From contig JBEKHC010000027.1 in the NCBI GenBank assembly GCA_050012475.1, positions 1 to 53,109 on the forward strand: a DNA stretch of 53,109 nucleotides. Reading direction: 5' to 3'. Numbering within the stretch: the first letter of the stretch is position 1; the number at the start of each line of letters is the position of its first letter. Below, one piece after another: positions 1 through 53,109 of this stretch. Position numbers and translations under genes: made by a program. The notes under the pieces are model-generated. The model was not told the origin of the DNA, did not search any database, and worked only from the letters and a program-made list of their open reading frames with translations. Source of the stretch: Candidatus Velthaea sp. Its GTDB lineage: Bacteria > Vulcanimicrobiota > Vulcanimicrobiia > Vulcanimicrobiales > Vulcanimicrobiaceae.

Positions 1-407
1 ATGACGTTACCCAGGAAGATCGTGTGCGTCCCCGACGTCAGTTCCGCGCCGAGCGTGCAGTCGACATACGCTAAGGTCCCGGCGAGAATCGGCGAACCGC
101 TCTGGCCGAAACGATAGGCGACGCCATCAAAACGCGTTTGGGGCTCACCGCCGGCGAATTGCTCGGCTAACGCTTGTTGTTCGCTCGCCAAGATATTGAC
201 GCAAAAACATTGCGACGCCGAGATGAGCGGGTGAGCGCGGGCGTTGCGATTGACGCAGATGAGGACCGTCGGCGGCTGCGCGCTCACGCTGGCGAACGCG
301 TTCGCGGTGAAGCCGTGGATACGCTCGTTGTGCGTCGTCGTAACGACCGCGACACCCGTAGCGAACCGCCGCATCGCCGCCTTGAAGGCATCACTCGATA
401 CGGGCAC
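1..407 (-). CDS. Flavin reductase-like family protein (3' end runs off the window)
   Basis: Not in the ORF track; translated by hand from GTG at 407: MPVSSDAFKAAMRRFATGVAVVTT...GFTANAFASVSAQPPTVLICVN...FCVNIL...GTHTIFLG, the typical flavin reductase signature. The start overlaps the 3' end of the upstream methyltransferase. Confidence 0.9.
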   Translation of the reverse strand, partial: MPVSSDAFKAAMRRFATGVAVVTTTHNERIHGFTANAFASVSAQPPTVLICVNRNARAHPLISASQCFCVNILASEQQALAEQFAGGEPQTRFDGVAYRFGQSGSPILAGTLAYVDCTLGAELTSGTHTIFLGNV

Positions 408-1017
408 CGATGCCGATCCCATCTCCGACCGGAACGATCGTAGCATCGAGTTGCGGATGGGCCAGAAAGATTTTGTTGAATTCGCGAATCGCGCGGACGT
501 TCGCGCCGTCGGCGGCCGTCGGCTCTTCGGAGGCTTCGCCGCTCCAGAGGAGATTGTCGATCACCACGAGCCCCGAGCGCTTGAGCATCGGGATCGCTCG
601 CTCGAGGTAGTCCGGATATTCGGTCTTGTCGGCATCGATGAAGATGATGTCGAGATTGCGCTGCGACCACATTTCGAGCACTTCGAGCGCCGGCTGGTTG
701 ATGATGTCGACTTTTCCGGCAACGCCGGCGCGCTCGAGATAGCTGCGCGCCACCTCGGTTCGCTCGACGTTCGGATCGATCGTCCAGATGTGGCCCGCCG
801 GGGGCAGGGCGAGCGCCATCCATAGCGTCGAGTAACCGTACGCCGTGCCGATCTCGAGGATGCGATTCGCCATCATGGCGTGGACGAGCGTCGACAACAG
901 GCGGCCTGAAGCGCGAGCCACGGAGGGAATGCCGTCGTAGGCGGATTGCTGTTCGAGTTCGAGTAAAAGCGGCGACGGTTCGCGATGAAGCCGTGTTAAA
1001 TAGGACTGGTCGCGCAC
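391..1017 (-). CDS. SAM-dependent O-methyltransferase (COMT/caffeoyl-CoA OMT-like)
   Basis: ILEIGTAYGYSTLW, IIFIDADKTEY and VVIDNLLWSG motifs; start placed at GTG 1017. Confidence 0.9.
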   Translation of the reverse strand: MRDQSYLTRLHREPSPLLLELEQQSAYDGIPSVARASGRLLSTLVHAMMANRILEIGTAYGYSTLWMALALPPAGHIWTIDPNVERTEVARSYLERAGVAGKVDIINQPALEVLEMWSQRNLDIIFIDADKTEYPDYLERAIPMLKRSGLVVIDNLLWSGEASEEPTAADGANVRAIREFNKIFLAHPQLDATIVPVGDGIGIGARIE

Positions 1018-1229
1018 GGTTTGTATGTTTGCCGCTCGGGGAAACCGGGAACCTGCCCGGCACGGCACGGATTCCCGTTCATCCGCTCGCGCACCGCCGG
1101 CCCGCCGAATTCGGCGCGCTCGGCCGGCCCGACCGGGGGTCATCCGCGCGTCGTCGAACATGGTCGTCTGCCAAGACGAGTTCGCGCTTAGAGACTTCGT
1201 CCAAAAACCCCGAGGCTTAGGAGGCTTAC

Positions 1230-1850
1230 GTGACGACCCTCACCCAGCAATCGTACACTGCGAAGAAGTTCGATCTCGCCGGTTTGCAAGGCATCTCCGA
1301 TCAAACGCTGCAGGTGCATTTCGGCCTGTACGAAGGATACGTCAAAAACACCAACCTGCTCAACGAGCAGCTGTCCGAGCAGCTCAAAGCCGGAACGGCT
1401 GCCGGGGCCAATCCGCACTTTGCCGAGCTCACGCGCCGGCTCGGCTTTGAGTACAACGGGATGCGGCTGCACGAATATTATTTTGCGAACCTGACCAAGA
1501 GCGCCGGCGGCGCGCCGACCGCCGCGGTCAATACCGCCGTCGGCGCCACGTACGGCGACTTCGAGACGTGGAAGAAAGACTTCACGGCGACCGGAGCGAT
1601 GCGCGGCGTCGGCTGGGCGATCGCCTACCAAGATCCGTGGACGGGGCGCATCACCAACCATTGGGTGACCCTGCATGAAGACGGCAACGTCGCCGGTTTC
1701 ATCCCGATCTTGGTCATGGACGTGTGGGAGCACGCGTTCTTACTGGATTACAAGCCCGCCGAACGGCCGAAATACATCGAGGCGTTTTTCGCCAACATCG
1801 ATTGGAGTGTCGTCGAGTCACGCCTCAAAGCACCTGCGCCGGCCAACTGA
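1230..1850 (+). CDS. sod: Fe/Mn superoxide dismutase
   Basis: Metal-ligand motifs VHFGLY, LHEYYF and DVWEHA; AGGAGG RBS upstream of the GTG start. Confidence 0.92.
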   Translation: MTTLTQQSYTAKKFDLAGLQGISDQTLQVHFGLYEGYVKNTNLLNEQLSEQLKAGTAAGANPHFAELTRRLGFEYNGMRLHEYYFANLTKSAGGAPTAAVNTAVGATYGDFETWKKDFTATGAMRGVGWAIAYQDPWTGRITNHWVTLHEDGNVAGFIPILVMDVWEHAFLLDYKPAERPKYIEAFFANIDWSVVESRLKAPAPAN

Positions 1851-1867
1851 ACTCCAGGCAATCCGGC

Positions 1868-2581
1868 GTGACCAAACGGCTGCGGCTGTTTCCGTTGAAT
1901 ACCGTGCTCTTTCCGGGGGCCATCCTCAATCTGCACGTGTTCGAGCCGCGGTACCGTCAGATGATTTCCGAATGCCTCGATGCCAACGAAGCGTTCGGCG
2001 TCGTCCTCATTCGGGAGGGCCAACAAGTCGGCGATGCCGACGTCATGCCGCATGACGTCGGCACGACCGCTGAGATTTGTGACGTCACGCCGCTCCCGGC
2101 CGGCCGGTATTATATCAGCACGACCGGCCGGCGGCGCTTCCGCATCCAAGACGTCATCAGCCGCGATCCGTACCTGCTCGTCGAAGTCGAATACCTCGAG
2201 GAAGAACTCGACGACCGCAGCGCCGTCGGCGAGCTGACCGACGAAGTCCGGGAAGAATTTCGTGAATATCTGCGCCTGCTCGTCGAGTTCTCTGGAACCT
2301 CGGCGGAATATGACGTGCCCAACGATCCGGTCGACGCGTCGTTTCTGATCGGCGACGCGCTGCAGGTCGCCGACGCGATGAAGCAGCGGCTGCTCGAGCT
2401 TTCGAATACACAGCAGCGGCTGACGGTCGAATTAGGCTTTCTGCGGCGCTTGTTGCCGCAGTTGCGCACGCTGCTCGAACGCAAAGCCGAACAGTCGCCG
2501 GTCGAACGCGCCGACGCGCCGGGCGGCTCGTTCCGCACCCATCAAGAACAATTTTTCGGCAAGCATTTCAGCTCGAATTAG
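1868..2581 (+). CDS. LON peptidase substrate-binding (Lon N-terminal) domain protein
   Basis: LFPLNTVLFPG...LHVFEPRYRQMI...GRRRFRI motifs; no AAA+ or protease domain. Confidence 0.88.
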   Translation: MTKRLRLFPLNTVLFPGAILNLHVFEPRYRQMISECLDANEAFGVVLIREGQQVGDADVMPHDVGTTAEICDVTPLPAGRYYISTTGRRRFRIQDVISRDPYLLVEVEYLEEELDDRSAVGELTDEVREEFREYLRLLVEFSGTSAEYDVPNDPVDASFLIGDALQVADAMKQRLLELSNTQQRLTVELGFLRRLLPQLRTLLERKAEQSPVERADAPGGSFRTHQEQFFGKHFSSN

Positions 2582-3459
2582 CTTCGCGAGCGGGAGACCG
2601 GCCGGCGGCTGCAGAGCCGTTCGGCGGCCGCGACGACGTTGCGCATCAGCGCGACGTTCGTCACCGGTCCCACGCCCCCGGGCACGGGGGTAATGGCGCC
2701 GGCCACTTGCGCAACTTCGGCGTACGCGACATCGCCGACGACTTTGCCGTCGACGAAGGTCGTGCCGACATCGATGACGGTCGCACCGGGCAACACCATG
2801 TCGGCACGGATCAGCCCTGGCACCCCGGTCGCGACGACGAGGACTTCGGCGTCGCGCGTATGGCGGGCGAGGTCGCGGGTCAATTGGTGCGTCGAGGTCA
2901 CCGTGGCGTCTTGCGCCATCATCAGCAGGGCAACCGGCAAACCCACGACGTTCGACCGGCCGACGATGCAGGCGCGAACCCCCGGCAGCACGCTATGAGG
3001 GCTGCGCTCGAGCAACAGCATGACCGCGGCCGGCGTGGCAGGGACGAATTCGGTTCCCGATCCGAACGCCAACCGGCCTTGATTGAAGGGGTGGGCGCCA
3101 TCGGCATCCTTGTGACGCGGCATCGCGTCGGCGATTCGCCGGATCGCGAGGTGCGGCGGCAACGGTTGCTGGAGAATGACGCCATGGACGTCGTTGTCTT
3201 CACCCAGCGCCAGCAATTCGCGGCGAACGCCGGCTTCGGACGCATCAGCCGGCAGCGCCCGCACCCCGACCTCGACGCCGACACTCGAGCCAGCCTTCAC
3301 CAGGCTGCGCATGTAGGACATCGACGCCGCATCTTCGCCCACGATCACGACGACCAACCGCGCGACGCAATCGCGTTCGCGCAACATCAGCGTGCGCGCG
3401 CGCAGGTCGGCGCGCAACTCGTCCGCCAGCGCGCGTCCGTCCAAAACTACCGCTGCCAT
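2578..3459 (-). CDS. folD: Bifunctional methylenetetrahydrofolate dehydrogenase/cyclohydrolase
   Basis: LDGRALA, HGVILQQPLP, KDADG, VGRSNVVGLP, IDVG and TPVPGGVGPVT motifs. Confidence 0.95.
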   Translation of the reverse strand: MAAVVLDGRALADELRADLRARTLMLRERDCVARLVVVIVGEDAASMSYMRSLVKAGSSVGVEVGVRALPADASEAGVRRELLALGEDNDVHGVILQQPLPPHLAIRRIADAMPRHKDADGAHPFNQGRLAFGSGTEFVPATPAAVMLLLERSPHSVLPGVRACIVGRSNVVGLPVALLMMAQDATVTSTHQLTRDLARHTRDAEVLVVATGVPGLIRADMVLPGATVIDVGTTFVDGKVVGDVAYAEVAQVAGAITPVPGGVGPVTNVALMRNVVAAAERLCSRRPVSRSRS

Positions 3460-3493
3460 CGGCGGCTGCGTTCGGGCGGCTGAGGGAGCACCC

Positions 3494-3778
3494 CTGGAAC
3501 GCGTTCGCTGGGAGGTCGCGCTCGCCCCGGATTTCGACACGGCGGCGTTCGAGGGCGCGTTCGCCGGATTTCGCCGGCTTTACCACGTGCGTCCGGAGCG
3601 CGTGTTTTGCGCGCCCGGCGTGCTGCTCCGGTTCGCCGAACTCTACGCGCGGTCGCCGGACGATGCCCTCGCGCGCCGCCTGCGCTTCGAGGGCATCGAA
3701 CTCGAAAGCTCGATCGTCAGTCCGGGAACGATCGTCTTTGAGGGACGCGTGGATGAAGAACGGATGGGAGATTGGTAA
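3494..3778 (+). CDS. Small hypothetical protein
   Basis: Globular-looking ORF ending EGRVDEERMGDW; a CTG start follows a GAGGGAG RBS and avoids overlap with folD. Start uncertain. Confidence 0.6.
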   Translation: MERVRWEVALAPDFDTAAFEGAFAGFRRLYHVRPERVFCAPGVLLRFAELYARSPDDALARRLRFEGIELESSIVSPGTIVFEGRVDEERMGDW

Positions 3779-3785
3779 GAGCAGT

Positions 3786-3902
3786 ATTCGCGGCGCTTAC
3801 GCGCCGCGAATCCGTGGCGTTCGGGCCTTCGGCCCGAGCCGCGTGTGGCGTTTGCGGCTGCGCCGAATCCGTGGCGTTCGGCCCCTTCGGGGCCGAGCCG
3901 CG
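3786..3902. repeat. Cluster of four REP-like hairpin units in a convergent intergenic gap
   Basis: GAATCCGTGGCGT-[hairpin]-GCCGCG occurs at 3808-3843 and 3865-3902 with different perfect stems (TCGGGCC-ttc-GGCCCGA; TCGGCCCC-ttc-GGGGCCGA), plus TTCGCGGCGC-ttac-GCGCCGCGAA and CGGC-tgc-GCCG. Confidence 0.8.
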
Positions 3903-3931
3903 GGCTTTGAGGCCACGGCGACGTTGGTTCT

Positions 3932-4786
3932 CTAGCTGTTCAGGAAGCGGGTGATGGCGGCGGCGACCAGCGGAGCTTCTTCGAGCATCGGGAGGTGCCC
4001 GCTGTGTTCGCAGATGACGACGCCGGCCTGCGGATAAACCGCTTGCGCCGTTTTCAGCGCCTTGATCGGGATGTAGCGGTCTTGCCGGCCCCAGATGATG
4101 AGCGTCGGACCGCTCCACGCGCGCAGCCTCCCGTGAACGATCGGCGCCTGACGGAAGTCCTGGATCGCGCCGGTGTAGACCGCAGCGAACGCCCGCCGAA
4201 CCTCGAATTGGGTGGCATAGACGAAGGCGGTGTCGCGGATCGAGCGCGGGATCGATGCGGGGTCGACCACGGACTGGTTCAAGGTCCGATCGACGAATTT
4301 GCGCCCCGGCCGGCGGGTGAAAAACCAGCGCGCGAGCTGACTGCCGAGCAGCGCGTAGACGAATCGCGCGGCGCGGAGAAAGCCCGCCGGAGCGATCAGG
4401 ATCAGCCGTTCGATCCGGCTGGAATGCGTGGCGGCGTAGTTTGCGGCGATGTAACCGCCCAGCGAGTGGCCGCAGAGCACGAACGACGCCGGCGCGACTT
4501 GATCGAGAATGGCAGCGACGACGGTAGCGAAAAATGCCGTATCGTAGCGCGCGTCGGGCTTATCGCTGGCCCCGAACCCGGGCAAATCGAAGGCCACGAT
4601 GTGCAGTTGGGGGTCGAGCAGCGGCACCAGCACGTCCCAGGCCGCCTGGGTCCAGTGGCCGAGCCCGTGCACGAGCACCAGCGTGCGTGCGTCGCTGGCG
4701 GGGCTGCCGGACTCGAAAACGACGACACCGGTGCCCGCCGCGATGATGCGGCGTTCGCGCCAGCCGGTGGTTGCGGTCGGGGTCAC
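3932..4786 (-). CDS. Alpha/beta fold hydrolase
   Basis: LVLVHGLG, DLPGFGAS, GHSLGG nucleophile elbow, WGRQD and SGHLPMLE motifs. Confidence 0.92.
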   Translation of the reverse strand: MTPTATTGWRERRIIAAGTGVVVFESGSPASDARTLVLVHGLGHWTQAAWDVLVPLLDPQLHIVAFDLPGFGASDKPDARYDTAFFATVVAAILDQVAPASFVLCGHSLGGYIAANYAATHSSRIERLILIAPAGFLRAARFVYALLGSQLARWFFTRRPGRKFVDRTLNQSVVDPASIPRSIRDTAFVYATQFEVRRAFAAVYTGAIQDFRQAPIVHGRLRAWSGPTLIIWGRQDRYIPIKALKTAQAVYPQAGVVICEHSGHLPMLEEAPLVAAAITRFLNS

Positions 4787-4825
4787 GAGATAAGGGTCCG
4801 TTCGTATCGCCTCGAAGGGCAAAGG

Positions 4826-5365
4826 ATGCGTTGTCTGTGGAGCCTCGCCGGGGCGATCGGCTTGGGTATTCTCCTGAGCGGGTGTTATTCCGGCGGCGGT
4901 CCGAAGCGGACGATCGACGCGTCGTCGGGCGGTCCGGGGTCGTTGGCCGGCGCGCCCGCGGTAAGCTACGACGTCAAACGAATCGACGGCCAGACCGACG
5001 GCTTGAGCCGCTATCGCGGCTCCGTGGTCGTGATGAATCTGTGGGCCACGTGGTGCCCGCCGTGCCGCGAGGAGATGCCCGCGCTGCAGCAGTTTTATCG
5101 CGAGAACCGGACCAAGGGCGTCGTCGTGCTCGGCGTCGACCAAGGCGAGTCGGCCCAGGCCGCGAGTGCATTTGCGCGCGAACACGGCGTGACGTTCCCC
5201 ATTCTGCTCGACGCCGATCAGCAGTACGGGCGCAGTTATGCCGCAGTCGGGTTGCCGACGACGGTCATCGTCGGCCGGAACGGCCACGTGATGCGCGGCA
5301 TCGACGGCCAGCTGACGCTGGCCCAGATGCGCGAGGCGGTCGGTCCGGCGCTGCGCGCGCAGTGA
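4826..5365 (+). CDS. TlpA/ResA-family thiol:disulfide oxidoreductase lipoprotein
   Basis: LLSGC lipobox, NLWATWCPPCREEMP active site and GLPTT cis-Pro motif. Confidence 0.92.
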   Translation: MRCLWSLAGAIGLGILLSGCYSGGGPKRTIDASSGGPGSLAGAPAVSYDVKRIDGQTDGLSRYRGSVVVMNLWATWCPPCREEMPALQQFYRENRTKGVVVLGVDQGESAQAASAFAREHGVTFPILLDADQQYGRSYAAVGLPTTVIVGRNGHVMRGIDGQLTLAQMREAVGPALRAQ

Positions 5366-6318
5366 GTTCGCGCCAAACGGCGCTGGTCGTCGCCCTCGCC
5401 GCGATCGGTTTGACGCTGGCCCAAGACGTTCGCCCCGGGCTCGATTTTTACCACACCTGGCAGTACGCGGCGGCGATGACGCTGGGCATCATCGTGCTCG
5501 CCGCGTACGCGTGGGGGGCGCGGTCGGGCAGCGACGGCCGCGCCGGACAGTGGGTCGCGCTCGGCCTCGCGGGCGCGCTCGTGGTCGCGATCGACGGGCT
5601 GCTGTCGGGTCTGATCGGACCCGACACGATCACCGTCAGCGGCTCGCCGGGCACCGTGACGCCGGTGCCCGACTTGGCGGCCGCAGCATTTTTCGGGCCG
5701 GCCGATCCCCAGACGATCGCGCGCGGCGACGCGACCGTCTCCCTGCGCCAGAAAGGGGTCGATCCGATCGCAGTTCCCGCAAGCGGCCGGCTCTTTCTCG
5801 GCACCTCGATTGCGTATCTGGCGTCGCGTCCGGCAGCATATATCGTCGCGCACGACGCGCGTGGCAACCGGCTCACCGTCACGCAGCCGACCAATCCGAC
5901 GTTCTTGTCGCCGGTGCTGCTGTTTCCGCAAAGCCAACCGCTGCGCGACAAATCCTATCCGCTCGATACGTTTGCGACGCCCGGCGTTCACCGCATCGCG
6001 CGCGCGCTCTATTTCAGCGCCGACGACGCGCAAACGTTCAATCACCTGGGTTCGCGGCAGCCGGCGCTCGTGCTCTCCGTCAACGACGACAACGGCAAGT
6101 CGGTGGGTCTGACGATCGTGCCCTCGGGCCGCGACGTCGCGATCGGCGATTTGCACATCATCGCGACGCTGGGAACGTTTCCGCAGCTCGTCGTCGCGTC
6201 GGCGCCGCATCCCGCGGTGCTCATCGCCGGGCTGCTGCTCTTCATCGGCGGTGCCGGCGCCGCGCTCATCCCGCCCAAGCGCGGTTCGCGCCTGAGCGTT
6301 TCTGCAGCCGAGACGTAG
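5362..6318 (+). CDS. Membrane protein with ResB/CcsB-like topology (divergent)
   Basis: GTGA overlap with the TlpA gene; three N-terminal hydrophobic helices, a soluble domain and one C-terminal helix; DFYHTW resembles the ResB D-x-Y-H-S-W motif. Confidence 0.6.
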   Translation: MSSRQTALVVALAAIGLTLAQDVRPGLDFYHTWQYAAAMTLGIIVLAAYAWGARSGSDGRAGQWVALGLAGALVVAIDGLLSGLIGPDTITVSGSPGTVTPVPDLAAAAFFGPADPQTIARGDATVSLRQKGVDPIAVPASGRLFLGTSIAYLASRPAAYIVAHDARGNRLTVTQPTNPTFLSPVLLFPQSQPLRDKSYPLDTFATPGVHRIARALYFSADDAQTFNHLGSRQPALVLSVNDDNGKSVGLTIVPSGRDVAIGDLHIIATLGTFPQLVVASAPHPAVLIAGLLLFIGGAGAALIPPKRGSRLSVSAAET

Positions 6319-6320
6319 CG

Positions 6321-7949
6321 TTGCCCCAACGTTGGCGGACCGTCGTCGCGCTGGTTTGGCTCGTGAGCTGTGCGGTGCCGCTGCTCCCGCGCGGCGCGCT
6401 CGCGCAAGATTCTCCCGCGTCCCCGCTGCGGATCGCGATCACCGAAGAGCCCGCAACGCTCAATCCCATCGTCGGGACGCTGGCCGTCGAATCCGATATG
6501 ACCGCGCTGCTCTACAGCGGTTTGACGCGTTACGACGAAAAGGGCAATCGCGTGCCGGACCTCGCCGAACGCGTGCCGACGCGTGAGAACGGCGGCATCG
6601 CCGCTGACGGGAAGAGCATCACCTATCATCTCGTGCACAACGCGCGCTGGCACGACGGCGTGCCGGTGACGTCGGCCGACGTCAAGTTCACCTTCGACGC
6701 GCTGATGAACCCGAAAAACAATGTCGTCGACCGCGAGCCGTACGACGAGATGGCCCGGATCGAAACGCCGGATCCGTATACCGTGCGCATCGTGCTCAAG
6801 CGTCCGTGGGCGCCGGCGATCGACGGCTTCAGCAATCGCATCGACGGCTCGATCGTGCCGGCGCATCTGCTGGGCAAGCTCGACGATCTCAACCACGCCG
6901 ATTTCAATACGCTGCCCGTCGGCAGCGGACCGTATAAGCTCGTCGCGTGGCATCACGGCAGTGACATGGTCTTCGCCGCCGATCCGGCGTACTTCCGCGG
7001 GCCGGCAAAAATCGGCCGCATCGTGGTGCGCTTTCTCGACAACGACAATACGATGCTCATCGCGCTGCGGACGCACGACATCGATCTCGGCGATACCCTC
7101 AACATTTCGACCTTCATCAACATCGGCAGCGCGCCGGGGCTGGTGCCGGTCTCGAACGCCAAGACCTATTGGGAACACTTGACGTTCAATACCGCGCGTG
7201 CGCCGCTCGACGACCCGCGGGTTCGCCGCGCGTTGTGCTACGGCTTCGACATCCAACGGATTTTCGCGAACGTCTATCATGGTTTGGGCGCGCTCGGCCC
7301 GGGCTCGATCAATCCGGTGACGCCGTGGTACAACCACGCGATCCGCCCGTATCGATATGATCCCAAGCGCGCGGCGCAATTGTTGGATGACGCCGGGTGG
7401 AAGATCGGATCGGACGGCATCCGGGTGCGGAACGGACAGCGCCTTGCGCTAACCTTCATCTCAACGAGCGCCAACATCACGCGCGCCCAAACGATGGTGC
7501 TGCTGCAAGACGCTTGGAAAGCGATCGGCGTCGATGTGACCGTCAAGACCTTTCCGGCCGCGACCATGTTCGCCCAAGCCGCCAACGGCGGACCGTTCTA
7601 TGGCGGAAAGTTCGACGTCGCGCTGAGCGCGTTCATCTCGAGCATACCGGACCCCAACCAAGTCAACGTCAACCCGCAAGACCGCATCCCGCCGGCCGGC
7701 AACAACCTGTCGTTCTACCGCAATGCGGAACTCACGCGCTTGGAATACGCCGCGGCGCAGACGTTCGACGATGCCGCCCGCAAGCGCATGTACGACCGGA
7801 TTCAGGAAATCGTCGTCAGCGAAGTGCCGTACTACACGCTCAATTGGCTGCCGGTCAACGACATCCGTGCCGCCGCTCTCGAGGGCGTCAAGCCGACGAT
7901 CGTGAACTCGACGTTCTGGAATATCGCCGACTGGTACATGCGACGCTAA
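6321..7949 (+). CDS. Peptide/nickel ABC transporter substrate-binding protein (family 5)
   Basis: EPATLNP, ARWHDGVPVTSADVKFT, PVGSGPYKL and RVRRAL motifs; signal peptide. Start uncertain. Confidence 0.92.
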   Translation: MPQRWRTVVALVWLVSCAVPLLPRGALAQDSPASPLRIAITEEPATLNPIVGTLAVESDMTALLYSGLTRYDEKGNRVPDLAERVPTRENGGIAADGKSITYHLVHNARWHDGVPVTSADVKFTFDALMNPKNNVVDREPYDEMARIETPDPYTVRIVLKRPWAPAIDGFSNRIDGSIVPAHLLGKLDDLNHADFNTLPVGSGPYKLVAWHHGSDMVFAADPAYFRGPAKIGRIVVRFLDNDNTMLIALRTHDIDLGDTLNISTFINIGSAPGLVPVSNAKTYWEHLTFNTARAPLDDPRVRRALCYGFDIQRIFANVYHGLGALGPGSINPVTPWYNHAIRPYRYDPKRAAQLLDDAGWKIGSDGIRVRNGQRLALTFISTSANITRAQTMVLLQDAWKAIGVDVTVKTFPAATMFAQAANGGPFYGGKFDVALSAFISSIPDPNQVNVNPQDRIPPAGNNLSFYRNAELTRLEYAAAQTFDDAARKRMYDRIQEIVVSEVPYYTLNWLPVNDIRAAALEGVKPTIVNSTFWNIADWYMRR

Positions 7950-7988
7950 TTCAGCCTCGTGCTTCGACTAGGACGGAGGAACGTTCGA

Positions 7989-9695
7989 TTGAGCAAGCCC
8001 CGCAGGCGCGCCGGCTTCGCGGTTATGATCTTCCTGGCGTCGCTGATCGGCACGTCGCGTGCGGCGCCGGCGGCTGAGCCGGCGCACGGGATGAACGGAA
8101 TGGTTGCCAGCGATCAGCATCTCGCGACGCAGGCGGGTATCGACGTGCTCAAGGCCGGCGGAAACGCCGTCGATGCCGCGGTTGCCGTGGGCTATGCGCT
8201 TGCCGTTACCGATCCGTGCTGCGGCAACATCGGCGGGGGCGGCTTCATGCTGGTCCGCCTGCGCAGCGGCAAGGCGACGTTCATCGATTTCCGCGAGAAG
8301 GCACCGCTGCGCGCGACCCGCACGATGTATCTGGACCGTGCAGGCAACGTCGTGCCGGGTCTGAGCACGCGCGGGTATTTGGCCGTCGGCGTTCCCGGAA
8401 CCGTCGCCGGTCTCGAATATGCGCGCGAGCACTACGGCACCAAAGCGCGTGCGGATCTGCTCGCACCGGCGATTGCGCTCGCGCGCGACGGCTACGAACT
8501 GCAAGCCGGCGATGTCGCCTTGTTCGACGCCGGCCTCAAGGATTTTGGGCGCGATCCGGTGGCGGCGGGAATTTTCAGCCATGCGGGCGCGCCGCTGCGC
8601 GTCGGCGACCGCCTGCGCCAGGCCGATCTGGCCCAAACGCTCTCCGCGATCGCGCAAGACGGCCCGCGGGCATTCTACGACGGGCCGATCGCGCAGGCGG
8701 TCGTTGCCGCCGGCGCCCGGCACGGCGGCATTCTCTCGCTCGACGACTTCGCAAAGTATACGGTCGAGGAGTCGGCACCGGTCCGCTGCCGCTACCACGG
8801 CTACGACGTCATTTCGTCACCGCCGCCCAGTTCCGGCGGGACGACGATATGCGAGATCCTGGGCATCGTGGAGCCGTTCGACTTTGCCGCCGGCGTATTT
8901 CATTCCGCCGCCAGCGTGCACGAACTCGTCGAAGCCGAGCGGCTGGCCTACGTCGACCGCAACACGTATTTGGGCGATTCGGCGTTCGTCCATAATCCGC
9001 TGGGGGCGTTACTGTCAGCCGGCTACGCAGCCAAACAACGGGCGCGCATCCCGGAGCGGGCGGGCGTCTCGAAGGACACGTCCGCGGGGCTCGGGCCATA
9101 TCAAGAGGGCCAAAACACGACGCACTATTCGATCGTCGACCGCTTCGGAAATGCAGTCGCGGTAACGTACACCATCAATGACTATTTCGGTGCCAACCTG
9201 ATCGCGCCGGATACCGGGTTTTTCCTCAACGACGAAATGGACGATTTCACCAGCAAACCCGGCACGCCGAATCTTTATGGGCTCGTTCAGGGCGAAGCGA
9301 ATGCGATCGCGCCGGGAAAACGCCCGCTGTCGTCGATGTCACCGACGATCGCGCTCAAAGACGGCCGGCCCGCGATCGTCGCGGGGAGCCCGGGTGGTTC
9401 GCGCATCATCACGATCACGCTGGGCTTGTTGCAGAACATCATCGATTACGGCATGAACGTGAAGGACGCCGTCGACGCACCGCGGCTGCACCATCAATGG
9501 CTGCCCGACGAAATCTCCGTCGAGCCGGGCGCGCTGGACGACGCGACGCGCGCGGCGCTGACGGCGATGGGGTACACGATCACCGACCACGCCGAGTGGG
9601 GTGCGGCCGAAGCGATCACCATCGATCCCAGAACCCGCGAACTCTTCGGCGCGAACGACCGCCGCCGGCCCGCGGGCTCGGCGCTCGGGTACTGA
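7989..9695 (+). CDS. ggt: Gamma-glutamyltransferase
   Basis: GGNAVDAAVA, GGGGFM, IDFREKAP, NTTHYS (catalytic Thr), NDEMDDF, KRPLSSMSPT and GSPGGSRI motifs; GGAGGA RBS before TTG 7989. Confidence 0.95.
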   Translation: MSKPRRRAGFAVMIFLASLIGTSRAAPAAEPAHGMNGMVASDQHLATQAGIDVLKAGGNAVDAAVAVGYALAVTDPCCGNIGGGGFMLVRLRSGKATFIDFREKAPLRATRTMYLDRAGNVVPGLSTRGYLAVGVPGTVAGLEYAREHYGTKARADLLAPAIALARDGYELQAGDVALFDAGLKDFGRDPVAAGIFSHAGAPLRVGDRLRQADLAQTLSAIAQDGPRAFYDGPIAQAVVAAGARHGGILSLDDFAKYTVEESAPVRCRYHGYDVISSPPPSSGGTTICEILGIVEPFDFAAGVFHSAASVHELVEAERLAYVDRNTYLGDSAFVHNPLGALLSAGYAAKQRARIPERAGVSKDTSAGLGPYQEGQNTTHYSIVDRFGNAVAVTYTINDYFGANLIAPDTGFFLNDEMDDFTSKPGTPNLYGLVQGEANAIAPGKRPLSSMSPTIALKDGRPAIVAGSPGGSRIITITLGLLQNIIDYGMNVKDAVDAPRLHHQWLPDEISVEPGALDDATRAALTAMGYTITDHAEWGAAEAITIDPRTRELFGANDRRRPAGSALGY

Positions 9696-9893
9696 CGGCA
9701 GCTCGGCGAGCCGCCGATCGGTCTGCTCGGGTACGGTGCCAGGGGCAAATGAGTCTGCAGTCAAAGCGGCTTCCTAGCGTTAGGTGCGTGCGGCCGGGTG
9801 CTCGGTGCTTTCGCGAGACGATATCGAAGACGTATCGCTGCTCCGCTCAACGAAAGTCGAAACACCCGTGGCAACAACCGCACGGCAGGACCC

Positions 9894-10097
9894 ATGGCGC
9901 GCATAACCTTCGCGCGGTTTGCGAACGCGCTCGGGCGGCTATTCGGGATCGACGCCGATGCCGCGAGCGCGAAGGCCGGCGATCTGGTCGAGTATTCAGA
10001 ACAGGATCGCAACGCAATCCGGTCGACTCGCCCCGACATCCGGCGAGCACAAAGCGACGCATCGACCCGCGGCGGTGGATCGCGGGACATCGACTAA
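9894..10097 (+). CDS. Small hypothetical protein (67 aa)
   Basis: ATG preceded by GGCAGGA; fills an otherwise empty intergenic region; MARITFARFANALGRLFG...RGGGSRDID. Confidence 0.5.
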   Translation: MARITFARFANALGRLFGIDADAASAKAGDLVEYSEQDRNAIRSTRPDIRRAQSDASTRGGGSRDID

Positions 10098-10143
10098 CAG
10101 GCCGAGCGAGCGCCGTCCCCTCAAACAACCGCATCGCGTACGG

Positions 10144-10319
10144 GCGGCATCGGCAGAGCCCAAACGGAACGGGCGGCTCGGCGCGCAGCCTCAAACGCCA
10201 CTGCGGCTTGCGGCGCAGCCGCCACCGCGACTTTGGCTTTGGGCGAAACCCAAAGCGCAACAACGGCTTGACCGCGGGTCCAAACGCCGGCGCGGCTTAG
10301 GCGAAGTCCAAAACGCCGC
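10144..10319. repeat. Array of about six ~29-30 bp REP-like units (GGCT-variable hairpin-AAACGCC)
   Basis: Units begin near 10144, 10173, 10203, 10233, 10263 and 10292; cores such as GCGGC-gca-GCCGC, TTTGGG-cgaaa-CCCAAA and GACC-gcg-GGTC. Flanks match the reverse complement of the 3.8 kb cluster. Confidence 0.7.
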
Positions 10320-11647
10320 TAATACGGCGAAGCGCTCGCGAAATGAAAGCTGTTGAATTTGACCGCCGGCGTCACCAGCGAGTAGTGATAACTCCCCGTT
10401 CGGGCTTGCGTATCGCCGAGCTCGCAATCGTTGAGCGCGGCGACGATCGAAGCGTTGAAGCGCATGTTGCGGACGCCGCCGCGCAGCACGCCGTTTTCGA
10501 TGAGAAACGTGCCGTCGCGCGTCATCCCGGTAAGCAGCGCCGTGCGCTGATCGACGATGCGCACGTACCAGAGCCGCGTGATGAGCAAGCCGCGTTTGGT
10601 TTCGGCCACCAGCGTCTGGGTCGACTTCGTTCCGGGTTCGAGGACCGTGTAGTTCGATTGCGGTCCGTTGGAATTCGGCGCCGGCAAGGCGTGGCCGGTA
10701 TTGGGCCGGTTCAGCCGCGCAGCCCAGGTCGAGTCGGTGACGATGTCCGCGGCCACGCCGCCGGAGATGAGCGTTACCCGCTGGGTCGCAAAGCCCTCAT
10801 AATCGAACGGCAGGCCCGGGTTGAGCGGGTGCGCGTAGTCGTCGCGGAGCGTGACATTGGCGCCGAGAACCGGCTGGCCGAGCTTGCCGGCGATGAATGA
10901 CGAGCCGTCGCTGTAGGATTCGGCCGAAAAGTGCAGGGTGAGAAAACGCAGCAGTTCGCCGATGGCGGCGGGGGCCAAGATGACCGTCCAATCGCCCGGG
11001 TCGACGGCGAGCGGCGCGCACGTCTGGCGAGCGATGCGGGCCGATTCGGTGCCGAGTGCGGCACCGTCGAGCACGCCGACATCGCGTGAATACGCTTCGG
11101 CGAACCCGGTCGAGTCGGCCGCGTTCATCTTGACGTTCGCGCCCGCATCGGTGCCGTCGAACGACATGCGTGCCCCGCGCGAGGTCGCGATCGTCAATCC
11201 GGCATTCGCGGTCATCGCATAGCCCGATGACCACAAGCCGTCGGTCGCGTGGGCGAAGATCGCGCCGGCGATGCGCGCCCGTTCGGTGGGACCGGCGGCC
11301 GCGGTGGCCGGCACGAAGGCGCCCGCCGGCGCGACGGCCGAGCCGCTTGCGGCGAGCACCGGCAGATTGCTCTCACGCGGTGCGAGGAGTGCGATTTCGA
11401 CCGCGCGCGCAGCGACCGTGTCGAGCGCCGCGGCGTCGAGCGCATTGGTGGCGGCGATCCCGATTCGGCCGTCGACGATTGCGCGCACGCGGACGGACGT
11501 GTTGGTCTGATCGATGTTTTGGTTGACGGCTTCGTGGGTGAAGCGGGTCAGTCCGAGCCGGGTGCTCTCGACGCTCACTTCGGTGGCGTCGGCGCGCGAA
11601 CGCGCCAGCACCGCTTCGGCGATCGCGCCCCGTTCGTCAGGCGTCAT
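10319..11647 (-). CDS. tldE: TldE/PmbA-family protein (non-catalytic partner)
   Basis: TRFTHEAVNQN, PFDYEG, TGHALP and LTGMTRDGTFLIENG motifs; no HExxH; overlaps the tldD stop. Confidence 0.85.
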   Translation of the reverse strand: MTPDERGAIAEAVLARSRADATEVSVESTRLGLTRFTHEAVNQNIDQTNTSVRVRAIVDGRIGIAATNALDAAALDTVAARAVEIALLAPRESNLPVLAASGSAVAPAGAFVPATAAAGPTERARIAGAIFAHATDGLWSSGYAMTANAGLTIATSRGARMSFDGTDAGANVKMNAADSTGFAEAYSRDVGVLDGAALGTESARIARQTCAPLAVDPGDWTVILAPAAIGELLRFLTLHFSAESYSDGSSFIAGKLGQPVLGANVTLRDDYAHPLNPGLPFDYEGFATQRVTLISGGVAADIVTDSTWAARLNRPNTGHALPAPNSNGPQSNYTVLEPGTKSTQTLVAETKRGLLITRLWYVRIVDQRTALLTGMTRDGTFLIENGVLRGGVRNMRFNASIVAALNDCELGDTQARTGSYHYSLVTPAVKFNSFHFASASPY

Positions 11648-13088
11648 AGCCGACTCCCACGGAGACTTGGCGAAAACGGGCGGGCGCCGCGGCCTGTGTC
11701 GTGCGGCCGCTTTGAATCGGTTCGCCCTTGCCGCAATTCGGCGTTCCCCAGGCGCGCCATGAGGCGCCGTCGCCGATCGCGTCGCAGCTGTTCCAAAACT
11801 GCGGCGTGACCCCGGCATAGGTCGGGTTCTTGAGCATCCGGCCGCGTTTGCCGTTGCGGATCTCCCAGCCGATCTGACAGCCGAATTGGAAGTTCAGCCG
11901 CCGGTCGTCGATCGACCACGAGCGGTTGGCCTCCATGTACACGCCCTGTCGGATATCGGTGAAAAGCTCTTCGAACGGCGTGGTTCCGGGCAACAGATTC
12001 AAGTTGCACATCCGGATCATCGGCACGTGCATCCAGCTCTGCGCGCGCACGCAGGCGTTGGATTCGCGCGCGATCGTGCGCGCGGTGTCGCGCGAGGTCT
12101 CGAAGCCGGCGAGCACCCCCGCGCGGATGATGTCCGAGACGACGCTCTTGGTGCCTTCGTCGTCGTAAGCCGCCGTCGCCATGCCGCGCGGCAGGAGGTT
12201 GTCGATTTGAATGGTGACGATCGGCGAGCCGTAGGCGAGCGTGCCCAGCTGGTCCGGCGACAGAAAACTCGTGCCGCTGAAATTCGCTTCCCAGCCCATC
12301 ACGCGGTCGAGTTCGGCGGCGTGGCCGCACGATTCGTGGATCTGCAGCGACACTTGCGATCCGCCGAGCACGACGTCCATCACGCCGCTGGGACATTGCG
12401 GCGCGCTCAGCAGGGCGTGAGCCTCTTCGCCCGTGCGCTGTGCGTTCTCGCGCAGCTGCGCGGCCTCGACGATCTCCCAGCCGCCGCTCTGATACAAGCC
12501 GCGGTCGCCCGGCCACATGCGCATTTGCGCGTCGCCGTTGCCGACGGCGAGCGCGCTCAAGCCGCTGCCGCTTTGCACGATCGTCTGCGCGATCTGCGAG
12601 CCGATCGAGGAGAAGAAGAACTTTTCGGCTCGCCAAAGATCGATCCACGCCCGGCCGACCGTAATCGACGGCGTGGCATGCACGAATTTTTCGGCATCGA
12701 GCAGCAGCGCGACGCGTTCGCCCAGCGGGATGTCGAGCGGATCGCGGTCGACCGGAGTCGCGAACGTGTCGACGTAACGCTCCGTGGGTGCCTCGCCGAT
12801 GCGCCGCAACGCGATTGCCGCCGCGGCCCGCGCCGTATCGACGGCTCGCGCCGCGGCGGCATCCAGGGAAGCATCGTCGAAGCCGTTGCTGGCGGCGAAA
12901 CCCCAGGCGCCGTCGACCAGCGCACGGATCCCGTAACCGTCGCTGCGCTCGTCGGCTAAACCGCTGACGTCGCCGTTGCGCACTTCGGCGCGCTCGCTGC
13001 GCGTGCGTTCGAAGCGGACGTCGCAATAAGCGGCGCCGCGAAACGCCGCCGTGTCGAGGACACGGGCGGCGTGGTGCGTGAAATCCAT
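11637..13088 (-). CDS. tldD: TldD-family metalloprotease
   Basis: QIHESCGHAAELDR (HExxxH), YDDEG, RMCNLNL, SWSIDDRRLNFQF and NCGKGEP motifs. Confidence 0.93.
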   Translation of the reverse strand: MDFTHHAARVLDTAAFRGAAYCDVRFERTRSERAEVRNGDVSGLADERSDGYGIRALVDGAWGFAASNGFDDASLDAAAARAVDTARAAAAIALRRIGEAPTERYVDTFATPVDRDPLDIPLGERVALLLDAEKFVHATPSITVGRAWIDLWRAEKFFFSSIGSQIAQTIVQSGSGLSALAVGNGDAQMRMWPGDRGLYQSGGWEIVEAAQLRENAQRTGEEAHALLSAPQCPSGVMDVVLGGSQVSLQIHESCGHAAELDRVMGWEANFSGTSFLSPDQLGTLAYGSPIVTIQIDNLLPRGMATAAYDDEGTKSVVSDIIRAGVLAGFETSRDTARTIARESNACVRAQSWMHVPMIRMCNLNLLPGTTPFEELFTDIRQGVYMEANRSWSIDDRRLNFQFGCQIGWEIRNGKRGRMLKNPTYAGVTPQFWNSCDAIGDGASWRAWGTPNCGKGEPIQSGRTTQAAAPARFRQVSVGVGYDA

Positions 13089-13097
13089 TCCCAAGCT

Positions 13098-15287
13098 CTA
13101 CGGCGTCTGCGGCGCGGTTCCCGGTAGCGTCAGCGCGCACGACCGGATGCCGATCGTTCCGCTGCTCTTGACCGGAGCCGAACCCAACGATCCAACGACA
13201 TAGATCGATTGCAGCGCGATCGGCGGTGCCAGCGACGCCGGGATGCGAACCGTGCGCCGCTGCGCGCCCGTCCAATCGACGGTCTTTGCCAGGGTAAGGA
13301 CCGAGCGCTCACCGTATCGGTCGAGCACTGCGACCCGCACCCCGGCGCCGCCGGCATCACCGTCGATCGCACACGACAAGGCGAGCGGTTCGCCCAGCAT
13401 CAGCGCGGCGTTTGCGTACGCGGCGCGTTCGGTGGCGCGGAAATCGTAGCCGATTTGCAGCGTGCCCTGGGAGGTAAACGCCAGCGTCCCCGGTCCGCCT
13501 GCGGGCACGCTCGAGAAGTGCCATTCCGCTTGCGCGTCCGAGTCGAAGCCCGTCAGCGCCTCATCGTGATGCCCGACGTGGATCGTCTCGCTCGATTTCA
13601 CGTCACCGATGGCCGCCGTCACGAAGCCGTCGAGGTCGCCGGCGGTGAAGGTTCCCGACGCGTCGATCCCGCCGCGCAGTGCGGTCCAACGCACTCGATC
13701 GCCCGTTTCGATCGGCCGTCCGCGGTCGTCGAAGGCCTGCGCGTGCAGGGTCACCGTCGTGTTGGGATCGACGTCCGGACGGTCGGGCGTCAGCGCGATT
13801 TTGCTGACGGCCGGGACGATGGCCAGCGGCAGCGTGGTGCTCGCACCGCCCCGGGAGAGTTGCAGCACGTCGGCTTGCGGGGCAGCAGCGGTGCGCAGGA
13901 CGTCGGCCGCGTCGATCGTCGCGCCGCTGCCTTCGATGCGCCACGGTCCGCTTGCCGGCCCCAAGGGATGCCCGCCGGCATCGACAAGGGTGGAGCGCAA
14001 CGCGACGGCCGTATTCGGCAACGCTTCGATCGTGCTGGGCCGCACGACCAAGCGCGCCGGCGGGCCCAAGGGCGTGGTGCTGTAGAGGAACAGGCCGTCG
14101 GCGACGGGGCGTTCGACGCCGTCGGAGGGGTCGTTTTGCACGCTGGCGCGATCTTCGCCGAGAACGCGCGCGACGAGCGTCGCCGATCCGCCGCTGTCGA
14201 ACTGCATCGCGTCGGATGCGCCCAAGGCGGACAAGAGCGCCGTAAGTTCCGCGCGATCGACGCCGATCGAGATCGCAGGACGCCGTCCGTCGACCACGAC
14301 GAGCGCGATGCTGCCGTCGTGGAGTCGGGCCGCGGCGGCGACGGGGATGCGTTTGGCGCGCGTAGCGTAGCCGGGCGAAGCCGGATCGTCGACGGCGCTG
14401 CCGTTCGACAGCAACGTCGGGCCGCCGCCGATCGCATCTTGCACGCCGGCCAGCGGCGGGTCGGTATCGACCGAAATGTCGATGAGATCGCCGACGTCGG
14501 GCAGCGTTGCGACGGCGCTTTGCGCAGCCGGTCCGAGCGCCAGTGCAAAGACGGGTCCCGACGGCGCCGTGCCGGTGTCGATTTGGGTCACGCGATAGCG
14601 TCCGCTCGGCGGCGCGCCGGCCGGCGTCGTATTTGGCAGCGGCGTGAGTTCGGCGATGACGCAATCCGGGCTCGCCGGCAACGCGCCGTACCCGGGCGTC
14701 AGCAGTGCTGCGCCGTCGTGCGGCGGCCACTCGTTGAGGGTTGTGATGGAAATCGTCGCCGCGCCATTGACCACGGCGGACCCGGTGAAGCGATAGCTCT
14801 CAAAACGCATGCTCCGGTCGCGGGTCACGGTGAGTGCGGTGCGAGCGCTGGGCGAACGGACCAGCACGCCGTTTTGCGCCAGCACGCCGAGCGGTGAATT
14901 CGTATTGCCGATGTCGAAATAATCGGCGTTGATTCCGGCGACCGCGCCGGTGCGTTCGGCCATCGACGACACGGTCTCGCCGGCGGAAACGATGCGGTCG
15001 CGCGCGAGCACGGTACCGAGGCGCAGCGTGGGCTCGCGGGGATCGAATGCGACCAGCGAGATGACGAGCGGACCCGCCGAGGTTTGCAAGTGATACGACG
15101 CGCGCTCGACGCCGGGGGCGACGAATTCGCGGTCGAGCACTTGGCTGATGACGAGCGGAAACGGCGCCGGCGGAACGACTTGATCGGGCAAAAACGCCGC
15201 CGCGGCGCGTGTTGTGAGGAGCGCTCCCACGAACAGCAGCGTGGCACTCGCGGCGGCGCACGATCGCCCGAACGTGCGGCGTTTCAT
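13098..15287 (-). CDS. Secreted phosphodiester glycosidase (NAGPA/DUF2233) family protein with C-terminal Ig-like/carbohydrate-binding-like domains
   Basis: AVAGINADYFD, AIGGGPTL, VVVDGR, AMQFDSGGSATL and NDPSDGVERPVADGL motifs; N-terminal signal peptide. Confidence 0.88.
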   Translation of the reverse strand: MKRRTFGRSCAAASATLLFVGALLTTRAAAAFLPDQVVPPAPFPLVISQVLDREFVAPGVERASYHLQTSAGPLVISLVAFDPREPTLRLGTVLARDRIVSAGETVSSMAERTGAVAGINADYFDIGNTNSPLGVLAQNGVLVRSPSARTALTVTRDRSMRFESYRFTGSAVVNGAATISITTLNEWPPHDGAALLTPGYGALPASPDCVIAELTPLPNTTPAGAPPSGRYRVTQIDTGTAPSGPVFALALGPAAQSAVATLPDVGDLIDISVDTDPPLAGVQDAIGGGPTLLSNGSAVDDPASPGYATRAKRIPVAAAARLHDGSIALVVVDGRRPAISIGVDRAELTALLSALGASDAMQFDSGGSATLVARVLGEDRASVQNDPSDGVERPVADGLFLYSTTPLGPPARLVVRPSTIEALPNTAVALRSTLVDAGGHPLGPASGPWRIEGSGATIDAADVLRTAAAPQADVLQLSRGGASTTLPLAIVPAVSKIALTPDRPDVDPNTTVTLHAQAFDDRGRPIETGDRVRWTALRGGIDASGTFTAGDLDGFVTAAIGDVKSSETIHVGHHDEALTGFDSDAQAEWHFSSVPAGGPGTLAFTSQGTLQIGYDFRATERAAYANAALMLGEPLALSCAIDGDAGGAGVRVAVLDRYGERSVLTLAKTVDWTGAQRRTVRIPASLAPPIALQSIYVVGSLGSAPVKSSGTIGIRSCALTLPGTAPQTP

Positions 15288-16570
15288 CGCACGGCTTCCG
15301 AGCCGGTGACGTGCGCGACCCGCTCGAGTCCGGCCCGCACGTCGGTGTGCGGCGCGACGTTCCAGCGTTCGGTGCGCGCGCGCTCGAAGCTGAACGCCGC
15401 GACATCGAATCCGGGCAAGGTGCCGCACACGATCGCGCCGTCGGGGTCGACGGCGAACGCGCGCCGGTCGAGCGTATCGAGCACGACGACATAGGCCCGC
15501 AATTCCGCGGCGCGCGTTCGCGCCAGCGCGGTGACCCAGCGTGCGGTTATCGAGGCATGCCAAACGAAGAGGCGAACGCCGCCCAATCGCGGCGCGACCA
15601 GCGCGCGCGGATCGAGCATCGCTTCGTCCTGCACGACGCCGACCTCGGCTGACGCGGTGTGCACGTGCGGATCGAGGATGAGTTCGGCGTCGGCGCTCAG
15701 CGCGAGCGCGTGGAGTGCCGGATCGTGCCGCACCGCGATCGCGATGCGCACGCCGTCGGGCAAGATCGCCGGATCGCTGCCGCGGGAAATCGCGGGCGGC
15801 GCGGCGGCGCGCATGATGAACGGCGGACCGATCGCGACCGAACCGTACAGCGTCGTCGGAACGTCTTGTTCGGCGCGCGCGACGAACGATCCATCGGCCG
15901 CGACGATCGCGCTCTTGCCGCAATAGACGACGCTGCGGGCTTCGACGCCGACTTTGTTGGCGGCGACGAGCGGCACGCCGTTCTCGAAGGCGCGCACGTT
16001 GATGAACAGATCGGCTTGCAGATTCTCCCGCACCGCGGGATCGCGTCCGCTGCTCACCCAAGCGGTGGGCACGACGAGCAGCTCGGCGCCGCGGTCGACG
16101 AGCGTGCTCGCGATGGTCGGCAGTCGGCCATCGGCGCAGATCATGATGCCCAAACGGCCGGCCGGAGTGTCGACCGGGTCAAGCCTTTCTCCGGGCGTGA
16201 ACCAGCGCCGATCGAAATGCCACAAGAAGAACTTATCGGCCACGCCGACGACGCCCGCGGCGGTGACGACGGCAGCGGAATTCATCAATCGGTCACCGTC
16301 GTACCGCGCTCCGCCGGACACGATCGTCGTGCCGCTGCCGGCGGCAATCGCGATCAGATCGCGCGCCGCGTCCGCGAGCAGCTCAGGATCGACGCGCTCG
16401 TCACCGATGACATAAGCGGGCACGGTTCCCTCGGGCAGCACGATAAGTTCTGCTCCGGCATCGGCCGCAGCGGCGACACGGGCGCGGATGTCCGGCCAAT
16501 GTTTGGTAAAGTCGCTGCGATCGTGCGCGCGAAGTTGCAGCAGTGCAACGGACCTCGGGCGAGCGCTCAC
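15284..16570 (-). CDS. Carbon-nitrogen hydrolase (nitrilase superfamily) with C-terminal extension
   Basis: E-K-C triad in VLPEG, ADKFFLW and ICADG; RAFENG motif. Confidence 0.9.
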   Translation of the reverse strand: MSARPRSVALLQLRAHDRSDFTKHWPDIRARVAAAADAGAELIVLPEGTVPAYVIGDERVDPELLADAARDLIAIAAGSGTTIVSGGARYDGDRLMNSAAVVTAAGVVGVADKFFLWHFDRRWFTPGERLDPVDTPAGRLGIMICADGRLPTIASTLVDRGAELLVVPTAWVSSGRDPAVRENLQADLFINVRAFENGVPLVAANKVGVEARSVVYCGKSAIVAADGSFVARAEQDVPTTLYGSVAIGPPFIMRAAAPPAISRGSDPAILPDGVRIAIAVRHDPALHALALSADAELILDPHVHTASAEVGVVQDEAMLDPRALVAPRLGGVRLFVWHASITARWVTALARTRAAELRAYVVVLDTLDRRAFAVDPDGAIVCGTLPGFDVAAFSFERARTERWNVAPHTDVRAGLERVAHVTGSEAVR

Positions 16571-16634
16571 GAATACCTGACTCCAATCGACGGCCTTACG
16601 ACGGCCGTTCTTGCACGTAGCATCGAGGATCGCT

Positions 16635-17234
16635 GTGAAACGTTTACTTGCGTGTGTTTCGGTAGTTTCCGTGATGACAACTGCGGCACTCGCCGCACCG
16701 GCGCCCGCCGCGAAACCGGCGGCGAAGCCGGCGCTTGCGAAGAAGGCGCCCCCGATACGGGTTGCGCCGGCCGACGAATATTTCGGCAAGCTCAAGCTGA
16801 GCGTGCTCGGTATCCGCAACACGATCAAGGATGTCGGTCTCAACGTCGACATCGATCAAACGCGTTGGACGCAGCTCGCGAGCAAAGCGGCGTTCGCCGA
16901 AGACGCGGTGCGCGATTGGGAGAAAAAATATCCTCAGGACACGTGGTTGGCCAAGACCGTGTTCGCGCTCGAGCGCATGTATGCCAAGCTCGATTCGGAT
17001 GAAGGGCGCAAACGCTCGCTGGGGACGATGAAGTGGCTGGTCCATGATTTTCCCAAAACGTGGTATGGGAAGACGGGAAAGAAAGAGCTTGCTCTGGGCA
17101 AAGTCGGCCGGCCGCTCGTTGCGGCCGCAGCACCTTCGCCAAGTCCCGCTCCGGACGCATCCGCCGCGCCGGATGCGCTGCCGTCGGCTGGACCGGTGAG
17201 CGACGCCAGCGTCGCGACGCCAGCCCCCAAATAG
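16635..17234 (+). CDS. Secreted hypothetical protein, helical core with Pro/Ala-rich ends
   Basis: GAGG RBS, GTG start, signal peptide, core APADEYFGKLKLSVLGIRN...WEKKYPQDTWL; followed by a terminator. Confidence 0.8.
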   Translation: MKRLLACVSVVSVMTTAALAAPAPAAKPAAKPALAKKAPPIRVAPADEYFGKLKLSVLGIRNTIKDVGLNVDIDQTRWTQLASKAAFAEDAVRDWEKKYPQDTWLAKTVFALERMYAKLDSDEGRKRSLGTMKWLVHDFPKTWYGKTGKKELALGKVGRPLVAAAAPSPSPAPDASAAPDALPSAGPVSDASVATPAPK

Positions 17235-17250
17235 CGCCGCCCGAAATACA

Positions 17251-17290
17251 AAAACAACGGCCCCGGAATCACCGGAGCCGTTGTTTTCGT
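17251..17290. terminator. Bidirectional intrinsic terminator
   Basis: AAAACAACGGC-c-CCGG / CCGG-a-GCCGTTGTTTT stem with A- and T-tracts, between convergent genes; a second hairpin at ~17298-17324. Confidence 0.85.
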
Positions 17291-17337
17291 TTGCCGTGAC
17301 GGGCCGGGGACAACCCGGCTCGTCCGTGCGGCGATGG

Positions 17338-18696
17338 TTAGAACTTGAGGCCGAGACCCAAGTACGCGCCGTTGTGCGTCGCATCTCCGGGTGAGAGCGT
17401 CTTGCCGCGGATCGAATCGCCCAGATAACCGCCGTCGAGGAACACGCCGAATGGATCGTGTGCACCCGTCAGGAGGATCGAGACGCCGATCTGATACTTG
17501 AGAACGCGATCGGTGAACTTCGCGCTCGTACCGGCAAGCCCGCCGGCCGTGGTGAACGCATCGGTCGGGAACGTGTAGTTGGCGTTCACGCTGGGATAGT
17601 AGTACACGCTGCCGTAAACCGAGAACGTTTGGTCGAGATCCGGAAGCTTCTCGGCGCCGAAACCGAAGCCGTTCTGCTTGGGATAGCCGTAGTTCTCGTC
17701 GCGGTGCAGATAGCCCACGCCGATGTAGACGCGCGGATCGGCAACTTTGAGGCCGAAACGTCCGTCCAGATCCGTGTCTTTGGCGGTGAACGACGGGACT
17801 TCGGTTTGACCGTAGCCGCCGATGACCGTTACGAAACCAGGATCGCCGGGGAGACCCGTGCCGCCGTCGATATGCGGATAGCGATAGCTGCGATAGTCGC
17901 CTTCGAGCATCCACGGGAGGCCGAAGAGCGGGAATTCGACCGCGCCGCGCGCGGCATACGACGTTCCGACGCCCTTGTTACCGGCCGAGAACTCGTTGTA
18001 GACTTTCGGATTGAACAGATAATCGCCGACGATGAAGTGCTCGTAGTAGACCGTTGGGGCCGGCGAAGGTGTCGCGGTGGGAGCGGGCGTCGGAGCTTCC
18101 GTCGGGACCGGCGTCGGTGACGGCGGCGGCGGCGGCGGCGGCGCGGCTATGTAGCGAACGACGACCGTTTTGCGTTCCGGAACCCACTGGACGTAGGCTC
18201 CCATGCCTTCGCTGATGACGCGCAGCGGAACCACGACGGTGCCCTTGTAGATTTCAGGCGGGACGTCGAGCGGGCGGCTTTCGCCGTTGATGACGACTTC
18301 GGGCCGGCCGACGGTGACTTTCACATCGGATCCGGGTTTCGAAACGTCGACGGTCTTGGTGGCCGGATCGTAAGAAACCGTCGCACCGGTCTGCTCGAAC
18401 ATCGAACGGAGCGGAACGAGGATCGTATTCCCGCGAACGAGCGCGGCAAGAACACGGTTCTCTTTGAGCCGGTCGGGCTTGGAATAGACGTGGTGGTCGT
18501 TAAAGAGGATTGGAATTTCGCCCGAGGGCGGAGCACCGAAGTCAGCGGGCGGGACTGGGGCGGTCTGTGCGACAAGCGTAGCCGACGACGAGTTTCCTTC
18601 GTTGCCTTTCGCTGCTTGCGTTTGCGCATTGACCGACGTCAGCCCGAATCCCACAGCGACGATCGCCGTAAGAATCCCTGTGCTGAGTCGTTTCAA
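17338..18696 (-). CDS. Copper amine oxidase N-terminal (stalk) domain protein with poly-Pro linker and probable C-terminal outer-membrane beta-barrel
   Basis: Signal peptide; LVPLRSMFEQTGATVSYD and VVPLRVISEGMGAYVQW repeats; PPPPPPPSPTP linker; amphipathic aromatic strands ending YLGLGLKF; AGGGAG RBS and TTG start. Confidence 0.85.
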   Translation of the reverse strand: MKRLSTGILTAIVAVGFGLTSVNAQTQAAKGNEGNSSSATLVAQTAPVPPADFGAPPSGEIPILFNDHHVYSKPDRLKENRVLAALVRGNTILVPLRSMFEQTGATVSYDPATKTVDVSKPGSDVKVTVGRPEVVINGESRPLDVPPEIYKGTVVVPLRVISEGMGAYVQWVPERKTVVVRYIAAPPPPPPPSPTPVPTEAPTPAPTATPSPAPTVYYEHFIVGDYLFNPKVYNEFSAGNKGVGTSYAARGAVEFPLFGLPWMLEGDYRSYRYPHIDGGTGLPGDPGFVTVIGGYGQTEVPSFTAKDTDLDGRFGLKVADPRVYIGVGYLHRDENYGYPKQNGFGFGAEKLPDLDQTFSVYGSVYYYPSVNANYTFPTDAFTTAGGLAGTSAKFTDRVLKYQIGVSILLTGAHDPFGVFLDGGYLGDSIRGKTLSPGDATHNGAYLGLGLKF

Positions 18697-18953
18697 ATAG
18701 GTTTCTCCCTAGCTAGATGTAGTGTGACGTTTGCGGCACTTACCGGATGGGAAGCCGGGTGCGCGGCAAGGCGAAGAGGGTTCCCCTCGCCTGCTCAACC
18801 GAGGCCTTAATACCCATGGAGTAGAGCCCTTAATCACGTGAGCAAAGCATGGAAATGCTCTCTCGTTTGTGGCTGCGTTGCCAAGCGACACTGCCTTCTG
18901 CGGTGAAAGCAAACAGGAATGTCCGCATCCACGCAGTCGTCATAGTCAACGTC

Positions 18954-20450
18954 ATGACACGTCGTCACGGTTCCAAGGTCCGTGAAAAACAGCCGGATGC
19001 GCTGGTGGTCGGCGCCGGTGTCGCCGGCCTCACGGCGGCGGCGATTTTAGCGCACAACGGCCTCAAAGTCCAGGTCCTCGAGCGCCACACGCTGCCCGGC
19101 GGCTGCGCCTCGTTCTACCTCCGCGCGGGCTATCGATTCGACGTCGGCGCGACCGTGGTGAGCGGGTTCGGGCGGCGCGGCGTCCACCGGCTGCTGGCCG
19201 AGCGCTTGGATCTGCATCTCGATGCCGTGCCGCTCGAGCCGGCGATGGAGGTCCAAGTCGGCAGCCAGCGGATTCGCCGCTTCGGTGACGCGCGCTGGCG
19301 CGCAGAGCGGCTGCGGGCCTTCGGGCCGGCAGCGGAACCGTTTTGGCAGGAGCAGGAGCGCATCGCCGATTTGGCCTGGGACTTTTCGGCCCGCTTTCCG
19401 GCGTTGCCGGCGGACTTCAGTGGGCTGAAATCGCTGCTGGGCGCCTTGCGCCCGCGCCATCTCGGCTTGCTCGGCACGCTCGGCCGAACCGTCGCGCAGA
19501 TTCTGCCGCCCGGGGCCGGCGCCACCTTGCGCGCCTTCGTCGATGCTCAGCTGCTGATCACCGCACAAGCCGATGCGGCTTCGACCGACCTCGCCTACGG
19601 CGCGACCGCGCTGGACATCGCGCGCGAAGGCACGTTTCATCTCTCCGGCGGGGTTTCGGCGATCTCCGTTGCGCTGGCGCGCGCGATCCGGCGGGCGGGC
19701 GGTCAGATTGCCTACGGCACGCCGGCCGCCGCTTTTCTCGTCGAGCGGCAGCGCGTTTGCGGCGTGCGCCTGGCCAGCGGCGAGGTGCTGCGCGCGGCGG
19801 CCGTGATCGCTGCCATCCCGCTGCTCGACGTTCGCCGGATGCTGGGCGATCACGGCGGCGCGCTCCACGCGCGGGTTGCGGGTCTGCCGCAGCGCTGGGG
19901 GGCGTTCATGGCCTACGCCGGACTTCCGCTCGGCGTCGTGCCGGCCAACTGCGCCCTTCACCACCAGCTGGTTCGCGACCCCGACGCGCCGCTGGGCGAA
20001 GGCAACTCCGTTTTTCTGTCGTTTTCGGCGCCTGGCGAGCGGGAGCGCGCTCGCGGCGGCGGCCGGGCGGTAACGATCTCGACGCACACGGACGTCGCGG
20101 GCTGGGAACGTGCGCACGCCGCCGGAACCTATGCGCAGCGCAAAGCCGACTATGCCCGTCGGCTGTGCGCGGCACTCGACACCGTCGTCGCCGGGGCGTC
20201 CGCGCGCGCCGAGCTCATCGAGTACGCCACCCCCCACACCTTCGCCGCCTATACCGGGCGTGCGCGGGGCCTCGTCGGCGGGCTGCCGCAGACGCCCGCG
20301 CACGCCAATCTGCGCGCACTTTCGCACCGCGAAAGCGGCATCCACGGGTTAACGGTGTGCGGCGACAGCGTCTTTCCCGGCCAGAGCACGGTGGGTGCGT
20401 CCCTCTCGGGCGTTGCGGCGGCCGATGCGCTCGGCTTGCTCCGCCGCTGA
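18954..20450 (+). CDS. FAD-dependent phytoene desaturase-family oxidoreductase (CrtD/CrtI-like)
   Basis: VVGAGVAGL, LERHTLPGGCAS, FDVGAT, ATPHTFAAYT and GDSVFPGQS motifs. Start uncertain. Confidence 0.85.
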   Translation: MTRRHGSKVREKQPDALVVGAGVAGLTAAAILAHNGLKVQVLERHTLPGGCASFYLRAGYRFDVGATVVSGFGRRGVHRLLAERLDLHLDAVPLEPAMEVQVGSQRIRRFGDARWRAERLRAFGPAAEPFWQEQERIADLAWDFSARFPALPADFSGLKSLLGALRPRHLGLLGTLGRTVAQILPPGAGATLRAFVDAQLLITAQADAASTDLAYGATALDIAREGTFHLSGGVSAISVALARAIRRAGGQIAYGTPAAAFLVERQRVCGVRLASGEVLRAAAVIAAIPLLDVRRMLGDHGGALHARVAGLPQRWGAFMAYAGLPLGVVPANCALHHQLVRDPDAPLGEGNSVFLSFSAPGERERARGGGRAVTISTHTDVAGWERAHAAGTYAQRKADYARRLCAALDTVVAGASARAELIEYATPHTFAAYTGRARGLVGGLPQTPAHANLRALSHRESGIHGLTVCGDSVFPGQSTVGASLSGVAAADALGLLRR

Positions 20451-20469
20451 TCGGCACGCCGGCCCTGCG

Positions 20470-20871
20470 CTACGCCGACGAGAGCTTTTCTTCCAACCGT
20501 TCGATGAATCGCCGGCGGTCGGTCAAGTAGCGTTCGTGGGTCCCTTCGGCGATTTTTTCACGTTCGTCGAACGCCGAAAACGCGAACTCGACGCGCCGGC
20601 CGTCCAACTTTATGACCTCGACTTCGGTGCGGATGATCAGGCCCACCGGCGTCGATGCGAGGTGCGACAAGTCGATGTGGGTTCCCAGGCTAACTTCGTT
20701 GGCGCTCATCGTCGGTGCGATGCACTGCATCGCGGCATCTTCGACGAGTTGCATTAGCATCGGCGTCGAGAGGACGTCAACACCTTTGTTTCCCGCTTTC
20801 TCGGCGGTCATCCATTCTTCGACGCGCGTTTGACTCTGATAGGTTCGACCGACGTCGAGTTTGGCTGCCAT
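20470..20871 (-). CDS. Hotdog-fold thioesterase, fluoroacetyl-CoA thioesterase (FlK)-like
   Basis: VLSTPMLMQLVE, SLGTHIDLSHLASTPVG and GTHER motifs. Confidence 0.88.
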   Translation of the reverse strand: MAAKLDVGRTYQSQTRVEEWMTAEKAGNKGVDVLSTPMLMQLVEDAAMQCIAPTMSANEVSLGTHIDLSHLASTPVGLIIRTEVEVIKLDGRRVEFAFSAFDEREKIAEGTHERYLTDRRRFIERLEEKLSSA

Positions 20872-20985
20872 GCTCGAAGACCATACGCGCAGCAACCGCG
20901 TGAATCATTTCTTGGTCCTCGCCGGTAGTTGGGGTGCGCAACCGTTTCGGCGATGCCGAGCGCACGAGCGTATAAAAGGAGACAC

Positions 20986-22404
20986 ATGGGAGCCATCGAG
21001 CGCGCGATTTTCGTCGTGACCGCTGCAGCGGTTGCGCTGGCCGGTTGCGGAAAATCGGGCGGCAGCCGGAGCGGGGCGCCGCCGATCGCCGTTAACGTCG
21101 CGCAAGCGCAGCGGGGCGATATCGCAACCTACATCGCATTGGACGGCCAGATCGCGCCGATGCAGCAATCGACGTTGAGCACGCCGCAATCCGGCACGCT
21201 GGCCGCGGTGTACGTCACGGAGGGTACGCGGGTAACCCGCGGTCAGCTGCTGGCCAAGATCGACGACTCGGCGCTGCGCGCGCAGCTCGAGCAGGCCGAG
21301 GGACAGGTTACCCAGGCCCAAGCCGCACTGCAGGGCCAAACCCTGCAAAATCCGATTACCAGCCAAACGGTTAATTCCGCTGTCACGACTGCTGAACAGA
21401 CGCTGAACGCTGCGAAGAACACGCTCATAAGCGATCAGGCGGCCGAGGCCAACGCCAAGCTCGTCTACACGCAAAATAAGGAGCTGCTCGGCCAAGGCTA
21501 CGTCTCGCAAACCAGCGCCGAGCAGTCGCGTTCGGCATACGTCGCCGCGCAGCAAGCCACGGCCAACGCGCGCACGCAGGTGACCGCGTCGCAGGCCGCG
21601 CTCGAGAGCGCGCGCCGCAATCTCGGCCAGACCGGCATTCAAACGCAAACCGTGGCCGGCGCAAAGGGCACGCTGCAATCGCAACAGGGGCAAGTCAAGC
21701 TGCTCCAGACCGAGATCGCGCAGACCAGTCTGATCGCCCCGTTCACCGGCGTGATCACGCAGCGATTGCTCGATCCGGGAGCTTTCGCGGGACCCAACGC
21801 GCCGATTCTCCAGGTCTCGCAGATCGATACGGTTTACGTCAACGTCAACGTGCCCGACGACAACCTAGGTTATGTGCGCAAGGGGACGGCGGTCACGTTC
21901 ACCTCGAGCAGCACCCCCGGAAAAACGTTCCGCGGGTCGGTGTACGACGTCAACGCGACGCCCACGACGGGGACGCTGTCGTATCGAGCGCGCCTGGTTG
22001 TGCCGAACCCCGACGATACGTTGCGCGGCGGCATGCTCGTGACCGTCCAAGTCCAAAAAGAACGCCACAACAATACGATCATCGTGCCGCGCACCGCGAT
22101 CATGGAGACCGAGAACGGCGCCAGCGTGTTTACCGTCGTCGATCCGCCCGCGCAGCCCGGTGCTGCTCCGGCGGCGGGTGCCGGCGGCGCGGCTCCCGGC
22201 GGTCCGCCGCAGCCGGTCATCAAGCAAGCCAAAGCGGTTCCGGTCCAGCTCGGCCTGCAAACCGATACCCTCGCGGAGGTCCGTTCGCCCGACGTTTCCG
22301 CCGGGACCACGGTGATAACGACGCGGCCCGATGCGTTGCAGGACAAGAGCATGGTAGCCATGAGTGCACCGACCGGCCAAGGCGCCGGACCAGCCGCTAG
22401 ATAA
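20986..22404 (+). CDS. Efflux RND/MacA-type periplasmic adaptor subunit (lipoprotein)
   Basis: AAAGGAG RBS, LAGC lipobox, lipoyl halves (SGTLAAVYVTEG...GQLLAKID; APFTGVIT), long coiled coil and LRGGM motif. Confidence 0.92.
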   Translation: MGAIERAIFVVTAAAVALAGCGKSGGSRSGAPPIAVNVAQAQRGDIATYIALDGQIAPMQQSTLSTPQSGTLAAVYVTEGTRVTRGQLLAKIDDSALRAQLEQAEGQVTQAQAALQGQTLQNPITSQTVNSAVTTAEQTLNAAKNTLISDQAAEANAKLVYTQNKELLGQGYVSQTSAEQSRSAYVAAQQATANARTQVTASQAALESARRNLGQTGIQTQTVAGAKGTLQSQQGQVKLLQTEIAQTSLIAPFTGVITQRLLDPGAFAGPNAPILQVSQIDTVYVNVNVPDDNLGYVRKGTAVTFTSSSTPGKTFRGSVYDVNATPTTGTLSYRARLVVPNPDDTLRGGMLVTVQVQKERHNNTIIVPRTAIMETENGASVFTVVDPPAQPGAAPAAGAGGAAPGGPPQPVIKQAKAVPVQLGLQTDTLAEVRSPDVSAGTTVITTRPDALQDKSMVAMSAPTGQGAGPAAR

Positions 22405-22417
22405 GAAGAAGCGTACT

Positions 22418-23950
22418 TTGCAGCAGCAACATCTTCGCACGCTCGCGGGCGTCGCGCTCTCGGCGCTTGTCATTTCGACGACGGCCCCGCGTTTGGTACG
22501 CGCCCAGCAATCACCGAAGAGTTCGGCGGTTCCGATGCCCCACGGCACGTTCAATCCCAACGCGACGATCGTGCTGCCCCCGGCCAGTCAGCCCACCTCG
22601 ATGCCATATCCGGCATACGGCACACCGGTGCCCGGCGTCAACAGCGGCGAGGTGAATCCGGGCGTTCCGCAAGTGGTCACGCTCGATCAGTCGATCGCGA
22701 TCGGCTACGCGCGTTCGCCGCTGCTCGCGCAAGCGCGTGCGCAACTCGAGATCGAGAGCGCCCCGGTCCAACTCGCGCGCACGGCGCTGTTGCCGAACAT
22801 CGCGGGCACGGCGTCGACGGCGAAGGAACACAGTCAGGACGGGGCGCGCTCGACGACCGGTACCGGTGTGACGGGGACCGGCGCGACAACGGCCAGCGGC
22901 GGCCCGCTGTCGTTCACCTCGAACGCGCTCTCCGTTTCGCTTCAGCAGTTGATTTACGACGGGGGCCGGGTTTCCGCCGAGATCCGGGCGGCCAGGAACA
23001 ATCAAAGTTCGCAGGCCGCAACCTACCGGCGCGAACTCCAAACCGTCGCTTTCAATGTTGCCAACGCCTATTACAACTCGCTCGCCGCGCAGCGCGCGAC
23101 GGCCGTCGCCGTGCAAACGGTGCTCGTCGATCAAACCAACGAAGACCTCGTATCGGCGCAGATCCGCGCCGGAACGGCCGCCAAGGCCGATCTCGCCACC
23201 GCGCAGCTGCCGACCGCTCAGGCCCGAGTCGCGGTGGTCCAGGACCAAGGCGCCGAACTTTCCGCGCAAGCGACGTTTGCCAACGCGATGGGTCTGGATG
23301 CCAACACGGCCGTGCTGCCGCGTGACGACACGCCCGTCAACGGCGCGGCCGTCACCTCGACGATTGCCATTCCCACCTACACCCAGGCGTTTGCGCGCGC
23401 GATCGCATTGCGGCCCGACGTCACCGCGCAAGCCTTGACCGTGAGCGGACTGCAGGCGACGCTGCGCGCGACGCAGCTCACCAACTTTCCGACCTTGAGC
23501 GGCACGGCGACGGCGTCGACCGCTTCGACCGATCTCACCGGCGGCACGTTCCGCAACGATTCGTCGATCGGCCTGGCGCTCTCGATTCCGATCTACGACC
23601 AGGGGGTCGTGGCCGCCGAAGTCGCACAAGCGCGCGGCAATCTCGCGCTGGGCGTGGCCAATCAGCAATCCGTTATCGAAGGCGTGCAGCTCAACGTGAA
23701 GCAGTCGCTCGTCGCGCTCGTTTCGGCGAAGGCGGCGCTGACCAGCGCGGACGTTGCACTCAACGAAGCCCAGGTGGTGCTCAAATCGACGCAGGCGCAG
23801 TATCGCGCCGGCGTCACTACGCTGCCCCTGCTGCTCAACGCCCAGGTCGGATTGACGCAAGCGTTGAGCACCCAAACGACCTCGGTGTACACGCTGCGGC
23901 AAGCCGAACAAGCCTTCTTGTACGCGGAGGGCGCCAACGGCGCACCGTGA
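22418..23950 (+). CDS. TolC-family outer membrane efflux protein
   Basis: Two TolC repeats (LQQLIYDGG...VANAYY; LSIPIYDQG...YRAGVTTL). Start uncertain. Confidence 0.9.
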   Translation: MQQQHLRTLAGVALSALVISTTAPRLVRAQQSPKSSAVPMPHGTFNPNATIVLPPASQPTSMPYPAYGTPVPGVNSGEVNPGVPQVVTLDQSIAIGYARSPLLAQARAQLEIESAPVQLARTALLPNIAGTASTAKEHSQDGARSTTGTGVTGTGATTASGGPLSFTSNALSVSLQQLIYDGGRVSAEIRAARNNQSSQAATYRRELQTVAFNVANAYYNSLAAQRATAVAVQTVLVDQTNEDLVSAQIRAGTAAKADLATAQLPTAQARVAVVQDQGAELSAQATFANAMGLDANTAVLPRDDTPVNGAAVTSTIAIPTYTQAFARAIALRPDVTAQALTVSGLQATLRATQLTNFPTLSGTATASTASTDLTGGTFRNDSSIGLALSIPIYDQGVVAAEVAQARGNLALGVANQQSVIEGVQLNVKQSLVALVSAKAALTSADVALNEAQVVLKSTQAQYRAGVTTLPLLLNAQVGLTQALSTQTTSVYTLRQAEQAFLYAEGANGAP

Positions 23951-23975
23951 AGCGCGGCACCGGTCCGGAGCGGCG

Positions 23976-25619
23976 GTGATCGGGTGGCGGCTCGCCGCGA
24001 GCGTCCTTGTGACGCTCGCTTTTTCGGCATGCACGAAAGTCGAGACGCCGGCGGCCGGAAGCGCAAGCGGACATCCCGACCGGCTGATCATCGCGGATGC
24101 GTCGGACCCCCGGAATTTGAATCCGGCCCTCGCGACGGCCAATCCGGTGCTGCCGCTCTCGGCGTTTCTGTTCTCGTATACCGTTCGCTACGACGAACAC
24201 GCCCGCCCGGTTCCCGATGCGGTCAGCGAAATTCCGACCACGGCCAACGGCGACGTCAGCCGCGACGGGCTCACGCTCAAATACAAACTACGGCACGGGA
24301 TCAAGTGGCACGACGGGGCCGAGCTCACTTGCAGCGATCTGCGCTTCACTTGGCAAGTGATGATCAATCCGAAAAATAACGTCATCACCACCGACGGCTG
24401 GAAAGACATCGCCGGCGTCGACTGCCGCGATCCGTACGTCGCGGTCGTGCACCTCAAGAAGATCTACGCGCCGTTTCTCCAGCAGCTGTGGAGCGTCAAC
24501 GGCAACGGGCCGATCCTGCCCGAGCATCTGCTGGGCAAGCTCAACGACGATGCGGGCAGTTTGAATTCGGCACCGTATAATTCGGCGCCGATCGGCAGCG
24601 GGCCGTACAAGTTCGTTTCGTGGACGCGCGGTTCGGAGGTTCGCCTGGCGGCGTTCGACGGCTATTTTCTGGGCAAACCAAAGATCGGCGAAGTCGTCTT
24701 CAAAATCATTCCCGATCAGAACACGCTGGCCACCCAACTCCAGACGCACGAGATCGACGTGGGCTGGAACTTGGCCGCGTCGTCGTACGAAACCGTGCGT
24801 CACATCGCCGGGACGACGACGATCGCGCCGGTTATCTACACGTACGACCACATCGATTTCAATTTGCGGCGTCCGCTTTTCGCCGACGTGCGCGTCCGCC
24901 GCGCATTGACGTTCGCGATCGACCGGGCCTCGCTCTTGGCCAAGCTGCGGCACAATTTAGGCGAATTGAGCGCGACGTTTTTGAGTCCCACGCTCTATCC
25001 GTTCGCGCAGGCCCCGAACGTCATGCGCTATCCATACGATCCGGGCAAAGCCAAGCTGCTGCTCGATGAAGCGGGCTGGCACGCCGGGCTCGACGGGATT
25101 CGGGTGAAGAACGGGCAGCGGCTCGCGTTTCAGCTTTCAACGCAAACGGAATCCACCGGCGGCCACCTGCTGCAAGCGCAGCTGCAGACGTATTGGCGGG
25201 CGATCGGGGCTGCGGCGGAGATCAAGAACTACCCGACCCCGGTCTTTTTCGACAATACAAGTGCCGGCATTCTCCAAGGCGGGAAATACGACGTGGCGAC
25301 CTTCGCTTGGTCCGGTGCCGCCGATATGGACAGCAGCGCGATCTATTCGGCCCACTATCTGGCACCGCACGGACAAAACGCGTTGTTTTGGCAAAATGCG
25401 GTGGCCACCAAAGCCATGGACGACGCCAACGAAACGATCGACGAGCGCCGGCGCATCGCCGACTACGCGGTCGTTCAGCGTGAGTTTGCCAGCGACGATC
25501 CGTCGATCATCCTGTGGTTTCGCAAGGACGTCCAGGTGTATACCGACGCGCTGCACGGCTTCTCCTCGACGCCGGTGATCACCGTGCCGTTTTGGAATCC
25601 ATGGGCGTACCACTTCTAG
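23976..25619 (+). CDS. Peptide ABC transporter substrate-binding lipoprotein (family 5)
   Basis: AFSAC lipobox; DPRNLNP, KWHDG, PIGSGPYKF and RVRRAL motifs. Confidence 0.93.
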   Translation: MIGWRLAASVLVTLAFSACTKVETPAAGSASGHPDRLIIADASDPRNLNPALATANPVLPLSAFLFSYTVRYDEHARPVPDAVSEIPTTANGDVSRDGLTLKYKLRHGIKWHDGAELTCSDLRFTWQVMINPKNNVITTDGWKDIAGVDCRDPYVAVVHLKKIYAPFLQQLWSVNGNGPILPEHLLGKLNDDAGSLNSAPYNSAPIGSGPYKFVSWTRGSEVRLAAFDGYFLGKPKIGEVVFKIIPDQNTLATQLQTHEIDVGWNLAASSYETVRHIAGTTTIAPVIYTYDHIDFNLRRPLFADVRVRRALTFAIDRASLLAKLRHNLGELSATFLSPTLYPFAQAPNVMRYPYDPGKAKLLLDEAGWHAGLDGIRVKNGQRLAFQLSTQTESTGGHLLQAQLQTYWRAIGAAAEIKNYPTPVFFDNTSAGILQGGKYDVATFAWSGAADMDSSAIYSAHYLAPHGQNALFWQNAVATKAMDDANETIDERRRIADYAVVQREFASDDPSIILWFRKDVQVYTDALHGFSSTPVITVPFWNPWAYHF

Positions 25620-25643
25620 AGCGCCGAGTTTGAGGCGGAGACG

Positions 25644-27311
25644 ATGAGCCGTTTGCTTGGGCTGTTGCTTTGTGCGTGTCTGTTGGCCGGCTGCACCAAG
25701 GTTGGCGACAACCCCGCCCAGCCGGTGCAATCACATCAAGCTGCGGCGCCCGGCGCGCCAAGCGCGGCGAGGAACAGAGCGACGATCGCGCACACGCTGC
25801 GCATCGGAGATACGCAAGACATCACCTCGCTCAATCCGCATCTGGCGACGGCGCTGTCGCTGAACTTCATGTCGCAGATGACGATGGCGTACCTCGTGCG
25901 GTACGGTCACGACAACCGGCCGATTCCCGAGCTTGCCACCGTGGTCCCGACCAAAAAAAATCATCTCATCAGCGGCGACGGTTTGACCATCACCTGGCAT
26001 CTGCGCAAAGGCGTGAAGTGGTCGGACGGCGTGCCGTTCGACGCCGACGACATGGTGTTCTCGACCAATGCCGTCAATAATCCGCAAAACAACGAAGTCG
26101 GGCGTGACGGCTGGGACTTGATCACCAAGATCGACGAACCCGACAAATACACCGTCGTCTTCCATCTCAAGAGGCCCTACTCTGCGTTTCTGCCAACGTT
26201 TTTCGGCTCGGCGGGCGCCAACCCGTGTTTGCTGCCCAAACATCTGCTGGGCACCTTGGCCAACATCAACAACGCCGATTACAATAGCAAGCCGGTGGGC
26301 ATCGGCCCGTTCCGCTATGTGAACTGGGTTCGCGGCGATCATGTCGAACTGGAAGCCAACCCGTACTACTGGCGCGGGACGCCCAAGCTCAAGAAGGTCA
26401 TCTTCAAACTCATTCCCGACAGCAACACGCTGCTGACGCAATTGCAGACCGGCGAGGTCGATTTGTGGCCGCTGGTCGATTCGGGTTTCTACGATCGCGT
26501 GAAAACGCTTTCGGGCCGGACGACGATCCATAGTCCGGGGTACCTCTACAGCCACTTGGACTTCAACCTCAAGCGCGCGGTGTTCGCCGACAAGGCCGTG
26601 CGCGAGGCACTGCGTTACGCAGTCGACCGGCGAACGTTGCGCGATAAGGTCCTGCACGGGCTGGGCGTTCTGCAAGCGGGGCCGCTGTCGCCGGCCAGCC
26701 CACTCTATACGGCGTTGCCGGACGTTCCGTTCGATTTGGCCAAGGCCAATGCATTGCTCGACGCGGCCGGTTGGAAGCGCGGTGCCGACGGCATTCGCGC
26801 GAAAGGCGCCCGTCGGCTGGCGTTCGATTTTGCGCTGACCAGCGGCTCACCCGACGCCGATCAAGAAGTCGAATTGCTGCGCAGCACGTGGCAGCAGATC
26901 GGTGCGCGCATCAACGTGCTGCACTATCCGTCGGCGACGATCTTCGCTCCTTACCAGCAAGGCGGCATCGTTTACGCCGGAAAATTCGACATGGTGACGT
27001 TTTCCTGGCAATTGACGCCCGACGGCGACTTATCGAACGTCTATGAATGCTCGCAGATGCCGCCCAACGGCCAGAATGTGCTGCACTATTGCAATCCGAA
27101 AACTGACGCTCTCTTGCAGCAGTCGAAGGCCGCGTACGATGAGGAACAGCGGCGGCCGATTCTCGCCGCGATCCAAAAACAGATCATCGCCGACGTTCCC
27201 GAAGTGGTGATGTGGATTCGTGAGGACGTGTATTCGTACAACTCGGATTTGACCGGCTGGCACCCGAACAACACGACGCCGTTCGACGACATGCTCGGGG
27301 TCGATCTCTAA
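25644..27311 (+). CDS. Peptide ABC transporter substrate-binding lipoprotein (family 5)
   Basis: LLAGC lipobox; SLNP, KWSDG, PVGIGPFRY and AVREAL motifs. Confidence 0.93.
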   Translation: MSRLLGLLLCACLLAGCTKVGDNPAQPVQSHQAAAPGAPSAARNRATIAHTLRIGDTQDITSLNPHLATALSLNFMSQMTMAYLVRYGHDNRPIPELATVVPTKKNHLISGDGLTITWHLRKGVKWSDGVPFDADDMVFSTNAVNNPQNNEVGRDGWDLITKIDEPDKYTVVFHLKRPYSAFLPTFFGSAGANPCLLPKHLLGTLANINNADYNSKPVGIGPFRYVNWVRGDHVELEANPYYWRGTPKLKKVIFKLIPDSNTLLTQLQTGEVDLWPLVDSGFYDRVKTLSGRTTIHSPGYLYSHLDFNLKRAVFADKAVREALRYAVDRRTLRDKVLHGLGVLQAGPLSPASPLYTALPDVPFDLAKANALLDAAGWKRGADGIRAKGARRLAFDFALTSGSPDADQEVELLRSTWQQIGARINVLHYPSATIFAPYQQGGIVYAGKFDMVTFSWQLTPDGDLSNVYECSQMPPNGQNVLHYCNPKTDALLQQSKAAYDEEQRRPILAAIQKQIIADVPEVVMWIREDVYSYNSDLTGWHPNNTTPFDDMLGVDL

Positions 27312-28876
27312 GCGCGGCTCGAGCCCGTGCGCGCCGCAGCCCGACGGCGCCGCGAGCGGCGAATGCGGCGCGCCAACGCCGCAACCGACCAGCCGGAGCG
27401 GACGTCCGGGGTTCCGCGCACGTCGCCGCGCAGCGTCGGGACGCGCAGGCGGCGAGCTTCCGCCACCAACGCCGCGCTCAGCACGATGCAGCCCGCGAGC
27501 GGCAAACCGCGCAGCAGACCCCACGCCGGAATTCGCGCGGTCAGCCCGGTGGCGCGCTGTTCGGCGGCCCACACGGCGCTCGCATCGGTTGCGGGATCGG
27601 CGTGAAAGGTGACCGGGAGGCGGTCGGGCCAGACCGGTGCCGGGCGCGAGCGGCCCAGCGGCAGCGCGATGGCGGCCAAACACGCGAAGACCAGCAGTCC
27701 CCAGCCTTCGGGCGGAAATCCGCGTCCCACGGGCCGCTGCAGTGCGGCGAAGCCCAAGACGACCGCCAGCCCCAGGCAAACGATCTGGCCCTGCGCGGCA
27801 GTGCGCTGCGCGAAGCCGAACCAATCGACGAGCAACAGGACCGCGGCGACGGATGCCAAGGCGCGCGCCCGGCCTCGTGCGCGCAGCGCGAGGATCAGCA
27901 GCGGCAGCAGTTCGAGCACGAAGTCATGCTCGTGGAAGAACGGGACCGCGAACGGGAACAAGGCGCACGTGAGCAGGGCCGCGCTTGTCGCATTGAGCCG
28001 TTCGCGCACGATGCAGAGGATGAGCGCGCCCACCGCGGCCAGCGCCGCCGCCGAGCCCAGCATGGCCGCAACGTTGGGGGCGAGTCCGAAGCTGTAGGCG
28101 ATCGCGGACGGCGTGTGCTGAATGGCCACGTCGCGCTCGGCCGCCCCATGGGCGGCGAGCCGGCGCAGGTATGACGCGACGCCCCGGTCGCCACCGCCCG
28201 CTGCCAAGGTCAGAGCCGCGAACGCCGATCCCGCAGCAGCCGCCAGCGCGATGTCCCACGGCGTTCGCAACCGGCCCAAGAGCGCGAGCGCGAGATTGGG
28301 TTGAATGCCCGCGAGCAACGTCGCGCCGATCGCCTCCGCCGGGCGGCGCGCGCGATAGGCGATGAGCGCGCCGGCAACGCCGGCGGCGCTGACGAGCGCG
28401 GCTTGTCCCAGCGCAAGCGCGCTGACGACCGGCGCGCTTGCGAGCGTGAACGCTGCGGTCCAGGCCACCGTCGGGCCGTCATGGGCAGCTCGAGATAGGC
28501 GAAATGCGGCGGCGATGATGCCGGCCAGTGCGGCAGCGAGCAGCGCGGTCCAGACAACGGCGGCGGCGTGATACGGGAGCCGCGCCAGCGTCGACCACAA
28601 CGGCAGCGCGGCAGCCGGACCGACGTACGGCAACAGCTCGTCATGCTCGGCGTTCACGCCGGGAATCCGGCGCTCGACGCTCCAAATCCCCCGCGAATAC
28701 GGGTCGCCGCCGGCGTTGACCGTTGCTCCGGCGGCATAATAGGCCTCGAAGTCACGTTCGAGCGGCCCCGGCGTCGAGGGCGGCCGGAAAACGGTATATG
28801 CCAGAACGAGGGCAACGGCCATCGCGGCGCGGGGAGCCGAGCGCGCTGAGCGCGCGAGATTAGGGATCGGCCGCAT
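27308..28876 (-). CDS. Polytopic membrane protein, GT-C / glycosyltransferase family 87-like
   Basis: DFEAYYAAG...GGDPY, LPYVGP, LGQ and PFFHEHD motifs; many TM helices. Start uncertain. Confidence 0.75.
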   Translation of the reverse strand: MRPIPNLARSARSAPRAAMAVALVLAYTVFRPPSTPGPLERDFEAYYAAGATVNAGGDPYSRGIWSVERRIPGVNAEHDELLPYVGPAAALPLWSTLARLPYHAAAVVWTALLAAALAGIIAAAFRLSRAAHDGPTVAWTAAFTLASAPVVSALALGQAALVSAAGVAGALIAYRARRPAEAIGATLLAGIQPNLALALLGRLRTPWDIALAAAAGSAFAALTLAAGGGDRGVASYLRRLAAHGAAERDVAIQHTPSAIAYSFGLAPNVAAMLGSAAALAAVGALILCIVRERLNATSAALLTCALFPFAVPFFHEHDFVLELLPLLILALRARGRARALASVAAVLLLVDWFGFAQRTAAQGQIVCLGLAVVLGFAALQRPVGRGFPPEGWGLLVFACLAAIALPLGRSRPAPVWPDRLPVTFHADPATDASAVWAAEQRATGLTARIPAWGLLRGLPLAGCIVLSAALVAEARRLRVPTLRGDVRGTPDVRSGWSVAALARRIRRSRRRRAAARTGSSRA

Positions 28877-29423
28877 ACAGGACGAGCCGCTCAGCCACGC
28901 CGGCGTTGCCAATCACGTAGCCCAAGCCGCCTGGAAAGCGGATCTCGCAAGCGTTCTCGTACATGACCCGGCCGGGGCCGCCGACGGCCGGCGTGAAGCG
29001 CGCGTCGAGCGTCGCAAACGCTGCGCCGATTGCCACGTCGCCCGGCACCAACCGAAAGTCGCCCCAAAAATTCGGCTTCAGATCGGGCACGCTTTGCACC
29101 TTGGGCAGATAGAGTTCTACGCCGCTCAACCGGTCGGCCCGAAAAATAACGCTCAGCAGGCGCCGGCTGCCGCCGAAACGCAGCGCGTATGTCCACCAAC
29201 CTGCCGCCGGATAGGCCGCGCCGCGGCCGAAACTGCGCTGCACGTCGCGACGGCTCGTCGTCCCCAGCGCAAGCGCCAGTGTTTCATTGAACAGGATCAC
29301 CGGCCGGTCGATGGGCGGCGGCGGGGTGAGCCGCGTTTCGCGGTTGCGTTCCGCCAAGCTGGCCAGGATCTCGACCGCGCGCAGCGTGGCGAAATCGGGC
29401 GGCGGCCGATCGTCGCTGCTCAT
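28860..29423 (-). CDS. Hypothetical protein
   Basis: ATGA overlap with the upstream M50 gene; globular composition; no recognised motif. Confidence 0.7.
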   Translation of the reverse strand: MSSDDRPPPDFATLRAVEILASLAERNRETRLTPPPPIDRPVILFNETLALALGTTSRRDVQRSFGRGAAYPAAGWWTYALRFGGSRRLLSVIFRADRLSGVELYLPKVQSVPDLKPNFWGDFRLVPGDVAIGAAFATLDARFTPAVGGPGRVMYENACEIRFPGGLGYVIGNAGVAERLVLYAADP

Positions 29424-30286
29424 ACACGCACGTTGGTTTGGACGGCGCCGAGTGCCGCGAGCGCGATCGTCGCGAAATACGCCAGAGCGATCGCCCCGCG
29501 CAGCGGGGCCGGCGTTTGCAGCACGCGCGGGTCGACGACGCCGCGCCAGGCGGCGATCGCCCGCGGAATCGAAGACGCGCCGATGAGGATCAAGAACAGC
29601 CACGCGATCGGATGATTGAGTCCCGTAAACAGCAGATACCCGACGAAGAGCACCAAACCGAACATCCACAAGCGTGGATCGATCGTTCCCGCCACCCGGC
29701 CGCCGTCGAGCGGCAGCACCGGGATCAAATTAAAGAGGTTGAGGAAATAGCCGATGTGCGCGGCGACGATCCAAAACGGGTTGGCGGTCGCCATGCCGTA
29801 CGCTTGACAGATGGCCGATGCGGCGATACCGACCGCCGGCCCGGCCAGCGCCGATGCGGCGTCTTGAACGTTATTGGCCGTGAGTTGCTTCTGCGCGACG
29901 AACGCGCCCAAGCCCGGAATGAAATACGGCAGCGACACGTCGACGCCGAAGCCGCGCAGCACGACCCAGTGGCCCATCTCGTGGACCAAGATCAAGAGCA
30001 CGAACACGACGCCGAGCTTCCAGCCGAACGCGAGCGCATAGAACCAAATCGACACGAAGATCGAGGAGAAACTCAAGAGCAGTTTGCTGCCGATGAGAAC
30101 CCATTTCAACGAGAGCGCCAGCGCCAGGATCGTCTTGAATTTCGCCGCGATGAGCGCCGCAGCGACGAGCGCTCCGCCGGCGCCGTTGCGCCAGCCTTTG
30201 CGCGGCGGCGCTGACGGACGCGGCGGGGGTGCGGAGCCGGGCGGCTGATATTCGCCTTCGATGTGCGAAGGCTGATCTTCGTGCAT
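29420..30286 (-). CDS. Site-2 protease (M50 family)
   Basis: HEMGH zinc motif, LAGP and FNLIPVLPLDGG; multiple TM helices. Confidence 0.92.
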   Translation of the reverse strand: MHEDQPSHIEGEYQPPGSAPPPRPSAPPRKGWRNGAGGALVAAALIAAKFKTILALALSLKWVLIGSKLLLSFSSIFVSIWFYALAFGWKLGVVFVLLILVHEMGHWVVLRGFGVDVSLPYFIPGLGAFVAQKQLTANNVQDAASALAGPAVGIAASAICQAYGMATANPFWIVAAHIGYFLNLFNLIPVLPLDGGRVAGTIDPRLWMFGLVLFVGYLLFTGLNHPIAWLFLILIGASSIPRAIAAWRGVVDPRVLQTPAPLRGAIALAYFATIALAALGAVQTNVRV

Positions 30287-30310
30287 GACCGGGGCTTTCG
30301 CGCACGACCC

Positions 30311-30850
30311 GTGCCGGTCCGTGATTGGCAGCCCGAGCTGCCGGCCGGCACCTTGCAAAGCGTGATCCTGCATTGGACGGCCGGCGACTATGCGACGGTC
30401 TTTCCGGCGTATCATTTCTGCCTGAGCGGTGCCTCGAATGTCCTCGTTCACGCCACGCACGACTTGCGCGCGAACATGCGCGATCTGCGAACGGACGCTG
30501 CGGGGCCATACGCGGCACACACGCAGGGCCGCAACAGCTTCGCCGCGGGCCTGGCCGTCTGTGCCATGCGCTCGGCAACTCCGTCGGATTTCGGCTTCTA
30601 CCCGCTGCATACCGAGCAGGTCGCGGCGTTGTGCGCCGTCGCAGCGACGCTCGTGCGGTTTTACGGCATCGCGCTCGACGCTGTCCGAACGCATGCCGAA
30701 GCGGCGCTCGAGGACGGATACTTCGGCGCCGAGAGCGACGACGTGCGCTGGGACATCGCCCGGCTCGAACCGTCCAAGGCGGCGCTGCAGCGCAGCGAGG
30801 CGCACGCTGTCGGCGACGAGTTGCGCCGGCGCATTGCCGTGCTCGGCTGA
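30311..30850 (+). CDS. N-acetylmuramoyl-L-alanine amidase (Amidase_2)-like protein
   Basis: VILHWTAG, YHF, AAHTQGRNS and VRTHAE zinc-amidase pattern. Start uncertain. Confidence 0.8.
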   Translation: MPVRDWQPELPAGTLQSVILHWTAGDYATVFPAYHFCLSGASNVLVHATHDLRANMRDLRTDAAGPYAAHTQGRNSFAAGLAVCAMRSATPSDFGFYPLHTEQVAALCAVAATLVRFYGIALDAVRTHAEAALEDGYFGAESDDVRWDIARLEPSKAALQRSEAHAVGDELRRRIAVLG

Positions 30851-30903
30851 AGTTTCCGTGCCCAGCGCTGCATGAGCGGTCCGTGAACGGGGAAAGAGAA
30901 AGG

Positions 30904-31089
30904 GTGCGACAGCTCAACACCGGACGCGATCCGCGTGCTCGCGCGATTGCGGCGGTGCTGTGGTCGCTCTTTTGGCTCACGGTAGCGACGGTCGTCCTGA
31001 TGATGTGGCATCCATGGGTCATCGGTGCGCAAGCGGGATGTCCGGCGGGACAACGCACGGGGTGGGACGGTCACTGTCAGAGCGTTTAG
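30904..31089 (+). CDS. Small single-pass membrane protein (61 aa)
   Basis: GTG after purine-rich GAAAGAGAAAGG; hydrophobic AIAAVLWSLFWLTVATVVLMMW followed by a C-x11-C tail. Confidence 0.55.
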   Translation: MRQLNTGRDPRARAIAAVLWSLFWLTVATVVLMMWHPWVIGAQAGCPAGQRTGWDGHCQSV

Positions 31090-31134
31090 TTCCATACCAT
31101 ACCATGCGCACCCGTTTTTGGGATCGCGACCGAT

Positions 31135-31153
31135 AAAACGTTTGAAACGTTTT
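31135..31153. promoter_or_regulatory. Perfect inverted repeat, candidate operator upstream of ndh
   Basis: AAAACGTTT-G-AAACGTTTT in an AT-rich patch 22 nt before the ATG. Confidence 0.55.
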
Positions 31154-31175
31154 TAGAAAGTATGATTCGTCGACT

Positions 31176-32489
31176 ATGCCTATTCCACAAATTTTGATTC
31201 TCGGCGGCGGCTTCGCCGGTGTCGCCGTCGCCCGGCGGCTCGAAGCGCGGTTGCGCGAGCGTGAAGCCTCCATCACCCTGGTCAGCCGGGACAATTTCAC
31301 GCTCTTCACGCCGATGCTGCCCGAAGTCTGCTCGGGTGGAATCGAAACCCGCCACATCGTCTCGCCCGTGCGCGGGCAGCTCGAGCGCACGCAATACGTT
31401 TTGGGCGAGATCGTGCGCATCGATCTCGATGCCAAGCGCGTGGAGTTGCAGCATACGATCACCGGGACCACGATGACCTTGAGCTTCGACCATCTGGTCC
31501 TTGCCCTGGGCTCGGTCACGTCGACGTTCAATATTCCCGGCGTTGCCGAACACTCGCTGCCGCTCAAGACGATCGAAGATGCGGAGACACTGCGCAATCG
31601 CATCATCGCGACGCTCGAATTGGCCGACGTCGCGGTCGATCCCGCCGAACGCGCGCGCCTGCTGTCGTATGCCGTGGTCGGCGGCGGTTACACCGGCTGC
31701 GAAGCCGTCGGTGAACTCAGCGATCTGTTCCGCAGCATCACGAAATACTACAAGACGATTCGCCAAGAAGAGATCAAGGTTTGGCTAGTCGAGGCCGGCA
31801 AAAAGTTGCTGCCCGATCTGCCCGAACGCATGGGCGAATACACCACCGAACATCTGCGCGACCGCGGAATTCGACTCGAAATCGGCGACGGCGTTTCGCT
31901 CGTCGATGAAAACGGGATCACGCTGCAGAGCGGGCGGCGCATCGAAACCGCGACGGTGATCTGGAGCGCCGGCGTGCGTCCCGCTCCGGCCGTGCTCGAT
32001 CTGCCCGTCGAACATGCGCGCAACGGCGGGCTCTTCACCGAACGCGACATGCAAGTGCGCGGCCGTCCGGGCGTTTGGGCGTTGGGCGACTGTGCGTGGA
32101 TTCCCACCGCCAAGGCCGATTGCTGGTATCCGCCGACGGCGCAGCATGCGATTCGCGAAGGTCCGGCGCTGGCCGACAACATCATCGCGACCCTGCGCAA
32201 CGAGCCGACCAAGCCGTTCAACTTTACCGCGCTGGGCACGATGGCGTCGCTGGGCGGCCGGCGCGGCGTGGTCGCGTTTCCCAACGGCTTCATCCTCACC
32301 GGATTCTTGGCTTGGGTCTTGTGGCGGACGTACTACTTGGCGCGATTGCCCGGAATCGACCGGCGTTTGCGCGTCACCTTCGACTGGACGCTCGATCTGT
32401 TTTTCTCACGCGACATCGCCGAGTTTCGGGTCTACACGCAGCGGGCGCATCACAGCGCGGCCGCCGATGCCGGCTTGGTGCCCAAGTAA
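31176..32489 (+). CDS. ndh: Type II NADH dehydrogenase-family FAD-dependent oxidoreductase
   Basis: ILGGGFAG, FTPMLPEV, VVGGGYTGCE, IWSAGV, ALGDCA and PPTAQHA motifs. Confidence 0.9.
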   Translation: MPIPQILILGGGFAGVAVARRLEARLREREASITLVSRDNFTLFTPMLPEVCSGGIETRHIVSPVRGQLERTQYVLGEIVRIDLDAKRVELQHTITGTTMTLSFDHLVLALGSVTSTFNIPGVAEHSLPLKTIEDAETLRNRIIATLELADVAVDPAERARLLSYAVVGGGYTGCEAVGELSDLFRSITKYYKTIRQEEIKVWLVEAGKKLLPDLPERMGEYTTEHLRDRGIRLEIGDGVSLVDENGITLQSGRRIETATVIWSAGVRPAPAVLDLPVEHARNGGLFTERDMQVRGRPGVWALGDCAWIPTAKADCWYPPTAQHAIREGPALADNIIATLRNEPTKPFNFTALGTMASLGGRRGVVAFPNGFILTGFLAWVLWRTYYLARLPGIDRRLRVTFDWTLDLFFSRDIAEFRVYTQRAHHSAAADAGLVPK

Positions 32490-32502
32490 CGTTGCGCGCC
32501 GG

Positions 32503-33522
32503 TCACACCCAGGGATCGTGCGCGCCGGCGTACACGTCGGCGTAGAGGTCTTCGGCTTCCGGTAAGGGTTCGCGTTCAACGGCGTCGGTCGCCGCATTGA
32601 CGAGTTGCGTGATCGCCTCGCGTTCGGCGTGCGCGAAGGCTGCGTCGATCACATGTGCTTCGATCAAGCGCGCCTCGAACGTCGGGAGCGGGTCGTTGAC
32701 GCGCTGTTCGGCGATCTCTTCGGGCGTGCGATAGGTGCGGTCGTCGTCGTCGGTCGTATGCGCGAGGAACCGATAGCACTTGGCCTCCACCAAGCACGGA
32801 CCGGCTCCGGAAACGACGTACGCGCGCGCGTCGCGCACGGTTCGATACACGGCGACGGGGTCGAAGCCGTCGCAGACGACGCCGCGCATCCCGTAACCCG
32901 CGGCGCGCTGGTGGACGTCGGGGACCGCCATCTGCTTGGAGATGTGCGTCGAGATCGCCCACTGGTTGTTCTCGCACACGAAAATCACCGGCAGCTTGTG
33001 GACCGCCGCGAAGTTCAGCGATTCATGCCACTCGCCCGCGCTCGTCGCGCCTTCGCCGAATTGGGCGAACACCGCCCGGTCGCGCTGTTTGCGCGCGCGC
33101 AGGGCCCAAGCGGCGCCCACGGCGTGCGGCAGCTGTGCGGCGATGATCGAACTGATCGAGGCGATGCCGGCCGCCCTGCTGGTGACGTGATTGGTGAACG
33201 AACGGCCGCCGCTGCGGTCGCTGCGGCGCGAAAACTGCGAGCGCAACACGTCTTCGAGCGGAAAGCCGCAGGCCAGGATGAGCCCCGTGTTGCGGTAGTA
33301 CGGATAGAGCAGATCTTGGCCGCGCTCGAAGGCCAGGCCCGTTCCGGCTTGGATCGCCTCGTGCCCCTCGGAGCCCATGGCGATGGCGATCTTGCCCTGC
33401 CGGTTGAGCTGATAGCCGCGAGTATCGACCGCGCGATGCACGAGCATGTTGTGGTACAGCGCAAGCAGCTGCTCGCGCGGAAGCTGGTCGTGGATGGGCT
33501 CCGAGGTGCTCACGTCGGCCAT
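32503..33522 (-). CDS. 2-oxoacid dehydrogenase E1 alpha subunit (branched-chain type-like)
   Basis: RQGKI, GHEAIQ, PYYR, GEGATSAGEWHESLNFA...ENNQWAIS TPP motif and YRFLAHTTDDD. Confidence 0.92.
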   Translation of the reverse strand: MADVSTSEPIHDQLPREQLLALYHNMLVHRAVDTRGYQLNRQGKIAIAMGSEGHEAIQAGTGLAFERGQDLLYPYYRNTGLILACGFPLEDVLRSQFSRRSDRSGGRSFTNHVTSRAAGIASISSIIAAQLPHAVGAAWALRARKQRDRAVFAQFGEGATSAGEWHESLNFAAVHKLPVIFVCENNQWAISTHISKQMAVPDVHQRAAGYGMRGVVCDGFDPVAVYRTVRDARAYVVSGAGPCLVEAKCYRFLAHTTDDDDRTYRTPEEIAEQRVNDPLPTFEARLIEAHVIDAAFAHAEREAITQLVNAATDAVEREPLPEAEDLYADVYAGAHDPWV

Positions 33523-33575
33523 GCGTGCTGTTTTGCCGGGCGGACGCGGAATGCCCGGTGCGCGCGCCGCCGGAC

Positions 33576-34994
33576 TCACCGGCTCGACAGCGGCAGCGCG
33601 ATGTCTTCGAGGCTCTTGCCTTCGGCATCGACGCCGAAGAGCGCCGCGACCGTTCCGCCGGCGATCATGAGCGCTGCGGCGAAGGCGTAGCCGTAACACA
33701 CGCGCAGCGGGTCGTTGCTGGCGATGAGTGCGCCGAACAACGACGGCGCGACGGCGCCGCCGACGAGCGTTCCGACCGCGAACACGATCGCGATCGCCAG
33801 CGCCCTCGCTTCGAGCGGAAAGATCTCGCTGGCCGTCAAGTAGGCCGCGCTGGCGCCGGCGGAGGCGAAGAAGAAGACGATGGTCCAGCACAGCGTGATC
33901 GTCACCGCGTCGAGCTTGCCGGCGATGAACAGCAGGCCGGTTCCCAACAGCAGCAGACCCGACAAGATGTAGGTGCCCGCGATCAGCGGCCGGCGGCCGA
34001 CGACGTCGAACAAACGTCCCAGCAACAGCGGACCGGCGAGGTTGCCGACGGCGAACGCGAGATAGTAGGCCGGAATCGCGCTGTCGGGCACGTGGAAAAA
34101 CGTGCCCAACACGAGTCCTTGCGTGAACGTGAACGCATTGTAAATGAAGGCCTGGGTCGACATCAGCGTCAACGCGACCAGCGCGCGCGTGCGGTAATCG
34201 CGCCACATCGCGGTGAAGATCGAAGCGAGCGTCGCGCGATGCGCCGTGTCAATCGCGATCCGGCGGTCGCCCGTCGCGGGAAGTTCCCTTGCGTGGTCGC
34301 GACGGATGCGCGTTTCGATCTCGTCGACGATCGTGTGGGCCTCGTCCGGTTTGCCGTGCGTGAGCAGCCAACGCGGACTTTCCGGGACGCTGTTGCGAAC
34401 GAACAGCACCGCAACGGCGAGCAGCGCGCCCGAACCAAACGCCAACCGCCAGCCGTAGCGTTGATCGACGAGGTGCGGATCGAGCAGCACGAGCGCCGCC
34501 AAACTGCCCAGAATCGTTCCCAGCCACCAGGTCCCGTTGATGGCAAGATCCACCGTGCCGCGGTGCCGCGACGGGATCAGCTCGTCGATCGCCGAGTTGA
34601 TGGCAGCGTACTCGCCGCCCAGTCCAAAACCGGTCAGAAATCGAAAGACCAGAAAACTGGTGAAGTTCCAAGAGAACGCCGTCGCGATCGTCAGCGCGAG
34701 ATACATGCCCAGGGTGATGAGGAAGAGTTTCTTGCGGCCGAATTTGTCGGTGAGATAGCCGAAGAACAAGGCCCCGGCCGCAGCGCCGACGAGATACGTG
34801 CTGGCGGCCGCCGTGAACTGCACGTCGTGCAATCCCAAACCATTCGCGGTTTTGAGCGTCGGCGCGACGTTGCCGACGATCGTTACTTCGAGTCCGTCGA
34901 GCACCCAGGTGATGCCGAGGCCGACGACGACCGACCAGTGCCAGCGGCTCCAGGGCAACCGGTCGAGCCGAAACGGGACATCGGATGAGATCAC
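33576..34994 (-). CDS. MFS transporter
   Basis: TDKFGRKK and FDVVGRR MFS loops; RFLTGFGLGGE, VPESPRWL and SEIFPLEAR motifs. Confidence 0.93.
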   Translation of the reverse strand: MISSDVPFRLDRLPWSRWHWSVVVGLGITWVLDGLEVTIVGNVAPTLKTANGLGLHDVQFTAAASTYLVGAAAGALFFGYLTDKFGRKKLFLITLGMYLALTIATAFSWNFTSFLVFRFLTGFGLGGEYAAINSAIDELIPSRHRGTVDLAINGTWWLGTILGSLAALVLLDPHLVDQRYGWRLAFGSGALLAVAVLFVRNSVPESPRWLLTHGKPDEAHTIVDEIETRIRRDHARELPATGDRRIAIDTAHRATLASIFTAMWRDYRTRALVALTLMSTQAFIYNAFTFTQGLVLGTFFHVPDSAIPAYYLAFAVGNLAGPLLLGRLFDVVGRRPLIAGTYILSGLLLLGTGLLFIAGKLDAVTITLCWTIVFFFASAGASAAYLTASEIFPLEARALAIAIVFAVGTLVGGAVAPSLFGALIASNDPLRVCYGYAFAAALMIAGGTVAALFGVDAEGKSLEDIALPLSSR

Positions 34995-35099
34995 GCGCGG
35001 GCCCACCCGGCCTGCGTTCCCGCGAACGGGCAAACTCCCCGCGGCGCAAGCGAACCGTGGCCTGCCGCACGTCGCTCGCGGCGGGGTAAAGGCCATTCG

Positions 35100-36491
35100 A
35101 TGGACGAGCGATACGATGTGTGCGTCATCGGCGCAGGGACCGCCGGTTTCAGCGCGGCTCAAGCGGCGGACGAGGCCGGGTTGCGCGCGGTGACGATCAG
35201 CGGCCCCGGAGCGCTGGGCGGAACCTGCATCCTGCGCGGCTGCATGCCGGCGAAAACACTGCTGGCCTCAACCGAGCGTTTGGGCGACGTCGACAACGCA
35301 GCCGGCGTCGGCGTCGAGGCGGATCACGCGCACGTGGACATCCCGGCGATCATCGATCGCAAACGCGAACTCGTCGACTATTTTGCCGCCGACCGGGTGC
35401 GCGATCTCGAACGCTTCGATATCGTGCGCGGCTGCGCGCGTTTCGTCGCGCGCGATGCCCTCGAGGTGGCCGGGCGGCGGATTTGCGCCCGCCGGTTCAT
35501 TTTGGCGACCGGCTCCCGCATCGTTGCGCCGCCCATTCCGGGTCTAGAACGAGTTGGATTCCTCGTCAGCGATGACGTGCTTGAAATGAGAAGCGTTCCG
35601 CCTGCCGTCGCAGTGCTCGGCGGCGGACCGGTGGGCTGCGAGTTCGCCCAGTATTTCGCGCGCTTGGGTGCGCGGGTCACGCTGCTGCAAGACGGTCCGC
35701 AGCTTTTGCGCAACGAGGATCGCGATGTCGCCGACGCGGTCGCCGCGGCCTTGCGCGCCGACGGTGTCGACGTCGTGCTGGACGCCGCGATCGAGCATTG
35801 CGCGCGAGCCGGAAGCGACGCGGTCGTCAGTTATACGGCGGGCGGTTTTGCCGGCGCCGTGCACGTGCGAGCGCTGCTCCTCGCTACGGGTCGCGTTCCC
35901 AATATCGCGGGCCTCGATCTCGACCGCGCCGGCGTGTTGTGCGATGGTGACCGGATGGCGATCGACCCGTATTTGCGCACGACCAATCCGCACGTGTTCG
36001 CGGCCGGCGACGTCATCGGCCGGCGCTGTCTCGTCCACGTGGCGGCCTATGCCGGCCGGCTTGCCGTGCGCAACGCGTTTGCCGAGCATCCGCGACGCGC
36101 CGAATTCGATCGCTTCGAGGCGCATGCAATGTACACGCAGCCGCAAGTCGCGGTGGCCGGGTTGACGGAGCGCGATTGCCGCGCCCGCGGCTTGACGGTC
36201 CACGTCGAACGGCATCCGTTCAGTGATTTGGGTAAAGCGCTCGTCGCGAACGAGCGGGGCGGCTTCGTCAAGATGATCGCGGCCGACGACGGCCGGATCC
36301 TCGGAGTCGCCATTGTGGCCGGCGAGGCGATCGACTTGATCGGCGAGGCCATCGCGCTCATCGACCACGGCGCGACGATTGATGCCGTCGCGAACATGCC
36401 GCATCTCCATCCGACCATGGGCGAGATCTTCGGCCGGGTCGCCGAAGCCCTCGCTGCTACGGTGACGCGGTTCGGAAAACCAGCGGCGTGA
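35100..36491 (+). CDS. Class I pyridine nucleotide-disulfide oxidoreductase (dihydrolipoamide dehydrogenase/mercuric reductase family)
   Basis: VIGAGTAG, GGTCILRGCMP redox disulfide, LGGGPVGCE, ATGRVPN, AAGD and HPTMGE motifs. Confidence 0.9.
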   Translation: MDERYDVCVIGAGTAGFSAAQAADEAGLRAVTISGPGALGGTCILRGCMPAKTLLASTERLGDVDNAAGVGVEADHAHVDIPAIIDRKRELVDYFAADRVRDLERFDIVRGCARFVARDALEVAGRRICARRFILATGSRIVAPPIPGLERVGFLVSDDVLEMRSVPPAVAVLGGGPVGCEFAQYFARLGARVTLLQDGPQLLRNEDRDVADAVAAALRADGVDVVLDAAIEHCARAGSDAVVSYTAGGFAGAVHVRALLLATGRVPNIAGLDLDRAGVLCDGDRMAIDPYLRTTNPHVFAAGDVIGRRCLVHVAAYAGRLAVRNAFAEHPRRAEFDRFEAHAMYTQPQVAVAGLTERDCRARGLTVHVERHPFSDLGKALVANERGGFVKMIAADDGRILGVAIVAGEAIDLIGEAIALIDHGATIDAVANMPHLHPTMGEIFGRVAEALAATVTRFGKPAA

Positions 36492-36954
36492 AGACGATGC
36501 CGTCGGTGCGGCCGCGTTGATCCAACGCGTACAGAACCGAGACGGCGCCAGCACTGCCGGTCAGATCGTAGCGGTACACCAGGTCGTTCAACAGCAACGA
36601 CGCGCCGCGATACTGCACGGTCTGGAGTGCGCCGATGGCGGCTAGATCGGGTGACACGAGGGCAATGAAGGCATCGATGTAGGTGCCGCCGGCCTCCGGC
36701 GAATAGGTTCGGCGATCGATCCGTCCGCGCTGCCAGGCGCTGAACTCGCGCCGGACCCGCTCGGTCACCAGCGGGTTTTCGGCTGCCTGCGTCGCGGTGG
36801 GGAGCGGCGAAGGCGAGGCCGACGCATTGGGTCCCGGCGGCGTCATGAGCGGAACGGGCGTCGCCGGCGTTTGCGCTTGGGCGTGGCCGACAGCGCTTGC
36901 GAGCAGGACGAGGAGGAAAGAGGCGGCCGCGCGGGGCCGAGCTTGTGTCGCCAT
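36457..36954 (-). CDS. Secreted hypothetical protein
   Basis: Signal peptide (FLLVLLASAVGHAQA), Pro/Thr-rich linker and small globular domain. Confidence 0.7.
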   Translation of the reverse strand: MATQARPRAAASFLLVLLASAVGHAQAQTPATPVPLMTPPGPNASASPSPLPTATQAAENPLVTERVRREFSAWQRGRIDRRTYSPEAGGTYIDAFIALVSPDLAAIGALQTVQYRGASLLLNDLVYRYDLTGSAGAVSVLYALDQRGRTDGIVFTPLVFRTASP

Positions 36955-37030
36955 GACAAGCATGTGCCCCATGCGCGTGCTTCTACACGTGCAAAGGTTC
37001 CACTCGAGCTTGCGCCGGAATCTTGCGCCC

Positions 37031-37483
37031 ATGTATTTTCCCGAAGTTCAAGGTGAAAATCTGGCCGGACAACTGCTGTCTTTTCCGGCCGATTTTCGCG
37101 GTGCATGTACGATCGTGCTGGTCGCGTTCGATTTCAAGCAGCGCGCCGATCTCGACACCTGGGCGCCGTTCGTGGAACGGATGACGAACGGTGACGCCGC
37201 TCGGGCGCGGCTTTTTCCGGTGCTGCCGCAGGCCCTGCGCATGATGGAAAAAGCGATCGTGTTGACCATGCGCAAAGATGCGACGGAGCCGGTGGCGCGT
37301 GAGGCAACCGTGCCGCTCTTCGTCGATGTCGACGAGTTTTGCGCTGCGCTCGAGATCGCCGATCGCGCGCTCATCCATACCTTCGTGGTGGCCGAGGACG
37401 GCGCGATTCGCGCGCATTGCGCCGGCTTGTACGACGATGCTGCGGCGCGGACGATCGAAGCGCTGGTCGTCAAATCCGCGTGA
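37031..37483 (+). CDS. Hypothetical protein, possible thioredoxin-like fold without CxxC
   Basis: FPEVQGENLAG...FPADF...IVLVAF...W pattern; GTGA overlap with the downstream gene. Confidence 0.65.
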   Translation: MYFPEVQGENLAGQLLSFPADFRGACTIVLVAFDFKQRADLDTWAPFVERMTNGDAARARLFPVLPQALRMMEKAIVLTMRKDATEPVAREATVPLFVDVDEFCAALEIADRALIHTFVVAEDGAIRAHCAGLYDDAAARTIEALVVKSA

Positions 37484-37908
37484 CGGCGGAAGACGAGCTT
37501 GCGCGCCGATGCGCGACGGCGCTGCTCGAGCGCGATCGCGCGGCCCAAAGCCTAGGCATCACCATCGTTGAAAGCCGGGCCGGATTTGCTCGCTTGGCGA
37601 TGACGATAAGCGAAACGATGAGCATGGCCCACGGCATCGCGCACGGCGGAGTTCTTTTTACGTTCGCCGATACGGCCTTTGGCTATGCCTGCAACTCGCG
37701 CAATATTTGCTATGTCGCGCTCAACGCGTCGATCTCGTTCATCGCACCGGCTCGCTTGGGTGACCGGCTCGAAGCCATTGGCGAAGAGCGCTCAATGCGC
37801 GGTCGAACCGGTGTCTACGACATTACGATCACCCAAACGTCGGGCGAAACGGTAGCGATCTTCCGCGGCACCTGCTATCGCATCGCCGGCAGCGTGTTGT
37901 CCGAGTAG
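37480..37908 (+). CDS. paaI: Phenylacetate-pathway-like hotdog thioesterase
   Basis: HGIAHGGVLFTFADTAFGYACNS, GRTGVYDI and FRG motifs. Confidence 0.85.
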   Translation: MTAEDELARRCATALLERDRAAQSLGITIVESRAGFARLAMTISETMSMAHGIAHGGVLFTFADTAFGYACNSRNICYVALNASISFIAPARLGDRLEAIGEERSMRGRTGVYDITITQTSGETVAIFRGTCYRIAGSVLSE

Positions 37909-37944
37909 TCCGGCACCGGCGGGGAATCCTTGCCGGGTGAGCAC

Positions 37945-39174
37945 ATGACGGTCGCGACCGCTTCGGCACTGTTCATCGCGTTTTGCACGATGATCCTCGT
38001 CGGTGTGAGGCCCAAGGGCATCCCCGAGTGGATCTGGGCGGTCGCCGGCGCTGCGCTCCTTTGCGCGTTGCGAATCGAGCCGCTCGATGCGGCACTGCGC
38101 GCGATGAGCGCGCAATGGAACGTCGTGCTTTTCATCCTCGGGTTGATGGGGATCTCGGCGGCGGCCGAATGCAGCGGTCTGTTCGAATGGGTGACGGACG
38201 TCGTGCTCGAACGCGCCGGCGGCGTGCGCCGCCGATTGTTTGCGCTGCTGTTCACCATCGGCGGCCTGCTGACGGTCGTTCTATCGAACGACGCGACCGC
38301 GATCGTTTTCACGCCGGTCGTGTATCGGGCGGTCGCCAAACGCGGGATCGATGCGCTGCCGTATCTCTACGCGTGTACGTTCGTTGCCGACACCGCGTCA
38401 TTCGGGCTGCCGTTTTCCAATCCGGCAAACCTGCTGGTGATCGCACGGCCGGCGCTCGGCGCATACGCCGCGCATCTCGGACCGCCGATGCTCGTCGCAT
38501 TCGCGCTCAATTTGGCGGTGTTCTTCGTCCTGTTCCGCAAGCAGTTGCGGGGCCGGTACGAGGCCGGGCGAGCCGAACCACTGACGCCGCGCGCCCGGCG
38601 CACGCTCATCGCGATGCTGGGCGTTGCCGTCGCCTATGTGGCGGCTTTGCTCGTCGATTGGCCGCTGGGGCCGGTCGCGCTCGGGGGAGCGTTCGTCGCC
38701 CTTGCCGTTGCGGGGGTCGGGCCGCGCGCGGCCGCGGATCGCATCGGCTGGCCGACGTTCGTCTTGCTCGCGGGCCTGTTCGTTCTCCTCGACGCCGTTT
38801 CGCGCGTCGGACTCGTCGGTTGGGCGCTGCAATGGGTGCACGATGCCGAACGCGACGGACGCCTGGTCACGATTTTGGGCGCGGCATTCGGCTCGGCGCT
38901 GGCCTCCAACGTGCTCAACAATCTCCCGGTCGCCATTCTTTCGGGCAACATCGTCGCACATGCGAATGCGAGCCCGTTGGCGTACGCATTGATCGCGGGC
39001 GTCGATCTCGGTCCGAACCTCACCACGACCGGCTCTCTGGCCACCATTCTCTGGCTGGCCATTCTGCGCGAGCGCGGAGTGGAAGTCCGGCCGCTCGAAT
39101 ATCTGCGCCTCGGCTTGAGCGTCGTCCCGGCGATGCTCCTGGTCACGTCGCTGTGGCTCTGGTTCCTGCACTAA
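37945..39174 (+). CDS. ArsB/NhaD-family anion transporter
   Basis: SNDATAIVFTP, ADTASFGLPFSNPANL, NNLP and GVDLGPNLTTTGSLATILW motifs. Confidence 0.9.
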   Translation: MTVATASALFIAFCTMILVGVRPKGIPEWIWAVAGAALLCALRIEPLDAALRAMSAQWNVVLFILGLMGISAAAECSGLFEWVTDVVLERAGGVRRRLFALLFTIGGLLTVVLSNDATAIVFTPVVYRAVAKRGIDALPYLYACTFVADTASFGLPFSNPANLLVIARPALGAYAAHLGPPMLVAFALNLAVFFVLFRKQLRGRYEAGRAEPLTPRARRTLIAMLGVAVAYVAALLVDWPLGPVALGGAFVALAVAGVGPRAAADRIGWPTFVLLAGLFVLLDAVSRVGLVGWALQWVHDAERDGRLVTILGAAFGSALASNVLNNLPVAILSGNIVAHANASPLAYALIAGVDLGPNLTTTGSLATILWLAILRERGVEVRPLEYLRLGLSVVPAMLLVTSLWLWFLH

Positions 39175-39179
39175 TCATG

Positions 39180-39227
39180 GGATGCGTGCTCTCGGCTTCG
39201 CTCGGATGGGTGCCCTCGGCTTCGCTC
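39180..39227. repeat. Two tandem 24-bp repeats
   Basis: GGATGCGTGCTCTCGGCTTCGCTC / GGATGGGTGCCCTCGGCTTCGCTC (2 mismatches), followed by a decayed third unit. Confidence 0.75.
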
Positions 39228-39304
39228 GGTACGCCCGACCCCTCCGGCTTGGGCGAAGGTTGAAACGCGACGGGTTGCGCGCTGCAACCCACGAGGAGAA
39301 GAGG

Positions 39305-39796
39305 ATGAACGCGCTTGCGATCTGCGTTGACGGAGTAGAAGATGACGAACTCATTGACGCCGCCCTTGCGTGGACCGCTCGATTCGACCGGATCGACGTT
39401 TGGTGCGCGTACGGCGACGCCGCCGCGCGGGAGTTGGCGTACGTACGCGGGCGTCACGGCCGGCCGCCGCCCGAGCATCACGCGCCGCCGCCCGGACCGC
39501 CTCCCCCGCCGCACCACGACAGCGTTGACCAAGAGCAAGCCCAGGCGATCGTACAACGCGCGTCGGCGCTGCTGCGGGCGCACCAGATCGATGCCCACGA
39601 GCGCATCCTGGGCGGCTCGGATTCCGGTCACGCACTGGCGCAAGCGAGTACCCCCGACGTCGCGCTGTTTCTCGCAGCGGGACACGGCGCCGGCACGGGA
39701 CCAAAATCGGTCGGGCACGTCGCGCGTTTCGTCATCGACCACGCGGTTGGGCCGGTGATCGTCGTGCGTCTTCGCTCCGGCGCCGAGCGTTGGTGA
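39305..39796 (+). CDS. Universal stress protein (USP)-like protein with Pro/His-rich insertion
   Basis: LAICVDG N-terminus and GPKSVGHVARFVIDHAVGPVIVVR C-terminus; GAGGAG/GAGG RBS. Confidence 0.8.
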   Translation: MNALAICVDGVEDDELIDAALAWTARFDRIDVWCAYGDAAARELAYVRGRHGRPPPEHHAPPPGPPPPPHHDSVDQEQAQAIVQRASALLRAHQIDAHERILGGSDSGHALAQASTPDVALFLAAGHGAGTGPKSVGHVARFVIDHAVGPVIVVRLRSGAERW

Positions 39797-39806
39797 AACG
39801 GCAATG

Positions 39807-39845
39807 AAAACGACAATGCCGGCGCAGGTGCGCCGGCATTGTCGT
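39807..39845 (-). terminator. Intrinsic terminator of the S53 protease gene (copy 1)
   Basis: Perfect stem ACGACAATGCCGGCGC-aggt-GCGCCGGCATTGTCGT, with a short T-run on the minus strand; lies between convergent genes. Confidence 0.8.
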
Positions 39846-39864
39846 CCCCTCGCTTCGAAGGCGG

Positions 39865-41085
39865 TTAGAAGGCCGCGATCCCGTTCGGGCTGCCCAGTCC
39901 GGCGGGGCCGCTGTAACCGCTGCCCGCGCTGCACAAGTATGCCGTCGAACACGTGCCGTTCGTGCCGCCGGTGACCGCGAAGAGCGCGCTGCGGTTCGCG
40001 TAGAGCGAGGATGCAGCGTTCAGCTCTGCACCGTTGGCCGCGAGGGCGTAGACGCCGGCGACGATCGGTGTCGAGACGCTGGTGCCGCCCATCTGGATCC
40101 AGCCGCTATCCTGATACGAATCGTACACCGCGACCGGCGTGTTCGGATCGCCGACCGCCGCGACGTCCGCCACGGTCCGCATCGCGCAGCCGCTGTCTGT
40201 TTGCCAGGTGGGCTTGGCGGCATACGCGCTGCAGCCGCTTGCAGTGCCGGACCAGACCGTTTCGGTCCAGCCGCGTGCCGTCGAAGCGGCCGCGACCAAC
40301 GATGTCGCGCCGACCGCGATCACGTTCGGCGCTGCGGCGGGCCAATCGACGCTACCATAGCCTTGATCGCCGGCGGCGGCAACGATCGGAACGCCCGGGT
40401 GCGACCACGCCGCGGCCGATTCGCTTTTCGTTTCGGGGATCGCGTAACTATTGCTCACGACGGTCGCGCCGGCGCTGATCGCGGCCGAAACCGCGGCGGC
40501 CAGATCGCTGCTTTTCGTCGACTTCGCTTCGCTCACGACCAGTTTGCATTGCGGACAAATCGCCGACGCCATGTCGACGTCGATCGAAAACTCGTGCGCC
40601 CAGTTGACGTCGGCTTGCGGCTTATTTTTTGCCGTGAGAACGGTCAAACAGCCGCTGCTCGACGAGCACGCGGGAAGGCCGAAGGTGGAGCGGTACACCG
40701 CTAGATCCGCCTCGAGATTCGGATCGTCGTTGACGGCGACGATCCCGATCGTCTGACCGCTGCCAGCAGTCGCCGACGGTAAATTATACGCACTCTGCAG
40801 ATCGCCCGGATGGAATCCGGGAACCTGGCCGGCCGGCGTCGTCGGACCGTACACGGCGCCGCCGGCGATTTTGACATTCGTGCAGCCGGCGATGCCCGTC
40901 GAGCCGGCCGGACAGCCGGCGGCCAGTGCGCGCGCGCCTTCGCCGGTGCGCTGCGAGCCCACGACGGTCGTGCTGACCGGGGCGCCAGTGCTTGGAACTG
41001 CGGTCGACGACACGCCGGAGCTACATGCGGGTAACGCAAAAACAGCCGTCACGGCGAGCCGTTGGAAAAGTCTCCTTGAAATCAC
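39865..41085 (-). CDS. S53 (sedolisin-type) serine protease lipoprotein, copy 1
   Basis: LPAC lipobox; DLQSAYNLP...GSGQTIGIV, HEFSID (E-x3-D), AAAGDQG oxyanion Asp, GGTS nucleophile and GLGSPNG C-terminus. Confidence 0.88.
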   Translation of the reverse strand: MISRRLFQRLAVTAVFALPACSSGVSSTAVPSTGAPVSTTVVGSQRTGEGARALAAGCPAGSTGIAGCTNVKIAGGAVYGPTTPAGQVPGFHPGDLQSAYNLPSATAGSGQTIGIVAVNDDPNLEADLAVYRSTFGLPACSSSSGCLTVLTAKNKPQADVNWAHEFSIDVDMASAICPQCKLVVSEAKSTKSSDLAAAVSAAISAGATVVSNSYAIPETKSESAAAWSHPGVPIVAAAGDQGYGSVDWPAAAPNVIAVGATSLVAAASTARGWTETVWSGTASGCSAYAAKPTWQTDSGCAMRTVADVAAVGDPNTPVAVYDSYQDSGWIQMGGTSVSTPIVAGVYALAANGAELNAASSLYANRSALFAVTGGTNGTCSTAYLCSAGSGYSGPAGLGSPNGIAAF

Positions 41086-41146
41086 ACGTCCATCCTTTGG
41101 TCCAAGGTCGATCGCCTCGGGCGCTTAAATTCTCTCGTCCGTTTTG

Positions 41147-41174
41147 CTATCGGCACTTCGTCAAGCAAACATTA
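41147..41174 (-). promoter_or_regulatory. Sigma28-like promoter of S53 copy 1
   Basis: Minus strand TAATGTTT-N12-GCCGATAG versus the E. coli sigma28 consensus TAAAGTTT-N11-GCCGATAA. Confidence 0.65.
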
Positions 41175-41182
41175 CCTGGACG

Positions 41183-44100
41183 TTACGGAATCTTGAGCGT
41201 CGGCGCTTTGCCGAGCCGGCCGAGCACGACGCGGACCATCGCCTCGACGACCTCGGGATCGAATTGCGTTCCGCGGTTGCGGTCGAGTTCGTCGAGTGCC
41301 TCCATCGGTGAAAGCGGCAGGCGGTACGGGCGCCGCCCGATCATCGCGTTGAACGAGTCGGCGACGGCGACGATGCGCGAAGCCAGCGGGATCGCGCCGG
41401 ACCGCAGTCCGTCGGGATAGCCGCCGCCGTCGAGGCGCTCGTGGTGAGCGCGCACGACCGGCACGAGCGGTGCCAACACCGGCACGCGGCCCAGGATGCG
41501 GCCGCCTTCCGCGGCGTGATCGCGCATGATCGCCCATTCATCCGGACTGAGCCGGCGCGGCGCGTCGAGGATTGCCGACGGCGTGCGCATCTTGCCGATA
41601 TCGTGGATGAGGCCGCTGCGCGAAACGTACGTGATTTCATCTTGCGTCAAGCCGAGGACGCGGCCCAAGCGCGCACACCATGCCGAGACCGCCCGCGAAT
41701 GTTCGGCCATCAGCGGTGCGGCTTCATCGAGCCGTTCGATGAGCGCTTCGATCGACGCGTCGACGTTTTCGGCCAGCCGGACGAAGCCCGGAGCGGTGGG
41801 GAGAAACGCCGCGACCTGTTGGCGCACGGTGCCCAACGCCTCCGGCGCGCTACGCTCGAGGCCGGCCTGTTCGGTCGCCCAGTGCTCGAATCGCGCGCGC
41901 AGGCCGCTCTCGCCGGACTGCGGCGCTGGGGCCGCCGCGAACCAGCCGCGCAGCGAGCCCGCATCGCCGCATTCGACGGCAGCCGCGAAGCGCTCCGCCG
42001 GATCTTGGCGAGCCAGGATCGCGCCGATAGTCTCGCTCGCGCGCGCGGACCGGCGCGGCAATGCCTCGATCAACTTTGCCATGCCGCCGAAGGACACGTT
42101 CCACAGTTTCGCGAGCGGGACGGTAAGCTCGCGCGCAAAGCGTTCCGGGTCGGCCCAGCCGGCGATCATCGCCCCGACGACGCCGCGCAGCGCGCGCAAC
42201 CGTGGCGCCGTCCCGAGCGTGAGGTCGTCGGCCGCATTTGTCCAGCGGCGGGCTGCGTCGACATCGTCACCGGCGAGCGCCGCCAGGGCGAGCGTGAGCA
42301 ACGCCAACCCATATTGGGTTGGCCGTTCGGAGCACGCGCGCAATGCGTCGCGGGCTTTGCCGCACGCCTCCTGGGCGGCATGCGCTTCGCCGGCCGCCGC
42401 GCAATACAATGCGATCCACGCCCAGCACGACGCCGTGCGCGCCGGCGTTCCTTGATGCTCGGCGGTCGGCCGAAGGAGCCGTTGCGCTGCATCGAAGTCG
42501 CCGCTCCAGCCCGCGCGCAGCGCCTTTGCGGGGAGCAGCGTCTCCATCGTCGCGGCGGTGCCGTCGTGCTTTTCGATCGTCGCGAGCTGACGATCGAGTT
42601 CCGCGATCGCTTCTTCGTTGCCGGCTTCGACGTGCAATTCATACGTGCAGAGCGTGACGTAGAGATCGAAACGCAGCGTTCCCGACCTGATCCCGACGTT
42701 GCGCATGCACTCCAGATACTCCAAGCACGCGGCGGCGTCGTCGTCGCAGTCGTACGCGATCTGATAGAGCACCGAATAGGTTGAGGCGGCGACGTCGTAG
42801 AGACAGTTTGCTTCCGCCAGCGGTGCCGCGATGCGCGCACGTTCGCGCGCCAGCACCGGGTCGCCGCTTTCGATGGCGACGTACGCCGCTCGGGCGAGAA
42901 CGCGAGCGCGCAGCGCCTCCGATGAGTTCGGGTCGAGCTGCGCCAGCGCTGCGTTCGTTTGCGCGACTGCTTCGTTCAGGCGGTTTGCGGCGGTCAGCGC
43001 CTGACCGAACGACGATCGAACGTCGGTGAGAACGGCGCGCGGGAGCGTCGTCGAGTCGACGAACGGAGCCAGCACGTCGCAGGCGTCGTCACGCCGGCGC
43101 AGGGCCAGCTCGCGCGCATAATACGTCGCGATGGCAACGCGCACCGCTTCGTCGTCCGCCTTCTCCAAACCGAGCCGAAACCAGGCTTCGGCCGTGTCGA
43201 GCCGCCCGCCGCGCGCTTCGAGGTAGCCGCGCAGAGCGGTCGCGCTCGCACCCAGCGATTGTTCGGGCGTGCCGAAAGCCTGCAGCGTTTCGTTGACGAC
43301 ATCGACCTCGCCGGCTTCCAGAATCTCGAAACCATGCGCGTCGAGCAGCCGGCTCATCGGATCGATCAGGCGGTTGCGGGTGGCGACCTCCAGCGCCGCG
43401 GCCGGGCGGCCGGAGAGCGTCAGCGCCTCGACTGCTCCCAGCGCGATGACCGCTCGCATTTCGGGAGCGCACGATCGAAATTGCCGGTCGAGATAGTCGC
43501 GGAAGCGGTCGTGAAAGCGAAGGTTTCCGTCGACTTGCCGGTCCCACAGAAACCCCGCGTCTTCGCTGAGCGCGCGGATGATGGCCGGCGCATCGTCCCA
43601 TCCGCAGAGCGCGAGCAACTGGCCGTCGGTGCTCGGAAGCAGCGTCGCGCTAAACAGAAATGCGCGTTCCGCTGCGGTACGCCGGGCAAAGATTCGACCC
43701 GCGATGGCGGCGAAGTCTGCCGGGATGCCTTCGGCGGTGAACTCGTGCGGATCGCAGCGCAAGCGCGTGAGGGCGTAGTCGACGGCGATCGCCAATCCGC
43801 CGGTCGCCGCGCACAGCGTGTCGACTTCCCGGGAATCGAGTCCGAGACCCGAACGCCGGGCTGCCTGCGCGATCTCGTCGTGCGTGAATCGCAGTTCTGC
43901 TTCGTCGATGGGGCGCTCCATCCGCCGCGTCGCCATCCAGAGCGGGATGGGGAGCGCGCCGACGCTGCGGACCGTCAGCGTCAGGGGCGAGTCCGGCCGG
44001 AGTTCGACCAGCTTGGCGATGAAGGCGGCGATGCTCGGATCGTCGGCGGCGTGCAGATCGTCGACGACGAGGTGCCGCTCGATGCCGTGCACGTGTTCGG

Positions 44101-44443
44101 CCAACCAATGGGCGAGCACGATCGCCGGTGCGGGAGATTGCAGCGCTCGTTCCCACGCTCGGGGAAACGACGCTTGGGCTCCCGGAGCAGCGCCGGCGAC
44201 CGCGCAGGCCAGTCCGTGAACGAAGCGCGCGAACGTCGTTACACCGTTGCCGGCCCGAAAATAGATCGCGTTCGGGTCGGACCGCAACGGCCGCACGAGT
44301 TCGCTCTTGCCCGCGCCGGGCGGCCCGGCGATGACGGCGATCGAAGCCGCGGCAGGTCCGGCCAATCGGCCTTCGAGGCGTGGGCGGGAGAGATGTTCGC
44401 GCGCCTCGTCGCCGGAGCGCGGTTGTCGATCGAGCAGCATCAT
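41183..44443 (-). CDS. MalT/LAL-type STAND NTPase-helical repeat protein fused to a C-terminal HD-GYP phosphodiesterase, copy 1
   Basis: RPRL, GPPGAGKS, LVVDDLH, LRFTHDE and FHDRFRDYL MalT-like motifs; C-terminal EHS, HDIGK, RDH, HHERLDGGGYPDGL, VAD, RPYR and GTQFDP. Confidence 0.88.
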   Translation of the reverse strand: MMLLDRQPRSGDEAREHLSRPRLEGRLAGPAAASIAVIAGPPGAGKSELVRPLRSDPNAIYFRAGNGVTTFARFVHGLACAVAGAAPGAQASFPRAWERALQSPAPAIVLAHWLAEHVHGIERHLVVDDLHAADDPSIAAFIAKLVELRPDSPLTLTVRSVGALPIPLWMATRRMERPIDEAELRFTHDEIAQAARRSGLGLDSREVDTLCAATGGLAIAVDYALTRLRCDPHEFTAEGIPADFAAIAGRIFARRTAAERAFLFSATLLPSTDGQLLALCGWDDAPAIIRALSEDAGFLWDRQVDGNLRFHDRFRDYLDRQFRSCAPEMRAVIALGAVEALTLSGRPAAALEVATRNRLIDPMSRLLDAHGFEILEAGEVDVVNETLQAFGTPEQSLGASATALRGYLEARGGRLDTAEAWFRLGLEKADDEAVRVAIATYYARELALRRRDDACDVLAPFVDSTTLPRAVLTDVRSSFGQALTAANRLNEAVAQTNAALAQLDPNSSEALRARVLARAAYVAIESGDPVLARERARIAAPLAEANCLYDVAASTYSVLYQIAYDCDDDAAACLEYLECMRNVGIRSGTLRFDLYVTLCTYELHVEAGNEEAIAELDRQLATIEKHDGTAATMETLLPAKALRAGWSGDFDAAQRLLRPTAEHQGTPARTASCWAWIALYCAAAGEAHAAQEACGKARDALRACSERPTQYGLALLTLALAALAGDDVDAARRWTNAADDLTLGTAPRLRALRGVVGAMIAGWADPERFARELTVPLAKLWNVSFGGMAKLIEALPRRSARASETIGAILARQDPAERFAAAVECGDAGSLRGWFAAAPAPQSGESGLRARFEHWATEQAGLERSAPEALGTVRQQVAAFLPTAPGFVRLAENVDASIEALIERLDEAAPLMAEHSRAVSAWCARLGRVLGLTQDEITYVSRSGLIHDIGKMRTPSAILDAPRRLSPDEWAIMRDHAAEGGRILGRVPVLAPLVPVVRAHHERLDGGGYPDGLRSGAIPLASRIVAVADSFNAMIGRRPYRLPLSPMEALDELDRNRGTQFDPEVVEAMVRVVLGRLGKAPTLKIP

Positions 44444-44615
44444 GCGTTGAGCATCGGTGACGTCGGACTACTCCTCGGAAAGGGGGCAGCGGCGCCGGTG
44501 TCCTGTTCTTGTCATCGGTCAACCGACGCGCAAACGCGAGGAACGGCAGCGGCGCAAGCGGTGCGCGCGGGCGAGGCGCTCCGCTTGCGCATCGTGCGCA
44601 AGAGGTGGAACCGCG

Positions 44616-45851
44616 TTAGAAGGCCGCGATGCCGTCGGGCGAGCCCATGCCGGACGGGCCGTTATAGCCGGCTTCGGCGGTGCAAAGATACGCGACCGTG
44701 CAGATTCCGTTCGAGCCGGATGTCACCGGGAACAGCGAACTCGCGTGGGTGTACAGCGATTGCGCGCCGGTGAGCGAGGCGCCGTTGCCGGCCAGTGCGT
44801 AGACACCGGCGACGATCGGGGCCGAGACGCTCGTTCCACCCATTTGGATCCAGCCATTGTCCTCATACGTGTCGTAGACGGCGACGGGCGTATTGGGATC
44901 GCCGACCGCTGCCACGTCGGCAACGGTGCGCATCGAACAACCGGAGTCCAGCTGCCAGGACGGTTTCGCGGCGACGGCGCTGCAGGCACTGCCGGTTCCG
45001 GACCATGCCGTTTCCGTCCAGCCGCGCGCCGTTGCAGCGTTGGCGGTCAGGGTGGTCGCGCCGACCGCGATGACGTCGGTCGCCGCCGCCGGCCAGTTCG
45101 CCGTCGAGTAGCCGGTATCGCCGGCCGCAGCAACGATCGGCACGCCGGTATGAGCCCACGTCGCGTTGGCTTCGGGAGCCGATTCCGGGATCGCAAAGCT
45201 GTTGCTCACGACGGTGGCGCCGTCTTTGACGACCGCAGCGTCGGCGCCCACGAGATTGACCGCCGCATTGGTGGCGATCTGCGCGACGATCAGTTTGCAA
45301 TTGGGACATACCGCGGAGGCCATGTCGACGTCGATCGACGCTTCGTGCGCCCAATTCGCGCTCGCAGCCGGCGCGCCGGTTCCGGTCAAAATCTTCAAGC
45401 AGCCGCTCGCGGACGTGCAGGCTGGCAAACCGAACGTCTTGCGATACACCGCGAGATCGCTTTCAAGGTTCGCGTCGGTGCCAATGACGACGATGCCGAT
45501 CGTCTGTCCCTTGCCCGCGGTCGAAGCGGGCAGTTTGTAGGCCGACTGCAGATCGGCGGGGTGAAAGCCGGGGATCTGCGCGGCCGTCGCGCTCGCGCCC
45601 AGCGCGGTACCCGCAACTTCGATGTTGGTGCAGTTACCGGTTTCGAGAACGGCCGCCGTCCCCGAGCAATTCGCGGCAAATGCGCGCGCGCTTTCGACCG
45701 ACCGTTTCGCGATCGTGGTGCTGACGGCGCCGGTGTCCGTCGCGGAAGCTTGCGTCGTGGGAACTTGCGCCGAGGAACCGCCGGTGCTGCACGCGGGCAA
45801 CGCGAAGACTGCGCAGACGGCGATGCCTTGGAACAATCGATTTTTGAACAA
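44616..45851 (-). CDS. S53 (sedolisin-type) serine protease lipoprotein, copy 2
   Basis: LPAC lipobox; HEASID, AAAGDTG, GGTS and GMGSPDGIAAF; colinear paralog of 39865-41085. Confidence 0.88.
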   Translation of the reverse strand: MFKNRLFQGIAVCAVFALPACSTGGSSAQVPTTQASATDTGAVSTTIAKRSVESARAFAANCSGTAAVLETGNCTNIEVAGTALGASATAAQIPGFHPADLQSAYKLPASTAGKGQTIGIVVIGTDANLESDLAVYRKTFGLPACTSASGCLKILTGTGAPAASANWAHEASIDVDMASAVCPNCKLIVAQIATNAAVNLVGADAAVVKDGATVVSNSFAIPESAPEANATWAHTGVPIVAAAGDTGYSTANWPAAATDVIAVGATTLTANAATARGWTETAWSGTGSACSAVAAKPSWQLDSGCSMRTVADVAAVGDPNTPVAVYDTYEDNGWIQMGGTSVSAPIVAGVYALAGNGASLTGAQSLYTHASSLFPVTSGSNGICTVAYLCTAEAGYNGPSGMGSPDGIAAF

Positions 45852-45897
45852 AATTCCGCCCTAATCTTGATGCCGAAAGGAGTGTATGGTTCCTGTG

Positions 45898-45924
45898 TTA
45901 TCGGCACTTCGTAAGGGAAATGTA
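45898..45924 (-). promoter_or_regulatory. Sigma28-like promoter of S53 copy 2
   Basis: Minus strand TACA-N15-GCCGATAA; shares the 14-mer ACGAAGTGCCGATA with the copy 1 promoter. Confidence 0.65.
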
Positions 45925-48900
45925 AGGTTTCGGTTCGGGAATCTTGATCGCTCCGGGATCGGCGAGGCGTCCTGCCACGACGCGAACCATCGCCTCGACC
46001 ACCTCGGGATCGAACTGCGTTCCGCGGTGGCGTTCGAGTTCGCTCAGAGCGTCGGGGGGTGAAAGCGGCAAGCGATAGGGGCGCCGACCGATCATTGCGT
46101 TGAAGCAGTCGGCGACGGTCACGATGCGCGTCGTGAGCGGGATCGCGCTCGAACGCAAGCCGTCGGGGTAGCCTCGGCCGTCAAGACGCTCGTGGTGGCC
46201 GCGGACGATCGGGATCAGCGGTTCGAGCAGCGAGATACCAGCGACGATGCGTGCGCCTTCGGCGGCATGATCGCGCATGATGAGCCATTCTTGCTCGGTC
46301 AGCGCACGCGGAGCGTTCAAGATCTCGGGCGGGGTGCGAATTTTGCCGATGTCGTGGATCAGCCCGCAGCGAGCTGCAAACAAGATGTGCTCTTCATCGA
46401 GGCCCAGAGCCCGGGCGACGCGTGCGCACCAGGCCGAGACGGCACGCGAATGTTCGGCCATCAGCGGCGCGGCTACGTCCAAGCCGTCGACGAGGTCGGC
46501 CAATGCCGCATCGATGTCGTCGTCGACGCGAGCCGGCGACCGCGGGCGCCGGCGATAGGCTCCGAGCTCTCGGCGAACGTGGCCGACTTGCGCCCTTCGC
46601 TCGCGCGCCAAACCGGGGTGCGCGCCGGCCCAGCGTTCGAACTGCTCCGGCAGTGGAGCACCGCAGAAGATCGAGTCGGGTGCCGCATCGAGCCACCGAC
46701 CCAACGAGCCGGCTTCATCTCCGCCGGCAACTACGGCGGCGAAGCGGTTCATCAACTCGCGGCGTGCCAAGACGCTGCCGATTGTTTCGTTCGAGCGCCC
46801 CGGTGCGAATCGGTACGGCAACGCCTCGATGAGTTTCGCCATGCCGCCGAACCAATGTCGGCGCAACCCGTCGAGGACGCTCGGGATGGCCCGATCGAAG
46901 CGCTGCGTGTCGGTCGACGCGTCGATCAGCGCGTTGACCGCGCAGTGCAGCGCGTGGAGCCGGGGCGCGCGGGAGCTCGTCGTTCGATCCGCGCGGCTCG
47001 CCCATTCAGAAGCGCGGTGGACATCGCCGTTGACCCACGCCGTGAGCGCCAGCGTCAGCAGCGCCAAGCCGAACTGCACCGAGGCGGAAGCGGCATGCGA
47101 CAACTCGGCTTCGGCCTTGTGAACGGCCGCATCCGACTGCTCGGGATCGCCGCCCGCTGCGCTGTAGAGCCCGATCTGCGCCCAACACAAGGCTTTGCGC
47201 GCCGGCGTCGCCTGATGTTCGACGGTCGCTCGCAAGAGTCGCCCGGCCGCCGCAAAATCTCCCCTCCACCCCGCTTGGAGGGCCTTCCCCGGAACCAGGG
47301 TCTCCATAACGGCCAGGGCCGTATCGTGTTTGTCGATGACCGCGATCTGGCGGTCGAGCGCGTTCAACGCTTCCTCGTCGCCGGCTTCGGCATCGAGTTC
47401 GTAGAGGCAAAGCAGGACGTAGGATTCGAGCCGCAGCGTTCCCGATTTGATGCCCAGGTCGCGCAGCCGGCAGAGATGGTCGCGGCTCGCGACGGCGTCG
47501 TCGTCGATATCGTACGCGATCTGATACAGCACCGAGTACGTCGAGGCGGCGACGTCGTACAGTGACTGGCTGATCGCGAGCGGTGCGGCAATGAACGCGC
47601 GCTCGCGTGCGAGTTCGGCGTCGCCGCTCTCGAGCGCGACGTAGGCGGCGCGGGCGAAAACGCGCGCGCGGAGCGCAGGCGGCGAGCCGGCTTCGAGCAG
47701 CGCCAACGCTTCATTCGTTCGCGCGCACGCTTCGTCCAGCCGGTTGGCGGCCGTGAGCGCCTGCGCGAACGACGATTGAACGTCGATGAGTTCGGAGCGC
47801 GCGAGCGTGGGCGAGTCGACAAACGGCGCCATGATTTCCCAAGCGTCTTCGCGGCGCCGAACCGCTAACTCGCGTGCATAGTACATCGCGATGCCCAGCC
47901 GCACCGACTCGTCGTGAGCCTTGGACAAGCCCAGCCGAAACCACGCCTCGGCCGTGTCGAGGTGCCCGCGTCGCGCCTCGAGGTACCCGCGCAATGCGCT
48001 TGCGCTCGGCCCGAGCGCTTCTTCGGGGCCGTCGCAGGCACCCAGCGCTTCGCCGATCACGTCGATTTCGCCGGATTCGAGAATCTCGAAGCCGCGTTCA
48101 TCGAGCAGATCGCGTGCCGCTTCGATCAGACCTTGCTTGGTGGCGACTTCGAGCGCTTCGGCGTGACGGCCGGCGGCCGCAAGCGAATCGACGGTTTGGT
48201 GGGCGATGCGCGAACGGAACTCGCGTGTGCAGTCCAGGAAATGGCGGTCGAGATAGGTGCGAAAGCGGTCGTGGAAAGCGATGCCGCCCGCGCTGCGCGT
48301 TTCCCACATGAACGGCGCATCGCTGCTCATGGCGCTGCGCAAAGCGGGGGCATCGTCCCAGCCCGATAAGCCCAGCAGTTCGTCTTCGATCGTCGGGAAG
48401 AGTGCGGCGCTGCGCAAAAAAGCGCGTTCGCGTTCGGTTCTCCGTGCGAAAACGCAATCGGCGATGGCCTCGAAATTCCGCGGAGCACTGCGACGAGAAA
48501 ACGCGAACGGATCGCGGCGCAGTCGCGTCAGCGCGTACGCGAGTGCTATCGCGGATCCGCCCGTGGCCGTGAGCAACGCGTCCACTTCGTGGTCGTACAG
48601 CTTGAGGCCGTGGTGCGCGGCGATGGCGAACGCTTCGGAGCGGTCGAAGCACAGTTCGCTTTCGTCGATCGGCCGTTCCATGCGCCGGGTCGCCATCCAC
48701 AGCGCGATCGGCAAAGCGCCGACGCTGCGAGCGGCAATGGTGAGCGCCGCGTTCGGCCGCAGTTCAGCGAGCTTGCCGATGAATGCGGCGATGCTCGGGT
48801 CGTCGCCGGCGGCGTGCAGGTCGTCGATGACGATCCGTTGATCGAGACCCTGCAGATGCTCGCAGAACCAGTGCGCAAGGACGATTGCGGGCGCGGGCGA

Positions 48901-49203
48901 TTGGAGTGCTCGCTCCCAGGCCCGCGGGAACGACGCTTGCGCCCCGGGGGCGAGCGTCGCACTTGCTTGGGCAAGCCCGTGAACGAAACGCCCGAAGGTT
49001 GCGCGCTCGTTGCCGGCGCGAAAGAAGATCGCTTGGGGATCCGCGCGGAACGGTCGCAAGAGGTCGCTCTTGCCCGATCCGGGCGGTCCGACGAGCACCA
49101 CGATCGGCGCCGCGACGGGCCCTGTCAACCGGCATTCGAGCCGCGGCCGGCCGATCCGATCGACGGGACATGCGTGCGTGGGCGTCTGTGGTTCGAGCAG
49201 CAT
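45898..49203 (-). CDS. MalT/LAL-type STAND NTPase-helical repeat protein fused to a C-terminal HD-GYP phosphodiesterase, copy 2
   Basis: GPPGSGKS, IVIDDLH and FHDRFRTYL; HDIGK, HHERLDGRGYPDGL, RPYR and GTQFDP; start set by alignment with the N-terminus of copy 1. Confidence 0.88.
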   Translation of the reverse strand: MLLEPQTPTHACPVDRIGRPRLECRLTGPVAAPIVVLVGPPGSGKSDLLRPFRADPQAIFFRAGNERATFGRFVHGLAQASATLAPGAQASFPRAWERALQSPAPAIVLAHWFCEHLQGLDQRIVIDDLHAAGDDPSIAAFIGKLAELRPNAALTIAARSVGALPIALWMATRRMERPIDESELCFDRSEAFAIAAHHGLKLYDHEVDALLTATGGSAIALAYALTRLRRDPFAFSRRSAPRNFEAIADCVFARRTERERAFLRSAALFPTIEDELLGLSGWDDAPALRSAMSSDAPFMWETRSAGGIAFHDRFRTYLDRHFLDCTREFRSRIAHQTVDSLAAAGRHAEALEVATKQGLIEAARDLLDERGFEILESGEIDVIGEALGACDGPEEALGPSASALRGYLEARRGHLDTAEAWFRLGLSKAHDESVRLGIAMYYARELAVRRREDAWEIMAPFVDSPTLARSELIDVQSSFAQALTAANRLDEACARTNEALALLEAGSPPALRARVFARAAYVALESGDAELARERAFIAAPLAISQSLYDVAASTYSVLYQIAYDIDDDAVASRDHLCRLRDLGIKSGTLRLESYVLLCLYELDAEAGDEEALNALDRQIAVIDKHDTALAVMETLVPGKALQAGWRGDFAAAGRLLRATVEHQATPARKALCWAQIGLYSAAGGDPEQSDAAVHKAEAELSHAASASVQFGLALLTLALTAWVNGDVHRASEWASRADRTTSSRAPRLHALHCAVNALIDASTDTQRFDRAIPSVLDGLRRHWFGGMAKLIEALPYRFAPGRSNETIGSVLARRELMNRFAAVVAGGDEAGSLGRWLDAAPDSIFCGAPLPEQFERWAGAHPGLARERRAQVGHVRRELGAYRRRPRSPARVDDDIDAALADLVDGLDVAAPLMAEHSRAVSAWCARVARALGLDEEHILFAARCGLIHDIGKIRTPPEILNAPRALTEQEWLIMRDHAAEGARIVAGISLLEPLIPIVRGHHERLDGRGYPDGLRSSAIPLTTRIVTVADCFNAMIGRRPYRLPLSPPDALSELERHRGTQFDPEVVEAMVRVVAGRLADPGAIKIPEPKPYISLTKCR

Positions 49204-49268
49204 CAACCGTTCGACGTGAGGACGTGCGATAGTCCGGTGCCCCGGAATGGGCCAGCCGGCTCTTTTCG

Positions 49269-49296
49269 TTATCGGCTGATGGGCAACCCAAGAATA
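49269..49296 (-). promoter_or_regulatory. Sigma28-like promoter of STAND-HD-GYP copy 2
   Basis: Minus strand TATT-N16-GCCGATAA, 65 nt upstream of the ATG. Confidence 0.55.
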
Positions 49297-49349
49297 CAAG
49301 CGTGAAAGCGGACGCCGGGGGCGGCTCCCGGTCGGCCGAAGGTCACGCG

Positions 49350-50012
49350 ATGCTCGATCCACGCGCAGCGCTCCTGGCGACCCGCACGTACGGCGTGCTC
49401 GTCGGCCGGGTCAAAGCCGGTCGCCTCGATCCCAGCGGCGCGTCGCCGCATTACGAAATCTGGATTGACGCCGGGCGCCCGTACCGCATCGCCGTCAATG
49501 TGCGTTCGGTCGACGGGTCCGAAGTGCTCGTCCACTACGACCCCGCGTACGGCTCGCCGACCAAACGTGACCTGCCTGTGCTGGCGGCGGGGGCGCCCGG
49601 CTTCATACCGCTGGAGACCGGCCCCGGCGGTGCCGGTCTCGACTATCTTCGTGACGGCCTGTTCGCGCTCGCCGACATGCATCCGATCCCGCCCGACGGC
49701 ACGGGCGTGACGCTGCAGAACCTGCTCGACGGCCAGATTCAACGCGCCGTTGCCGATCCGGCAGCCGTCGCGATCGCGTTCGGCGACGGATTTCAAGATC
49801 CAGGCAGCGATCCGACGTTCGGATTCTCGCCCGAAAACGGCGTGCATGACATCCATATGATGCAGGGCAACAGCGGAAGCTTTGCCGCCGACAACCGCAT
49901 CAACGGCGACGGCGCGCTGTTCGTGCGCTATGCCGGCGGCGCGACGCTGGCACTGTTCGTTCGTTTCGCCACGCAATCGACGGTGACGGGCGATGGCGGC
50001 GCGCCGGTTTGA
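49350..50012 (+). CDS. DUF2278/YukJ-family protein
   Basis: PHYEI, YRIAVNVRS, GLDYLR and GVHDIHMMQGN...DGALF motifs. Start uncertain (49302 or 49350). Confidence 0.8.
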   Translation: MLDPRAALLATRTYGVLVGRVKAGRLDPSGASPHYEIWIDAGRPYRIAVNVRSVDGSEVLVHYDPAYGSPTKRDLPVLAAGAPGFIPLETGPGGAGLDYLRDGLFALADMHPIPPDGTGVTLQNLLDGQIQRAVADPAAVAIAFGDGFQDPGSDPTFGFSPENGVHDIHMMQGNSGSFAADNRINGDGALFVRYAGGATLALFVRFATQSTVTGDGGAPV

Positions 50013-50013
50013 G

Positions 50014-51486
50014 CTATGCCGTTGCGCGCCGATCGGCGCTCGCAGGGCGGGCGAAGCAGTACGTGTTCTTCCCGAGCGCCTTGGCCGCGTACATCGCTGC
50101 ATCGGCAGCTTGCATCAACGCGAGTGCCTGATGCCCGTGCGCGGGATACATGGCAATGCCGATCGAGACGCCGACCCGGACGAGATGCCCTTGCACTTGC
50201 AAGGGCACGTTGATGGCGCTGATCATGCTTGCGGCGATGCGCTCTACGGGCTCCTCACCGCGAATGTTGAGGATCAAGGCCACGAACTCATCGCCGCCGA
50301 TCCGCGCCACCATGTCGGTGCGCCGGGTGAGCCGCTGAAGCGTCCGCGCCACGTTTTCGAGTAACGTGTCGCCCACGCCATGACCATAGCGGTCGTTGAC
50401 GGCCTTGAACCCATCGAGGTCGAAGAACATGACCGCCAGGCACTCCGCGTCGCGCTCGGCGATGGCGATCTCGTCGTCGAGCCGATCGATGAACACGGAA
50501 CGGTTCGGCAGATTGGTCAGCTCATCGTGGTACGCAAGATGCCGGATTCGTTCGCTCTTGTGCCAGTGCTCGGTGATGTCGCTGAAGACCGAAACGAAGC
50601 GGACGGCTTGACCGGCGGCGTTGCGGATCATCGTGATCGTTTGGCGCTCCATGAACGTCTCGCCGTTCTTGCGCCGGTTCCAGATCTCGCCCTGCCAGCG
50701 GCCGTTGGTCGTCAACTCACGCCATAGCGCGCGGAAAAATTCCGGACCCTGACGATCGGATTTGAGAAAGCGCGGATTCTTGCCGACGGCGTCGGCAAGT
50801 GAATAGCCCGTGATCTCGGTAAAGGCCGGATTCACCGAGACGATCGTGCCCTCGGCATCGGTAACGAAGATACCGTCGGCCGCGTGATTGAAGACGGCGG
50901 CCCCGATTTCGAGTTGAGCCTCGGCATTCTTCACGACCGTGATATCGTTGACGAAGACGAAAAAACCTAAAACATGCCCCGCCGGGTCGATGTCCGGATT
51001 GTAGTTGACCAGCAGATGGCGGATGCTGCCGTCGCTCTTGGGCACGGTGCGCTCGTAGCAGAGCTTCTCGCCCGCGAGCGCCGCTCGGAGGTAGGGCTCG
51101 TTCTCGCGGAAGAAGCGCTCATCCACCAGTTCGCGGTAGTGCGTCCCCAGCACCGATTCCGGCGTTTTTCCGAACCAATCGAAAAAGGCGCGGTTGGCGT
51201 AGCGGCAAAGCAGCTCCGCGTCCCAATACGCGACCGTTCCGGGCAGAGCATCGATGATCGTTGCGAGAAACGTTTCTCGTTGTGCCCCGGCCCAGCGCCT
51301 TACCGGACCATTTTCGTTCAATTCGTTTGCCTCGAACCCGGGCAGCGTACGTGGCCCGTACCGATGTTTTCGTCCGAGGCGGCGCTTGACTTGAGCCTTC
51401 ACTCCCCGAAGGGGGAGCTCGAGCGAACGCGCGCTCGAATTGTACGCGCGCTCGAATTGTAAACGGTGGTCCCCGGCTGAATTCAT
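50014..51486 (-). CDS. PAS-PAS-GGDEF diguanylate cyclase
   Basis: Two PAS/PAC domains; HDELTNLPNR, FFDLDGFKAVNDRYGHGVGD, RRTD (RxxD I-site), ARIGGDEF and ADAAMYAAK motifs. The true start may be ~100-170 nt further into the ORF. Confidence 0.92.
   Translation of the reverse strand: MNSAGDHRLQFERAYNSSARSLELPLRGVKAQVKRRLGRKHRYGPRTLPGFEANELNENGPVRRWAGAQRETFLATIIDALPGTVAYWDAELLCRYANRAFFDWFGKTPESVLGTHYRELVDERFFRENEPYLRAALAGEKLCYERTVPKSDGSIRHLLVNYNPDIDPAGHVLGFFVFVNDITVVKNAEAQLEIGAAVFNHAADGIFVTDAEGTIVSVNPAFTEITGYSLADAVGKNPRFLKSDRQGPEFFRALWRELTTNGRWQGEIWNRRKNGETFMERQTITMIRNAAGQAVRFVSVFSDITEHWHKSERIRHLAYHDELTNLPNRSVFIDRLDDEIAIAERDAECLAVMFFDLDGFKAVNDRYGHGVGDTLLENVARTLQRLTRRTDMVARIGGDEFVALILNIRGEEPVERIAASMISAINVPLQVQGHLVRVGVSIGIAMYPAHGHQALALMQAADAAMYAAKALGKNTYCFARPASADRRATA
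51427..51460. repeat. Perfect 17-bp tandem direct repeat
   Basis: ACGCGCGCTCGAATTGT at 51427-51443 and 51444-51460. Confidence 0.85.
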
Positions 51487-51529
51487 TAGACCGGAACAGA
51501 TGCTTCTCCGACACAATCGTGGGTCGGCC

Positions 51530-51561
51530 GTGGTGTTGATAAGGGGGGTTATCAGCACCAC
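51530..51561. other. Putative tyrosine-recombinase crossover site (13-6-13)
   Basis: GTGGTGTTGATAA-GGGGGG-TTATCAGCACCAC: arms are 12/13 complementary, with a dif-like ATAA-N6-TTAT centre, 24 nt upstream of the recombinase ATG. Confidence 0.75.
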
Positions 51562-51585
51562 AGGCACCACTTTCGGCCGACTCGA

Positions 51586-52563
51586 ATGACCCCCAGCGTG
51601 ATCGACGTTCCGCCGTCAGCCTCCCCAACCGTCGCCCGGGCCGTCACCACCGCGCGCAAGCTCATCGCCGGCGCGACCTCCGAGAACACGCGGCGCAGCT
51701 ACGCGACGGGCTGGCGACAGTTGAGCGCCCACGCGCAGAGCCTCGGACTCGAGCCGCTGGGGGCGCACCCAGCCCTTGTCGCCACCTTTCTTGGGTCGCT
51801 TCGCGACGGCGGGGCCTCGGCTCAGACTCTCGGCTCCCGGGCCGCGGCGATCCGGTTCTTTCATCGCGCGGCGGGCCTGGCGTCGCCGACCGATCAGCGG
51901 GTGGTGCGCGACCTGCTCGAAGGCGCCAGACGCGAAGACGCCGGCCGCGACCACGGCCGGGCGACCATTACCGCGAAGCGGCTCGCCGCAAGCATCGAAC
52001 TCCAAGGCCCGCCGGCGACGCCGATCGCGATCCGCGACCGCGCGATTCTACTCCTCACGTTCGCCTCGGGCCGGCGGCGGGCTGAGATCGCGGCCCTTAA
52101 CATCGAGGACCTCGACTTCGGCCGGCCTGGCTTTCTGATCGTGACGATCCGCAAGAGCAAGACCGACCAGGGTGGGGCGGGACAGTTTGTGGCGGTGCCG
52201 CGGCTCGAACACGGGCCGTGCGCAGTGGCAGCGGTTGAAGCGTGGCTGGCGATTCGCGAGCAGAAGAAGGGACCGCTGTTCGTCGCGTTTTCACCGCACG
52301 GCGAGCTCCGCGAAACGCGGATCGAGGGGCGGCTCGTGGCCGAAGTCCTGAAGCGACTCTTCCGGGATGCCGGTGCCTCACGGAGCGACGTCGACGCGAT
52401 CGGCGCCCATAGTCTGCGCCGGGGGTTCGTGACGTCGGCCGACATGGCCGGCGCGACGACCGCGCAAATCATGGACGTGACGGGACATCGGGATCCGAAG
52501 TCGCTGCGCCGTTACACCCGCCGCGAGTTGCTGCACGATCCGGTGCTCCTAAAGCTCTTTTAA
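51586..52563 (+). CDS. Cre-like tyrosine recombinase/resolvase
   Basis: SENTRRSY core-binding domain; RDRAILLL...GRRRAEI, KSKTDQ, HSLRRG and TGH...LRRY give the complete R-K-H-R-H-Y catalytic set. Confidence 0.93.
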   Translation: MTPSVIDVPPSASPTVARAVTTARKLIAGATSENTRRSYATGWRQLSAHAQSLGLEPLGAHPALVATFLGSLRDGGASAQTLGSRAAAIRFFHRAAGLASPTDQRVVRDLLEGARREDAGRDHGRATITAKRLAASIELQGPPATPIAIRDRAILLLTFASGRRRAEIAALNIEDLDFGRPGFLIVTIRKSKTDQGGAGQFVAVPRLEHGPCAVAAVEAWLAIREQKKGPLFVAFSPHGELRETRIEGRLVAEVLKRLFRDAGASRSDVDAIGAHSLRRGFVTSADMAGATTAQIMDVTGHRDPKSLRRYTRRELLHDPVLLKLF

Positions 52564-52641
52564 GACTGAGGCCGGTTTACGAGCTCGGCCCGGAACTCCA
52601 ACCCCAAGGCTCGAAACCCGATTCGACCGGAAGGAGCGCCG

Positions 52642-52809
52642 ATGCTCGACCCCAAGCACAATCCGTTCTTCGAGCAGCTCAAGGCCGATATTCACGCCGG
52701 CATTGAGCAAGCCGATCGCGGCGAAACGATACCGCTTGAAGAGTCGCTTGCTCGCGCCCGCGCCGCCGTTCTGAAGATCGCCGACGAGCAAGACGCCCAG
52801 CAGTCTTGA
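52642..52809 (+). CDS. Short ParD-like antitoxin (55 aa)
   Basis: Not in the ORF track; AAGGAG RBS; MLDPKHNPFFEQLKADIHAGIEQADRGETIPLEESLARARAAVLKIADEQDAQQS; acidic; its stop overlaps the toxin start (TTGA). Confidence 0.75.
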   Translation: MLDPKHNPFFEQLKADIHAGIEQADRGETIPLEESLARARAAVLKIADEQDAQQS

Positions 52810-53099
52810 CCTCAGTTCGCGTCACCCCGAAGGCCGACGACGATATTCTGTCGATCGCCTCGTTCATCGCGCAAGACAGCGTCCCGCGGGCCCTCCAATT
52901 CATCGACAACATACGCGATGGCTGTGCGAAGCTCGCGATCTTTCCGAAACGCGGGCGGCCACGGCCTGAATACGGCGCACGAGTTCGCTCGTTCCCGGTT
53001 CCGCCGGTCGTGGTTTTCTACAGCGTCGCATCCGATGAATCGGAAGTGGTCGTGCTGCGCGTGATCGTCGGTGGCCGAGATCTAGAAACCATTTTCTGA
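52806..53099 (+). CDS. parE: RelE/ParE-family toxin
   Basis: VTPKADDDILSIASFIAQDS...A...F...LAIFPKRGRPRPE...VVFY...VVVLRVIVGGRD pattern. Confidence 0.88.
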   Translation: MTSVRVTPKADDDILSIASFIAQDSVPRALQFIDNIRDGCAKLAIFPKRGRPRPEYGARVRSFPVPPVVVFYSVASDESEVVVLRVIVGGRDLETIF

Positions 53100-53109
53100 T
53101 GAGCCCGCA

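Follow-up and report, generated by a model that had tools for sequence, protein, structure and literature searches.

A STAND/HD-GYP and S53 lipoprotein gene module of Candidatus Velthaea as a candidate peptide-signaling system

In the RRNPP systems (Rap/Phr, NprR/NprX, PlcR/PapR, Rgg/SHP and PrgX), the gene of a cytosolic receptor of the TPR type lies next to that of a secreted precursor, which gives rise to a short, clade-specific peptide. To our knowledge, these receptors are HTH-TPR or 3-helix-TPR proteins without a STAND ATPase, and for most bacterial STAND proteins of the MalT/LAL type we know of no ligand. MalT/LAL activators carry a C-terminal LuxR HTH, and the ligand of MalT itself is maltotriose. 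For MalT, activation by an inducer bound in the TPR sensor is established, the inducer being an imported catabolite, as described in PMC6468293. RRNPP peptides, according to the account in PMC10617681, are imported by oligopeptide permease.

The window (the whole stretch of DNA analyzed, 53,109 nucleotides) of Candidatus Velthaea sp. harbors two units, four genes in all, arranged head-to-tail on the minus strand in the order STAND-HD-GYP followed by S53 lipoprotein, as the initial annotation had described. Copy b comprises a STAND-HD-GYP gene (45898..49203; 1101 aa, P0012), encoding an NBD-HD-WHD core, an arm, a TPR-like sensor, a helical linker and an HD-GYP domain, and a sedolisin-type S53 lipoprotein gene (44616..45851) with lipobox Cys21 and no classical prodomain. 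Copy a comprises the corresponding genes at 41183..44443 (1086 aa, P0001) and 39865..41085, the latter with catalytic residues E165, D169, D240 and S336 and with residues 21-62 predicted to be disordered. Amino-acid identity between the copies is 61% for STAND-HD-GYP and 64% for S53, and both copies retain Walker A/B, HD, HHE, GYP, RxxR and the S53 Glu/Asp/Asp/Ser set, bearing out the earlier view of diverged copies with intact catalytic motifs. Because the repeat blocks shared by the units (spacing 4751-4763 nt) have a DNA identity of 70-82%, the tandem units are not an assembly duplicate. The S53b-STANDa junction is bridged by a contig of an independent study (44088-45099, 0 differences) and the STANDb-S53b junction by contigs of two studies, support that comes in separate pieces, none of those listed covering the whole stretch. 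The tandem duplication is real, but it is the least unusual part of the locus, since this genome contains five such modules. The host is a bacterium of soil and peat. Near-identical DNA was found in peat metagenomes from five studies, with no RNA datasets among those listed.

Across the family, 117 of 120 sampled HD-GYP loci follow a MalT-like STAND gene, and an S53 gene directly adjoins 87 of these 117, in 22 of 30 genera. STAND and S53 tree distances correlate (Spearman 0.70, 74 loci), and dN/dS values of 0.18-0.50 indicate purifying selection on diverged units. The checks proposed with the initial annotation (adjacency in other genomes, trees of both genes and dN/dS) favor a pair that is maintained as a unit. 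The fused STAND-HD-GYP protein, present twice here, represents a derived minority (about 10 of 117 loci), because most relatives encode HD-GYP in a separate, translationally coupled gene or have a LuxR HTH in its place. The separate HD-GYP partners have an N-terminal domain of ~140 residues without a Pfam match. Among intact split STANDs, 65 of 89 end at most 20 residues past the sensor, the HTH having been lost in most relatives; a C-terminal LuxR HTH is kept in 13 of the 117 HD-GYP-linked loci and in nine HTH-only loci (among L005-L030). These nine lack HD-GYP, and all (9/9) have an adjacent S53 gene with at least two copies of the peptide core described below. As judged from these sequences, the ancestral unit is a STAND plus a peptide precursor, to which one of several interchangeable outputs is joined (LuxR HTH, HD-GYP in trans or HD-GYP fused). 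Beyond the family, none of 105 genomes, taken from 20 other families, gave a match at E 1e-60, and a scan for related loci returned mostly generic HD-GYP matches, together with two STAND-linked loci, L031 and L110. A literature search found no description of a STAND/HD-GYP/S53 peptide module, consistent with the earlier impression that the pairing is undescribed.

The STAND protein shares the NOD-arm-TPR sensor architecture of MalT and PH0952, the top matches of its model in a search of solved structures. MalT (8BOB) aligns with the modeled NOD of copy a over 381 residues (Z 31.8, rmsd 3.2), and PH0952 (6MFV) with the copy a model over 594 residues (Z 22.9). Among sequence profiles, Pfam recognizes HD_5 plus weak AAA_16/22, and the NCBIfam MalT model gives a weak match, scoring 64 against a cut-off of 537. 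In copy a, the nucleotide-binding domain spans residues 15-185 (43889..44401, minus strand), matches MalT 8BOB and carries Walker A (G43-S47) and Walker B (D128), and across 106 STANDs G45, K46 and D128 are conserved in 106, 104 and 95 sequences, respectively, giving the NBD-HD-WHD core of a MalT/PH0952-like STAND NTPase. An arm and a TPR-type sensor follow, with helices at residues 327-794 in the model, and the TPR-like superhelix (residues 431-795; 42059..43153, minus strand) is the presumed peptide-binding domain. By analogy with MalT-type proteins, the STAND would exchange ADP for ATP and oligomerize on inducer. In contrast to MalT, both window proteins end in HD-GYP, the effector being fused or supplied in trans, HTH domains occur only in some relatives, and the ligand would be a self-encoded peptide rather than a sugar.

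The module likewise resembles RRNPP systems in its genetic layout and differs from them in its receptor, which has a full STAND ATPase switch and only 7-8% identity to Rap/NprR. The copy a sensor aligns with peptide-bound Rap/NprR over 328-343 residues (Z 13.4-15.2, rmsd 4.7-5.5), values near the general level for helical repeats and exceeded by LGN. When the L285 sensor (alignment of 74 rows) was modeled in complex with a 32-residue stretch of its cognate tether, which bears repeats, the prediction scored 0.02, the mark being 0.32, and speaks neither for nor against binding. In the ESM Atlas, the sensor has only TPR matches below 0.9, and a precursor has no match; the number of representatives found by a sensor profile, listed without taxonomy, rises from 271 at E 1e-30 to 844 at E 1e-10. 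Further differences from RRNPP are the placement of the candidate peptide in a protease tether or multi-copy precursor, a presumed output of cyclic-dinucleotide hydrolysis and a diderm host lineage.

For the output, copy a keeps the metal ligands and RxxR in its HD-GYP domain (residues 889-1075; 41219..41779, minus strand). As in the phosphodiesterases PmGH, PA4781 and V-cGAP3, the last of which is its best match, HD, HHE, GYP, the last Asp and RxY[K/R] are invariant or nearly so in 121 module sequences: the metal ligands (H, HD, H, HH, D) and GYP are present in 120-121 of 121 at each position, and R1038, Y1040 and R1041 of the guanine-binding motif in all 121. Unlike those enzymes, module HD-GYPs have APR for KPG (A961 121/121, R963 120/121), an acidic residue immediately ahead of the first His and nothing equivalent to the Glu185 that the trinuclear subfamily has; at position 911, 93 of 121 sequences carry Leu, and the four commonest residues there are non-acidic. 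The lack of Glu185 indicates the binuclear subfamily, so the enzyme is likely of the type that stops at pGpG. The source defining RxY[K/R] states that the KPG contact is made via main-chain carbonyls. The substrate proposed earlier, c-di-GMP, is likely; however, the substrate may differ, because KPG is replaced by APR across the subfamily. The main text of a survey of HD-GYP proteins (10.1101/2021.11.05.467447) does not mention AAA, TPR or MalT architectures.

The S53 b protein has no Pfam match, and kumamolisin is the best hit of the protease model among solved structures (E 2e-36). Module S53s share Glu-x3-Asp, the oxyanion Asp and the Ser nucleophile with sedolisins such as kumamolisin and sedolisin; counted by alignment columns, the Glu-Asp-Ser triad and oxyanion Asp are kept in 88, 87, 88 and 87 of 89 sequences, which argues that proteolysis is under selection. 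They differ in being lipoproteins, in lacking a Pfam match to an N-terminal activation prodomain and in having a core-bearing tether, modeled as ~40 disordered residues (pLDDT < 50) between lipobox and catalytic region. Two Asp positions, presumably calcium ligands, are mostly replaced in module S53s, as opposed to 35 and 34 of 40 retained in the control set of 40 unlinked loci.

Within the tether, an Ala-hydrophobic-Pro/Ala core at least 14 residues past the lipobox occurs in 78 of 83 modules against 27.9 expected from shuffles, a count that is partly circular because the pattern was devised on this set. Two control sets free of this circularity point the same way: the core is present in 4 of 5 module S53s that a search with S53 recovered independently (0.67 expected), and unlinked S53s have it in 7 of 39 cases (7.75 expected), so the motif is specific to the modules. 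Perfect repeats of 7-8 residues appear in several unrelated clades, and an automatic count found tandem repeats in 22 of 83 modules and also in 4 of 39 unlinked S53s. In half of the 30 S53-less loci, a gene placed tail-to-tail with HD-GYP encodes a secreted precursor that stands alone, and 14 of these 15 precursors carry 2-8 repeated cores, the first beginning by eye at an Ala-x-Ala signal-peptidase site in most; two further S53-less loci have a tether-only lipoprotein from which the protease domain is absent. Of the 15 corresponding STANDs, the tree includes 12, which group in a single clade (support 1.0). The type of core tracks the STAND clade, as expected from co-descent alone. A profile of the stand-alone precursors had no match in any S53-bearing module or in the genome studied here. 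Overall, the neighbor of the STAND is an S53, a tether-only lipoprotein or a small secreted protein in 107 of 117 loci, the arrangement of secreted precursor and receptor known from RRNPP; the ten without a recognized partner include a fused copy of this genus (L191). A STAND-LuxR gene of the same genome (on C22) has no S53. On this sequence evidence, what is conserved as the partner of the STAND is a short peptide rather than the protease domain.

In the window, the candidate signal heptapeptides lie at residues 53-59 of S53 b (45675..45695) and 49-55 of S53 a (40921..40941), both on the minus strand, in a register deduced from the stand-alone precursors. Each is single-copy, that of copy b being an Ala-hydrophobic-Ala variant of the family core, and they differ at 2 of 7 positions. 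Since both lie three residues ahead of a conserved Cys, release would need a second cut. The tandem units are an old duplication and, as they carry different cores, probably provide two channels.

A sigma-28-like site precedes S53 b (45898..45924, minus strand; -35 at 45917-45924, -10 at 45898-45905; 3/16 mismatches), overlapping the last codons and stop of STAND-HD-GYP copy b, and another precedes S53 a (41147..41174, minus strand; -35 at 41167-41174, -10 at 41147-41154; 2/16 mismatches). The consensus was compared with sites ahead of the genome's own flagellin genes, and among 3000 random windows a score of 4 or better against the bipartite site was reached by 15. The shared promoter motif noted earlier is thus present before both S53 genes, but the bipartite site is absent from all 83 loci outside the genus, and the -10 element by itself is no commoner ahead of S53 genes than in shuffles; the idea of a sigma-28 promoter throughout the family was rejected. 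No sigma-70 matches were found, and terminator-like sites are at chance level. The suggested link to motility is plausible in this genus, given the site, FliA and flagellins.

The reading that we favor, and consider fairly probable, is an RRNPP-like peptide circuit in which a STAND receptor controls cyclic-dinucleotide breakdown. From cleavage, import and binding to the sign of regulation and the substrate, its course is one that we infer from sequence. The exported partner, here an S53 lipoprotein with one core in a disordered tether, would be the peptide precursor, and processing outside the cytoplasm would free a peptide of ~7 residues, x-x-x-x-Ala-hydrophobic-Pro (Ala for Pro in this genus). 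The tether would probably be cut by S53 itself, favored at acid pH, and the peptide imported probably via an Opp-type permease; none of the genes conserved next to the modules is for a peptide transporter, and the genome encodes 13 family-5 solute-binding proteins. As in RRNPP, the imported peptide would occupy the TPR groove of its cognate STAND, which would swap ADP for ATP, oligomerize and switch the phosphodiesterase (fused here, a coupled partner in most relatives), changing cyclic-dinucleotide levels, most likely by converting c-di-GMP to pGpG. In this genus, the sigma-28-like promoter of the precursor gene could tie the signal to the flagellar phase.

Alternatively, the module could be a cell-autonomous alarm, in which the peptide is again the ligand, acid- or stress-triggered self-cleavage of S53 in the periplasm is reported to the cell's own STAND and no signal passes between cells. 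This is unlikely: S53 enzymes are acid-active, the DNA recurs in peat and the window cores are single-copy, but secreted precursors that lack a protease and carry up to 8 copies better fit amplification and export, and paralogous modules differ in their cores. The membrane anchoring of the lipoprotein precursor in a diderm lineage, as described in PMC9758169, would also suit such an alarm. It is also quite unlikely that the core serves S53 itself as a propeptide element for autocleavage or inhibition (a substrate-like P4-P1 strand whose Pro blocks cleavage), with the STAND sensing another cue and regulating the protease and the repeat proteins acting as inhibitors or decoys. The Hydrophobic-x-Ala-hydrophobic core presumably resembles subtilase propeptide C-termini, the classical prodomain is missing, and the S53 model has one short strand at the core (pLDDT below 50). 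However, the core is no more frequent than chance in unlinked S53s of the same family, and its repeats persist in protease-free precursors, always beside one STAND clade. That the STAND senses general peptides cut by S53 from outside proteins as a nutrient or host cue, close to the ligand first proposed, would accord with the selected catalytic set and with the imported catabolite of MalT, yet it is very unlikely, as module-specific cores, repeats and catalytically empty replacements are left unexplained; a dedicated peptide in the tether or stand-alone precursor is the more likely ligand. An Avs-like anti-phage system with a nucleotide-degrading effector, suggested by the STAND-TPR architecture and a weak Avs3 match in the fold search (E 3e-5), is highly improbable, since the only PADLOC hits are weak ones of Cas3-HD to the HD domain, the partner is exported, the alternative output is a LuxR HTH, and the flanks hold housekeeping and signaling genes with no conserved defense neighbors.

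Collectively, the gene pair of the initial annotation stands as a unit, whereas its ligand, the fused form, the certainty of c-di-GMP as substrate and the weight given to the duplication needed revision. We give roughly even chances to the fuller picture of an undescribed family in which a self-made heptapeptide, a pheromone carried, often in tandem copies, in the tether of the protease that would release it or in a stand-alone precursor, is read by an NLR-like STAND whose interchangeable outputs (LuxR HTH, HD-GYP in trans or fused) lead to transcription or c-di-GMP, with several orthogonal channels in each genome and two in the window. A candidate ligand is encoded beside each receptor, giving dozens of natural receptor-peptide pairs, and the idea therefore lends itself to tests that combine purified protein and synthetic heptapeptides. 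If it is true, these modules would add, in a diderm lineage of soil, a peptide-signaling family without relation to RRNPP, in which an NLR-like switch serves communication rather than immunity or sugar sensing and peptide signals are tied directly to c-di-GMP turnover, and they would offer orthogonal peptide-gated switches for engineering.

The array lies in the window, which is contig C27 of a 5.36-Mb genome with 64% GC. As the initial annotation had placed them, its four called genes follow one another on the minus strand, a fused STAND-HD-GYP gene before an S53 lipoprotein gene, twice: STAND-HD-GYP b (45898-49203) and S53 b (44616-45851), then STAND-HD-GYP a (41183-44443) and S53 a (39865-41085). 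The two pairs are indeed diverged, sharing 61% and 64% protein identity. Between copies a and b, the STAND gene has a Nei-Gojobori dN/dS of 0.33 (individual domains range over 0.18-0.50) and the S53 gene one of 0.21, both rough values with dS near 1. A tree of the fused homologues places copy a with P0002-P0006 and copy b with P0007, P0010, and P0011 in sister groups (supports 1.0, 1.0, and 0.999), indicating a tandem duplication that is old and has been retained. Two of the three gene junctions are bridged by contigs from independent studies, and near-identical DNA was found in soil and peat metagenomes. Copy a was modelled with AlphaFold (mean pLDDT 84). The STAND part of this model matches MalT and PH0952, and its tail matches HD-GYP structures; the module STAND is of this MalT/PH0952 type, but the window STAND is not a MalT/LAL transcription factor. 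The best match of the protease profile is kumamolisin. Just upstream of the array lie an unannotated 236-aa protein without a Pfam match (49302-50012, minus strand), which by motif we take to be DUF2278/YukJ-like, a PAS-PAS-GGDEF diguanylate cyclase (50014-51570, minus strand), and a tyrosine recombinase (51586-52563, plus strand).

A promoter motif shared by the two units had also been proposed, and a sigma-28-type site does precede both protease genes, with 2 mismatches in 16 positions before S53 a and 3 in 16 before S53 b. Scored against the sigma-28 consensus, as a consensus match only, sites of score 4 or better precede 7 of 9 S53 genes of the window genus and none of 83 in other genera; random windows reach that score in 15 of 3000 cases. 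FliA and flagellins are encoded in the genome, and at three of four flagellin genes a weaker site, with 3, 5, and 6 mismatches, lies about 99 nt before the match.

Among 296 genomes of the family, 118 had a match to the STAND part at E 1e-60, against none of 105 genomes from 20 other families. The HD-GYP subfamily was matched in 167 of 347 family genomes. The genome tallies for STAND, HD-GYP, and S53 include a few unpublished genomes (G213, G238, G246, G248, G329, G360, G391, and G427), on which no locus-level count rests. Loci were sampled as 120 of the best 150 of 306 HD-GYP matches, ranked by similarity to the query; the 30 omitted comprise 5 from the window's own genome, 8 in genomes that are unpublished, and a further 17, chiefly loci on short contigs or second copies within a region already sampled. 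The sample spans 86 genomes and 31 genera, a single genus holding 51 of the 117 STAND-linked loci, and its counts are descriptive, since kin loci are not independent. STAND lies directly upstream of HD-GYP in 117 of 120 loci, and S53 is directly adjacent on the same strand in 87 of these 117 (60 downstream, 27 upstream), so that homologues of the STAND and HD-GYP parts do not mostly lack the protease gene (75 of 100 untruncated loci, 22 of 30 genera, and 40 of 66 loci outside the dominant genus have it). Distances in the STAND and S53 trees also correlate (Spearman 0.70, 74 loci); for 57 of the 74, the nearest STAND neighbour ranks among the three closest S53 neighbours.

Most modules are split, with a separate HD-GYP partner of about 315 residues; in 65 of 102 cases, its gene overlaps the stop codon of the STAND gene through an ATGA-type join. 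Of 89 intact split STANDs, 65 end at most 20 residues past the sensor. True fusions number ten, plus the doubtful L208, and appear to fall at three separate points in the STAND tree. An HTH occurs in 13 of 117 STAND-linked loci (three-sequence profile), and all nine STAND-HTH loci without HD-GYP among L005-L030 have an adjacent S53. The old unit is thus the STAND with its exported partner, and the output is swappable. The same module occurs at L031, a locus of Ca. Elarobacter, which is placed in Vulcanimicrobiaceae (Eremiobacterota). In another genus, the split module occurs as independent tandem arrays at L271 and L278 (STAND, HD-GYP, S53, STAND, HD-GYP); genus g4 has the HD-GYP subfamily in 0 of 91 genomes and an S53 expansion, with 5-14 S53 matches per genome among those listed.

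Five modules are encoded in the window's own genome, the window's two included. On C7, a third fused gene (G000:C7:59561-62560, minus strand) is followed by S53; as most of its helical linker between sensor and HD-GYP is deleted, the linker is dispensable in a fusion, and it may act as a docking domain in split forms. C12 carries S53, STAND with HTH, and a separate HD-GYP gene in that order, and C6 carries STAND-HTH with a separate HD-GYP, then a 51-residue secreted peptide (~34130-34290, minus strand). This peptide represents a second type, secreted proteins of 45-51 residues with a common five-residue C-terminus, which adjoins the STAND-HTH plus HD-GYP clade of the window genus, lies downstream of HD-GYP at L224 and L251, and has a Phr-like layout. 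C68 holds a related S53 without STAND. At C22 (G000:C22:28220-35849), a STAND-LuxR gene sits beside a RiPP cluster, by eye with a lanthionine-dehydratase-like gene on one side and YcaO/azole-type RiPP genes on the other, and neither S53 nor a precursor was recognised at this locus.

Among 121 HD-GYP sequences, the metal ligands, GYP, and RxY[K/R] are retained in 120-121, APR replaces KPG throughout, and most have Leu at the position of Glu185. Judged by the portions of an HD-GYP survey that served as motif reference (10.1101/2021.11.05.467447), this suggests a binuclear enzyme with the guanine-specific motif retained and the second-base pocket changed, and c-di-GMP is the likely candidate substrate.

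The S53s of modules are lipoproteins whose catalytic set is intact, each position being kept in 87-88 of 89, and they have a tether, predicted to be disordered, between lipobox and protease domain. This tether contains a candidate signal peptide, here called the core, with the pattern x-Ala-hydrophobic-Pro/Ala; it often forms perfect tandem repeats of 7-8 residues (e.g., L261, L271, L285, L289, L302, and L303); each window S53 has one (40921-40941 in S53 a, 45675-45695 in S53 b), differing at 2 of 7 positions. A core at least 14 residues past the lipobox occurs in 78 of 83 module tethers versus 27.9 expected from shuffles, a pattern drawn from these same tethers, hence the weight placed on control sets. 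Five of 40 control loci centred on S53 matches turned out to be modules; four of these contain the core, against 0.67 expected, and in the remaining one, L317, a variant core is repeated three times. Unlinked S53s carry it in 7 of 39 cases versus 7.75 expected, and a loose automatic count found repeats in 22 of 83 module tethers versus 4 of 39 unlinked S53s. One unlinked repeat-bearing S53, L352, shares a genome with the STAND L245, which has no partner and lies at the end of its contig; the two genes both group near one relative, L273.

On this sequence evidence, the conserved partner of the STAND appears to be a peptide, and the strongest evidence comes from the 30 loci without adjacent S53. 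Half of them (15) encode a small secreted protein with a common signal peptide, tail-to-tail with HD-GYP, and 14 of these stand-alone precursors contain 2-8 copies of a heptapeptide that follows the same general pattern, the first mostly right after an Ala-x-Ala site (by eye). The 12 STANDs of precursor loci in the tree all fall in one clade (support 1.0). Two further loci (L220 and L265) have a tether-only lipoprotein without protease domain, two (L224 and L251) a 45-48-residue secreted peptide like that of C6, and one (L201) an S53 truncated where the contig stops; no partner was recognised at the other ten. Repeated cores are also present at the nine HTH-only loci (L005-L030). Precursor-type modules are repeatedly accompanied (10 loci, 7 genera) by a protein of ~190 residues whose C-terminus bears a LuxR-like HTH, encoded just downstream of the precursor at L262, L266, L268, L270, L272, L274, and L275; it possibly supplies the lost HTH output in trans. 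A GGDEF-EAL gene often lies upstream of such modules. L308 (3268-3816 and neighbours) is a rearranged module, in which a tether-only lipoprotein with six copies of a 10-residue repeat lies between HD-GYP and a STAND fragment.

These parts probably form a peptide circuit. The exported precursor would be processed and the freed peptide imported to bind the STAND sensor, which would oligomerise in the ATP-driven manner described for MalT in the sections consulted (PMC6468293), and phosphodiesterase activity would change upon oligomerisation. Three family-5 (Opp-type) solute-binding proteins are on the window contig (5511-7949, 23976-25619, and 25644-27311). Counting against the circuit, the tracking of peptide and receptor could be explained by co-descent alone; no transporter was conserved beside modules among the neighbours of sampled loci, although the genome encodes 13 family-5 binding proteins; and in structure comparison, the sensor is no more like Rap/NprR than it is like other helical repeats. 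The same parts could instead serve a cell-autonomous pH or protease alarm, which we regard as unlikely, and marginally less weight goes to the core being a propeptide element unrelated to sensing. It is quite improbable that the ligand is general proteolysis products, and a defence system is the least likely option.

The proposed peptide circuit works like RRNPP signalling as outlined in the passages compared (PMC10617681), but the module lies outside RRNPP because its receptor is a STAND ATPase. No description of this system was found in the literature searched, which excluded most subscription journals, and peptidase, protease, and c-di-GMP are all absent from the main text of the V. alpinum paper (PMC9758169). 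The module is real, family-wide, and directly testable.

Follow-up and report, generated by a model that had tools for sequence, protein, structure and literature searches.

The window analysed here, a 53,109-nucleotide contig (JBEKHC010000027.1) of Candidatus Velthaea sp., carries two genes that each join a STAND NTPase to an HD-GYP domain, and each of these is followed by a peptidase gene.

39865-41085, minus strand: S53 (sedolisin/kumamolisin-like) peptidase, next after copy 1
41183-44443, minus strand: STAND-HD-GYP fusion copy 1 (P0001), 1086 aa (ORF list, profile searches, AlphaFold model, Foldseek)
44616-45851, minus strand: second S53 peptidase, next after copy 2
45898-49206, minus strand: STAND-HD-GYP fusion copy 2 (P0002), about 1101 aa (longest ORF starts at 49362)

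The two fusion proteins are 61% identical, the two peptidases are 64% identical, and a third STAND-HD-GYP copy lies elsewhere in the genome. Both peptidases are sedolisin-like lipoproteins, and the one at 39865-41085 has a lipobox-like LPAC. It aligns with kumamolisin (E 4e-18), and its E-x3-D, AAGD and GGTS motifs supply the Glu-x3-Asp pair, oxyanion Asp and Ser nucleophile of the S53 family. A PAS-GGDEF gene occurs at 50014-51570 on the same strand as the fusion genes, and GGDEF genes adjoin 7 of 15 loci in a motif-based check. No promoter-like sites were found in 39000-50000, and terminator-like sites are not in excess there. The sole RNA run gave short pieces only, chiefly on the peptidase genes and spacers.

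An assembly chimera or frameshift was considered and rejected. Two further public peat runs yielded contigs that span the sensor/linker junction near position 42052 (X3 record 10, 41579-42091; X4 record 18, 41858-42781) with no indels listed, and HD_5 is present in 33 of the 36 homologues retrieved with residues 1-800, own-genome copies included.

The two halves of P0001

The protein divides into the following segments and sites.

43739-44392, minus strand: MalT-type NTPase and helical domain, about aa 18-235 (MalT 8bob alignment; 31 fused rows)
44303-44326, minus strand: Walker A GPPGAGKS, aa 40-47 (Lys in 29/29 covering rows)
44051-44068, minus strand: Walker B VVDDLH, aa 126-131 (DD in 30/31 rows)
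43154-43738, minus strand: winged-helix domain and arm, about aa 236-430, with His311 of FHDRF
42053-43153, minus strand: helical-repeat (SUPR/TPR-like) sensor with the FGGMAKLIEALP cap helix at its end, about aa 431-797 (model helices; Foldseek 6mfv)
41768-42052, minus strand: linker, about aa 798-892 (hhalign; whole domain present in other fusions)
41225-41767, minus strand: HD-GYP domain, about aa 893-1073 (profile match, alignments)
41717-41719, minus strand: Ala909 replacing the putative general-acid Asp, D183 of PmGH (alignments)

The open reading frame and every motif quoted in the first-pass annotation are present, and its assignment of the N-terminal ~800 aa to the MalT family is borne out. 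Residues 15-422 match NCBIfam MalT (E 1e-17; 63.5 bits, below the whole-protein cut-off of 537) and E. coli MalT 8bob (E 9e-10). The AlphaFold model (pLDDT 83, pTM 0.73), whose comparison with E. coli MalT had been proposed as a check, gives a TM-score of 0.75 to 8bob; Foldseek matches it to the PH0952 STAND, MalT, DvhD, PmGH and PA4781. The P-loop NBD motifs, the helical domain with a winged helix, and the arm and TPR/SUPR sensor with its cap helix are all recognizable. The NTPase and helical region holds RPRL (starting at aa 20), Walker A (40), Walker B (126), the sensor-1 Arg159 and the GxP-equivalent TGGLAIA (214), and further motifs are FHDRFRDYL (310) and FGGMAKL (785). In the winged-helix region WHD_MalT (PF25873) is matched on the cluster representative of the homologues, and H311 aligns with the ADP-contacting His of MalT YHPLF. 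This His is kept in 27 of 31 fused rows and the sensor-1 Arg in 30 of 31. The GxP Pro is indeed missing, as had been remarked, but its absence is neither special nor a mark of a broken NTPase: MalT reads VSGWATA at that place, and among the 31 fused relatives aligned the Pro occurs in 13.

No GerE (LuxR HTH) match was obtained in the whole protein, in the junction region scanned separately or in the model, so the reported lack of this domain stands. The model shows no output domain besides the HD-GYP domain. A shift of output from DNA binding to the HD-GYP domain, with the NTPase motifs conserved (31 fused rows), is supported. Across these rows mean identity is highest in the HD-GYP domain (70%), intermediate in the STAND parts (55-59%) and lowest in the linker (38%).

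Residues 902-1065 match Pfam HD_5 (E 7e-36), and the domain has the H...HD...H...HH...D ligands, the GYP loop and three C-terminal helices. Its motifs are APLMAEHS (starting at aa 909), HDIGK (947), MRDH (973), HHERLDGGGYP (1000), ADSFNAM (1028) and RPYR (1038), which supply H915, H947, D948, K951, H976, H1000, H1001, Y1009, D1029 and R1038-x-x-R1041. The seven metal ligands, Y285, K225 and R-x-x-R are conserved in 34/34 fused rows, two duplicated sequences among them. RPYR 1038-1041 corresponds to the guanine-binding RxY[K/R] motif, a mark of c-di-GMP specificity (bioRxiv 2021.11.05.467447), and is R/R in 37 of 38 clade members.

The first-pass annotation had called this domain intact, which is true of the metal ligands and RxxR but not of the D183 equivalent. 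That site is Ala (25) or Ser (13) in all 38 members of the fused clade of P0001, including copy 2 with Ala, and this counts against a phosphodiesterase function. It is Asp in 33/33 unfused HD-GYP partners; among generic HD-GYPs it is Asp in 39 of 69 and Ala in just 2. EHS had also been listed as a metal ligand; its His is the H189 equivalent, but its Glu merely adjoins it. The position of E185, the third-metal ligand of PmGH, is taken by Leu911 (Leu or Trp in 38/38 clade members), and the centre of P0001 is therefore of the two-metal type. Absence of E185 marks the two-metal HD-GYP type, which usually yields pGpG (bioRxiv 2021.11.05.467447). The D308 and K235 sites are Asn1032 and Ala961, residues found throughout the STAND-linked HD-GYP clade (generic HD-GYPs have Lys at the K235 site in 66/69), and substrate or rate may therefore differ. 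Of the D183/K225 catalytic pair and D308, P0001 keeps K225 and has Ala for D183 and Asn for D308. Residues D183 and D308 are needed in PmGH, where D183A abolishes activity (PMC4159591). VCA0681 is active without D308 (PMC4212101), and V-cGAP3, which the PDB names a phosphodiesterase, carries Ser in the D183 position, where P0001 has Ala. The counts of 34 fused rows and 33 unfused partners leave out L031 and P0036, which lacked a motif match, and L043b, which fell into no group.

Unfused relatives and origin of the fusion

Relatives in the Vulcanimicrobiaceae encode the same STAND on its own, immediately upstream of an HD-GYP gene that also stands alone. GerE is matched by 24 of 37 tails of separate STANDs, which confirms the expectation that relatives of the N-terminal part end in a LuxR HTH. 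In the nearest unfused relatives, this HTH is already eroded or gone. The HD-GYP gene directly follows 13/13 GerE-negative STANDs in a first locus set; in a second set, chosen by STAND matches alone and blind to neighbours, it follows 21/23 HTH-less STANDs compared with 1/15 HTH-bearing ones. L070 and L082 were dropped from the second set as repeats, and the incomplete first STAND of L105 was dropped as well. The STAND loci are kin, and these counts are therefore not independent events. Unfused STAND/HD-GYP pairs in this genome are separated by 8-10 bp, and the order STAND, HD-GYP, S53 occurs as separate, unfused genes in L095, L099, L100 and L110. An older STAND clade with an intact HTH likewise has HD-GYP genes next in line, which counts against our main reading and suggests that the adjacency may initially have been that of a regulator and its target gene.

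What had been described as a ~110-aa linker does lie between sensor and HD-GYP domain, but profile alignment shows it to be what truncation has left of the N-terminal helical domain that a once separate HD-GYP partner carried. It matches that domain by hhalign (79%, E 1.6e-5), compared with at most 3.4% for all 7 control windows. The domain is whole in other fusions, and the linker is mostly deleted in some members (the C7 copy and P0019). Any one Pfam family is matched by at most 1 of 18 members of the partner domain, no PDB sequence matches it with E <0.26, and the Atlas gave no usable match; it is modelled with confidence as five to six bundled helices. The linker derived from the partner, together with the unfused HTH-eroded or HTH-less STANDs next to HD-GYP genes, led us to reject the proposal that the HTH was swapped for HD-GYP in one step.

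The STAND and HD-GYP trees contain the same subclades, and the fusions fall among HTH-less or eroded-HTH STANDs in 21/21 cases in one tree and 14/14 in another. A single origin of all fusions is rejected (AU p 5e-38), separate origin of the two largest fused clades is unsupported (AU p 0.41), and L102 and P0163 form a separate fused pair from two sources. As judged from these trees, fusion happened at least twice. Long open frames in G003:C137 and G008:C1 are other reading frames or split genes and were discarded as further fusions. The trees are quick LG+G4 searches with no mixture model, and 13 redundant or partial rows were left out of one of them. The STAND family occurs in 77/90 family genomes. 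L012, L078 and L080 (unpublished genomes) were left out of all counts and trees; the tallies 39/41 and 77/90 include unpublished genomes G024, G036, G101 and G107.

Possible functions of the fusion

P0001 is a MalT-family STAND fused to HD-GYP and likely derives from an HTH-less STAND gene and the HD-GYP gene next downstream. To the favoured reading, that it acts as a ligand- and ATP-gated c-di-GMP phosphodiesterase, we give an even chance. By analogy with MalT, P0001 at rest would be an ADP-bound monomer whose helical-repeat sensor binds a ligand; ADP/ATP exchange would then open the NOD, and the protein would oligomerise. HD-GYP structures suggest that oligomerisation could re-set the helical stalk (aa 891-908) and pair the HD-GYP domains, which might switch on conversion of c-di-GMP to pGpG at the two-metal centre. 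Such gating by ATP or oligomerisation is plausible on these analogies. Cleavage would probably be slow because the general-acid Asp is gone. More speculatively, the co-encoded surface S53 peptidase could make or remove the ligand.

It is possible but unlikely that the HD-GYP domain of the fused clade instead binds metal and c-di-GMP and barely cleaves, in which case c-di-GMP would be an input to the STAND and the output would be contact with another protein, such as a diguanylate cyclase. Such a receptor is consistent with the loss of the D183 equivalent throughout the clade and in 5 of 11 members of a second fused clade but in none of the unfused partners, with the effect of D183A in PmGH (PMC4159591), with the conserved R-x-x-R and Tyr substrate contacts, and with the GGDEF gene on the same strand here and those beside other loci. 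The HD-GYP receptor precedent, DvhD (PMC13090378), has no metal ligands, whereas all seven are invariant in the fused rows. V-cGAP3 likewise departs from Asp at the D183 site, and the model, lacking the HTH, shows no further output domain through which a receptor would act.

If the HD-GYP domain were a constitutive phosphodiesterase that the STAND scaffolds, localises or stabilises, the fusion could have arisen passively by stop/start loss between genes that were already adjacent and 8-10 bp apart, and low conservation or deletion of the linker would fit. This seems improbable, since NTPase motifs remain under constraint even after HTH loss and fusion, the HD-GYP neighbour is retained by nearly all HTH-less STAND loci (21/23), and fusion is recurrent. 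Very improbable is an NLR-like anti-phage or conflict module, with the STAND as detector of an invader and the HD domain breaking down some other nucleotide signal. Bacterial STANDs do include antiviral Avs (PMC10427625), Avs3 is at rank 7 of the fold matches (TM-score 0.13), and the K235 and D308 changes could point to a different substrate. Nevertheless, PADLOC gave weak Cas3-HD matches on the HD domain only and none on the STAND or peptidase, the STAND family is widespread, and the neighbouring genes seen are housekeeping and signalling genes. The architecture is also MalT-like with a C-terminal effector, whereas Avs/NLR-like proteins have an N-terminal toxic effector.

The gated phosphodiesterase reading can be extended, tentatively, to the family as a whole. 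Vulcanimicrobiaceae may possess a large MalT-like STAND family that lacks a DNA-binding domain and docks a dedicated HD-GYP partner via a helical domain; NLR-style signalosomes would then gate c-di-GMP breakdown when a surface protease encoded alongside supplies a peptide cue. P0001 would be the fused end-point, in which the enzyme may, as the lost catalytic Asp hints, be turning further into a c-di-GMP sensor. Living genes show every stage: an intact HTH, an eroded HTH, an HTH-less STAND with a separate partner, a fused whole partner and a fused truncated partner lacking the catalytic Asp. Because all stages are present, the lineage offers a ready test of re-routing transcription-factor sensing to a second messenger, and it also suits testing whether an HD-GYP enzyme can be gated through oligomerisation of a STAND. 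These genes point to a signalling module in a phylum that is abundant in acid soil and peat and of which few members are in culture.

Comparison with known systems

MalT-family STANDs are known to activate transcription, and HD-GYP enzymes are known as outputs of REC, GAF, PAS or globin sensors. The literature searched yielded no description of a STAND-HD-GYP architecture and none of a MalT-type switch coupled to c-di-GMP turnover. In a word search, AAA, ATPase, MalT and TPR were absent from the main text of a Galperin-type HD-GYP survey (bioRxiv 2021.11.05.467447), in which Table 3 is an image.

P0001 shares with MalT/LAL proteins the NBD-HD-WHD-arm-SUPR order and the C-terminal effector position described for MalT-type STANDs (PMC10427625), and the Walker A and B motifs, sensor-1 Arg and WHD His align. 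It differs in having no LuxR HTH, in using HD-GYP as effector and in being about 20% identical. The best fold match is PH0952, an archaeal STAND with a TPR sensor (PDB 6mfv; E 1.7e-9), which has the NOD, arm and capped TPR sensor. PmGH, PA4781, V-cGAP3 and RpfG-type proteins share the H...HD...H...HH...D set, GYP, RxY[K/R] and a helical stalk, but the input of P0001 is a ~800-aa STAND and not REC, GAF, PAS or globin, and its clade is altered at the D183, E185, K235 and D308 sites relative to PmGH-type HD-GYPs. The top HD-GYP fold match is the c-di-GMP receptor DvhD (PDB 9rbz), which also lacks the D183-site Asp; DvhD is described as having no HD motif and no bound metal (PMC13090378), whereas the metal ligands of the P0001 clade are invariant.

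STANDs with nucleotide cyclase domains include mycobacterial cyclase-NB-ARC-LuxR proteins and soluble adenylyl cyclase. These resemble P0001 in combining a STAND switch and a second-messenger enzyme in one protein. However, they make the messenger with an N-terminal enzyme, while P0001 would degrade it with a C-terminal enzyme that stands in the place of the HTH.

Domain structure of the window fusions

Two fusion genes lie in tandem in the window:
41183-44443, minus strand: P0001, STAND-HD-GYP fusion, 1086 aa (copy 1; ORF translation)
45898-49206, minus strand: fusion copy 2, 61% identical to copy 1

The first-pass annotation described P0001 as a MalT-type STAND protein that lacks a LuxR HTH, and both points are borne out. 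The NCBIfam MalT model matches residues 15-422 (E = 1e-17). Alignment to E. coli MalT (8bob; E = 9e-10) brings its Walker A and Walker B motifs, its sensor-1 Arg and its winged-helix His into register with those of P0001. Domain searches with the whole protein and with the junction region alone detected no LuxR HTH, and Pfam HD_5 covers residues 902-1065 (E = 7e-36). An AlphaFold model built from 31 relatives (pLDDT 83) is ordered as NTPase, winged helix, long helical solenoid, helical segment (806-878), stalk (891-908) and HD-GYP fold, and its top Foldseek ranks are the PH0952 STAND, MalT and DvhD. The junction is bridged by contigs from two other peat runs.

Among fused rows, the Walker A Lys is present in all 29 that cover it, the Walker B DD and the sensor-1 Arg each in 30/31, and the winged-helix His in 27/31. 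The GxP proline is missing from P0001 as annotated, but this is not unusual because MalT itself lacks it, and it is present in 13 of 31 fused relatives.

An S53 peptidase gene with a lipobox-like motif comes after each copy. A PAS-PAS-GGDEF diguanylate cyclase gene (50014-51570) shares the minus strand with copy 2 and lies some 0.65-0.8 kb upstream of it, a possible opposing partner, with a DUF2278 gene (49302-50012, plus strand) in between. A tyrosine recombinase of the phage integrase family (51586-52563, plus strand) lies 2 kb from the two tandem fusions, close to where the contig ends.

Loss of the HTH and origin of the linker

The genome of P0001 encodes six close STANDs, of which three are fusions (two in the window and one on contig C7) and three are unfused. 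The unfused paralogue on C22 has a clear HTH and sits inside a lanthipeptide/YcaO cluster, on C6 the HTH is weak (GerE E = 4e-6), and the one on C12 has its HTH core deleted and no GerE match. A separate HD-GYP gene begins 8-10 bp after the C6 and C12 STANDs and is 58-59% identical to the P0001 HD-GYP domain, with the next-ranked paralogues at 40-42%. The C22 cluster (L004, 1342-11317) includes lanthipeptide dehydratase, YcaO and nitroreductase genes and is thiopeptide-like. Elsewhere, one gene (L002:8162-9808, minus strand) joins a GGDEF domain to a STAND-like P-loop NTPase at the C-terminus and is convergent on an unfused S53-STAND-HD-GYP module.

A check of whether relatives of the STAND part end in a LuxR HTH found GerE matches in 24 of 37 separate-STAND tails and none in 13; an HD-GYP gene is next after all 13 of the latter, some of these loci having been found via their HD-GYP match. 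In a second set chosen by STAND matches alone, HD-GYP directly follows 21/23 HTH-less STANDs versus 1/15 HTH-bearing ones, although the loci in these counts are kin; one of the two exceptions is near a contig end. An S53 gene is next after 11 of the 15 HTH-bearing STANDs. Four unfused loci have the order STAND, HD-GYP, S53; taking one stop out of it gives the order in the window. An HMM classifier made for this analysis divides 126 near-full-length representatives into 66 with HTH, 53 without and 7 fused. Quick LG+G4 trees built on the STAND part recover the clade of the window as monophyletic (100) and place it within STANDs whose HTHs are absent or eroded, and the HD-GYP tree yields the same subclades.

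These patterns argue from sequence that HTH loss preceded fusion. Two observations run counter to this order: an older clade with an intact HTH likewise has HD-GYP genes next, and the HD-linked STAND at L110 retains a clear HTH. Tandem arrangements also occur, with one STAND followed by two HD-GYP genes (L038, L043, L056) or with paired HTH-bearing MalT-like STANDs (L057, L058, L059, L104), the first three of which have an HD-GYP gene next.

Separate HD-GYP proteins bear a helical N-terminal domain of ~130 aa, for which Pfam and PDB sequence searches found no known family; all 29 homologues found with this domain also have HD-GYP. Profile-profile comparison matches it to the fused linker (79%, E = 1.6e-5), a modest match of 37 columns, and seven control solenoid windows score at most 3.4%. 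In four other fusions (P0046, P0048, P0052, P0054) the whole domain, or most of it, still stands between STAND and HD-GYP (E = 3e-21 to 5e-8), which settles the match, so the fusion gene appears to be a read-through of two neighbours. The linker is a remnant of the N-terminus of a once separate HD-GYP partner, from which the window's clade has lost the first ~40 residues. The annotated one-step swap of HTH for HD-GYP does not survive, since HTH-less STANDs already precede a separate HD-GYP gene and the linker derives from that partner. The domain is almost wholly deleted in the third fusion of this genome (L003, on C7) and in P0019, P0044, P0047, P0049 and P0051.

Number and distribution of fusions

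The hypothesis that every fusion shares a single origin is rejected (AU p = 5e-38), and tree comparison indicates at least two events. The window's clade and a second large clade, which includes members named Ca. Baltobacteraceae, may be one event (AU p = 0.41); L102 and P0163 make up a fused pair of their own. The singletons P0055, P0181 and L106 may be real or errors. A 1299-aa frame joining STAND-HTH to S53 (L108:1476-5372, plus strand) is a likely error, as its junction resembles frameshift read-through; the start and the signal peptide that belong to the peptidase lie inside. Across 41 related genomes, the window's type is matched at full length only within its own genus (4/4 genomes), and 45 genomes belonging to other families of this phylum yielded no match (E 1e-120). 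One Candidatus Velthaea sp. fusion (L055; Vulcanimicrobiaceae) is full-length and 57% identical, and soil and peat metagenomes contain near-identical DNA.

The HD-GYP domain and how it may be regulated

The HD-GYP domain had been annotated as intact. In 34/34 fused rows the metal ligands, seven in all, are retained together with K225, Y285 and R-x-x-R (PmGH numbering), but at the D183 site 38/38 members of the window's clade have Ala or Ser versus Asp in 33/33 unfused partners, and the STAND-linked clade throughout has Asn at D308 and Ala at K235. Intactness is therefore doubtful. D183 is the proposed general acid of PmGH, where D183A is reported to abolish activity (PMC4159591); P0001 has Ala here (Ala909), as do 2 of 69 generic HD-GYPs. 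V-cGAP3 aligns Ser at this site, so Asp is not universal, and VCA0681 is described as active without D308 (PMC4212101). The E185 site of P0001 is Leu, a type said to mark two-metal HD-GYPs that usually stop at pGpG (bioRxiv 2021.11.05.467447). In four second-clade fusions, deletion of the linker domain coincides with Asn replacing Asp at the D183 site. HD or HHE motifs are broken in fused and unfused STAND-linked domains (L106:1259-4255, L093:1848-2801, L031:4354-5376, P0181), and the HD-GYP partner degenerates in several lineages.

There is about an even prospect that P0001 is a gated c-di-GMP phosphodiesterase. By analogy with MalT and PH0952 (PMC10427625, PMC6468293), a ligand that binds the solenoid would permit ADP/ATP exchange and oligomerisation. 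PmGH and DvhD dimerise through a helical stalk ahead of the HD-GYP domain (PMC4159591, PMC13090378), which offers a route from oligomer state to HD-GYP activity. A c-di-GMP receptor or near-dead enzyme, to which the altered D183 site would point and the retained metal ligands would not, is distinctly less probable. A constitutive enzyme on a STAND scaffold, against which the conserved NTPase residues speak, seems improbable. A defence system would accord with the STAND part, but PADLOC is negative for it, making this the least credible reading. That 4/9 S8/S53 genes of this genome adjoin these STANDs is consistent with a functional tie, but a peptide signal is a speculation.

Literature searches found neither the STAND-HD-GYP architecture nor the two-gene STAND plus HD-GYP module, and a word search of the running text of an HD-GYP architecture survey gave no match for the architecture (bioRxiv 2021.11.05.467447). 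Both of its parts, STAND and HD-GYP, are known families.
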